Virus record (IMG/VR): IMGVR_UViG_3300027419_000056
Coordinates: 1 to 40,447 of that record
Length of the DNA stretch: 40,447 nt
From: a virus
Taxonomy: Duplodnaviria; Caudoviricetes
Reading direction: 5' to 3' (one strand)
A program made the translations under genes and the position numbers. The notes beneath the pieces were generated by a model. It ran no database searches. It saw only the letters and a program-made list of their open reading frames with translations, and was not told where the DNA came from. Positions 1 through 40,447 of the stretch are shown here, piece after piece. How positions within the stretch are numbered: the stretch's first letter is position 1; the number at the start of each line of letters is the position of its first letter.

Positions 1-127
1 AGCACGTCAGGAATCAGCGATGTTGAAAAACAACTATCAGAAAAAACTGCTGCATATAATGCTGCTGTTTCCAATATAAAAGATAATCCATATCTGTCAG
101 AAGCTACAATGACTGGACGGCTCAAGA
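1..127. repeat. Terminal direct repeat copy 1 (circular-assembly overlap)
   Basis: Bases 1-127 are identical to 40321-40447; 127 nt matches a common assembler k-mer size. Confidence 0.97.
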
Positions 128-723
128 AACTCAGTGATGAATTTGATGCAGATACAGCAGCACTCCAACGGGATATTGCAACAAAGAAAGCAGATATTGA
201 AACAAAGCTTAATCTTGAGACAAAGCAGTTTGACATCAATTCAACGGCAGCACAACAGGCGCTATCACAGTTTAATACACTTCTTGGTATGGGAGCGCTT
301 ACAAATGCAACCGGAGAAGATATTGCAAATATTACTCGTTCTACTGGTCTTTCAAGCGCTGCAATTCAATCAGCTATTGATGCAAGTACCAAAAAAGACG
401 TAAAAACATCTGTACAGACATTCACCGATGACAATGGCGTTGTTACTGCAGTTGTTATGAATTCTGAAAATGGGGAGATAATTAGCAAAACAAGCCTTGG
501 ATCTATTGGTAATGCAGAGAAAGCAACGACTGCAAAAGCAACGGAATCCGATGCGGTAAGCGCTGTTGGATCTATTATTAGTTCATACCTAACAAATGAA
601 CAGCAACAGGCATTGATATCGCCAGAAGACTTATATCGTCAATTATTGCTGAAGTATCCATTGGCTGCATCGTATATTAAAGACAATTGGACAGCAGATG
701 ATATCCGTTCAGCAACACAATAA
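1..723 (+). CDS. 3' part of a ~366-aa gene that begins at 39943 and crosses the circular join; putative internal virion/ejection protein
   Basis: Frame is open from base 1 and in frame with 39943-40320; Ala/Thr/Gln-rich, coiled-coil-like; lies after the tail/adaptor genes. Confidence 0.75.
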   Translation, partial: STSGISDVEKQLSEKTAAYNAAVSNIKDNPYLSEATMTGRLKKLSDEFDADTAALQRDIATKKADIETKLNLETKQFDINSTAAQQALSQFNTLLGMGALTNATGEDIANITRSTGLSSAAIQSAIDASTKKDVKTSVQTFTDDNGVVTAVVMNSENGEIISKTSLGSIGNAEKATTAKATESDAVSAVGSIISSYLTNEQQQALISPEDLYRQLLLKYPLAASYIKDNWTADDIRSATQ

Positions 724-732
724 GAGATATGT

Positions 733-3153
733 ATGGCTATACAGAACGATCCAGTAACATCATTTTTTTCAAGCCTAGGACAACCAACGGCAACTGTTGG
801 TAATGCGTCTGGTGATGTAGCTTCATCATTCTTCTCTAATATACAGACAACTCAACCTAAAACTGTTGCAACAGCAGTAACTCAACCTATTGTTACGCCA
901 AAAAAGACAACGATTACAGATATTACAACATTTATCAAACAATCCCCGTTTCAAGTTATAAAAAACGCTCTTGATTTTAAAAAGATAGGACAATCATTTG
1001 TTGCAGGAGCAAAAGTATTACCAAGCCAAGTAAAACAAGCAGGCGGTATCATTTTGCAAAGTGCGATAAAACAAAAAGAATTGACTGATCAGTTCTTAAA
1101 ACCAGTTAAAAAGATTGTTGGTATCACAACATCGGAATATCAAGTAGATAAGACGATAGCGACAAAGGCAAAGGAACTTGCTACAGGGTTACGTGAAACA
1201 GGTTTTGTAGGACAAAAGAAGGCGACTGAAGAATATGCAAAAACATATCAGCCATCAGAAAACTTTTCAAAGTATATTGAAATGGCTGCATTTAACCTTC
1301 CACAGGTTGCAGCAAGCACAGGATTGTCTCTTGCAACATCTCTTATTACCAAAAATCCGGCACTTGGTACTGCTCTTGGTCTTGGAACATCCTATGGATT
1401 AGGAGCAAGTGAGGTATATAATGAAGCACGTACTCAAGGAGTATCGGATAAACAGGCATTACCAATAGCTGTTGCAGGTGGGGTTATTATTGGTGCATTG
1501 GACTTTTTACCATTAGAACGACTTTTGAAGAACTCAGCAAGCGTAAAAACAATAAAGAAAAGCATTATTAAGAATATTGCCACAGGGCTAGCGAGTGCAG
1601 GGATACAATCCGGATTTGAAGGAATAACTGAAATGGCGCAGGAAATAGTCGGCAATGCTATATCTCTTACATACAATGAGCATCAGGACTTGTTTGAGGG
1701 TGCAAAAGAGGCGGGAATAGTCGGAGCACTGTTGGGAGGAGTAACGAACGTCACTCTTGATACAGTAACTGGTGTAACAAGTAAAAAAGGTGGCTCTATT
1801 GAGAAAAAAGTAGAAGAAGCCTTGTCTACACCAAAAGAAGAGCGAACTGAAGAACAAAAACAGATTGTAGAGGCTGTAACGACACAGGAATTGTCTCCAG
1901 ATGAGGCTGCAAGCTATGTTATTAATAATGATATAGGAAAAACGGAAGAAGGGAAAGCGATTATGCTTGCTGCAAATCAGGCGAAGCAGGAAGGCAAGAT
2001 TATTCGCATAATTCCCTCAGAAGACGAGAAAAGTATGGAGATTACCATTTCTGATCCGACTCCCCTCCCCTCTTTTACAGAACAGGAAGAAAAGCCAGTT
2101 TTAGCTTCAAAAGAGGAAGTAAAGCCTATAGTGGAGGAGAGTAGGGGAGAGAAAATAGAGGAAGAACAAATAAAAGAATTGTCTCCTGCACAACAGGAAT
2201 GGATAAAAAAGAATCCAAATGTAACAAATGAGGATGGATCTGTATTTATACCAAAAACAGTTGAACAATTAGCGAAGGAATATAAAAGCGCTGAAGATTT
2301 TGTAATGGCTATGAAATCTATGACGCATCCGTTAGAAATTATTAAAGAATATACATCTAATAAAAAAATTACTACCGCAGAAGAAATGGCGGATGCACTT
2401 CGTAAAACATGGGAACAATCTGCAAAAGCACCAATAGAAGGTATCTCAAAGGTTGGTGAAATTGCACAAAAACGCATAGATGAACTCAAAGCAAAACAAG
2501 GAAAGACAACAGAAAAAGAAGAAGTAGCAAAAAAACCAGAAGAAAAAAAGACAGAAATACCAAAAGAACAGCCAAAAGGTGAAGGACGGATAAAAGAAAG
2601 CAGATTTTTCAATCGGGTAAAAGAACAATTAGGCGTAGATTACGAGAATGAGAATCGTAAGTACAATGAACTCTCATTAGATGATCAGGCAGAAAAGGTC
2701 GTACAGCTTATCAAAGATGATCCTGAGAAAGCAGTACAGATTGCTCAAGGTGTTATTGATCCCCCATCAGGAATGACGCAGAATGCAGTAGCACTTGGTC
2801 TTGCAGAAGTTGCCTATGCAAAAAATGATATGCAAACAGTTGCAGACCTGTGGTCTGATACTTCCCTACGTTCAACTCGCCTTGGACAAGAAATAGTGTC
2901 ACTTCGTGGTGCATTCAATGCAGATAGCCCACTTAATGCTGTAAAAAAGATTATGTCGCTTCGCATGGAGCAAGTCATTAAAAAATACGATGCAGTAATA
3001 AAACAATTAAAAATATCACCGGAGGCTACTATGGCACAAAAATATGATGCATTGGTCAAAGACCAAAAAACAAAAGCAAAAAAACAATTAACGGAAACGG
3101 AGCGAAGGCTTGCGTCCGCACAAGAGATTATAAATAAGCTAAAATGTAAGTAA
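733..3153 (+). CDS. Large putative ejection (DNA-injection) protein, 806 aa
   Basis: Gly/Ala-rich hydrophobic helices (GLGTSYGLGASEVY, EGITEMAQE) typical of podovirus internal proteins; position between tail and lysis genes. Confidence 0.6.
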   Translation: MAIQNDPVTSFFSSLGQPTATVGNASGDVASSFFSNIQTTQPKTVATAVTQPIVTPKKTTITDITTFIKQSPFQVIKNALDFKKIGQSFVAGAKVLPSQVKQAGGIILQSAIKQKELTDQFLKPVKKIVGITTSEYQVDKTIATKAKELATGLRETGFVGQKKATEEYAKTYQPSENFSKYIEMAAFNLPQVAASTGLSLATSLITKNPALGTALGLGTSYGLGASEVYNEARTQGVSDKQALPIAVAGGVIIGALDFLPLERLLKNSASVKTIKKSIIKNIATGLASAGIQSGFEGITEMAQEIVGNAISLTYNEHQDLFEGAKEAGIVGALLGGVTNVTLDTVTGVTSKKGGSIEKKVEEALSTPKEERTEEQKQIVEAVTTQELSPDEAASYVINNDIGKTEEGKAIMLAANQAKQEGKIIRIIPSEDEKSMEITISDPTPLPSFTEQEEKPVLASKEEVKPIVEESRGEKIEEEQIKELSPAQQEWIKKNPNVTNEDGSVFIPKTVEQLAKEYKSAEDFVMAMKSMTHPLEIIKEYTSNKKITTAEEMADALRKTWEQSAKAPIEGISKVGEIAQKRIDELKAKQGKTTEKEEVAKKPEEKKTEIPKEQPKGEGRIKESRFFNRVKEQLGVDYENENRKYNELSLDDQAEKVVQLIKDDPEKAVQIAQGVIDPPSGMTQNAVALGLAEVAYAKNDMQTVADLWSDTSLRSTRLGQEIVSLRGAFNADSPLNAVKKIMSLRMEQVIKKYDAVIKQLKISPEATMAQKYDALVKDQKTKAKKQLTETERRLASAQEIINKLKCK

Positions 3154-3155
3154 CT

Positions 3156-5411
3156 ATGGCACAATACTGTATACCACCGGCACTAGCAGATAAACTCATC
3201 AAGGCCATAAAGCAGGATGATGTTATCGGCGATCTTACAAAACTCTATGAGATGACTTCAGAACAGCGCCGTGCAGCATTTGGCAAGCACGTAGATCAAT
3301 CCTCTTCACAACTGATTAACGCTGCGTTTGAGCGTGCGCTCATATCACGACAGAAGGATGCTCTCATTAAGTGGGTAAACAATACGTTTTCTGCTGAGGC
3401 TCGGAAGAAAGGCGGATATAAAAGCGCACTGCAAAAGATACAGGAATTGAATGAACAGAATCTATTAACACCTGATCAACAAGACCAGTTTCTTGAAGAC
3501 CTTGTACATGAAAAGTTAGGAGTGAAATTAAGCGCAGAAGAAGCGGGAAAAATAGCTGAACTTGCAAAGAATGTAGAAGCAGAAGCAGAAAAGGTGTCTG
3601 AGATAGGATTGCCGACTCCTGAATATTTCGCAGCGAAGGATAAAATGAACAAGTATATTCAGCAACAGATGCCATCAGCTAATTTGAAGGTAGCAACATC
3701 AACCATTGGACGAGGTGTTATGCTTGCCTCATTCAAGTCGCCAATTGTCAATATAGAATCTAACACAGTGCAAGGTATTTTGGAGGGTATACAGCGAAGA
3801 TTCTCAACAAAGAGTTATAGAGGGCTTAATAGCGATTTTGCACGGAAGTATATCAAAGAAAACATGAAAATATACCAAAAGTCCGGATATGATACCTCTC
3901 GTATGTTCTCTATTCAGGATGATAAAAAGATCCTTGGAGAAGAGATCGTACACTCACAGGGAAAAGGGATAGTGCGTGCAGCAGGAAGAATGGTTGAAGA
4001 TACGGTATTCAAACAGCTTATGGGAGCTCCTGATGTAGCATTTTCTTCTGTACACTTTGCTGATAGTGCCAATTTATCCTCAAGTAATATTGCACGTGCA
4101 GAAGGATTAAAAGGTGCTGAAGCAAAGAAACGTGCTCTTGAAATATTTAAAGATGCAATACTTCCTGATCCAAAGACTGTAACAGGCGAGTTAGTACGGT
4201 CTCAAGCTGTTGCTGATGCACAGTACTCAACATATACGAACAAGAGCAATTATTCCGATACAGCGCTTGCTATACGGTCTGTTCTCAATAAAGTATCAGG
4301 TGATACACGCATTGGAGATCAAATTATGCCATTTGTCAAAACACCAGCAAATGTTGTTGGAGCAGGTATAGATTATTCAGGTATTGCACTTCCTGTGCAG
4401 TTATACCTACTGCCAAAGGCACTTATGCAGGCAAAACATGGAGAAACAGCAGCACTGAAGAACTCAATACGAACAATAGTACGTTCTGGCCTTGGCATGA
4501 CGTTTGCATTTTTATTGTCTACCCTCTTTGAGCCTGATGATTTTATAGGCAACTACCCTACTTCACAAAAAGAACAACAGCTATTAGCTTTAAAGAATGC
4601 GACAACGAATTCAGTGCGTATTGGGAAAAAATGGGTATCACTAGACTATTTTGGCCCTCTTGCTGCACCGTTTATTGGTATTATGTATGCAAAGAAATAT
4701 GGAAAAGACAATGTAGAGCGTGTTTTAAAATACTATCAAGGTGTTGCGGCACAGGCATTGAAGATTCCCGGTGTACAAGACTTCTCTGATTTATACAAAG
4801 ATATTACAGACATGGTGAATGAGAAGAAGACAGGGAAAGAAGAGATAGGTACGGCTGCAACAAATACCATTCTTGATTATATCCGTTCTCGTACAGTTAT
4901 TGCACTTATAAGCGATTTGGCAAAGGCAACGGATAGGTCTGATCGTGTTGTTGATATAAAAACGGATCCGTTAGCACGGATAAAGGCATCAGTTCCCGGA
5001 CTCCGGCAAACACTTCCTGAAAAAACAACGATATATGGTGATACAGTCAAGGCAGAATCAGCATTGTCTACCTTTTTATTTGGTGCAAGAGTGAAAGCGG
5101 CAAATGATAATGAGATTGTGGAAGAGTTAGTTAGGTTAGATGCCGCAGGGCAACTTCCGTCCATTACAGATTATGAGAAGACGTCTACGAGGGTACAGGA
5201 GCTCAAAAAACAAATTGGAGATGGGCAATACAAACAGGCGGTATCCTATTATAAGAGTCTATTTAAAAAGGGAACGGAACAGGCAATGCGAAGCGGGAAA
5301 TACAAGTCAGGTGACGATGAAGACAAGAAAAAGCTTATTGAGAGTGCAAAAGAGGATGCGTTAGAGACAATGTTGAAGAAATATCATTATAAAAAGCCAA
5401 AGAAGGACTAA
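3156..5411 (+). CDS. Large putative ejection/internal virion protein, 751 aa
   Basis: Long helical ORF coupled to the previous gene; MPFVKTPAN and SLDYFGPLAAP segments resemble those of large phage internal proteins. Confidence 0.6.
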   Translation: MAQYCIPPALADKLIKAIKQDDVIGDLTKLYEMTSEQRRAAFGKHVDQSSSQLINAAFERALISRQKDALIKWVNNTFSAEARKKGGYKSALQKIQELNEQNLLTPDQQDQFLEDLVHEKLGVKLSAEEAGKIAELAKNVEAEAEKVSEIGLPTPEYFAAKDKMNKYIQQQMPSANLKVATSTIGRGVMLASFKSPIVNIESNTVQGILEGIQRRFSTKSYRGLNSDFARKYIKENMKIYQKSGYDTSRMFSIQDDKKILGEEIVHSQGKGIVRAAGRMVEDTVFKQLMGAPDVAFSSVHFADSANLSSSNIARAEGLKGAEAKKRALEIFKDAILPDPKTVTGELVRSQAVADAQYSTYTNKSNYSDTALAIRSVLNKVSGDTRIGDQIMPFVKTPANVVGAGIDYSGIALPVQLYLLPKALMQAKHGETAALKNSIRTIVRSGLGMTFAFLLSTLFEPDDFIGNYPTSQKEQQLLALKNATTNSVRIGKKWVSLDYFGPLAAPFIGIMYAKKYGKDNVERVLKYYQGVAAQALKIPGVQDFSDLYKDITDMVNEKKTGKEEIGTAATNTILDYIRSRTVIALISDLAKATDRSDRVVDIKTDPLARIKASVPGLRQTLPEKTTIYGDTVKAESALSTFLFGARVKAANDNEIVEELVRLDAAGQLPSITDYEKTSTRVQELKKQIGDGQYKQAVSYYKSLFKKGTEQAMRSGKYKSGDDEDKKKLIESAKEDALETMLKKYHYKKPKKD

Positions 5412-5418
5412 ATCCCTC

Positions 5419-5448
5419 TTGCCTTGCAAGAGTTTGACCTATTATGAT
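5419..5448 (+). promoter_or_regulatory. Late-type promoter for the lysis cassette (TTGCCT-18-TATGAT)
   Basis: Member of a 7-copy motif TTGMCW-TSCRMKAGTTT-N7-TANNNT. Confidence 0.65.
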
Positions 5449-5462
5449 TGATTCATTGACGT

Positions 5463-5777
5463 ATGAAACATGAAAAAGAAGTATCAGTCAAAAGCTTTAT
5501 CAAAACTAATGCTATGCAGCTACTTAGTCTTATCATGCTTAGTTTTGCTACTTACATTACTGCTCGCCTTGCTCCTTTATCTCAAGATCTAGCAGTAGTA
5601 CGATCAGAAGTGTTGGCAATGCAGGAAGACGTAAATTCATTGAAAAATCTTCAAGAAACACGGATATCAAAAGAGGAAGTATATCAAAAATTCTCCGAAT
5701 ACAAAGATAATAGCGATACACAGTTTAAAGAAATAAAAGGACAACTTCAATATATAATTTCATTACACGTAAAATAA
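5463..5777 (+). CDS. Membrane-anchored coiled-coil protein, lysis-cassette associated (holin-like?)
   Basis: One N-terminal hydrophobic helix then coiled coil; directly precedes the endolysin. Confidence 0.55.
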   Translation: MKHEKEVSVKSFIKTNAMQLLSLIMLSFATYITARLAPLSQDLAVVRSEVLAMQEDVNSLKNLQETRISKEEVYQKFSEYKDNSDTQFKEIKGQLQYIISLHVK

Positions 5778-5778
5778 T

Positions 5779-6528
5779 ATGGCAAAGCGTATCTGCCTAC
5801 AGAGTGGACATGAAGGAGTAACAATAGGAGCAACTGGTGCTCCCGGAGAAAAAGAATTGAATATCCGTATCCGTAATAAACTTTCTGATATTCTTATCTC
5901 AAAAGGTTTTGTTCTTCAACTCGTCAATGCCAATCCAACAGATGAGGAAATAAACAAAGACTATGACTTATTTCTTGCGCTTCATGGTGATGCAGATATA
6001 TATGGAACAGGTGGAGGGTTTGTAGACTATCCCGATGCATCTGTTGATTCTGCAAATGCTGAGAGCAAACGGATTAAAGAAGCAATTGAATCTATGTATT
6101 TTGGACACTCTGGAATAGTCAATCATCCAGAACGATCAAATGCGAATACGAAATTCTACTATATGTGGTCTCGCCTTTCTCAAAAAACGCCATGTGTCAT
6201 TATAGAGATGGGCGTAGTACAAGATGCACATGATAAAGTGATACTTGCAGACACTGATAGGGTTGCAAATGCCATTGCACGAGGTATTTGTAAGGCATTT
6301 GATGTTCCATTTGACGTATCAAACAGCCAAAATACACCATCAAACGGTGTTATAACTATTTCTAAGACAGAATTTGAGCAAATGAAGATGGAAATTGCAT
6401 CATATAAAGACCGATATGAGAAGACGTTGGCTAGTCTGGCGCTCATTAAAGAAGAGTGCGAACAAAAACTACAGGCTAGATTGGCTGATTTTAAAAGAAA
6501 AGTGAATGACCTAACAAGTACATTATAA
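5779..6528 (+). CDS. Endolysin, N-acetylmuramoyl-L-alanine amidase (Amidase_3) with C-terminal coiled coil
   Basis: Zn-amidase motifs ICLQSGH, EKELN, FLALHGD, VIIEMG. Confidence 0.88.
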   Translation: MAKRICLQSGHEGVTIGATGAPGEKELNIRIRNKLSDILISKGFVLQLVNANPTDEEINKDYDLFLALHGDADIYGTGGGFVDYPDASVDSANAESKRIKEAIESMYFGHSGIVNHPERSNANTKFYYMWSRLSQKTPCVIIEMGVVQDAHDKVILADTDRVANAIARGICKAFDVPFDVSNSQNTPSNGVITISKTEFEQMKMEIASYKDRYEKTLASLALIKEECEQKLQARLADFKRKVNDLTSTL

Positions 6529-6545
6529 AAACAAAGGAGGAATAT

Positions 6546-6782
6546 ATGCAATCAAAAAAATGGACACTTAATGCAGAAGAGGTAAAGAAAATAGGGAAAA
6601 ATTCTCTTATTTTTGTATCCCCTGTTGCGTTGATTTACCTAGGCTTTGTTCTTATTGCCGTAAATCAAAATGGATTTCAAGTAACAGACCTAATCCCAAG
6701 TAATGAATCCCAAACCGCAATGGTTCTATGGATGATAAACACATTTATTGACGTATTTAGAAAATTGAATGCAGGAAAATAA
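6546..6782 (+). CDS. Putative holin
   Basis: 78 aa, two hydrophobic segments, AAGGAGG RBS, immediately after the endolysin. Confidence 0.65.
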   Translation: MQSKKWTLNAEEVKKIGKNSLIFVSPVALIYLGFVLIAVNQNGFQVTDLIPSNESQTAMVLWMINTFIDVFRKLNAGK

Positions 6783-6851
6783 CATGAATCTACTCTATAC
6801 CAGAAAATTACTTTTCTATTCTCTTTTCTTGGGGTAGAGCAGAGGATCTAT

Positions 6852-6912
6852 GCCGCCCTCATCACATGGGCAAACCTAAGCGAAACACTGATGGTTGTCT
6901 ATGGAGGGCGGC
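6852..6912 (+). other. GC-rich stem-loop (GCCGCCCTC...GAGGGCGGC) after the lysis cassette
   Basis: 9-bp perfect inverted repeat; a second imperfect hairpin lies at ~6794-6839. Confidence 0.5.
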
Positions 6913-6922
6913 TGTATAGTAT

Positions 6923-7201
6923 ATGAGAAACTACGAACATTTTAAAGTAGACGGACAAATCCTTATCCCCGACCATAAAAGCGCTAAGGCCGCATATGGG
7001 TTAGACTCTCCTGAGTTTCTTGAGCAACATGATCCAAAGTTTTTACGTGAAGGACATTCTACAGTTCCCAACAAAGGATTAGTATTTCAATTAACAGAGG
7101 AAGACAAAACAGGACGCATTGTTGCTGAAAAGGAGCAATGTGACGGCGGATATAGCGAAATGAAGATACCAGAAAATAAAGTGGCATGGAAAAGGGGTTG
7201 A
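6923..7201 (+). CDS. Hypothetical protein, 92 aa
   Basis: ORF track, + strand, protein-like composition. Confidence 0.6.
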   Translation: MRNYEHFKVDGQILIPDHKSAKAAYGLDSPEFLEQHDPKFLREGHSTVPNKGLVFQLTEEDKTGRIVAEKEQCDGGYSEMKIPENKVAWKRG

Positions 7202-7222
7202 CAGACGGTGTATAATAGTAAC

Positions 7223-7312
7223 ATGAATAGAAATCCTATATATAAAATCGTTTTCACATCGGCTCTGAATATAGGCAGAACCGAGTTGAAAGCGATTTTT
7301 TTTGTGGCATAA
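7223..7312 (+). CDS. Putative leaderless 29-aa leader peptide (MNRNPIYKIVFTSALNIGRTELKAIFFVA)
   Basis: ATG is 6 nt after TATAAT (7211-7216), as for other leaderless genes here; ORF covers a terminator-like hairpin. Confidence 0.35.
   Translation: MNRNPIYKIVFTSALNIGRTELKAIFFVA
7244..7303 (+). terminator. Long intrinsic-terminator-like hairpin with T8 tail
   Basis: AAAATCGTTTTCA..TCGG.TCTG / CAGA.CCGA..TGAAAGCGATTTT followed by a T run. Confidence 0.55.
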
Positions 7313-7580
7313 GAGTATATAAGGGAAAAGCAGCCTACAGTAAAGGCGACCTATGGCAAGAGCAAGCGTGCGTTGGGAGTAACAAGCCATCCCGCCCGTG
7401 AAAGCACGCTAAGGGTTCTACACGGTGTCAAGTGAGATAATATCAAGTCCTGCGCCGTTTATAAAATACCGATGCTCTGGTATATGTGCAATTAAGAAAG
7501 ACTATATGGAGAGAATAGAAGCTTATGCCCGAAGGGCATTATAAGCTAAATTTGTCATGCGTATTTTAGCTTATTTATAT
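7313..7580 (+). other. Structured non-coding region (candidate ncRNA or replication origin)
   Basis: No + strand ORF in the track; several hairpins (AGCGTGC/GCACGCT, ATGCCC/GGGCAT, ATAAGCTAAA/TTTAGCTTAT). Confidence 0.4.
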
Positions 7581-7595
7581 CCGCCAAACATCTTC

Positions 7596-7625
7596 TTGAC
7601 AAAGCAACTGCTTGCTTGATATACT
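7596..7625 (+). promoter_or_regulatory. Early sigma70-type promoter TTGACA-18-TATACT containing palindromic operator AAGCAA-N4-TTGCTT (7602-7617)
   Basis: Near-consensus hexamers; the same operator recurs at 10550-10565; ATG 8 nt downstream. Confidence 0.8.
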
Positions 7626-7633
7626 TATAGTAC

Positions 7634-7825
7634 ATGAAAGTAAAATCCTTTATCGGAAATAATCAAAAAGCGATAGAAGAACAAGTAAACACATTTATCC
7701 GAGACGCGAAGGATGTACGGATATTGAATATTAAAAAAGATATCTCAGCAATAGATTATTCTCTTCCATATGCTTCATTAGCACCGAGAACGTATAGGAC
7801 ATTAGTATATTTTGTAAAAAAATAG
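7634..7825 (+). CDS. Hypothetical protein, 63 aa, first early gene
   Basis: ORF directly behind a strong promoter. Confidence 0.65.
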   Translation: MKVKSFIGNNQKAIEEQVNTFIRDAKDVRILNIKKDISAIDYSLPYASLAPRTYRTLVYFVKK

Positions 7826-7843
7826 TTAATAGGAAAGGATAGT

Positions 7844-8839
7844 ATGGATTACTCAAAAGCAACAGCAAATTTAATAGACAGAATGTGCAAAAACGTAGAA
7901 CGGGAAGATTTTACGTTAGATAAAAAACGAGGCGCTGAGGCCATTCTCAAAACCTATGATTTATTTGATTTACAACGACCAAAAAAAATTATATGGGTTA
8001 AAGATATTTTTGACAAGCGATTTGACGATGCCGCAGGGTCCGCATGGTCCGCAGGGTCCGCAGGGTCCGCAAGGTCCGCAAGGTCCGCAAGGTCCGCATG
8101 GTCCGCAGGGTCCGCAGGGTCCGCAAGGTCCGCAGGGTCCGCAGGGTCCGCAAGGTCCGCAAGGTCCGCAGGGTCCGCAGGGTCCGCAAGGTCCGCAAGG
8201 TCCGCAATAGATTATGACTTTGATTGGTATGTTGTAGAGCATGAGTATTGCAAAAACAGAAAAGACAATCCGGGAGATAAACCAAATGAGAATGACAGAA
8301 AATATCTCAAGTATTCTGAACTGCTCATGCAGGCAAAAGAATATGGTGTTGGCTATCGTGTAGAATGGGAAGACACACTGTATTTAGCACCTACTCCACT
8401 GGTTAAAATTGATGAAGAAAATAGATTCCATTCAGAAACATCCCCTGCTATCAGATGGAAAGGTGGAAAAGAATTGTATTTTTGGCACGGAACAAATGTA
8501 AGCCAGAAAATAATCAAGTATCCTGAAAAGCTGACAAAAAAAGACTGGATGGATGAAACAAACATTGAAATAAGACGTTGTATTCAAGAAAAGCTAGGAG
8601 AAAGGTTTGTTAAACTCCTTAGAGGAAAAACAATCAATAAGGGAATACGAGGCGAGTTGATTGAAATAGACCTGAAAGACGACCCTGATAAAGTGGCTCA
8701 CTACGTTAAAGTAAAGGATTCCTCAACAGAGAGAGAATACTACTTACGAACTCCACCAACAATCATAGATGCAGATGAAAGTGTGGCGTGGACGTTCGGA
8801 TTTGAGAGTAAACAGTATAAACCAATTGTAGAAACATAA
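7844..8839 (+). CDS. DUF6745-like protein with internal (Ser-Ala-X)19 repeat
   Basis: C-terminal [25 protein letters not shown] and [14 protein letters not shown]...VAWTFG pattern; followed by the usual RQGDV partner gene. Confidence 0.75.
8037..8207. repeat. Tandem 9-bp repeat GGTCCGCA[A/G/T] x19
   Basis: Directly visible; only the ninth base varies. Confidence 0.97.
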
Positions 8840-8850
8840 AGGAGATTTAT

Positions 8851-9141
8851 ATGCAATTTCGTCAAGGTGATGTTTTTATAACAACAATAGAAAAAATCCC
8901 GCAAGGGGTAAAGAAAGTATTGAATAACGTGATTCTTTATGGTGAGAGTTCAGGACACGCACATAGATTAGTTGGTGGAGATGTCTTGACCAAAGGTGAT
9001 GCCATGTTTTTACGGGTAACGAAAAAGGGAACGATTGTCCATGATGAACATAAACCGATTAGTTTAAAAAAGGGATTGTATGGAGTAACACGCCAACGGG
9101 AGTATTTAAGTAAAGATATGACAAAAGTTGTTATAGACTAA
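8851..9141 (+). CDS. Conserved phage protein (RQGDV...GE.SGHAH...HDEH motif), partner of the DUF6745-like gene
   Basis: His-rich cupin-like motif; AAGGAG RBS. Confidence 0.75.
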   Translation: MQFRQGDVFITTIEKIPQGVKKVLNNVILYGESSGHAHRLVGGDVLTKGDAMFLRVTKKGTIVHDEHKPISLKKGLYGVTRQREYLSKDMTKVVID

Positions 9142-9143
9142 GT

Positions 9144-9437
9144 ATGAGACTAAAAAAGACTGATAAAATAGTATATGTATTAAAGAAGCTTATTCCCGGA
9201 GAACGGATTGGGCTTACTGGCTTTTATGCAGCAGTTCCTGATAAAGGATATAAGGGGCATCCGTTTACGATAAAGTATATGACGGGACGAAAAGATGAAA
9301 ATAATGAATGGCATTATACATTGTTAGAGAAAAAGGTTCAGGATTGGAATAAGGCGGAGATATTTCGGAAACAGCCAAACATATGGGGAAGCGGATTTTT
9401 TACATTAGGGTATTTTAAAATGACGGAGGAGATATAA
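9144..9437 (+). CDS. Hypothetical protein, 97 aa
   Basis: ORF track, coupled to upstream gene. Confidence 0.65.
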   Translation: MRLKKTDKIVYVLKKLIPGERIGLTGFYAAVPDKGYKGHPFTIKYMTGRKDENNEWHYTLLEKKVQDWNKAEIFRKQPNIWGSGFFTLGYFKMTEEI

Positions 9438-9562
9438 AAAAGAAAATAAAAGTTTTATCAGATAGTGGTTGGATAAAGAAAAAAAGTAAGTATTCAATTG
9501 GTGGAAAACCAATAAGAGAGTTTGAACGTATACGTTTTATAAGCACATCATATAAAGATTAG
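9434..9562 (+). pseudogene. 42-codon ORF with ATA in place of ATG start
   Basis: GGAGGAG RBS just upstream; fills the intergenic gap; a single G>A change would convert an ATGA overlap to the observed ATAA. Confidence 0.35.
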
Positions 9563-9586
9563 TTTAGTCTTACATAAGGATGATAC

Positions 9587-9685
9587 ATGAAAACTGAAAA
9601 TAATATAGATATAAAAATAGACCCAATAGAGGTAGCCTTTTCAATTGTATTTATTTTAGTTGCAGTTAAAATCTTATTTTTTTGA
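9587..9685 (+). CDS. Small membrane peptide, 32 aa
   Basis: Translated by hand: MKTENNIDIKIDPIEVAFSIVFILVAVKILFF; TAAGGA RBS. Confidence 0.55.
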   Translation: MKTENNIDIKIDPIEVAFSIVFILVAVKILFF

Positions 9686-9686
9686 T

Positions 9687-9803
9687 ATGAACCATAGTCA
9701 CATACAAACACTATCAATTCTTTTTCTTACAGCAATAGCATATGCATATTTCATGCTTTGGGTAATGCCATGGATATTTGTATATGTGTTAGGTGGGAGG
9801 TGA
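9687..9803 (+). CDS. Small membrane peptide, 38 aa
   Basis: MNHSHIQTLSILFLTAIAYAYFMLWVMPWIFVYVLGGR; 1 nt after the previous stop. Confidence 0.55.
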   Translation: MNHSHIQTLSILFLTAIAYAYFMLWVMPWIFVYVLGGR

Positions 9804-9809
9804 AGGAAC

Positions 9810-9965
9810 ATGAAGGAAGCACGAATATTTAACTGGATTGCGCTTATTTGGACAGTCTTAGGAACAGTATATTTGATTACAGATCCGGCAACAGACATTT
9901 GGACACTTATCTATATAACGATATTGATCGTAGCACAGGTGACAGCGTTAAAACGATTGAAATAA
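9810..9965 (+). CDS. Small two-TM membrane protein, 51 aa
   Basis: MKEARIFNWIALIWTVLGTVYLITDPATDIWTLIYITILIVAQVTALKRLK; GGAGGTGA RBS. Confidence 0.6.
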   Translation: MKEARIFNWIALIWTVLGTVYLITDPATDIWTLIYITILIVAQVTALKRLK

Positions 9966-9973
9966 TGCCTATG

Positions 9974-10007
9974 ACTGCTCATCTTGACTGAAGCGTTGGT
10001 GAGCAGT
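9974..10007 (+). other. Intergenic hairpin (ACTGCTCATC...GGTGAGCAGT)
   Basis: 10-bp inverted repeat with one G-U; no U tract. Confidence 0.45.
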
Positions 10008-10046
10008 AATGGGGAGTATTTATAAAAAATTTTAGGAGGATTCGTT

Positions 10047-10301
10047 ATGTTAAAGAAAAAATCTGAGTTAACTGAGGAAGTGCACAATGACGTGCAACAG
10101 AAGATGATTGTCAATGAAATTGAGTTTGATCAGCTTGTTGGACGAGTTGATGGGTATGCACATGGATCAAAAGAAAAGATTGAAGGACTTGCTGCAATAG
10201 AACGGTCAAAAAAAGCAAAGAAATATAATGAAGAGTTATTGTTGAAGCTAAAACGTAAAATCACTGCATATAAGGCAGAAGAATCAAAAGGAGATAAGTA
10301 A
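10047..10301 (+). CDS. Hypothetical coiled-coil protein, 84 aa
   Basis: AGGAGG RBS; ORF track. Confidence 0.7.
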   Translation: MLKKKSELTEEVHNDVQQKMIVNEIEFDQLVGRVDGYAHGSKEKIEGLAAIERSKKAKKYNEELLLKLKRKITAYKAEESKGDK

Positions 10302-10302
10302 T

Positions 10303-10530
10303 ATGGATCATCGGGAAGTATCAGCAAAAGGCGGACGTGCAACCAAAAGAAAATATGGGAAAGCATATTTCTCTGAGCTTGGGAAGCGTGGTGGACAGGC
10401 AAATCTTACCATGTATGGAGTTGACTACTTTAAAAAATTGTCAGCAAAGGGTGTTGAGGCTCGGAAGAAAAAAGCGGACGCAAAAAAAAGTCTTGTACAA
10501 CGGGTAGTTGAAAATATCTTGTCAGAATAA
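10303..10530 (+). CDS. KGG-repeat (general stress-type) protein
   Basis: Repeats SAKGG / YFSELGKRGG / YFKKLSAKG. Confidence 0.75.
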   Translation: MDHREVSAKGGRATKRKYGKAYFSELGKRGGQANLTMYGVDYFKKLSAKGVEARKKKADAKKSLVQRVVENILSE

Positions 10531-10543
10531 GACATTTTGCGTA

Positions 10544-10573
10544 TTGACAAAGCAAGTGGTTGCTTGGTATAGT
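10544..10573 (+). promoter_or_regulatory. Early promoter TTGACA-18-TATAGT with operator AAGCAA-N4-TTGCTT (10550-10565)
   Basis: Near-consensus hexamers, extended -10 TG, ATG 6 nt downstream (10580). Confidence 0.8.
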
Positions 10574-10579
10574 AAGACT

Positions 10580-11113
10580 ATGAAAAGAGTCAGAATAGAA
10601 AAAATACCAATAGAGATTCTTGATAGTAAAGAGAGTGGTCTTTCTTTAGATAACAAGCTTATTCTCTTTGTCTCATTTCTTTTTGTTCTTTGTTGTGCAT
10701 ATCTTCTTCTTGTTGCATCAAAACAGAGTGTTCCTGCATCTGTTATTTCTCCTATTGCAGAAGAAGACATTGTACCGTCCCCTACGCCTGTTGTTTTATG
10801 TTGGACTGGTGTTGCATCGTATTATTCCCGTTCTGGGTGTATAGGATGCTCTGAAAATCTTATCATGGCAAATGGAGAGGCATTGGATGATGAAAAACTA
10901 ACAATAGCTATGCCACCATCTGTTGTACGGGAACATAAATTGCTGAATAAGACAGTTACCATTAAAAATGTAAAAACGCACACAATAACAACAGCAAGGG
11001 TTACTGATACTGGTGGATTTGCGGTATACCACCGGATTGCAGACCTGTCCGTTGCAGTGAAACGATCCCTTCAGTGCAGCGACCTTTGTGAGGTTGAGAT
11101 AACAGCAGACTAA
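10580..11113 (+). CDS. Membrane-anchored RlpA-like/3D double-psi beta-barrel protein (probable start 10580)
   Basis: GVASYYS, MANGE, ARVTDTGGF, RIADLS motifs; N-terminal TM helix. Confidence 0.75.
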   Translation: MKRVRIEKIPIEILDSKESGLSLDNKLILFVSFLFVLCCAYLLLVASKQSVPASVISPIAEEDIVPSPTPVVLCWTGVASYYSRSGCIGCSENLIMANGEALDDEKLTIAMPPSVVREHKLLNKTVTIKNVKTHTITTARVTDTGGFAVYHRIADLSVAVKRSLQCSDLCEVEITAD

Positions 11114-11114
11114 C

Positions 11115-11144
11115 TTCTCCCCGGTGTTGGGTTTGCCGGGGAGA
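11115..11144 (+). other. GC-rich hairpin TTCTCCCCGGT...GCCGGGGAGAA
   Basis: 11-bp inverted repeat just after the stop codon. Confidence 0.55.
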
Positions 11145-11268
11145 AAACTGCTGAATAGAGAGTATGTCAGATTCTTTTTATCAATCATTATGCGATAAGG
11201 AGAAAAACATACAAACATATTTAGAAATACATCCGTATAAAATTGTACATAAGAAAGGGGTGAATCAT

Positions 11269-11499
11269 ATGCAAACGAGTCCTGTAATTGAACAGGAAAT
11301 GACATTTCCACAAGCAATAGAACAGCTTATCGTTGGAAAAAGTGTCACTCGGAAAGAGTGGCAAGATGAAGCATTTTATGGGGTAGTAAAAGATGGACAG
11401 CTACAGCTTCATAAACCAGATGGAAAGTTTTATCAATGGATTATATCCGATGGCGACCTTATAGGAACTGATTGGATTTGTATAAAAATTGTTAGTTAA
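11269..11499 (+). CDS. DUF2829/Tad2-like protein (probable start 11269)
   Basis: MTFPQAIEQL..GKSVTRKEW ... W.IS..DL.GTDW signature; AAAGGGGTGA RBS. Confidence 0.7.
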   Translation: MQTSPVIEQEMTFPQAIEQLIVGKSVTRKEWQDEAFYGVVKDGQLQLHKPDGKFYQWIISDGDLIGTDWICIKIVS

Positions 11500-11510
11500 A
11501 GGAGAATAGT

Positions 11511-12173
11511 ATGGCAAAAACAGGTGAAGAACTTGCACGTGATACAGCAAGGAAAATAGAAGAAGAGACAGGTATAGCAACAAGAAAAGGAGAACCACAG
11601 ACAGTTGCACTGCGTCAACAGACGACAGGATTAGGTATCCGTGGACTTGAAGAAGAAGATCCGTCTATTCTTCCTATTCCATTTGTTCGTGTTGTACAGG
11701 GACAAAGTAAAGATATAAAGATGAAGAATGGCGAAGATTGTCCGGAAGGTCATTTTTTCTTTAATGATACACGGGAATCTGTAGAAGCGCTTACATTTTG
11801 TTTGCTCAAGAGTAAAGTGATTACCGTAAATTTTGAGCGTGATGGAAAGATTATTCCAACAGCACAACGAAAGATTTTAGGTATCACCATGGATACAAAA
11901 CGTATCTTTATGCTTACAGTATCTATTTCATCATTTGGGAATTTTGGAAGATTGGTAGCAGAGATGAAAGCAAAGAAGATTACAGAAGCGTGGTCATATA
12001 TGATTACGGCAACAACTGTAAAAACTGAGAATGATAAAGGAAAGTTTTACGCAGTGGAATTTGCGCTAGGTGAGAAATTGACAGCAGAGGATAACGAAGA
12101 GATGTCACTTGCCTTTGAGCAATTTAAAAACTATTTTGAGAAGAAAGAAGAAACGACAGATATGCCGTTCTAA
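11511..12173 (+). CDS. Putative phage ssDNA-binding/recombination protein
   Basis: IPFVRVVQGQS..G.FF pattern and acidic tail ending in DMPF, typical of SSB C-termini. Confidence 0.55.
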   Translation: MAKTGEELARDTARKIEEETGIATRKGEPQTVALRQQTTGLGIRGLEEEDPSILPIPFVRVVQGQSKDIKMKNGEDCPEGHFFFNDTRESVEALTFCLLKSKVITVNFERDGKIIPTAQRKILGITMDTKRIFMLTVSISSFGNFGRLVAEMKAKKITEAWSYMITATTVKTENDKGKFYAVEFALGEKLTAEDNEEMSLAFEQFKNYFEKKEETTDMPF

Positions 12174-12184
12174 TTTCTTGATTT

Positions 12185-12208
12185 CTCCGGATTCTTATGA
12201 GTCCGGAG
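12185..12208 (+). other. Intergenic hairpin CTCCGGATTC-TTAT-GAGTCCGGAG
   Basis: 10-bp stem with one G-U. Confidence 0.55.
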
Positions 12209-12224
12209 CATTGAGGAGATTAGT

Positions 12225-12497
12225 ATGAATCAATATATAACAGAAGACCAGTTTAATGAGGTATCAATAGAAAAACAAGAACGATTTTATAAGGAAATTG
12301 GTATAGACCCTATACATTATACAGCGCCTGTTATTGGCCAGATGGTAGAGTTTTTGTATAAGTTTACAACAGTAACCATTGAATCTGAAGAACGGGAATC
12401 ACCAAATTTTGGATGGACAATCAATGGATTATATAGTTCTGGTGACCTTGCTACTGCATTATGGCTATGTGTAAAAGATGTTTTGAAAACTATATAA
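12225..12497 (+). CDS. Hypothetical phage protein, 90 aa
   Basis: GAGGAG RBS; P.IGQMVEFL ... LATALW.CVK pattern. Confidence 0.7.
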   Translation: MNQYITEDQFNEVSIEKQERFYKEIGIDPIHYTAPVIGQMVEFLYKFTTVTIESEERESPNFGWTINGLYSSGDLATALWLCVKDVLKTI

Positions 12498-12517
12498 AGG
12501 AGCTATAAGGAGAATAT

Positions 12518-12694
12518 ATGAAAGTAAGTCTTAATTTTGATAGTAATGACTTTTTAGATGTATATAACGCATATACATTTTTACAGAAGTTGAAAAATGA
12601 ATGTGTCAAAAAACAAGAGGATGCAAAATTATATAAAAAACAAATTAGTTCTATTGGATTAGGACAACCATTACCAAAAGTAAAGGAGCTATAG
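12518..12694 (+). CDS. Hypothetical protein, 58 aa (below track cutoff)
   Basis: TAAGGAG RBS, open frame fills the gap exactly. Confidence 0.6.
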   Translation: MKVSLNFDSNDFLDVYNAYTFLQKLKNECVKKQEDAKLYKKQISSIGLGQPLPKVKEL

Positions 12695-12695
12695 T

Positions 12696-13331
12696 ATGAA
12701 AAAAAGAACATTCAAACAAACACTAAAAACAGTAAAGAAAATGCAAGACTTTGTAGAAAATAATTGTCTTAATCCTACAGTAGAACAACGTTTATCTAAA
12801 CTAGAAGATGCTCTTACTACTCACCTAGAGGAACATGAGAAACATACTATGAATACTATTCGTATAGTAGGTAAAGGAATAGAAAAGGCAGAACTTATAA
12901 ATGTTGAGGTAAATCCAAACCAAGAATATTGTAATTGTAAAGTACCTACGTTAGAAGGGGATTTATATATACAAACGCACAAAAAACAATGTTGGAAATG
13001 TGGAAAACCCATAGAACCCAAGCAAGAGTATTGTAGATGTATCAATCCAAAAGGAATAAATGATAAAGGTGAATGTTTAGATTGTCATTTACCAAATATA
13101 CAAATGAAACTCAAGCAAGAGTGTACGTATGATTGTAGAAAGACTACAACAAAACAACAAATGGTATGTTATCTGTGTGGCAAACCTCTTCCTACCAATA
13201 CAAAGGAAGAACTACGGGAAAAGATATTACATATAATTTATGGATGTGTTCATTGGGCTGGTAGCGCAAAACAAACAGATGTGTTAGCTCAAAAAGCAAC
13301 AGATAGCATACTAGCGTTACTTGATAAATAG
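12696..13331 (+). CDS. Protein with three tandem Cys-rich (Zn-finger-like) repeats
   Basis: QEYCNC..CWKCGKP, QEYCRC..CLDCHLP, QECTYDC..CYLCGKP. Confidence 0.7.
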   Translation: MKKRTFKQTLKTVKKMQDFVENNCLNPTVEQRLSKLEDALTTHLEEHEKHTMNTIRIVGKGIEKAELINVEVNPNQEYCNCKVPTLEGDLYIQTHKKQCWKCGKPIEPKQEYCRCINPKGINDKGECLDCHLPNIQMKLKQECTYDCRKTTTKQQMVCYLCGKPLPTNTKEELREKILHIIYGCVHWAGSAKQTDVLAQKATDSILALLDK

Positions 13332-13343
13332 AAAGGAATATAT

Positions 13344-13844
13344 ATGAGAGAAATAAAATTTAGAGCGTGGGATGAAAAAGAAAAGATGATAATTGAAAAT
13401 GTTGGTGTATTAGATGGAGTTGCTATTAATAGAGCTGATAGAGTTTATGATACGCCCAATATTGAGATTGATAAATTTGGGGGGTATGTCTTAATGCAAT
13501 TCACAGGACTCAAAGATAAAAACGGGAAAGAGATATACGACAAAGATTTAGTAAAGATTTGTTTCGTTGGTTATCCTGATGCTAAAGAAGAAAAATGGAA
13601 ATATGAAGTTGAAGCTATTTATCAAGTAAATATAGGATTATTTGAAACAACAATGAATATGGTCAAGTTAATTAAACCAGAGATGCTTGTTGACCACATA
13701 CATCTTGGAGTTAATGACTATTGGTGGGATGGAGAGATATTCAAAATATCAGATAAATATAGTAATGGTGAACGAATAAGGTCAGATGGTTTAATTGAAG
13801 TCATCGGTAATATTTGGCAAACACCAGAACTGTTAATAGTTTAG
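13344..13844 (+). CDS. YopX family protein
   Basis: MREIKFRAWD, LMQFTGLKDKNGKEIY, IEVIGNIWQTPELL. Confidence 0.92.
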   Translation: MREIKFRAWDEKEKMIIENVGVLDGVAINRADRVYDTPNIEIDKFGGYVLMQFTGLKDKNGKEIYDKDLVKICFVGYPDAKEEKWKYEVEAIYQVNIGLFETTMNMVKLIKPEMLVDHIHLGVNDYWWDGEIFKISDKYSNGERIRSDGLIEVIGNIWQTPELLIV

Positions 13845-13871
13845 CGTTACTTATCCTGTAGAGGAGATATT

Positions 13872-14141
13872 ATGAAAATAGAAAAAGTAAGAAAACAATT
13901 ATTGAAAGACCCGAAGTTTGCGAAAGCATACTATTCATTTGATTTACCTTTAGAGATGGGTGAAGCGTTGATAGAATTGCGGGTAAAACTTGGTTTAACG
14001 CAACAACAACTAGCGGATAAATGTGGAATGAAACAAGAAGCAATAGCACGACTGGAAAGCACAAATTATAAACCATCAATTCGGACAATAAACAGAATTG
14101 CACAGGCAGTAAAAAAGACAGTTAGAATACAGTTTGTTTAG
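13872..14141 (+). CDS. XRE-family helix-turn-helix regulator
   Basis: LRVKLGLTQQQLADKCGMKQEAIARLES..YKPSIRTI. Confidence 0.9.
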   Translation: MKIEKVRKQLLKDPKFAKAYYSFDLPLEMGEALIELRVKLGLTQQQLADKCGMKQEAIARLESTNYKPSIRTINRIAQAVKKTVRIQFV

Positions 14142-14387
14142 TCCTATAAAGGAGATATATGAGTTATATAACACAAGCACTACAAGAAGAATTAGACAGA
14201 CCTGAATATAAAGATGATTCCATTAGAATTGCAGCAGTGGCATATGAACACAGTATCGTTCTTACGTTAAAACAGGCAGAAAAAGTTTGGCAAATATATA
14301 GTGATTCAATGGCGGCAGGTTGGATGTTGTTACCAAAAACTGATGAAGAATTGTGGGAAATTATTGGTTAGTCCTATAAAGGAGATA
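14138..14387. repeat. 20-bp direct repeat TTAGTCCTATAAAGGAGATA (14138-14157 and 14368-14387) flanking one gene
   Basis: Exact copies; each spans a stop codon and the next RBS. Confidence 0.85.
14159..14371 (+). CDS. Hypothetical protein, 70 aa
   Basis: AAGGAG RBS; W..YSDSMAAGW motif. Confidence 0.75.
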   Translation: MSYITQALQEELDRPEYKDDSIRIAAVAYEHSIVLTLKQAEKVWQIYSDSMAAGWMLLPKTDEELWEIIG

Positions 14388-14392
14388 GAATT

Positions 14393-14590
14393 ATGAAAAT
14401 ACAATTTGATAAAAGTGCAGCAAGTTTCATTCTTGATACGTTCAAAGATTCCTTTCCAAAAGTCTGTTTTATCTGTGGAAAAAAGGTAACGAAAAAGAAT
14501 CTGGGTGGAGTCATGGCAAAGAGAGGTTTTATTCACGACAATATCGTTTGTTTAATACAGTCGTATTATAGAGAGCATAAGAAAGGATAA
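14393..14590 (+). CDS. Small Zn-binding-like hypothetical protein
   Basis: CFICGK ... H...C; RBS. Confidence 0.7.
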   Translation: MKIQFDKSAASFILDTFKDSFPKVCFICGKKVTKKNLGGVMAKRGFIHDNIVCLIQSYYREHKKG

Positions 14591-14592
14591 CT

Positions 14593-15048
14593 ATGATGAA
14601 AGTTACTATGTTTGATACAAAAAAATTAAAAGGATTGAAACCAAAAGAAAAGAAAATACCAGTAATAACTGACCAAGCAGAAAAGAAAAATGCTTTAGAG
14701 GAATTGATTAAAGCTAATCCTCACATGATGGATGCTTGGAATGGTGTTGAAAAATACAGAAAAGAACATAACGGAGAACTCCCACCAGTTACCCCACCCC
14801 AAGAAGCGGAAGAATGGGAGAAAGCGTTTGATGAACAATTCACTATGATAGATAAAAAGGGTAGAGAAGTGTGGACTAACCGTAACTTTTGCGACCCAAG
14901 AGGAATAAAAGAATTTATCGTTAATGAACGTCAAAAAATACTATTTAAGGTAAAAGATCTTGAAGGAGAAATGGTTAATGGCGTTGGTTGGAATAGAATG
15001 CACGAATTAGTATTAAATATCATTAAATACCTAAAGGAATCTATATGA
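14593..15048 (+). CDS. Hypothetical protein, 151 aa
   Basis: RBS; shares EWEK.FDE...IK.FI motif with the next gene. Confidence 0.7.
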   Translation: MMKVTMFDTKKLKGLKPKEKKIPVITDQAEKKNALEELIKANPHMMDAWNGVEKYRKEHNGELPPVTPPQEAEEWEKAFDEQFTMIDKKGREVWTNRNFCDPRGIKEFIVNERQKILFKVKDLEGEMVNGVGWNRMHELVLNIIKYLKESI

Positions 15049-15359
15049 ATAAAAAATATCAAGAATGGGAAAAAGAGTTTGATGAATTAGACATTGAGTA
15101 TTGGAGTGAAGATGCAGGGACTACTTATTCAGAGCCATTAGGATTATTGGAAGAACAAGAAAAAATAATCAAAGCCTTTATTCGTAAAACGCTCCAAGAG
15201 CAGAAGGAGAAGGTGGTAGAAGAATGCAAAAGAATAGTTAAAGCGAATATGCAATCAAAAGAAGAAGCAGAAGTGGCTCAGAAAATAGGATGCGATACAA
15301 ACTGTGTGTTAGACGGGATATGTAATGTAATAGACAATACTTTTAAGGAGACCATATGA
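15045..15359 (+). CDS. Hypothetical protein, 104 aa
   Basis: ATGA coupling, RBS. Confidence 0.7.
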   Translation: MNKKYQEWEKEFDELDIEYWSEDAGTTYSEPLGLLEEQEKIIKAFIRKTLQEQKEKVVEECKRIVKANMQSKEEAEVAQKIGCDTNCVLDGICNVIDNTFKETI

Positions 15360-15493
15360 AATACTTTTGGTTTTTTGGAGCTGTGATTTTGTTAATACTT
15401 GCAGGTATTCTTGGCCGTTGGCAATTTGGAGTTGCAGGAAGTCTTTGGTTACAATTTGCTTTAGTTGAAAAATTAAAAGAGGAGGGTTTATGA
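15356..15493 (+). CDS. Small membrane protein, 45 aa
   Basis: MKYFWFFGAVILLILAGILGRWQFGVAGSLWLQFALVEKLKEEGL; ATGA overlaps at both ends. Confidence 0.65.
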   Translation: MKYFWFFGAVILLILAGILGRWQFGVAGSLWLQFALVEKLKEEGL

Positions 15494-15732
15494 GCGACAC
15501 TATAGAGGATAAAATAAAAGCTAAACTAAATGAGATTTTTTACAGTTCAGATAGTGATTGCATAGATAATGAATACTTATCTGCCGAAGAAGATGCAAAA
15601 TATATACTTTCTCTGTTTAAGGAAGCATTGGGAGAGATGGAAAGCGTTATGGATACAGGAGATGTATCAGTATATTCAATCGGAAGAAATAATTTGAGGA
15701 AAGAAGTATTAACCAAGATAGGAGGTGAATAG
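15490..15732 (+). CDS. Hypothetical protein, 80 aa
   Basis: GAGGAGG RBS, ATGA coupling. Confidence 0.7.
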   Translation: MSDTIEDKIKAKLNEIFYSSDSDCIDNEYLSAEEDAKYILSLFKEALGEMESVMDTGDVSVYSIGRNNLRKEVLTKIGGE

Positions 15733-15733
15733 T

Positions 15734-15892
15734 ATGAAAATTACAAAAGCGTTAGTGAAACGGTTTGAACAAGACCAAAAAGAACACAATACGGCTACGG
15801 CAATACATAATGTTTTATGGTTAGTTGCAGATGAAATGTTCAAGGACATAGGTGTTATTCATGTTCATACAACATATAAGAAAGGAAAATAA
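15734..15892 (+). CDS. Hypothetical protein, 52 aa
   Basis: GGAGGTGA RBS; frame fills the gap. Confidence 0.6.
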   Translation: MKITKALVKRFEQDQKEHNTATAIHNVLWLVADEMFKDIGVIHVHTTYKKGK

Positions 15893-15893
15893 T

Positions 15894-16085
15894 ATGGATA
15901 ATGTTCATGTACAAATAAATGGGAAATGGGTTCAAGCAAAACAAGAGCCATATCAGTTGTATGGAATTGAAAAGCTGTTATGTTTTTTAGGATTTCATGA
16001 ATGGATACAGAGCAATAAGTACGCACACACAAAAGTATGTTTCCGATGTGGTAGACGAAATCAGAATAGAAAATTTGAGTATTAA
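15894..16085 (+). CDS. DUF1660-like small prophage protein (probable start 15894)
   Basis: LLCFLGFHEW ... CFRCG motif. Confidence 0.6.
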   Translation: MDNVHVQINGKWVQAKQEPYQLYGIEKLLCFLGFHEWIQSNKYAHTKVCFRCGRRNQNRKFEY

Positions 16086-16109
16086 CCAAGATAGAGAAAG
16101 AGAGGGAAT

Positions 16110-16301
16110 ATGAAAACAGATAGTGCAGGAAATCCAATAGAGTCTTTTAATATCCATTGTGATTGCAATTCTACTGGTGGTTGTTATAAATGTAGACCAA
16201 AAACTCATACAAAAGTACAAATAATTACAGAAAACAATAAACAAGAAGAATTAGAAATTGAAAGAATAATAAATAAAGCAAATTATGGAAATATAATTTA
16301 G
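16110..16301 (+). CDS. Small Cys-rich hypothetical protein
   Basis: CDCNSTGGCYKC; RBS. Confidence 0.6.
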   Translation: MKTDSAGNPIESFNIHCDCNSTGGCYKCRPKTHTKVQIITENNKQEELEIERIINKANYGNII

Positions 16302-16333
16302 TTTAATTCTCAGAGATGAGAGGAAAGGATAGT

Positions 16334-16576
16334 ATGAACGTAAGTATAAATAATGACGATACACAAGTAATTTTACGATTCACACCAGCAAAATATATAT
16401 TGGTTTACCAAAAAGATTGTAGATTCAATAATACCGATAAAGTGTGGACATTGTGTCCGAGAATAGACCGTAGCGAAAAAGGCAAAGATGATGATATAGG
16501 AATAGAGATTTTATTTTTAACCGATAATGAAGCAGAAGATTTCAAAAAAGCAGGTTTTTCTTATACAGAATTATAG
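16334..16576 (+). CDS. Hypothetical protein (probable start at second Met)
   Basis: AAAGGA RBS before MNVSIN. Confidence 0.6.
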   Translation: MNVSINNDDTQVILRFTPAKYILVYQKDCRFNNTDKVWTLCPRIDRSEKGKDDDIGIEILFLTDNEAEDFKKAGFSYTEL

Positions 16577-16593
16577 TTTAGTACCTTAACACA

Positions 16594-16789
16594 TACTATA
16601 TAGAGAGCTACGGGTGACAGAAAAGGCATTGTAGAAGGAATACCCTACGAAGCACGTGTAAAACGTAGGTGACGCTAGGCTTGCATAAGCGATTTTGCTG
16701 TAGAGTGACCACGCTTTAATAGAGAAACAACAACTTTCGTTGTCCGCCTCTATAAGAGAAATCTCTACCCCGTAGCTCCCTGTATAGTA
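16594..16789 (+). ncRNA. Structured RNA unit 1: 21-bp closing stem around a multi-arm core
   Basis: 16594-16614 pairs with 16769-16789 (19 WC + 1 GU + 1 mismatch); several internal hairpins. Confidence 0.6.
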
Positions 16790-16801
16790 GTGAAAGAATT
16801 T

Positions 16802-16935
16802 TAACAAGATGAAGTAGATGGGTGTGGGGATTAGGTTTCACTACTTTTAGTAGGAACGCCGATGAGAAGATACAGTATTTGCCAGAATTCTGTCTTACGA
16901 TACTCCCGAACGCACCCATCTACCTTGTCTTGTTA
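16802..16935 (+). ncRNA. Structured RNA unit 2: 24-bp closing stem
   Basis: 16802-16825 pairs with 16912-16935 (3 GU, 1 mismatch); internal hairpins. Confidence 0.6.
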
Positions 16936-16944
16936 GTACATTAA

Positions 16945-17050
16945 AAAGATACATAGAAGTCACGCCTCTACTGCGGTTTGGTTAAAAAAGGCTTCCGTAG
17001 GCCAGCTTGGTATACCAAATGATGAGGATTGGCGTCCTCTATGTATCTTT
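16945..17050 (+). ncRNA. Structured RNA unit 3: 13+5-bp closing stem
   Basis: 16945-16957 pairs perfectly with 17038-17050; ACGCC/GGCGT inner stem. Confidence 0.55.
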
Positions 17051-17092
17051 CTAGTGTATAATAAAGTAAAAACTGATGAGGAGGAATAAAGT

Positions 17093-17395
17093 ATGGATTT
17101 TAATTTCACAAAATATAGAACTAGAAGAAAACTTATAGATTGCATTTCAGTTAATGCGAATAATCTAAATATAGGAAAGGTAGCCTATGAAAAATTAGGG
17201 TCTCCGTTGTATATAAACGTCTATTATAACACGGAAAAAGACGTAATAAAATTGGAAAAAGGAAATGAAGGTGATGGTCGTAGAGGAGCAATGACAGGTG
17301 CGAGTGTTGTTTTGGGTAGTAAAAATTTTTGTAAATATATGAAAATAGGCTTTTATAAACCAATTGGTGAAAATATCTTTGAGTTAGAAAAGTAA
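17093..17395 (+). CDS. Hypothetical protein, 100 aa
   Basis: GAGGAGG RBS, TATAAT at 17057. Confidence 0.75.
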   Translation: MDFNFTKYRTRRKLIDCISVNANNLNIGKVAYEKLGSPLYINVYYNTEKDVIKLEKGNEGDGRRGAMTGASVVLGSKNFCKYMKIGFYKPIGENIFELEK

Positions 17396-17421
17396 TACCA
17401 ACGGAGGATGAAGAATAATAT

Positions 17422-17811
17422 ATGACATTAAAGTTTAAGCCATCAAATTGGTATGGAAGGTATATAGTTGCTCCTATTGAGGATAGAACAAGAGACGGAA
17501 TAACATTTGCTTCTAAGTTAGAAATGCGAAGATACATGGAATTGAAATTGCTCTTGAAATCCGGTGAGATACGAGATCTATCACTGCAACCTAAGTTTCT
17601 TCTTCAAGAAGGATTTACTAAAAACGGACGGAATTATCTCCCAATTTATTATGTCGGCGATTTTGAATATTATGATGTAAAATTGAAGAAAAAGATTGTA
17701 GAAGATGTCAAAGGTGTAGAAACAGAGATATTTAAGTTAAAAGAAAAAATGCTTGCATATAGGCACAATATCATTCTTCGGAAGGTAACAAAGCGAGAAA
17801 TAGGTAGTTAG
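17422..17811 (+). CDS. DUF1064 family (PD-(D/E)XK-like) protein
   Basis: DGITFASKLE..RY.EL, L.LQPKF.L, YVGDFEY, VEDVKG. Confidence 0.88.
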   Translation: MTLKFKPSNWYGRYIVAPIEDRTRDGITFASKLEMRRYMELKLLLKSGEIRDLSLQPKFLLQEGFTKNGRNYLPIYYVGDFEYYDVKLKKKIVEDVKGVETEIFKLKEKMLAYRHNIILRKVTKREIGS

Positions 17812-17927
17812 CTTCAAAAATAAGCCTCTATATTGACCTAGAACGTCCTTATATTTCTTTTTTGATGGATTGCTCATTGAAAAATGATATAGTCAAACAT
17901 GGTATAATATAATAACCCATATTTGCT

Positions 17928-18182
17928 ATGATCAAGACAGTCTATAAAGACTTCATTCAGCTAAACAGGCTACAGACAGATATAATGATATTTATAGACT
18001 ATTGGGTAAAAGAACAAAAAACACCAGTTCCTCAAAAAGAAATCATTATAAACATGAAAAATAACGGCGTGAAAGACTTTACGACTGTTTGGGCGCTGAA
18101 TGCCCTGATAAAGAAGGGATATATTCGGAGAGCATATACTATCAGTAACAAAACATTTTATGTACAACTTGGAAGGGTTTAA
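17928..18182 (+). CDS. Winged-helix DNA-binding protein; candidate late-gene regulator
   Basis: Q..I..FI..W....TPVPQKEI ... ALNALIKKGYIRR pattern; sits just before the terminases behind a TGgTATAAT element (17900-17908). Confidence 0.6.
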   Translation: MIKTVYKDFIQLNRLQTDIMIFIDYWVKEQKTPVPQKEIIINMKNNGVKDFTTVWALNALIKKGYIRRAYTISNKTFYVQLGRV

Positions 18183-18183
18183 T

Positions 18184-18645
18184 ATGAGAAAACGAAAAAC
18201 ATTGAAGGTAAAAGTAAAACCGATAGAGCAGAAAGAAAAGCTTACTTTAAAACAAGAAGCTTTTTGTCAATTATATGTTATGGCAGATAAAGAGTTTTTT
18301 GGAAATGGCGTGGAATCATATATGGAAGCGTATGGAGATGAAGTGGATAAGAGCAAACCAAATTGGTATAAGTCTGCTCAAGCGTCTGCCAGTCGCTTGT
18401 TATCAAATGTTAAGGTTTGTAACCGGATAAACGAATTATTGACTTCTGGAGGATTGAATGACGAATTTGTAGATAAACAATTGTTATACATGATCACGCA
18501 ACATGCAGATGGAAACCTAAAACTTGGTGCTGTACGTGAATACAACAAGCTAAAACAACGTATCGTTGATAAACAAGATCTTACGTCAAATGGAAAACCA
18601 ATAGAATTGAAAGTGATCAGTTATAAAGACATAAAAAATGGATGA
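18184..18645 (+). CDS. terS: Terminase small subunit (probable start 18184)
   Basis: LTLKQEAFCQLY, N...SY..AY, ASASRLLSNVKV; directly upstream of TerL. Confidence 0.85.
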   Translation: MRKRKTLKVKVKPIEQKEKLTLKQEAFCQLYVMADKEFFGNGVESYMEAYGDEVDKSKPNWYKSAQASASRLLSNVKVCNRINELLTSGGLNDEFVDKQLLYMITQHADGNLKLGAVREYNKLKQRIVDKQDLTSNGKPIELKVISYKDIKNG

Positions 18646-19999
18646 ACATATAATTCCATATAATTTTATTGTACGGGAGTATCAGATTCCATTTCTCCGT
18701 GAGGTAGAAAAAGCTATCAGTGGTGAAAGTCAGGTACGATACTTCATGCAGATTTGGCACCGGCGTTCAGGAAAAGATAAGACCAATATCGCAGACATTG
18801 CACCTCGCAGATTGATCAAGGATCCATGTCTTGTGAAATATGTCTATCCAACTCTTGTCATGGGGCGTGAGAACCTATGGGATGGCATAGACGGACAAGG
18901 ATTTAGATATCTGAATCATATTCCTGAGTTTATCCGTAACGGGAAGCCAAATGAGACAACAATGAAGGTGGATATATTCAATGGATCAATATTCCAAATT
19001 GGCGGATCAGACCATCCGGATAGCTTGAGAGGAGGAAATCCAAAGCTATTTATCTTCTCTGAGTGGGCGGAACAAGACCCATATGCATGGGATGTTGTTG
19101 AGCCAATCTTGCGTGAGAATGACGGGATAGCGATATTTAATACGACACCAAAGGGAAACAATCATGCACGGGCATTGTTTGAATATGCAAAGAATCATTC
19201 AAAATGGTATGTGCAGACGCTAGATGCCTCACAAACTGGCGTATGGACACCAAAACAGCTTGAGGAGATGAAGATAGATATCATAAAGCGGTGGGCTGCA
19301 AATGGACGAAGCGAGGCTGAGGCTATTTCTTATTTTGATCAAGAGTATATGTGTTCGTTTAATAGTCCGGTTATAGGATCATACTATGGAGACAATATAA
19401 GACGTGCAGAAGCGGAGCATCGGATCACCAAAGTTCCGTATGTTGAAGGATTGCCGGTATATACTGCATGGGACTTGGGTATAGATGACTCTATGACTAT
19501 CTGGTTTTATCAGCTTGTTGCAGGTGAGATACACTTTATTGACTACTACGAGAACTCAGGAGAGGGACTACAACACTACGCTATGAAGCTTCAGGAGAAG
19601 AAGTATCTCTATGGAAAGCACTATGCGCCACATGATATTGCAGTCCGTGAACTTGGTACAGGAAAGAGTAGATTTGAAGTAGCACGATCTCTTGGTATTA
19701 CGTTTGTGACAAATCCAGCGCTTGATATTGAGGATGGAATAAATATGTGTCGCACGATATTTAGCCGGTGTTGGTTTGATAGTGAGAAATGTGAACGTGG
19801 TATCAATGCGCTAAAGAACTACAAAAAGGATTGGGATGAGAAGAATAAGGTATTTAGGAATAAGCCGAAGCATGATTGGGCGTCTCATGGCGCTGATGCG
19901 TTTAGAATGTTTGGATTAGGGTTTAGGGAGAACATACAACAGTCAATGCCAACAGTATCCGGTGGTGTTGCACCGTACTTTCCTGGACTTCCCGGATAA
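18638..19999 (+). CDS. terL: Terminase large subunit
   Basis: Walker A WHRRSGKD, Walker B FIFSE, TTPKG coupling motif, nuclease AWDLGIDD and HGADAFR. Confidence 0.95.
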   Translation: MDEHIIPYNFIVREYQIPFLREVEKAISGESQVRYFMQIWHRRSGKDKTNIADIAPRRLIKDPCLVKYVYPTLVMGRENLWDGIDGQGFRYLNHIPEFIRNGKPNETTMKVDIFNGSIFQIGGSDHPDSLRGGNPKLFIFSEWAEQDPYAWDVVEPILRENDGIAIFNTTPKGNNHARALFEYAKNHSKWYVQTLDASQTGVWTPKQLEEMKIDIIKRWAANGRSEAEAISYFDQEYMCSFNSPVIGSYYGDNIRRAEAEHRITKVPYVEGLPVYTAWDLGIDDSMTIWFYQLVAGEIHFIDYYENSGEGLQHYAMKLQEKKYLYGKHYAPHDIAVRELGTGKSRFEVARSLGITFVTNPALDIEDGINMCRTIFSRCWFDSEKCERGINALKNYKKDWDEKNKVFRNKPKHDWASHGADAFRMFGLGFRENIQQSMPTVSGGVAPYFPGLPG

Positions 20000-20003
20000 A
20001 GAC

Positions 20004-20033
20004 TTGCCTTCCAAGAGTTTCATATTCTATTCT
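20004..20033 (+). promoter_or_regulatory. Late-type leaderless promoter TTGCCT-18-TATTCT
   Basis: Shared motif; ATG 7 nt downstream. Confidence 0.75.
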
Positions 20034-20040
20034 ATAAAGT

Positions 20041-21879
20041 ATGGCAGACAATATTGGTATTCAAATAGATAATCCGGAATTAAAAATGCTCCGTGACAAT
20101 AAAACTTCAGGATATAACTATCGTGAACGTAGGGATATAGATTTTCGTGAGAACTACGAATTGTGGCGTGATAAAGTGCAGATTAACAGATTAACACAGC
20201 GTCAATCTGTTCATATTCCTCTCATGAAGCAGACAATGAATACCATCATGAAGGATATTGACGACATGCCGGTTATTGAATTCCAGAATCTTGATAATGA
20301 TAAACAGGCGGAGATATTTAAAAACGAATATTGGCAATACTTCCTTGAAGACAACAGGATGGAATTGCAGGATATTATAGATAAAAAGCAGGCAATTCTC
20401 TTTGGCCGTACATTTGATCAGATGCAGGTTGCTGATGGAAAGGTGAAAGATACCATTGTAGACCCACAGGATATCCTTGTATCCCGTTACACGAACCCAC
20501 ATGACATAAATACTTCACGTTTCCTTATCCATGTCCATATCTTTAAGTCATTGTCTGAAATGGAGCGAGACGAAACACTTGATCAAAAGGCGGTAGCTGA
20601 GATACGACAATGGGCGGGAACAGAAGCAGGACTCATTAAGTCAAAGACAAATGAAAAGATGCTTACTGAGAAGAATCAGATTATGTCAGACCTTGGTGTT
20701 GAAGATGTGTACTCCCCTATCTTAGGTGAAGTTATTGTTGAATGCTCACAGCATTTTGTCTGGAGAAAAGAAGATGGGGATGATGAAGAACAGATATACT
20801 TCTATGAAGAGTGTGAAGATATGAAGGTTCTGAAAAAAGCAAAGCTTGAATCTATTGTAGGAACGACAAAAGACCATTGGTTTAGATACCATTATCCATA
20901 CAACACATGGGCTGCAGATATAGACAAAAAGGACTTTTGGAGTGATTCAGTTGTTGATCCAATAAGAACGCCAAACAAAGTGCTTGATGTCTGGTTTTCT
21001 CAGCTTGTTGAAAACAGAACATTACGGAACTATGGCATGAACTTCTATGATTCAACAATTGAAGGGTTTACTCCTCCATCTAACCAACAGCCAATTCCCG
21101 GAGGATGGTATCCGCTTCGTGGGAAGCCATCAGAGGTATATCAACATGTAGAGATACCTGAACTTTCAGAGTCTCTTGACGAAATGGCATTCATTATTCA
21201 AATGGCAGAAAAGGCAACTGGTGCTACCGCAACGGCTCAAGGTGTACAGACAGAGAGAAAAATTACCCTTGGAGAAGTAGAACTTGCGCTTGGTGAAGCT
21301 AAGGAACGGATCAAGGGGCTTTCTAAGTTCTATACTCAAGCATGGAAAGACCGAGGTGTCATGTTTGACAAGCTTATTGAAGCGGCAGGTGACAAGATTG
21401 ATGCAGTACAGATTCATAAAAAAGGGAAGAATACAGATAAAATATACAATCGTTCTATTTCTCCAAAGGATTGGATGGCGAAGTCAGGATATCTTGTGAA
21501 AGTATGGAGTCAGGATGAGAAGAATGCACAGGATATGAAACGATTGGAAAAGATGAACGTTGCAAAGAGTATGATGCCTGATAATCCTATCGTAGATCAG
21601 GTAAATAAACGGAAGGTACTTGAATATGCAGACTATACGCCTGAAGAGATCAATAACGCTATAGAATACGAGAAAAAGAAACAGGAACAGATTATGATGT
21701 TGCAACAGCAACAAATGAATCCTCCCGCTAATGATACAATACTGCCTACTCAGCCAGTAACACAGCCAATTGTTCCGTCTGCTCCTCCACTTCCAGTACC
21801 GGTGAAGAAAAAGATGGAAGGAAAAAGAAAAGAAACAGTCAAAAAACTAAAATCAATACGGTCTAAGTTACAAGAATAA
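20041..21879 (+). CDS. Portal protein (P22/podovirus-like)
   Basis: 612 aa immediately after TerL; EKATGAT...QG...T.GE segment typical of portals; Gln/Pro-rich tail. Confidence 0.85.
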   Translation: MADNIGIQIDNPELKMLRDNKTSGYNYRERRDIDFRENYELWRDKVQINRLTQRQSVHIPLMKQTMNTIMKDIDDMPVIEFQNLDNDKQAEIFKNEYWQYFLEDNRMELQDIIDKKQAILFGRTFDQMQVADGKVKDTIVDPQDILVSRYTNPHDINTSRFLIHVHIFKSLSEMERDETLDQKAVAEIRQWAGTEAGLIKSKTNEKMLTEKNQIMSDLGVEDVYSPILGEVIVECSQHFVWRKEDGDDEEQIYFYEECEDMKVLKKAKLESIVGTTKDHWFRYHYPYNTWAADIDKKDFWSDSVVDPIRTPNKVLDVWFSQLVENRTLRNYGMNFYDSTIEGFTPPSNQQPIPGGWYPLRGKPSEVYQHVEIPELSESLDEMAFIIQMAEKATGATATAQGVQTERKITLGEVELALGEAKERIKGLSKFYTQAWKDRGVMFDKLIEAAGDKIDAVQIHKKGKNTDKIYNRSISPKDWMAKSGYLVKVWSQDEKNAQDMKRLEKMNVAKSMMPDNPIVDQVNKRKVLEYADYTPEEINNAIEYEKKKQEQIMMLQQQQMNPPANDTILPTQPVTQPIVPSAPPLPVPVKKKMEGKRKETVKKLKSIRSKLQE

Positions 21880-21880
21880 A

Positions 21881-22549
21881 ATGAATGAAAATGAACAAAA
21901 AACAATCATACAAGAATTGGATTCGCTTATTGAAGAACTTTCTAAGGGCGATGAATCGCCTGATGAGGAAGTTCTGGAACTAATTGATGATATCGCAGAG
22001 AAGATAAACTCTGGAAAACGAAAGAAACAAGATAAAGTATCAAAAGACCTTGTTGAAAAACTTGATACACTTATCTCACTTACTCAATCAGAAAAAGACT
22101 CTTCAAGCGAGACATCTCAATCTATTATCAAAGCTATTGAAAAGATTAAGCTTGATATCCCCTATCCTGAAGTAAACGTGCCTGCGCCAGTTGTTACAGT
22201 GACTGTTCCAGAGATAAAAGTACCTCCAACAGTCGTTCCACCTATAGAAATACCAAAGGTTGATGTACATATGCCTGATGAGATGCAAATCAAGAAGCCG
22301 TTATGGTTTCCTAAGATTGAACCATTAAAGCCAATTGTTGATGCGATAACTGAGATAAAGAATAAGATAGTAAACTTCCATTTGCCAACTTCACCAAGTG
22401 ATGCAGTCTCTGTTCGTCTTACGGATGGTGAGAAGTTCTATAAAGCCATTGGAGGAATGGTATCTTCTATCGGTTCAACTTTCCGTTTAAAATTGCTAGT
22501 GGTGCAACACAGGCAGCATTGGTTGATGATGATGGCCATATGCAGGTAG
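21881..22549 (+). CDS. Hypothetical virion-module protein with Pro/Val-rich tract; probable N-terminal half of a frameshift fusion
   Basis: ORF track; slippery T-TTA-AAA at 22486-22492. Confidence 0.65.
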   Translation: MNENEQKTIIQELDSLIEELSKGDESPDEEVLELIDDIAEKINSGKRKKQDKVSKDLVEKLDTLISLTQSEKDSSSETSQSIIKAIEKIKLDIPYPEVNVPAPVVTVTVPEIKVPPTVVPPIEIPKVDVHMPDEMQIKKPLWFPKIEPLKPIVDAITEIKNKIVNFHLPTSPSDAVSVRLTDGEKFYKAIGGMVSSIGSTFRLKLLVVQHRQHWLMMMAICR

Positions 22550-23400
22550 ATTTGGTCTCATCTGCACTTTCAGCTAATGACGGTAAGTTTAGAAATATAA
22601 TTGACGGATTGTTATATAGCTATAAAACTATTGATGGAAAACCTCGGTATTCTTCTATGCCATATCTCTTTGATATAGCTGAAGGAAATGTTACTGGTCA
22701 TACTCCATTTACAAAGCTTGGCTATAATGGTGATGTTGGAGCAACAGAAGAGGATATTATCACGCAGGGTGGTACATATTACTGGATTCCAACAGCGACA
22801 GCACTGGAAGTGTTATCCACTGGAGCGGGAGCAGCAAATGATACATTAACAGGTACAGGCGTACAGAAAGTAAAGATAACCTACCTTGATAGTGACTACT
22901 CTCAACAAACACAAACACTTGATATGGCTGGTGGTACGCCAGTCCCGCTTACAGATACAACAATACTACGAGTAAATTCTATACGAGCTGTCCAAGTAGG
23001 AACAGGTGGTGTTGCGGCGGGTGATATTATTTGTAGGACTGTGGTAGGAACAAATACTGTTCGTCAAATATCAGCAGGATATACCAGAGGCAGAGGACTA
23101 ACATACACTGTTCCACTTGGAAAAACACTCTATATTACTTCTGTTGCTGTATCTTCTGGATATACAACCGCTGGAAAAGTGGTACGATGGACTGGGAGAG
23201 CACAGGTTGATGATACAGACCCAACAACAAAGATAGCATTCTTTCAGCCATTCTTTGAAATTATTACACAAGATGCATCGTTTCATAGATGTTTTGAAAT
23301 ACCAGTAAAGATACCTGCAACTGCTGATTTGAAAATGAGTGCAGTAAGCAACGGTGCGGGATCATTTTGTGATTGTTCTCTTCGTGGATGGTTAGAATAA
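22519..23400 (+). CDS. Beta-rich putative virion protein; probable C-terminal half of a frameshift fusion
   Basis: Gly/Thr-rich; YTVPLGKTLYITS motif; no convincing start or RBS; -1 frame relative to the upstream ORF. Confidence 0.65.
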   Translation: MVDDDGHMQVDLVSSALSANDGKFRNIIDGLLYSYKTIDGKPRYSSMPYLFDIAEGNVTGHTPFTKLGYNGDVGATEEDIITQGGTYYWIPTATALEVLSTGAGAANDTLTGTGVQKVKITYLDSDYSQQTQTLDMAGGTPVPLTDTTILRVNSIRAVQVGTGGVAAGDIICRTVVGTNTVRQISAGYTRGRGLTYTVPLGKTLYITSVAVSSGYTTAGKVVRWTGRAQVDDTDPTTKIAFFQPFFEIITQDASFHRCFEIPVKIPATADLKMSAVSNGAGSFCDCSLRGWLE

Positions 23401-23427
23401 CTTGGTGATGTGTAGTATAATATACAT

Positions 23428-23742
23428 ATGAGCAAATTAGATGATCTTCTTGAAAAATATAATCTAAAATATAGTGATCTTACGCTTGCAGAACGAGATA
23501 CTGCACATAAGATGCTTGCTGATCTTCAAGAAAAACAATTGACTGTTGAAAAGATAAAAGAATATATTGCAGCAATGCGTGATAGCGTAGAAGTTGAATT
23601 AACAAATACGGATAATGGATCAAAGCAGGACTTGTTTTTGAAAGCACGATTGCGGAATTATATGCTTCTTGAATCATTCCTTATCTCACCAGAACGTGCA
23701 AAAAGAGCATTGGAACGGTCTATATCAAATCTATCAAAATAA
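23428..23742 (+). CDS. Hypothetical head-module protein, 104 aa (leaderless)
   Basis: TTAGAA-18-TATAAT (23392-23421) with ATG 6 nt later. Confidence 0.75.
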   Translation: MSKLDDLLEKYNLKYSDLTLAERDTAHKMLADLQEKQLTVEKIKEYIAAMRDSVEVELTNTDNGSKQDLFLKARLRNYMLLESFLISPERAKRALERSISNLSK

Positions 23743-23746
23743 TTAT

Positions 23747-23905
23747 ATGGCAAAAGCAAAAAAACTAACGTCTCAAAAAGCATTAAAGATACTACAAGAT
23801 GGAACTGTTCATGGTCACAAATTAACAGAGAGACAGATGAAGTTTTTTGGTGCTATTGCAGGAGGTGATAAACCTCGCAAATCTTCAAAAGGTAAAAAGC
23901 GTTGA
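23747..23905 (+). CDS. Small basic protein, 52 aa (probable start 23747)
   Basis: MAKAKKLTSQKALKIL.DG..HG..LT.RQ.KFFGAIAGG. Confidence 0.65.
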   Translation: MAKAKKLTSQKALKILQDGTVHGHKLTERQMKFFGAIAGGDKPRKSSKGKKR

Positions 23906-23931
23906 CATGCGCTAGTTTTTGTGGATAGAAT
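23902..23931 (+). promoter_or_regulatory. Late-type promoter TTGACA-18-TAGAAT
   Basis: Shared spacer motif TGCGCTAGTTT; ATG at 23940. Confidence 0.7.
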
Positions 23932-23939
23932 GTGTATAT

Positions 23940-24239
23940 ATGAATCCAGAAGCACAAAAAGTGTTAGATGCAATCCTTCATAAAGAACTTCATGAATTAA
24001 CTGATCCTGATAAGCGCTTTCTTCATGCTCGTTGGAGCTATCTTACAGAAGAACAACAGGATAAATATAAAGATGCGTGGTTTATAACTACAACAAAAGA
24101 AGTAGTAAATCCATTGGCAAAGTATACATATATAGAATTAAAACAAATGTGTAAAAGTCTTGGTATTTCAGCTCCTCCCGGATTAAAACGTCCGGAACTT
24201 GAACAGTTGATTATCAATGATAAATCATATTTGCAATAA
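23940..24239 (+). CDS. Protein with C-terminal HeH/SAP/Rho-N-like domain (probable start 23940)
   Basis: LAKYTYIELKQMCKSLGI....LKRPELEQLI. Confidence 0.65.
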   Translation: MNPEAQKVLDAILHKELHELTDPDKRFLHARWSYLTEEQQDKYKDAWFITTTKEVVNPLAKYTYIELKQMCKSLGISAPPGLKRPELEQLIINDKSYLQ

Positions 24240-24274
24240 TTATATTAACCAAACCCTTATTTGAAAGGACGGCT

Positions 24275-25084
24275 ATGACAAAAAATCATGTAAAACCTGA
24301 AAAGGAAGAATTAGAAGCAAATGCATTAAAAGCACTTGAGGAAGCAGAGGCATTGAAAGAGAAGGAAGAAGAGCACAAAGAGGAAGAGCCAAAAAAAGAA
24401 GACGAACAGGAAAAACAAGAGGAAGAACATAAGGAAGAAGAGCACAAAGAGGAAGATAAAAAACCCGCAGACAAAGAGGAAGATGATAAGTATAGAAAAA
24501 AGTTCATTGCATCCTCAAAAGAGGCAATCATCTTAGACTCCGCAAATAAGAAAATCACCAGTGCCATAGAACAAGCAAATGAGATTGCTGATCCAACAGA
24601 TGAGGAAATGAAAGCAAAGCATGCGGACTATGATGACATGACTCCTACAGAACAACGGCTTGCAAAGGCAAATTACAAAATGGAGAAGAAATTTGACCTT
24701 ATCTTCAAAGGATCACAGGAAGGGAAAGAAATGAAGGAATGGAGCAAAAAAGTGGATGACTATATCACTGATCCTAAAACGCTTGCCGATATTCCTGAAC
24801 TTGAAGGAAAAGAAGATGAGTTTAAGATATTTGCATTGAAAGAAACACGCCGTGGTATTCCATTTGAGGATCTTACAAAGGCGTTTCTCTTTGATGCAAC
24901 AAAAGCAACTCCATCTCACAAAGGAGAAAAGATGTTTGATGTAGGTGGAGGTGGCGAGAAGCTAAAAGAGAAGCCAAAATCAGATAAGATAACACAAGAG
25001 CAAGCAAAATTGCTCCGTGAATCTGATTATCCAAAATACAAGGAATACTTGTTAGCAGGGAAAATTGAAGAAATTGAATTGTAA
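24275..25084 (+). CDS. Capsid scaffolding protein
   Basis: Highly charged, helical, immediately upstream of the capsid gene. Confidence 0.75.
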   Translation: MTKNHVKPEKEELEANALKALEEAEALKEKEEEHKEEEPKKEDEQEKQEEEHKEEEHKEEDKKPADKEEDDKYRKKFIASSKEAIILDSANKKITSAIEQANEIADPTDEEMKAKHADYDDMTPTEQRLAKANYKMEKKFDLIFKGSQEGKEMKEWSKKVDDYITDPKTLADIPELEGKEDEFKIFALKETRRGIPFEDLTKAFLFDATKATPSHKGEKMFDVGGGGEKLKEKPKSDKITQEQAKLLRESDYPKYKEYLLAGKIEEIEL

Positions 25085-25098
25085 TAGAGGCTCTCCTC

Positions 25099-25128
25099 TT
25101 GACATGCAATAGTTTGTTTCTATATCGT
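25099..25128 (+). promoter_or_regulatory. Late-type promoter for the capsid gene TTGACA-18-TATCGT
   Basis: Shared spacer motif TGCAATAGTTT. Confidence 0.7.
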
Positions 25129-25217
25129 TGTATATAGTATCTTCCAAACTCCTTTCTAGGGAACGGTAAAAGATCCAGTAGAAACAATGTATTGTCAGTA
25201 TAGAAAGGGGTCATATT

Positions 25218-26333
25218 ATGGCTTCAGCGTATTCAACAAAAGTTGCAGAAGGTTTTTCGCAACGCCTTTTAAAAGAGGTATATGAAAAAAACCTCGCCGA
25301 TTATATCGTAAACCGAGATTATGAAGGCGAAATCAATGGTGTTGGTTCAAAACTAAACATTTTGAATTTTGCACGTATTTCAGAAAAGACATATGCAAAT
25401 GCAGCGATGTCAGCCGACTCACTGTATGAAAACAATGCCGTTCTTACAATAGATCAATTAAAATCCTTCTATTGGAAAGAAAAGACATATGCACGATGGC
25501 TTTCCTACATTAAAAATCCACATGCAACTATCGTTGCTCAGAAAGCAGATGAGCGCGCAAAGAACATGGATGAATATATCCTTGGATTCTATGGTGATGT
25601 TGCATCAGGAAATAGAGTCGGAACAGATTATACAACCGGTACAGTGACCGTTACCGCAACGACAGGTGCTGTTGTTGGTTCAGGTACGACATTCACTGCA
25701 GCTATGGTTGGTCGTGGATTTAAAGCAGATGGACACACAAAATGGTATCGGGTAAAGACATACACAAGTGCAACAGAGATTGTCATTGAAGATGATTCTG
25801 ATGACAACACGTCTGCATACACTGGTGGAGCAATTGCAGGTGGATCAACATATACCATTGAAGCTGCAACGCCAGTCGCAATTACCACAAGCACGCTTTT
25901 GCAATATATCGCTGCTTTGAAATTGAAATTGGATAGCGCAGAACGATATGGTTTGTCAGCAGTTCCTGAATCCGATCGTTGGTTAGTCGTTCCGCCAGAA
26001 TTTGAAGATTTAGTAGTTCGGGCATCCGGAGTTGCACTCCACGTTCCTGAAGCCTACACAGATTTAGTGCAAAAAGGCTTTATCGGAATGTTGCTTGGAT
26101 TCAAGATTTTCAAGACCAATAGATTGACAGGAGATAATACGGATGGATGGAGAATTCTTGCAGGTCACAAAAATTGGATGACATTTGCAGAAAAACTCTT
26201 GGAAGCAGGAATGGAAGAAGATTTGACCGGTGACTTCGGATCTGCATATAAAGATCTGTTTGTCTACGGAGCAAAAGTGACGGATGCACGCCGACACTTT
26301 GCAGCAGAGTTGTACGCAACATTTACACTCTAA
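25218..26333 (+). CDS. Major capsid protein (HK97 fold) with ~80-aa insertion
   Basis: VNRDYEGEI...G, LTIDQ.K, VP..DRWLVVPP, G.IG.LLGF.I, LFVYGAKV motifs. Confidence 0.9.
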   Translation: MASAYSTKVAEGFSQRLLKEVYEKNLADYIVNRDYEGEINGVGSKLNILNFARISEKTYANAAMSADSLYENNAVLTIDQLKSFYWKEKTYARWLSYIKNPHATIVAQKADERAKNMDEYILGFYGDVASGNRVGTDYTTGTVTVTATTGAVVGSGTTFTAAMVGRGFKADGHTKWYRVKTYTSATEIVIEDDSDDNTSAYTGGAIAGGSTYTIEAATPVAITTSTLLQYIAALKLKLDSAERYGLSAVPESDRWLVVPPEFEDLVVRASGVALHVPEAYTDLVQKGFIGMLLGFKIFKTNRLTGDNTDGWRILAGHKNWMTFAEKLLEAGMEEDLTGDFGSAYKDLFVYGAKVTDARRHFAAELYATFTL

Positions 26334-26356
26334 AGTTGAAGTAAACGTATAAAAGG

Positions 26357-26389
26357 TCTATGGGGAAGCCTAAAAAACTTCCCCATAGA
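26357..26389 (+). terminator. Strong hairpin after the capsid gene (no U tract on +; attenuator or stabiliser)
   Basis: 12-bp perfect stem TCTATGGGGAAG/CTTCCCCATAGA. Confidence 0.55.
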
Positions 26390-26404
26390 TAAAAAAATAA
26401 AATT

Positions 26405-27316
26405 ATGGCTACTTTTGAACTGAAATCACAATTACCAAAATCAACACAAGATGAATTAGATCGTGTTGAAGCAATCTCAAGTGCAGTGAGGTCAACAAAA
26501 GAAGCAGCATTTTTGACATCTCTTACTCCGTACAGAACAAATGTTGTCCAACGATATGATACAGATGGATCAACAATACTGGAAGCAGAAGGAAATACGC
26601 TTCCTACGGGATACGAGGGGTTCAAACAGGGAGCAATCTTCAGAGATCTTGATAAGACAGGAATGAATATCTATATCAATACAGGCGATGAAGACGCTGC
26701 GGTATGGTCATTATTAGGTGGAGAGGTTGTTTCATCTTCCCCATCTCTAAGCCCATCAGTATCTGCATCACTCAGCCCATCTGTAAGTGCATCTCGTTCA
26801 GCAAGCTTGTCAGCATCATTGAGTGCATCACTCAGCCCATCGGCTTCAACAAGCCCATCAGTATCGGTAAGCTTGAGCCCGAGTGCATCGCAGAGCCCAT
26901 CAGTATCGGTAAGCTTGAGCCCGAGTGCATCGCAGAGCCCATCAGTATCGGTAAGCTTGAGCCCGTCATTATCAGGAAGTGTCTCAGCATCAGTATCTGT
27001 GTCAGTATCAACGAGTGCATCACCAAGCTTGAGCCCAAGTGCATCAAGCTCACCATCACACAGCATTTCGCCAACACCATCAGTCTCTGTAAGCTTGAGT
27101 CCAAGTGTTTCTGTGAGTGCATCGCCATCAGTCTCGGCAAGTACATCAGTCTCATTGTCACCAAGTTACTCAGCAAGCTTGTCAGCATCAGTGTCTGCAT
27201 CAAAAAGTGCATCACTCAGCCCAAGCGTCTCAGTATCATTGTCTCCGTCAGCATCAACGAGTCCTTCGGTCTCGGCAAGTGCTTCGGATTCACCATCACC
27301 AAGTTTCCCATTCTAA
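26405..27316 (+). CDS. Putative capsid decoration protein with ~190-aa Ser-X/Pro mucin-like tail
   Basis: Follows MCP; N-domain G...GAIFRD.D....YINTG....W; residues 110-303 have Ser at nearly every second position. Confidence 0.75.
26852..26965. repeat. Exact 42-bp tandem repeat x2.7 (encodes [14 protein letters not shown])
   Basis: Units start at 26852, 26894, 26936. Confidence 0.9.
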
Positions 27317-27327
27317 GCTATTGCTGA

Positions 27328-27357
27328 TTGAAGGAAGTGTAATGAGTATGATAAAAT
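27328..27357 (+). promoter_or_regulatory. Putative leaderless promoter of the glycosylation cluster (TTGAAG-18-TAAAAT, extended -10)
   Basis: ATG 6 nt downstream; same geometry as the other promoters. Confidence 0.5.
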
Positions 27358-27363
27358 TATCAT

Positions 27364-28173
27364 ATGCTTTCCGTTATCATTCCTTCACGTAATGAGAAGT
27401 ACCTTCAAAAGACTATTCTTGATGTCTTACAAAAAGCAGTTGGTGATATCCAAGTTATCGTTATCCTTGATGGATATTGGTGTGACATAAAGGAATATAT
27501 AAATGATAAGCGTGTCACCTATATTCATTTCTCTGATGCTCGTGGTATGCGGAACGCCATCAACTCCGGTGTTTCTATTGCAAAAGGCGCATATATCCTC
27601 AAATGTGATGCCCATTGTATGTTTGAGCATGGGTTTGATACAAAGTTGATAGAAAGTTGCAAAGAAAAAACGATTGTAGTGCCTCGTAGATATGCACTTG
27701 ATCCTGAAAAGTGGGAATTGATAGATAATCCTAAGTATCCAATAGACTATATGTATCTTTCCAGTGATTTTCATGGTGTTCCATGGGAAGAGAAGAATAA
27801 GGATGAAAAACTGAAAGAAAAGAAGATTGATGACTTAATGAGTGCGCAAGGATCGTGTTGGATGATGGAAAAACGCTACTACAACGAGCTTGAACTACTG
27901 GATGAAGAGAGTTATGGCACATTCTATAATGAGTTTCAGGAAATAGGACTCAAATGTTGGCTATCCGGTGGACGTGTCATTGTAAACAAGAATACATGGT
28001 ATGCGCATTGGCATAAGCCAAAAGAGGTTGGACGTGGCTATTCACTTGAAAAAGGATTGCAGGAACAAGCTGAATCGTTTACTAAGAGATGGATGGCTAC
28101 AGGTTGGAGAAAACAGAATCTTCCTATCACGTGGCTCATAGAAAAGTTTGCACCGGTTCCAACATGGAGGTAG
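27364..28173 (+). CDS. GT-A glycosyltransferase (GT2/GT27-like, DxH motif)
   Basis: LSVIIPSRNE, VIVILDG, KCDAHC, EIGLKCWLSGG...YAHWHK. Confidence 0.9.
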   Translation: MLSVIIPSRNEKYLQKTILDVLQKAVGDIQVIVILDGYWCDIKEYINDKRVTYIHFSDARGMRNAINSGVSIAKGAYILKCDAHCMFEHGFDTKLIESCKEKTIVVPRRYALDPEKWELIDNPKYPIDYMYLSSDFHGVPWEEKNKDEKLKEKKIDDLMSAQGSCWMMEKRYYNELELLDEESYGTFYNEFQEIGLKCWLSGGRVIVNKNTWYAHWHKPKEVGRGYSLEKGLQEQAESFTKRWMATGWRKQNLPITWLIEKFAPVPTWR

Positions 28174-28175
28174 AT

Positions 28176-28679
28176 ATGAAAAATAGAAGAGACATTGCAA
28201 AATTTTGTAATAGACATGGATTCAAAATCGGTGTTGAGATAGGTGTATCCGAAGGAAAGAACGCAAAAGTATTTTGTGAAGAGATACAAGGACTCCATTT
28301 TCTAGGTGTTGATCCATATCTTGATCATCCATCCATGGCCATTACTGCAAAAAAGAATCTCCAAGGATATGATGCGACTATTCTTCAAATGACAAGCCTA
28401 GATGCTTCCTCAGAGGCTACAAATAGATTCTACGATTTTGCAATCATAGATGGAAATCATACATTTGCCAATGCCATGCTTGATATTCTTCTTTGGACAA
28501 AGAAAGTAAAGGTTGGTGGCCTTATTATCTGTCATGACTATTACCATTTTCACGGATCTGGTGTTATTGAGGCAGTTAATGCGTATGTACAAATAAATAA
28601 GATAAACCTGCACTTAACAACCGGTGATTCAAGATCTCATGATGACAAAATGCCAACTGCATGGTGGGTAAACATATGA
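28176..28679 (+). CDS. Class I SAM-dependent methyltransferase (Methyltransf_24-like; probable start 28176)
   Basis: GVEIGV..G, GVDPY, DFAIIDGNH, VKVGGLIICHDY. Confidence 0.88.
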   Translation: MKNRRDIAKFCNRHGFKIGVEIGVSEGKNAKVFCEEIQGLHFLGVDPYLDHPSMAITAKKNLQGYDATILQMTSLDASSEATNRFYDFAIIDGNHTFANAMLDILLWTKKVKVGGLIICHDYYHFHGSGVIEAVNAYVQINKINLHLTTGDSRSHDDKMPTAWWVNI

Positions 28680-29446
28680 ACGATACAACAATCATCTACT
28701 ACACATGCAACTATCTTGAAGAGAAGAATCCGTATTTCCTTCAACAGACAAAAACACAACTTCATAAGGCTGCGGGTGATATCCCAATTATCAGTGTCTC
28801 GCATAAGCCGATGAAAGATATGGGAGAGAATATCTGTCTTGGTGATATCGGAAGATCGCATTTGAATATCTATCGCCAGATACTCATAGGTGCAAAAGCA
28901 GCAACAACGAAGTATGTTGCCATGGCAGAAGACGATATCCTCTATTCATATGAACACTTCCATTTTGAGCCATATGTAAAACAGGAGTTTTTGGATAATG
29001 ACTATTTTTTATACGACATGGCAAAAGTATCATTATTTACATGGACAAAACCGACAATGTTTTCATTCAGGACAAAGAGACGGGTAGTCAATCAACTTAT
29101 TGCTCCAAGGAAAATGCTCATTGAATCGCTTGAGGAACGGTTTGCACGCCTAGAAGTGCTAAAAAAGAAATGGCCAGAAGAAAAGATTATCAAATACTGG
29201 GGAGACCCCGGAAGATATGAGGATATTTTAGGTGTGACTATTCGTCCATGCTATGAGTTCTATTCATGGATACCATCTATTGTTTTTTCTCATGAATACG
29301 CCTATGGATATGAGTTCAATCAGGGAAAGAAGAAAAAACTAGGAGACTTACGCATTATTGAACTTGCCGATTGGGGAAAAGCATCTGATGTACTAAAATT
29401 ATATACAGATGACGATATTTATATAAAGAATCAAGATGAAACCTAA
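28676..29446 (+). CDS. Putative GT-A glycosyltransferase (second type; probable start 28676)
   Basis: YVAMAEDDILY acidic motif; paralogous to the C-terminal half of 29933..31582. Confidence 0.75.
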   Translation: MNDTTIIYYTCNYLEEKNPYFLQQTKTQLHKAAGDIPIISVSHKPMKDMGENICLGDIGRSHLNIYRQILIGAKAATTKYVAMAEDDILYSYEHFHFEPYVKQEFLDNDYFLYDMAKVSLFTWTKPTMFSFRTKRRVVNQLIAPRKMLIESLEERFARLEVLKKKWPEEKIIKYWGDPGRYEDILGVTIRPCYEFYSWIPSIVFSHEYAYGYEFNQGKKKKLGDLRIIELADWGKASDVLKLYTDDDIYIKNQDET

Positions 29447-29936
29447 TTTTGTATTCAAAGAAGAACACTATGCTACGCATCTCCCGATGCTTATTCGTTG
29501 TGTGGAACTATCTGATCCGGAATTACCTATCTTAGAGCTTGGTATTGGGTATAGTACGTTTATTCTTGATATGCTTTGTAAACAGAATGGTCGTGAGATA
29601 TTTTCCTATGAGAATGATAGAAAATGGCATGGAAAGTTCCTTGAATTCTATCAAATGAATCATAAGGTTATCTATACGGAAGATTGGGACAATATTATTA
29701 AGCGCCATTGGGGTGTTGTTCTCATTGATCATAGACCAGCAAAGAGACGGCATATAGATGCACTGAAGCTCAAAGATAGTGCAGACTACATTATTCTCCA
29801 TGACTCAGAGCCTGAGATAGACAAGTTTTATGGATATAAAGGGATATATAAGCACTTCAAATACGTCCATCACTATACAACTTGTAAACCTAATACAACT
29901 GTCGTATCAAATTTTAAGGACTTGAGGAATCTATGA
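29436..29936 (+). CDS. Putative class I SAM-dependent methyltransferase
   Basis: ILELGIGYST, SYEND..W, VLIDH, IILHDSE. Confidence 0.7.
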   Translation: MKPNFVFKEEHYATHLPMLIRCVELSDPELPILELGIGYSTFILDMLCKQNGREIFSYENDRKWHGKFLEFYQMNHKVIYTEDWDNIIKRHWGVVLIDHRPAKRRHIDALKLKDSADYIILHDSEPEIDKFYGYKGIYKHFKYVHHYTTCKPNTTVVSNFKDLRNL

Positions 29937-31582
29937 AACACTATGACTTGTCCGTTATCATAACAGCCCGTAATGAAGAGTTTTTGTCTCGTACTGTAGA
30001 GGGTGTTATTGCAAATAAGCGGGGAAATACGGAAGTCATTGTCATTTGTGATGGAAACTGGCCAAACCCTGCAATTACAGATCATCCAGACGTTACCATG
30101 ATATATCACTCAGAATCAATTGGACAACGTGCTGCAATCAATGAAGCTGCACGACTATCCACAGCGAAGTTCATCATGAAGCTTGACGCACATTGCGTTG
30201 TAGATGAGGGTTTTGACGTAAAACTTATGGCAGATTGTGAATACAATTGGACAGTTATTCCTCGGATGTATAATCTGCATGCTTTTGATTGGGTTTGTTC
30301 CAGTTGTGGATATAGAAAGTATCAGTCACCAACGCCGGAAAACCTGAAATGCGAAGAGTGCAAGAAGGAACGAGTGATGAAGCGGGAAATTATCTGGAAG
30401 CCACGATGGAATAAACGATCAGATTTTATGCGATTTGATAGCGACTTGCACTTCCAATACTGGGGAGAGCTTGGTAAACGTCCAGAGTCACAAGGAGAAC
30501 TTGCAGAAACCATGTCATTTGTTGGTGCATGCTTCTTTATGCATAGGGATTACTATTGGGAACTTGGTGGATCAGAGGAAGAATGGGGCTCGTGGGGGCA
30601 ACAAGGGACAGAATGGGCTTGCAAGACATGGCTTTCAGGTGGAAGAGTTATGGTAAACAAAAAGACATGGTTTGCTCACCTATTTAGGACTCAGGGTGGA
30701 GACTTTGGATTCCCCTATCCTCAATCAGGTAATCAGGTAGACCATGCACGGAAGCGGTCTAAGGAGTTTTTTAAGGAAGGAAAATGGAAAGGGGCAAAAC
30801 ACAATTTGGATTGGCTTATCCGTAAATTCTATCCTATACCCGGATGGGAAGGATATAAAATAGACACTGTAGTGCCCTTAGAGCCATCAAAACCAACAAA
30901 AGGCATAATCTACTACACAGACAATCAAGTGCCTTTAAAACTTGGACATATGTGCCGTAAGGAGATTCTAAAAGCGGGTTTACCAATTGTCAGTGCATCA
31001 CTCAAGCCTATGGATTTTGGAAAGAACATTGTCCTAGGACTTCCACGTGGATACGTGGCATACCACAAGCAGATTCTTGCAGCACTTGAGGCATCAACAG
31101 CAGACATTATTTTCTTTTGTGAACATGATGTCCTCTATCACCAGTCGCATTTTGACTTTACTCCGCCAAGGAAGGACGTGTACTACTATAACTTCAATTG
31201 GTGGAGAGTTCGGTGTACCGATGGCCATGCAATTCACTATGATACGCATCAGGTCAATTTCATTGTCGGGTACCGAGATCTTTTAATTGCACACTATAAA
31301 GAAAAGGTACGAAGGATAGAGGCAACAGGCTTTACTATGGCAATGGGATTTGAGCCCGGATGCAACAGTCGTGCAGAACGAATAGATGATGTAAAGGCAG
31401 AGCGATTTGATAGCGCATTTCCTAACTTAGATTTGCGGTATGGAGGCAATCTTACCAAGAGCCGATGGAAACAGGAAGAATTTAGAAATGAGCGAAGCTG
31501 TAGAAACTGGAAAGAGACCAGTTTAGACAAGATTGATGGATGGGAATTACCAATTGACACATTCACAAAATATAACAAATAG
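29933..31582 (+). CDS. Two-domain glycosyltransferase (GT2/GT27-like + second GT-A domain) with Zn-ribbon insertion
   Basis: LSVIITARNE, KLDAHC, CSSC..CEEC, WGQQGTEWACKTWLSGG...FAHLFR; second domain IFFCEHDVLY. Confidence 0.9.
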   Translation: MKHYDLSVIITARNEEFLSRTVEGVIANKRGNTEVIVICDGNWPNPAITDHPDVTMIYHSESIGQRAAINEAARLSTAKFIMKLDAHCVVDEGFDVKLMADCEYNWTVIPRMYNLHAFDWVCSSCGYRKYQSPTPENLKCEECKKERVMKREIIWKPRWNKRSDFMRFDSDLHFQYWGELGKRPESQGELAETMSFVGACFFMHRDYYWELGGSEEEWGSWGQQGTEWACKTWLSGGRVMVNKKTWFAHLFRTQGGDFGFPYPQSGNQVDHARKRSKEFFKEGKWKGAKHNLDWLIRKFYPIPGWEGYKIDTVVPLEPSKPTKGIIYYTDNQVPLKLGHMCRKEILKAGLPIVSASLKPMDFGKNIVLGLPRGYVAYHKQILAALEASTADIIFFCEHDVLYHQSHFDFTPPRKDVYYYNFNWWRVRCTDGHAIHYDTHQVNFIVGYRDLLIAHYKEKVRRIEATGFTMAMGFEPGCNSRAERIDDVKAERFDSAFPNLDLRYGGNLTKSRWKQEEFRNERSCRNWKETSLDKIDGWELPIDTFTKYNK

Positions 31583-31612
31583 TATAAAATTATAACCATA
31601 AAGGAGATAACT

Positions 31613-32692
31613 ATGATTCCTGTCTTACGTCCTGATATAGATGAACAAACAACAAAAGATCTTATTGATGTTCTAAAATCCGGTTGGTGGGGACAGGGGC
31701 CAAAAACATTTGAATTTGAAAAGCAATTTGCTGAATACGTTGGCGCAAAATATGCCATAGGATGCAATTCCGGAACTGCTGCGCTTGATCTCTGTTTAAA
31801 AGCATATAACATTAAAGGTGGCGAACTTATTACCACACCATTTACGTTTGTTGCAGATGCGATTGTTGGCGAATGGAATGATATGGATGTGACATTTGCC
31901 GATATTGATGAGGATTCTTTTTGTCTTGATCCAAAGTCTGTTGTGATAACAGATAAGACAAAGGCAATCATTACTGTTGATTCACATGGACGTTTAGCTG
32001 ATATTGACGGTCTACGAAAAAAGTTTGACGGACTTATCATAGAAGATGCAGCGCATGCTATGTACACTCCCGGAGCAGGAAAGAAAGCAGATATTACTAT
32101 CTGGTCATTCCAAGCGGTCAAGTCTCTGCCAACTGGAGATGGAGGAATGATTACAACAAATGATGACAAGATATATGAACGACTCCGAACACTTACATGG
32201 CTTGGCGTTGAAAAGAATACATTTCAACGGGTTGGAGCAAAACGATATACATGGGATTATGACATTACACAGGCTGATGGGCTCAAGGCATATATGAACG
32301 ATCTTACAGCTGTTATTGGACTCGGACAACTTCGGAGGATTGAAGAACTTACAGCAAAACGAAGAGCAGTACAAGCAGTCTACAACGAAGCGTTTAAGGA
32401 TATAAAACAGATTAAGATTCCCATGTACTCACACACATGTCAGTATTACACTATGAAATGTGAACGGCGTGACGAACTCTCTGATTATCTTGCCTCAAAT
32501 GAGATTGCAACAAGCGTACATTTTAAGCCATTGAATATGATGACATACTGGAAAAAAGCAGAGAAACGAGAACTCAAGGTAAATAACAAGGTATGGACAC
32601 AATTATTGAGTCTTCCGGTATTTAATACAATCACATGGACAGAAGTAGAGAAAATTATTCGTTGCGTCAAGGAATTTTATGAAACTAAATAA
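31613..32692 (+). CDS. DegT/DnrJ/EryC1/StrS-family PLP-dependent sugar aminotransferase
   Basis: NSGTAAL, IIEDAAHA, SFQAVKSLPTGDGG. Confidence 0.95.
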   Translation: MIPVLRPDIDEQTTKDLIDVLKSGWWGQGPKTFEFEKQFAEYVGAKYAIGCNSGTAALDLCLKAYNIKGGELITTPFTFVADAIVGEWNDMDVTFADIDEDSFCLDPKSVVITDKTKAIITVDSHGRLADIDGLRKKFDGLIIEDAAHAMYTPGAGKKADITIWSFQAVKSLPTGDGGMITTNDDKIYERLRTLTWLGVEKNTFQRVGAKRYTWDYDITQADGLKAYMNDLTAVIGLGQLRRIEELTAKRRAVQAVYNEAFKDIKQIKIPMYSHTCQYYTMKCERRDELSDYLASNEIATSVHFKPLNMMTYWKKAEKRELKVNNKVWTQLLSLPVFNTITWTEVEKIIRCVKEFYETK

Positions 32693-33305
32693 CATTTTGC
32701 TTACTGGAGGATCCGGTCTTCTTGGGAAAGAATTGAGAAAATATATACCATTCACTGCACCAGATCATAAGGAAATGGACATTTGTGATGCACAGACAAT
32801 GGATAAGTACAAAGATAGCGATACGGTCATTCATTGTGCAGCATATACGGATGTTATAAAAGCGGAAAAAGAGAAACGGAAATGCTATTGGACAAATGTC
32901 ATAGGCACATACAACATCAGCCAAGTATTCAAGGATAAGTATGTTGTGTTCATTTCCTCAGAATATGCAGTCAATCCGGTCAATTGGTATTCTTATACGA
33001 AACAATTGGCAGAGAATATCATTAAGGCGAACTGTAAAGACTATCTGATCATCCGCACCTTGTTCAAAGCGAATCCATTTCCGTATGAATATGCATTTTT
33101 TGATCAAGAAACCTATGGAGACTACGTAGATGTCATAGCGCCTATGGTCGCAACGGCTATCCTTTGTCATGAAAAAGGAATTATCCAGATAGGAACAGGA
33201 AAGAAAACAATCTTTGAACTTGCTAGACGGACAAGACCGGAGATTAAGGCTATTTCTGTTGATGATATAAAAGATGTGAAGTTGCCAAAGGAGGCATATG
33301 TCTAA
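32679..33305 (+). CDS. RmlD-like NAD(P)-dependent nucleotide-sugar reductase (short form)
   Basis: LTGGSGLLG, HCAAYTDV..AE, FISSEY, YSYTK (YxxxK). Confidence 0.88.
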   Translation: MKLNNILLTGGSGLLGKELRKYIPFTAPDHKEMDICDAQTMDKYKDSDTVIHCAAYTDVIKAEKEKRKCYWTNVIGTYNISQVFKDKYVVFISSEYAVNPVNWYSYTKQLAENIIKANCKDYLIIRTLFKANPFPYEYAFFDQETYGDYVDVIAPMVATAILCHEKGIIQIGTGKKTIFELARRTRPEIKAISVDDIKDVKLPKEAYV

Positions 33306-34083
33306 AACAGTAGCAATTGTTGGAATCGGATGGGTCGGAAAACACATGAATACTCTTTTTCCAAGTGCCTATATCTATTCAAATGGGAAACATGGAGAAA
33401 TAGGGAAAAAAGAGGAAGTAAACAAGTGTGATGTTGCATTTGTCTGTGTACCGTCCCCTAACATCGGAAAAGACAGACTGGATACCTCCTACGTAGAAGA
33501 AGTTGTTGCATGGTGCACATGTCCGCTTATCGTTATCCGTTCTACTGTTAATCCCGGAACTTGTGACTATTTAGCTTCAAAATACAAAAAACATATTGTC
33601 ATGGAGCCGGAATACTTAGGCGAAACACCAAATCATCCAATGTTTGATGCTCGTACACGACAATTCATCATTATTGGTGGTAATCCAAAAGACAGACGGG
33701 AACTTATTAACCTCTATACAATTGTTTACAATGCCAACACTATTATCCGTCAGGTAACGGCATATGAAGCTGAGGTAATTAAGCTCTCTGAAAACCGTGC
33801 AATCCTATATAAAGTCATGGAATGCCAAGAACTCTATGATGCATGTGAAAAGGCCGGTGTAGACTACTACACAGTCAGAGACGCAGTGTATAGCGATGAT
33901 CCACGGTTTAATCTTTGGTGGACATTCATCATGGCGGAAAAACCAAGGGGATGCATATCAAAATGTATTCCAAAAGATCCGTATGCATGGTGTGCATGGG
34001 CTGAAAGCTTTGGCTATGAGCCAATAATGACACGGACACTGCTTGCAAAGAATGAAGAATGGATCAGTTCTTATAGCAAATAG
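33298..34083 (+). CDS. UDP-glucose/GDP-mannose dehydrogenase family protein (no C-terminal domain)
   Basis: IVGIGWVG, FVCVPSP, IRSTVNPGT, PEYLGE, AEVIKLSEN, CIPKD. Confidence 0.88.
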   Translation: MSKTVAIVGIGWVGKHMNTLFPSAYIYSNGKHGEIGKKEEVNKCDVAFVCVPSPNIGKDRLDTSYVEEVVAWCTCPLIVIRSTVNPGTCDYLASKYKKHIVMEPEYLGETPNHPMFDARTRQFIIIGGNPKDRRELINLYTIVYNANTIIRQVTAYEAEVIKLSENRAILYKVMECQELYDACEKAGVDYYTVRDAVYSDDPRFNLWWTFIMAEKPRGCISKCIPKDPYAWCAWAESFGYEPIMTRTLLAKNEEWISSYSK

Positions 34084-34096
34084 TCCTAGTATTCCG

Positions 34097-34126
34097 TTGC
34101 CTTCCGAGAGTTTTATAGTCTAAGCT
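34097..34126 (+). promoter_or_regulatory. Late-type leaderless promoter TTGCCT-18-TAAGCT
   Basis: Shared motif; ATG 6 nt downstream. Confidence 0.7.
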
Positions 34127-34132
34127 ATTTAT

Positions 34133-35794
34133 ATGGCATATACATCGGATTTGATTCCCGACATGACGTCAAATACAGAACCTTCGGGCGTTGCTTCTGC
34201 GAGCGATGATTTAGGTGGAGGATATCCTGCATATAGAGCATTTGATGATTATAATGTTGGAGATGCTGGAAATGGTTGGGCATGTTCTGGAACTTCTGGA
34301 TGGGTACAATATCAATTTACTTCTTCTCATGTCATTACGCAATATACGGTAACAAATAGAGACGCTGGTGCATTATCTCGTTCTCCTAAGTCATGGACAT
34401 TCAAAGGTTCTAACAATGGGACTGATTGGACTACGTTGGATACTCAATCAAATATTACCGATTGGGCTTCTACAACAATAAAACACACATATCCAATTAC
34501 AAACTCCACTGCTTATTCTTATTATCGGATGAATATAACTGAATCAAATGATGCATCTTATGTTGGAGTCGGTGAAATTGAAGCCATGGAAACAATTAGT
34601 CCATCATCTTCTGTATCTTTAAGCCCATCAACTACACCATCTTTGTCTCCGTCAATAAGTCCAAGCTCTTCTCAAAGTCCAAGCGCCTCTATTTCTTTGT
34701 CACCTTCACTATCGCCATCTTCTAGTCAATCGCCTTCATTGTCCATTTCATTATCACCTAGTGTCAGTAAAAGCTTATCTCCTTCTATTAGTGCATCACT
34801 TAGTATCTCATTATCGCCGTCCGTCTCAGAAAGCGCATCACAGTCACCAAGTTTAAGTCAAAGTTTGTCTCCAAGCGTTAGTGTTTCTCTTAGCCCATCA
34901 GTTTCAGTATCATTAAGTATTAGCCGTTCTCCAAGTTCAAGTGCATCTAGTTCTCAATCGCCAAGTTCGTCAATATCATTGTCCCCTAGTGTAAGTGAAT
35001 CTCTTAGTCCGTCTATAAGCACTTCATTGTCTCCAAGTATATCTGAATCATTAAGCGTCTCGTTGTCTCCGAGCTTATCTATATCACCAAGCCCGTCATC
35101 TTCACCGAGTCCAACAGAGGTATCATCAGAAAGCTTGTCGTTATCTGCTAGCCCGTCATCTTCACCGAGTGCATCACAGAGCCCGAGCTTATCTGTATCT
35201 CTTTCTCCATCAGTTTCTGTCTCGTTGTCATTTAGCGCAACGATGTCTGCCTCTTTGTCTCCATCCCTCAGCCCATCCCTCAGCGTCTCGTTATCGCCAT
35301 CAGTTTCTGTTTCACCAAGCCCGTCAGTATCTGAATCATTGAGCCCGTCAGTATCGCCAAGCGCTTCCCAAAGCCCGAGTTTAAGCATAAGCTTATCGCC
35401 TAGTGTTAGCGTATCGTTATCGCCATCAGTGAGTCCATCAGTCAGCGTTTCATTGTCACCGAGTATCTCTGTATCACCGTCTCCCAGCGTTTCTGAATCA
35501 TTGAGCCCGTCTTTAAGCCCATCAATCTCTGAAAGCGTTTCAGAATCATTATCAATAAGTGCAACGCCTTCACCAAGTCCGTCTTTATCAGTTTCCTTAT
35601 CGCCATCAATAAGCGTTTCACTTTCGCCATCATTATCACCATCATTATCTATTAGTTTGTCTCCGTCGTTATCGGTATCTCCATCTCCTTCACCACAGAT
35701 ATACGAAGACACTTATGAAGCAAAAAATAACACGTATACAGATAAATACGAGGTAAAGAACAATACCTATATAGCAAAATATCGGGAATGGTAA
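34133..35794 (+). CDS. Discoidin (F5/8 type C, CBM32-like) domain + ~365-aa Ser-X/Pro mucin-like stalk + Tyr-repeat C-terminus
   Basis: AYRAFD, WVQYQF, PKSWTFKGSNNGTDWTTLD, YYRMNITE; residues 156-521 are alternating Ser. Confidence 0.85.
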   Translation: MAYTSDLIPDMTSNTEPSGVASASDDLGGGYPAYRAFDDYNVGDAGNGWACSGTSGWVQYQFTSSHVITQYTVTNRDAGALSRSPKSWTFKGSNNGTDWTTLDTQSNITDWASTTIKHTYPITNSTAYSYYRMNITESNDASYVGVGEIEAMETISPSSSVSLSPSTTPSLSPSISPSSSQSPSASISLSPSLSPSSSQSPSLSISLSPSVSKSLSPSISASLSISLSPSVSESASQSPSLSQSLSPSVSVSLSPSVSVSLSISRSPSSSASSSQSPSSSISLSPSVSESLSPSISTSLSPSISESLSVSLSPSLSISPSPSSSPSPTEVSSESLSLSASPSSSPSASQSPSLSVSLSPSVSVSLSFSATMSASLSPSLSPSLSVSLSPSVSVSPSPSVSESLSPSVSPSASQSPSLSISLSPSVSVSLSPSVSPSVSVSLSPSISVSPSPSVSESLSPSLSPSISESVSESLSISATPSPSPSLSVSLSPSISVSLSPSLSPSLSISLSPSLSVSPSPSPQIYEDTYEAKNNTYTDKYEVKNNTYIAKYREW

Positions 35795-35796
35795 TG

Positions 35797-35826
35797 TTGC
35801 CTTCCAATAGTTTATTCTTCTATTCT
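35797..35826 (+). promoter_or_regulatory. Late-type leaderless promoter TTGCCT-18-TATTCT
   Basis: 35796-35827 identical to 39182-39213 (32 bp). Confidence 0.8.
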
Positions 35827-35832
35827 TGAGGT

Positions 35833-37431
35833 ATGGCTATTTATGAAATAAAATCATGTCGTGGAGGATTATCTGATTATGAAGATAAAGGTATTCCCGG
35901 CTCATTCAAGTTTGGAGCGAATCTAAACATAAGAAAAGTACAAGATAGTATCTCGTGCAATCAAGCACTCGTAGATGAAGGATTACTAGGTAGCAATTCC
36001 CCTTCTGCGTCTGTTTCTCCATCTTTAAGTGCGAGTGTTTCTCCATCTTTGTCGCCAAGTGCGAGTGTAAGCCCGACACAGAGCCCGTCATCTTCTGTTT
36101 CCCTGTCGGCTTCAACAACACCGTCAGTCTCTGTGTCACTGAGCCCATCAACAACGCCATCATCCTCTGTTTCTCCATCTCCATCCCCGTCTGCAGGACT
36201 ATCAACAGTCTTTGAGGATTTAATACGGTATTTCGTGAAGGCATCAGATGGATATACCTATGGGTTTGGAAGCACGGGATATATATATAGACGTGATTCT
36301 GATGCATTTTGGCAAAGGTCATACAAAGATGCACTAGGAGAAATAAAAGGAGCAGAAGAGAAGCCGTCATCCAGTGGAAAACTATGGCTCTATTGGGCAA
36401 CCAATACAACATTAAAAAGAAAAGAGATAGGGGGATTGTCTAACTGGAATGATGTGGAGATTGTAGCCCAGAATCTTCAACCAGACGTTCCACACACCAT
36501 GAAGCAGGTAGGCGGATCACTTATGATCGCAAATGGAAGTTATATTGCCATGGTAGGATATGACGATTCCTATACAAATGAAGCATTGGACATGATACCG
36601 GGGAATATTGCAAAGACTATGGTAGAACGAAGCGGACAACTTATTGTTGGCTGTTATCGTGAAGGCGAATCAACTATGGGAGTCAATGCAGCAATAGACG
36701 CAGAATATCCATTGGCACAGATAGGAAATGATGGAGAACTCCATTTTGCCGATATGGCCAATACCATCCCTATCAAACGCTTTCCCGGAGGAGGTATGGC
36801 AAATACTGGTGGCGTAACAAACGAAGTTGATCAGGCAAATTTCTTTCAGTGGGAACAGACGGCGGATAGTTGGATTGATAAACAGTCTGTAGGAAATCTT
36901 TCTCTTTGGGCTATATATGATGCAGATACGGGAAAAGGTGGTATTTATAGCTATGGACGAAAAAATAAAAATCATCCGGTCACAATGAATCTTGAATACC
37001 AGTTTGATGCCGATGAATTAGGCGCTCTGATAACGGTAGAGGGCACAACAATCGTAAGCTACAGAGATGGAACATCATTTGGCGTAAAGGCCGTAGACGC
37101 AAGCACAAAGGCTCAGGGAGTGTATGAAGGACTGGATTTTAAAGCACCGATGAAAAAGAATGAAGAAATTACAGAATGGAAGCGACATGAAGTCTTTATC
37201 GCTCCCCTTCCAAGCGGTACATCCATTCAATTCTACTATCGTTTGAATAAAACTGGTGGTTGGGTGCTTGGCCGTACTGCATCAGGAGAAACAGCATTTA
37301 GTATTGCCAATGCTATGAAGGCTACATTTGTCATTAACGGTCAGGGTGAGATATTTGAGCCTAAGTTAGTGTTGAATCCAAGCTTTAATGTTGCTCCTGA
37401 AGTATTTAGGCAACGCACATATTTTGACTAA
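35833..37431 (+). CDS. Putative tail hub/nozzle (beta-propeller-like) protein with ~68-aa Ser-X/Pro insertion
   Basis: N-terminal GGLS.....G.F..G.N.NIR pattern of podovirus tail proteins; beta-rich; Ser tract at residues ~54-121. Confidence 0.65.
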   Translation: MAIYEIKSCRGGLSDYEDKGIPGSFKFGANLNIRKVQDSISCNQALVDEGLLGSNSPSASVSPSLSASVSPSLSPSASVSPTQSPSSSVSLSASTTPSVSVSLSPSTTPSSSVSPSPSPSAGLSTVFEDLIRYFVKASDGYTYGFGSTGYIYRRDSDAFWQRSYKDALGEIKGAEEKPSSSGKLWLYWATNTTLKRKEIGGLSNWNDVEIVAQNLQPDVPHTMKQVGGSLMIANGSYIAMVGYDDSYTNEALDMIPGNIAKTMVERSGQLIVGCYREGESTMGVNAAIDAEYPLAQIGNDGELHFADMANTIPIKRFPGGGMANTGGVTNEVDQANFFQWEQTADSWIDKQSVGNLSLWAIYDADTGKGGIYSYGRKNKNHPVTMNLEYQFDADELGALITVEGTTIVSYRDGTSFGVKAVDASTKAQGVYEGLDFKAPMKKNEEITEWKRHEVFIAPLPSGTSIQFYYRLNKTGGWVLGRTASGETAFSIANAMKATFVINGQGEIFEPKLVLNPSFNVAPEVFRQRTYFD

Positions 37432-37432
37432 C

Positions 37433-37945
37433 ATGGATGGTGAAAAAGTATACACACAAGAAACAATTGAAGAAACGGCGTTCCCTGCGGAAGATGCTGT
37501 TGCTTCTTATGAAGAAACGCAGTCAACGGCAAATAGTACATATTCTCAGGAAACAGTAAAAGAACAGACAATGCCAACACGGCGCATTGCTGTTGATGTT
37601 ATTGGAACTGTCATCAATACAAAGTCAAAGAAAATACTTCAGCCATTCTCATTTGCAAAGAGTGGAGCAATTCAGATAGGAGAATATGAGAATGGGGTAT
37701 CAGGAGAGGTAAAAATATCACCGGATGGTTTGGTTGCGAGAAATAAGTCAGGAAATACAACAATAGCAATAGATGGAGATACAGGAGATGCGGTGTTTGC
37801 AGGTACTATTCAGGCAGGAACGCTTATTAGTGGAAAAGTTATTGTTGGAAATAGCACTTGGATTATTGATGGAGATGAAACAAATCCAGTAATAATCTTG
37901 TACAAAGGTGATATTGCCTCTATTGTTATTGGAAGTCCTAATTAA
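37433..37945 (+). CDS. Putative tail needle/fibre-like protein (probable start 37433)
   Basis: ISPDGLVARNKSG.TTIAIDGDTGDAVFAGTI beta-repeat typical of tail proteins. Confidence 0.6.
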   Translation: MDGEKVYTQETIEETAFPAEDAVASYEETQSTANSTYSQETVKEQTMPTRRIAVDVIGTVINTKSKKILQPFSFAKSGAIQIGEYENGVSGEVKISPDGLVARNKSGNTTIAIDGDTGDAVFAGTIQAGTLISGKVIVGNSTWIIDGDETNPVIILYKGDIASIVIGSPN

Positions 37946-37946
37946 T

Positions 37947-39176
37947 ATGAATAATCTTGTTCGTTGTGCATTATCTGGATATAATGCTTTAACAGATACA
38001 AATCCAGATCACTATAGTTTGTATGGAGATGTTGATAATATCCTAATTAAGCGATTTTCTACAGATTATATTGAAATTGAAGATCCAACTTATCCAGATG
38101 ATTATACATTGTCTTCAATAACACATAATTTATCATATATTCCATTTTGCATGGTATATCGTGATATTTATAATGATGGATTGTATTGGCAAATAGTAAA
38201 TAATCAATGGAATCCTTTTAGTCCTCCTGATGCGATTTGTGGAATCAATACATCAAATTTAAAAATATATAATTTTGGTGGTCATTCGGATGGAATCATG
38301 CCAACTGCTTATGATATTTTTTATGATAATATGAATGATGATACAGCTCCTTCTATCATAGAAAGTAAATCTGTTTTTAAAGTTGCGAGACCAAATAAAT
38401 CTGCTTTTTCTAAAAATCCAAATGATTATATTGTTCATTCTGATTTAAATAATTTTAAAATATTAAAGAGTGGAGTTGTTGATTTAACATTACAAGGTGG
38501 TGGTATTTATAGTCCTGATAGCTTTAGCCATGGAGCAAATGTTCAAGAACCATATAAATATTTTTTATTTATTAAATTTCCAGATGGAAAAGTAGCTCAA
38601 GTTGGTGGATCATCTATTACATTATCTTATGATTTTTCAAAAACAGTATACCAAACATGGATGGATTCAACAAAAATATATATAGGATCTCCTTCATCTT
38701 GTGATGTAAGCATTAGTTATATTATTTATGGTTCAGGAAAAAATGGAACAATATTGACTGATAATCCAAAAATAGTTTGTGCAAAAGATGGATATAGTGC
38801 TCTAACTGAAACAAATCCAGATAATATAAACTTTCATTCCTTGTATCCAACATTAAAGTATTTTACTTCTGGGACATATAGCATGACGGTTTCAACTTCT
38901 ACTGTTTATACTATTGCACATAATCTTGGATATACGCCATTTTTTATAGGTTTTGGAAATGATTTAGCTTCATATATTTCAAGTTCTGATTATGCCATTT
39001 TGCCATATTATTGGGGTAGATCCTTTATTGGAAGTCCAAATAATGACATTGCATCTTTTATATATGCTGATGATACAAATATATATCTTTCTGCATATTA
39101 TCAATCAAGTGCTGTTGGAACAAGTAAAACATTCAATTTTTACTATAAAATATTTAAAAATAATCTAGGTTTATAA
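37947..39176 (+). CDS. Putative tail fibre/receptor-binding protein with three internal repeats (probable start 37947)
   Basis: Repeats GYNALTDTNPD / KSAFSKNPND / GYSALTETNPD and THNLSYIPF / AHNLGYTPF; visibly AT-rich. Confidence 0.65.
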   Translation: MNNLVRCALSGYNALTDTNPDHYSLYGDVDNILIKRFSTDYIEIEDPTYPDDYTLSSITHNLSYIPFCMVYRDIYNDGLYWQIVNNQWNPFSPPDAICGINTSNLKIYNFGGHSDGIMPTAYDIFYDNMNDDTAPSIIESKSVFKVARPNKSAFSKNPNDYIVHSDLNNFKILKSGVVDLTLQGGGIYSPDSFSHGANVQEPYKYFLFIKFPDGKVAQVGGSSITLSYDFSKTVYQTWMDSTKIYIGSPSSCDVSISYIIYGSGKNGTILTDNPKIVCAKDGYSALTETNPDNINFHSLYPTLKYFTSGTYSMTVSTSTVYTIAHNLGYTPFFIGFGNDLASYISSSDYAILPYYWGRSFIGSPNNDIASFIYADDTNIYLSAYYQSSAVGTSKTFNFYYKIFKNNLGL

Positions 39177-39182
39177 ATATAG

Positions 39183-39212
39183 TTGCCTTCCAATAGTTTA
39201 TTCTTCTATTCT
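39183..39212 (+). promoter_or_regulatory. Late-type leaderless promoter TTGCCT-18-TATTCT
   Basis: Identical to 35797-35826; ATG 6 nt downstream. Confidence 0.8.
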
Positions 39213-39218
39213 TAGAAT

Positions 39219-39941
39219 ATGAATCTTTTTAGTGAACTCATTACAGCAGTCCAGTCAGATCTTACGATCAATGATGATAGTACGCTGTACCCAATCGCAA
39301 CAGTTAAATTAGCCTTGAATAGAGCATATATTAAGTGTGGAGGACTATTTCTCTGGCCGGAAACTGAAGATGCGAAAAAAACATCAACACAGGCAAATAT
39401 TGAATACTATGACTACCCTGCCACATGGAGACCTGATTCTATCTGGAAACTTGAGGTAGATGATGTTGACTACGGTGATCCGCTTGGATTCAAGGACTAT
39501 ATGTTTGAAAAAGAGAATGATGTCCCTTGTGGACGTGACTATATCTGGTCAAGTCAACATAGACGATACTTTATATATCCAATTCCAACAACCGCAGGTG
39601 ATTACAATATCTCTGTATGGGGACAAAAAACAGTAGATGCATTAACAAATGACGGAGATGTTACTATATGGTCATATTCCATGCCAGAATGCAATGAAGC
39701 CGTTGTACTAGAGGCAGAAGCGATATTAAAGAAAAAAGGACAGGATGTTCGTATTACATCAAGTGGTGGCACTATGGGCGATCTTATCAGCGTAGAAGCC
39801 AAACAAATATTGTCTGTTGCATGGAGTAAAATACGACAAGGACAGGAAAAATATCAACAGACACAGCCGATGTTTGATACACCAGACTTTTTTTCTCAAA
39901 CAGTAACACATAGCCAAACAGGCAAGTTTAACATTAGATAA
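39219..39941 (+). CDS. Putative head-tail adaptor / tail tubular protein
   Basis: ELITAVQSDL...ALNRAY...W, YYDYP, FIYPIP pattern typical of adaptor proteins. Confidence 0.65.
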   Translation: MNLFSELITAVQSDLTINDDSTLYPIATVKLALNRAYIKCGGLFLWPETEDAKKTSTQANIEYYDYPATWRPDSIWKLEVDDVDYGDPLGFKDYMFEKENDVPCGRDYIWSSQHRRYFIYPIPTTAGDYNISVWGQKTVDALTNDGDVTIWSYSMPECNEAVVLEAEAILKKKGQDVRITSSGGTMGDLISVEAKQILSVAWSKIRQGQEKYQQTQPMFDTPDFFSQTVTHSQTGKFNIR

Positions 39942-39942
39942 T

Positions 39943-40447
39943 ATGGCACAAATAGTAGGAAATCAACTAAAATTAGATAATGGATCAGTTATCACTCCCC
40001 AACAGGGCGGTTGGTATGATGGACAACAGTATTGGGGTGGAACACTTAGCCAAAAAGGACAAATAAACCCATTGAGTAATCAAGTTGGTGCAGGACAAAA
40101 GGTATCAGAAGAGGTAAATAGACAATCAGCATCGGCACAGGGAAAGACATATGAAGAGTTTAATCAATATCTTCAAACACCAAATAAGACAGTTACTCCA
40201 ACTGTAAGAGCTCCATCAACAGGCGCAAGTGCTACTACAACAGGAACAATGGGTACAGGAATGGGTACAATGGGTACGACAGAGACATTGAATCTTCCAA
40301 AACTATATGAATCTTTATATAGCACGTCAGGAATCAGCGATGTTGAAAAACAACTATCAGAAAAAACTGCTGCATATAATGCTGCTGTTTCCAATATAAA
40401 AGATAATCCATATCTGTCAGAAGCTACAATGACTGGACGGCTCAAGA
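39943..40447 (+). CDS. 5' part of the join-spanning ~366-aa putative internal virion protein (continues to 723)
   Basis: ATG 1 nt after the adaptor stop; open to window end; in frame with 1-723. Confidence 0.8.
   Translation, partial: MAQIVGNQLKLDNGSVITPQQGGWYDGQQYWGGTLSQKGQINPLSNQVGAGQKVSEEVNRQSASAQGKTYEEFNQYLQTPNKTVTPTVRAPSTGASATTTGTMGTGMGTMGTTETLNLPKLYESLYSTSGISDVEKQLSEKTAAYNAAVSNIKDNPYLSEATMTGRLK
40321..40447. repeat. Terminal direct repeat copy 2 (circular-assembly overlap)
   Basis: Identical to 1-127; unique genome length 40,320 bp. Confidence 0.97.

Follow-up and report, generated by a model that had tools for sequence, protein, structure and literature searches.

A complete 40.3-kb genome from an uncultured phage probably encodes a cytoplasmic, mucin-type O-glycosylation system, in which candidate enzymes resembling eukaryotic ppGalNAc-Ts (family GT27) in sequence and predicted fold would modify (Ser-X)n tracts on virion proteins. 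The window analysed is the whole stretch of 40,447 nucleotides. An 8-gene soluble glyco-cassette lies inside the morphogenesis (particle-building) genes, between the capsid and tail genes, with the (Ser-X)n genes around it (Table 1). GT27-like enzymes thus adjoin Ser-tract proteins, and the particle is therefore likely coated with sugar-covered bristles.

Table 1. Features of the glyco-cassette and its surroundings (positions in the window; genes named in the text by first position)
Feature	Position	Strand	Details
Promoter-like motif upstream of major capsid gene	25099..25128	+	
Major capsid protein	25218..26333	+	PHROG 267, E 5.6e-19; anchor for phylogeny
Bristle protein	26405..27316	+	109-aa N-terminal domain, then only (Ser-X)n tract
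(Ser-X)n tract 1	26732..27304	+	aa 110-300 of ORF 26405-27316; 191 aa; 97 Ser
GT27-like transferase, class a	27364..28173	+	D82-x-H84, H215, E190; no lectin domain, no membrane anchor
Methyltransf_24 SAM methyltransferase	28176..28679	+	accessory; 10/16 cassettes
GT-A-fold protein, unnamed family	28676..29446	+	invariant E-x-D; 16/16 cassettes
Putative small methyltransferase	29436..29936	+	label from the sequence-only reading; 9/16 cassettes
Two-domain transferase	29933..31582	+	GT27-like class b (DAH, WG-x-Q-G, H-x-F-R) fused to 28676 paralogue
DegT/PseC-like PLP aminotransferase	31613..32692	+	accessory; 5/16 cassettes
RmlD-like reductase, short	32679..33305	+	accessory; 3/16 cassettes
Nucleotide-sugar (UDP-sugar) dehydrogenase	33298..34083	+	11/16 cassettes
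Promoter-like motif	34097..34113	+	common to portal, capsid and fibre-like genes
Fibre-like protein	34133..35794	+	F5/8 type C (discoidin) domain, 365-aa tract, C-terminal YxDKY repeats
(Ser-X)n tract 2	34598..35692	+	aa 156-520 of ORF 34133-35794; 365 aa; 187 Ser
Promoter-like motif ahead of hub gene	35797..35813	+	
Putative tail hub protein, conserved	35833..37431	+	tract inserted in frame after residue ~53
(Ser-X)n tract 3	35992..36192	+	aa 54-120 of ORF 35833-37431; 67 aa; 33 Ser

Serine tracts and the proteins that carry them

An earlier sequence-only reading had described alternating-serine tracts in three neighbours of the cassette, and these were confirmed. Serine occupied a single register at 95/96 positions in tract 1, 178/183 in tract 2 and 31/34 in tract 3; 10,000 shuffles that preserved composition reached at most 62, 112 and 26, respectively. 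The tracts are strictly alternating and nearly devoid of Thr. X is mainly Pro, Ala, Val, Leu or Ile; Pro makes up 28% of X and is found at odd offsets from Ser only (0/89 tract prolines in the Ser register). A microsatellite origin was ruled out because all six Ser codons are in use and DNA repeats are short only, and an assembly artefact was rejected, the tracts being present in dozens of relatives. Contigs of a possible source run showed zero differences over the pieces listed, and do not constitute independent evidence.

The bristle, fibre-like and hub proteins are likely virion proteins. The fibre-like protein matched a PHROG annotated as 'tail protein' (E 7.8e-33), and its YxDKY repeats are conserved in the gene preceding the hub, whether tracts are present or not. 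In other proteins the bristle N-terminal domain is joined to tailspike-like or fibre-like cargo (pectate-lyase or beta-helix), and 61 of its 66 longer distant relatives carry no tract. This domain had no match in PHROGs; in Atlas it fell among nameless viral clusters, with fibre-anchor families appearing only below 0.9. PDB sequence searches with the bristle domain and the hub returned no significant match, nor did the hub have an informative database match; its putative label follows gene order. At the equivalent hub site of cassette-less relatives, tract 3 is absent.

The promoter-like motif of the portal and capsid genes also precedes the fibre and hub genes, with zero copies from 25116 to 34096. 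Expression of the major capsid gene, the bristle gene and the cassette is likely driven by the copy ahead of the first of these. Scans for sigma-70 promoters and terminators remained at chance level.

GT27-like candidate enzymes and accessory genes

The class a enzyme (27364) and the N-terminal domain of the two-domain transferase (29933-N, class b) are GT2-type by family search, and their likeness to GT27 had been missed previously. PDB sequence matches of 29933-N were in 14/14 cases ppGalNAc-Ts or annotated as Toxoplasma ppGalNAc-T. A family profile gave a best E of 9e-16 across positions 4-262, with ppGalNAc-T as all of the best 12 matches; ordinary GT2 enzymes score too. Using the predicted structure of 27364 (pLDDT 91.9), Foldseek identified ppGalNAc-T in 31/31 of the matches listed, at an identity of only 14-20%. 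The model aligned with ppGalNAc-T over 262 residues (Z 26.9, rmsd 2.6), the best non-GT27 fold reaching Z 18.9.

Catalytic positions were highly conserved. Among class a rows (n=125) the D of the DxH motif was present in 125, the H in 124 and the distal His in 122, while in class b (n=91) each of the three was present in 87 rows and the remainder were gaps. The WGGE motif and the H-x-F-R loop did not both occur in one chain of the GT27-like enzymes: class a retains E (125/125), mostly with F replacing W and with H-x-H-K replacing H-x-F-R; class b keeps WG and H-x-F-R, with Q or M replacing E. The two classes were always found together. A DxH motif is reported only from GT27 and GT60, both of which act in polypeptide Ser/Thr O-glycosylation (PMC7185993). 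By sequence and modelled fold, both phage enzymes are closest to protein-Ser/Thr O-glycosyltransferases, a shared fold that leaves the acceptor unfixed. With GT27-like lead enzymes, the term 'mucin-type' used in the sequence-only reading fits better than its own argument had suggested.

No Pfam match to a C-terminal ricin lectin domain was found, 27364 being a 269-aa single domain. The GT27-like enzymes have no membrane anchor (maximum 19-residue hydropathy 1.53 and 0.93), and no membrane segment was detected in any cassette protein. Searching 50,697 isolated-phage records with 29933-N (tblastn, E 1e-5) gave zero matches, and the capsid protein has only distant matches among isolated phages. 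For the enzyme family as a whole, 6,469 of 7,999 scored candidates match at E 1e-5, a count that will include ordinary GT2 enzymes.

The predicted structure of 28676 has a GT-A fold and 29933-C is its paralogue; three genes therefore hold four GT domains, as had been proposed. The 28676 protein, which had no significant match among PDB sequences, is likely an elongating transferase. The remaining proposed make-up (two methyltransferases, a DegT aminotransferase, an RmlD-like reductase and a dehydrogenase) held except for the second methyltransferase, which is unconfirmed because 29436 has zero Pfam or NCBIfam matches. The 261-aa dehydrogenase matched Pfam N-terminal and central domains only. 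Positions 28176 and 28676 are the more likely start codons. It had also been claimed that the phage makes its own amino/uronic sugars; this capacity is at best partial and optional, because the DegT and RmlD-like genes occur in only 5/16 and 3/16 cassettes and neither a dehydratase nor a nucleotidyltransferase was found among 40 ORFs scanned.

Distribution across relatives and competing explanations

Co-occurrence of tracts and transferases had been suggested as a check, and among relatives the two were jointly present or absent. Among 80 capsid-protein relatives, 49 carried both enzyme and tract, 31 neither and 0 were discordant, although on the tree this comes down to 3 changes, with only 2 independent pairs (p 0.5 in a sign test), some enzyme-positive rows came from searching with the enzyme, and neighbouring genes can disappear as a block. 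Among 50 hubs, 34 had tract and enzyme, 11 neither, 5 the enzyme without a hub tract and 0 a tract without the enzyme. One phage (L057) is placed within tract-bearing phages by both trees and has neither the cassette nor the in-frame hub tract; two others (L226, L246) have the bristle N-terminal domain with no tract and no transferase. In enzyme-bearing phage clusters with unrelated capsids, tracts were found on other proteins in 30/35, and the other 5 are without exception fragments, between 4% and 78% complete. The counter-example is a complete 40.9-kb phage (G001) that carries a ~100-aa tract, its 29 scanned ORFs including neither a GT27-like nor a Pfam GT gene. Seven of 21 tract-anchored contigs were without a GT27-like enzyme, including 5 fragments and one that was incompletely searched.

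An unlikely alternative is that the tracts are unmodified structural parts, whether spacers, amphipathic beta-strands or faces that bind ice or minerals, and the enzymes modify other virion targets, such as capsid side chains. The X residues do follow an amphipathic-strand pattern, G001 retains its tract without enzymes, and glycosylation of the capsid and of the tail tube protein is reported for mycobacteriophages (PMC12363180). However, the same hub is built without a tract in cassette-less relatives, and wherever the enzyme occurs there are tracts again, on unrelated proteins. Moreover, high Pro content is expected to break long beta structure, and the tracts are rich in Pro.

It is distinctly unlikely that the cassette comprises auxiliary genes remodelling the host surface (an O-antigen-like glycan or host surface proteins), with the tracts as linked passengers. 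Consistent with such a role, of 401 genomes searched in one phylum, 4 to 5 carry the GT27-like pair in a chromosomal setting, and nucleotide-sugar genes of Patescibacteriota phages have been read as aids to host adhesion (PMC12911398). Yet 4/5 non-phage or unclear copies of the pair also adjoin (Ser-X)n proteins, no tyrosine integrase was found in the phage genome, and the cassette's soluble products, its place between capsid and tail genes and the loss of the in-frame hub tract with the cassette all argue against this role. One whole cassette-bearing relative was binned with a Saccharibacteria MAG; cassette-less integrated relatives sit in Acidobacteriota MAGs.

We consider it very improbable that the tract proteins are glycosylated but act off the particle, in the infected cell or as released decoys. 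The bristle and hub lack a direct match to a solved virion protein and 34133 has a lectin-like N-terminal domain, but gene order, the promoter-like motif common with portal and capsid genes, the 'tail protein' match and the tailspike-like cargo of the bristle domain point to the virion. That the transferases modify phage DNA is scarcely credible: DNA-hypermodifying glycosyltransferases of phages exist (bioRxiv 10.1101/2023.12.21.572611), but neither a base-hydroxymethylating enzyme nor a DNA polymerase was found among 40 ORFs scanned, the nearest folds are protein O-transferases, and linkage to the tracts would be left unexplained.

Taken together, these results favour glycosylation of virion Ser tracts by the cassette, as the sequence-only reading had proposed. 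The GT27-like lead enzymes and the joint presence and absence of enzyme and tract give it strong, if indirect, support; we infer the virion location, and the glycosylation is predicted only.

Proposed mechanism and comparison with known systems

In the proposed mechanism, the cassette would be co-expressed late from the capsid promoter. Class a and class b would prime tract serines with HexNAc from a host nucleotide sugar, either singly or paired, because the residues of the animal active site are split between them (Glu in class a; Trp, Phe and Arg in class b). The pair of unnamed-family GT-A domains (28676 and 29933-C) may then elongate the glycan, which optional methyltransferases, aminotransferase, reductase and dehydrogenase would cause to differ between phages. 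With sugar attached in the host cytoplasm, head and tail would both bear stiff bristles clad in sugar, which might shield the particle or imitate the host surface.

We lean slightly towards a broader model in which widespread phages and some ultra-small Patescibacteria have a lectin-less cytoplasmic mucin system. Here the GT27-like pair would read a (Ser-X)n tract as a portable tag, insertable in any virion protein, and build bottle-brush glycans, varied by swappable tailoring genes. The particle would make its own glycocalyx, serving to mimic or evade the host surface, and mucin-type O-glycosylation would have in this family its prokaryotic and viral branch. Mucin-type initiation by GT27 is regarded as a eukaryotic trait. 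A family of small soluble relatives, numbering in the thousands and with a genetically encoded acceptor tag, would, if true, bear on the origin of GT27/GT60. It would also provide a compact means of producing dense O-glycan brushes in bacterial cells, and the role of many phage 'auxiliary' sugar genes would be re-assigned to virion building instead of host metabolism. Enzyme and predicted substrate adjoin each other, and the claim is therefore directly testable with purified proteins.

The phage does not match Gtr-type lysogenic conversion (integrase, membrane flippase and transferase), the only resemblance being a weak N-terminal match to GtrB (E 0.008). Closer are the SRRPs of streptococci and staphylococci (Fap1, GspB, SraP, PsrP), in which a long alternating-Ser acceptor is clustered with transferases, as in the phage. 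The analogy drawn in the sequence-only reading thus holds for the acceptor pattern and fails for the enzymes: GtfA/GtfB are GT-B-fold GT4 enzymes, whereas the modelled phage transferases are GT-A and GT27-like. The GtfA/GtfB pair, SecA2/SecY2 and a wall anchor had no Pfam or NCBIfam match in the phage; unlike SRRPs, the phage tracts come without accessory Sec genes or signal peptides, and the acceptors are Pro-rich phage proteins. SRRP systems are described as having a serine-rich acceptor, cytosolic transferases, two-protein priming and variable elongation (PMC8498110).

Phage virion glycosylation is already published. In Che8, Corndog and Myrna, phage-encoded glycosyltransferases O-glycosylate virion proteins (Freeman et al. 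2023, via PMC12363180, PMC11652166, PMC12582341), and glycosyltransferases encoded in a tailed phage genome are common to both systems; Che8 gp110 and Corndog gp38 are enzymes of the mycobacteriophage type. In the mycobacteriophages the modification falls on the capsid and tail tube proteins as such, with no dedicated acceptor tract mentioned in those accounts, whereas the present phage has likely acceptor tracts. The openly accessible literature searched contained no account of phages that combine GT27-like enzymes with a Ser-tract tag.

The polypeptide alpha-GlcNAc-transferases of GT60 (Dictyostelium, Trypanosoma) have DxH and are lectin-less, as are the phage enzymes. They were compared through a model only, PF11397, which we take to be the GT60 family model and which had 0 matches in the genome at E 0.1. 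GT60 is described as occurring also in prokaryotes (PMC7185993), and one member as soluble and cytosolic (PMC8724618).

The eukaryotic ppGalNAc-Ts (GT27; 1XHB, 2FFU, 8V9Q, 8UHV) share the catalytic-domain fold, D-x-H and distal His with the phage enzymes, and their WG-x-x and H-x-F-R motifs are divided in the phage between two paralogues. The phage enzymes differ in their low identity, in having no ricin lectin domain or membrane anchor, and in being predicted cytoplasmic; according to a 2014 review, no equivalent GALNT was known in bacteria (PMC4202792). Mucin Ser/Thr/Pro tracts, which are acceptors, and the phage tracts, which are likely acceptors, are both Pro-rich runs of hydroxyl amino acids, those of the phage being strictly alternating and nearly Thr-free. 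Pro-x-Pro motifs are reported to be recognised by GalNAc-T2 (PMC4432651).

GT27-like transferases and their cassette

Neither the product of 27364 nor the N-terminal half of 29933 is a generic GT2 protein. All 14 PDB sequence matches of the 29933 N-terminal half were polypeptide GalNAc-transferases (ppGalNAc-Ts, family GT27), including a row labelled merely 'Glycosyl transferase' that is Toxoplasma GalNAc-T3, and 27364 alone returned four matches, the top two being bacterial GT2 N-termini and the others ppGalNAc-Ts. A family profile of 19 sequences covered positions 4-262 against ppGalNAc-Ts (best E 9e-16), whereas against other GT-A enzymes it aligned over the first 100 positions only. Among the 31 Foldseek matches listed for the predicted 27364 model (pLDDT 91.9) there were ppGalNAc-Ts alone, and when the model was compared with 48,161 chains, two ppGalNAc-Ts scored Z 26.9 and 25.3, ahead of the next fold at 18.9.

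Analysis of 212 unique relatives yielded 125 rows of class a (27364-type), with conserved D-x-H, a distal His and an invariant Glu, and 91 rows (4 partial) of class b (29933-N-type), with D-A-H, W-G and H-x-F-R and either Gln or Met at the Glu position. From the alignments with ppGalNAc-Ts, these columns presumably correspond to GalNAc-T2 residues. The GalNAc-T2 report describes manganese binding by Asp224, His226 and His359, a key catalytic role for Trp331 and a contribution of Phe361 to Pro-x-Pro recognition (PMC4432651), while DxH is described elsewhere as restricted to GT27 and GT60 (PMC7185993). Taken together, the PDB, profile, fold and motif evidence points to two enzymes that most probably act like polypeptide HexNAc-transferases. 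They nevertheless fall outside canonical GT27, having no lectin domain, no anchor and motifs divided between two chains. The complete 364-kb phage genome G004 encodes a transferase far nearer to animal ppGalNAc-Ts than the enzymes of the window are, which bears on the origin of GT27, and additionally a (Ser-X)n protein (L291).

The proposed eight-gene glycosylation cluster held up as a cluster, its genes adjoining or overlapping one another; the methyltransferase identity of 29436 remains putative. No membrane segment was found in any of the eight products, and third-position GC matches that of the structural genes. The 28676 product had no protein-family match; its confident model (pLDDT 93.9) matched GT-A structures (best E 1.8e-6, TM under 0.5), and the C-terminal half of 29933 is its paralogue.

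Serine tracts and their carriers

The three strictly alternating tracts were borne out, with Ser at 95/96 register positions in the bristle protein (26405), 178/183 in the fibre-like discoidin protein (34133) and 31/34 in the putative tail hub (35833), compared with maxima of 62, 112 and 26 in 10,000 shuffles. None of the 89 prolines across these tracts lies in the Ser register, and all six Ser codons are used. Over the tracts of all fetched loci (redundant copies counted), Ser fills 29,687 of 30,222 register positions and the X residues include Pro (28%), Ala (21%), Val (12%) and Leu (10%). Tract length varies in frame, since one copy of the 42-bp duplication in tract 1 is missing from contigs of two other sequencing runs.

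We infer that the carriers are virion proteins. The 26405 N-domain is present in 238 clusters. Of 66 longer representatives, 61 attach other cargo to it, and in 3 of 54 scanned this cargo is a domain of the kind usual in tailspikes (pectate lyase or beta-helix). In the window's clade it carries nothing but the tract, which makes the tract the payload of the bristle protein. The 34133 product matches a PHROG tail protein, and its C-terminal YxDKY repeats are kept in the gene 5′ of the hub whether or not tracts are present.

A 127-nt terminal repeat and the record's own estimate of 100% completeness indicate that the window is a whole phage genome. Its best-matching sequencing run, a groundwater metagenome, may be where it comes from. 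Terminase, capsid protein and amidase genes are present, and no tyrosine integrase was found in the window. A promoter-like motif occurs seven times against 0.95 expected, preceding the portal, capsid, 34133, hub and 39219 genes, among others, and the same structural gene classes in relatives. Five copies lie about 20-30 nt 5′ of a start codon, a spacing that resembles leaderless late promoters.

Positions of individual features in the window and in compared loci
Position	Feature	Detail
5419, 20004, 23902, 25099, 34097, 35797, 39183	Promoter-like motif	TTG(A/C)C(A/T)-N4-A(G/T)AGTTT
7844-8839	DUF6745 protein	9-bp tandem array at 8031-8206, Ser-Ala-x repeats in frame
7956-8210	Frame overlapping the array	Reads collagen-like Gly-Pro-Gln
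11164-11499	Tad2-like anti-defence domain	Pfam E 2e-8
26357-26389	Strong hairpin, capsid-bristle gene gap	Terminator-like on minus strand
26852-26965	Exact 42-bp duplication	Within tract 1
27364-34083	Cassette	Eight genes
L329:721-2217 (-)	G004 transferase	E 3.5e-45 to animal ppGalNAc-Ts, residues 8-283
L349:9416-10930	G001 fibre-like protein	~100-aa (Ser-X)n tract; no detected glycosyltransferase in this complete 40,861-bp genome
L280:14022-17444	Two more divergent D-x-H transferases	Adjoin three tract proteins; tailed phage, unrelated structural genes
L358, L359, L360-L361, L362-L363, L364	Enzyme pair in Patescibacteria-like chromosomes	Near UvrD, KsgA-type methylase, GAPDH, PGK; large (Ser-X)n proteins adjoin the pair in four

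Co-occurrence of enzymes and tracts

Loci were gathered from the 80 top-ranking among 316 capsid relatives and from 79 of 433 GT relatives, with 74 hub loci, 22 from another search and 28 MAG loci. A nearly complete capsid gene was present in 149; dropping 54 whose downstream sequence was too short and 16 near-duplicates (identity of 95% or more) left 80 including the window: 49 had enzyme and tract, 31 neither and none one alone. This table overstates the evidence, because the label changes only three times on the capsid tree (two independent pairs, p 0.5) and GT-found loci are GT-positive by construction. Searches of whole records from ten cassette-less relatives, three of them at least 90% complete, gave no transferase match (PF00535 for five, the family profile for five). 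Capsid relatives with 53-61% identity but neither cassette nor tract (L232-L244, L248, L250, L254) lie on long Acidobacteriota MAG contigs and are apparently prophages.

Twenty-five phage clusters showed a capsid gene and full hub. Class a, class b and both unnamed GT-A domains (28676 and 29933-C) were each present in all 16 with the cassette, as were a bristle tract and at least one additional tract; 13 had the hub tract. Accessory genes varied (dehydrogenase 11, Methyltransf_24 10, 29436-type 9, DegT 5, RmlD-like 3), these counts coming from BLAST with the window's genes, which divergent replacements escape. The other nine lacked any tract or cassette gene.

Greater weight falls on the tests anchored in the hub, in unrelated capsids and in tract DNA. 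In the hub, the tract is inserted in frame and at one site only. Excluding 18 of 68 hubs with too little upstream DNA, 50 were evaluable: 34 had tract and cassette, 11 neither, five the cassette only and none the tract only. L057, inside a tract-bearing clade (support 99), lacks both hub tract and cassette; it is an 8-kb fragment with the capsid-to-hub interval fully visible. Among 35 GT-bearing clusters that share no homologous capsid, portal or hub with the window, 30 have tracts on other proteins and the five without are all fragments.

The tract-DNA scan gave 70 loci, reduced to 21 contigs by excluding 12 giant-virus loci and requiring an ORF of at least 300 aa with a long tract. A GT27-like gene is present on 14: class a or b within the locus (10) or elsewhere on the contig (2; L274, and L282, which is L103's contig), or divergent (2; L280, L291). 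The remaining seven are five fragments, a 58-kb contig searched in part and the complete genome G001, where no transferase was found. G001 is a genuine counter-example unless its host provides the enzyme, on which it may rely.

Cellular copies and comparison with known systems

In the phylum to which a Parcubacteria-titled MAG belongs, 401 genomes were searched and six carry the enzymes: on one phage-like contig, in four cases beside housekeeping or other cellular genes, and in one ambiguous case. In four of the five non-phage or ambiguous cases, (Ser-X)n proteins adjoin the cassette or its split parts. Woesebacteria proteins share 63-64% identity with 27364, and phage and cellular copies intermingle in a quick tree (five changes). 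A Patescibacteria host is plausible.

Mucin-type O-glycosylation of the tracts on these putative virion proteins is the likely mechanism. For mycobacteriophages, O-glycosylation of capsid and tail tube by enzymes of the phage is described (PMC12363180, PMC11652166, PMC12582341); for GT27-like phage enzymes combined with grafted Ser tracts, our literature search found no report. SRRP systems are described as pairing cytosolic GtfA/B with serine-rich acceptors (PMC8498110), and sugar genes of Patescibacteriota phages are interpreted in one account as host-adhesion aids (PMC12911398).
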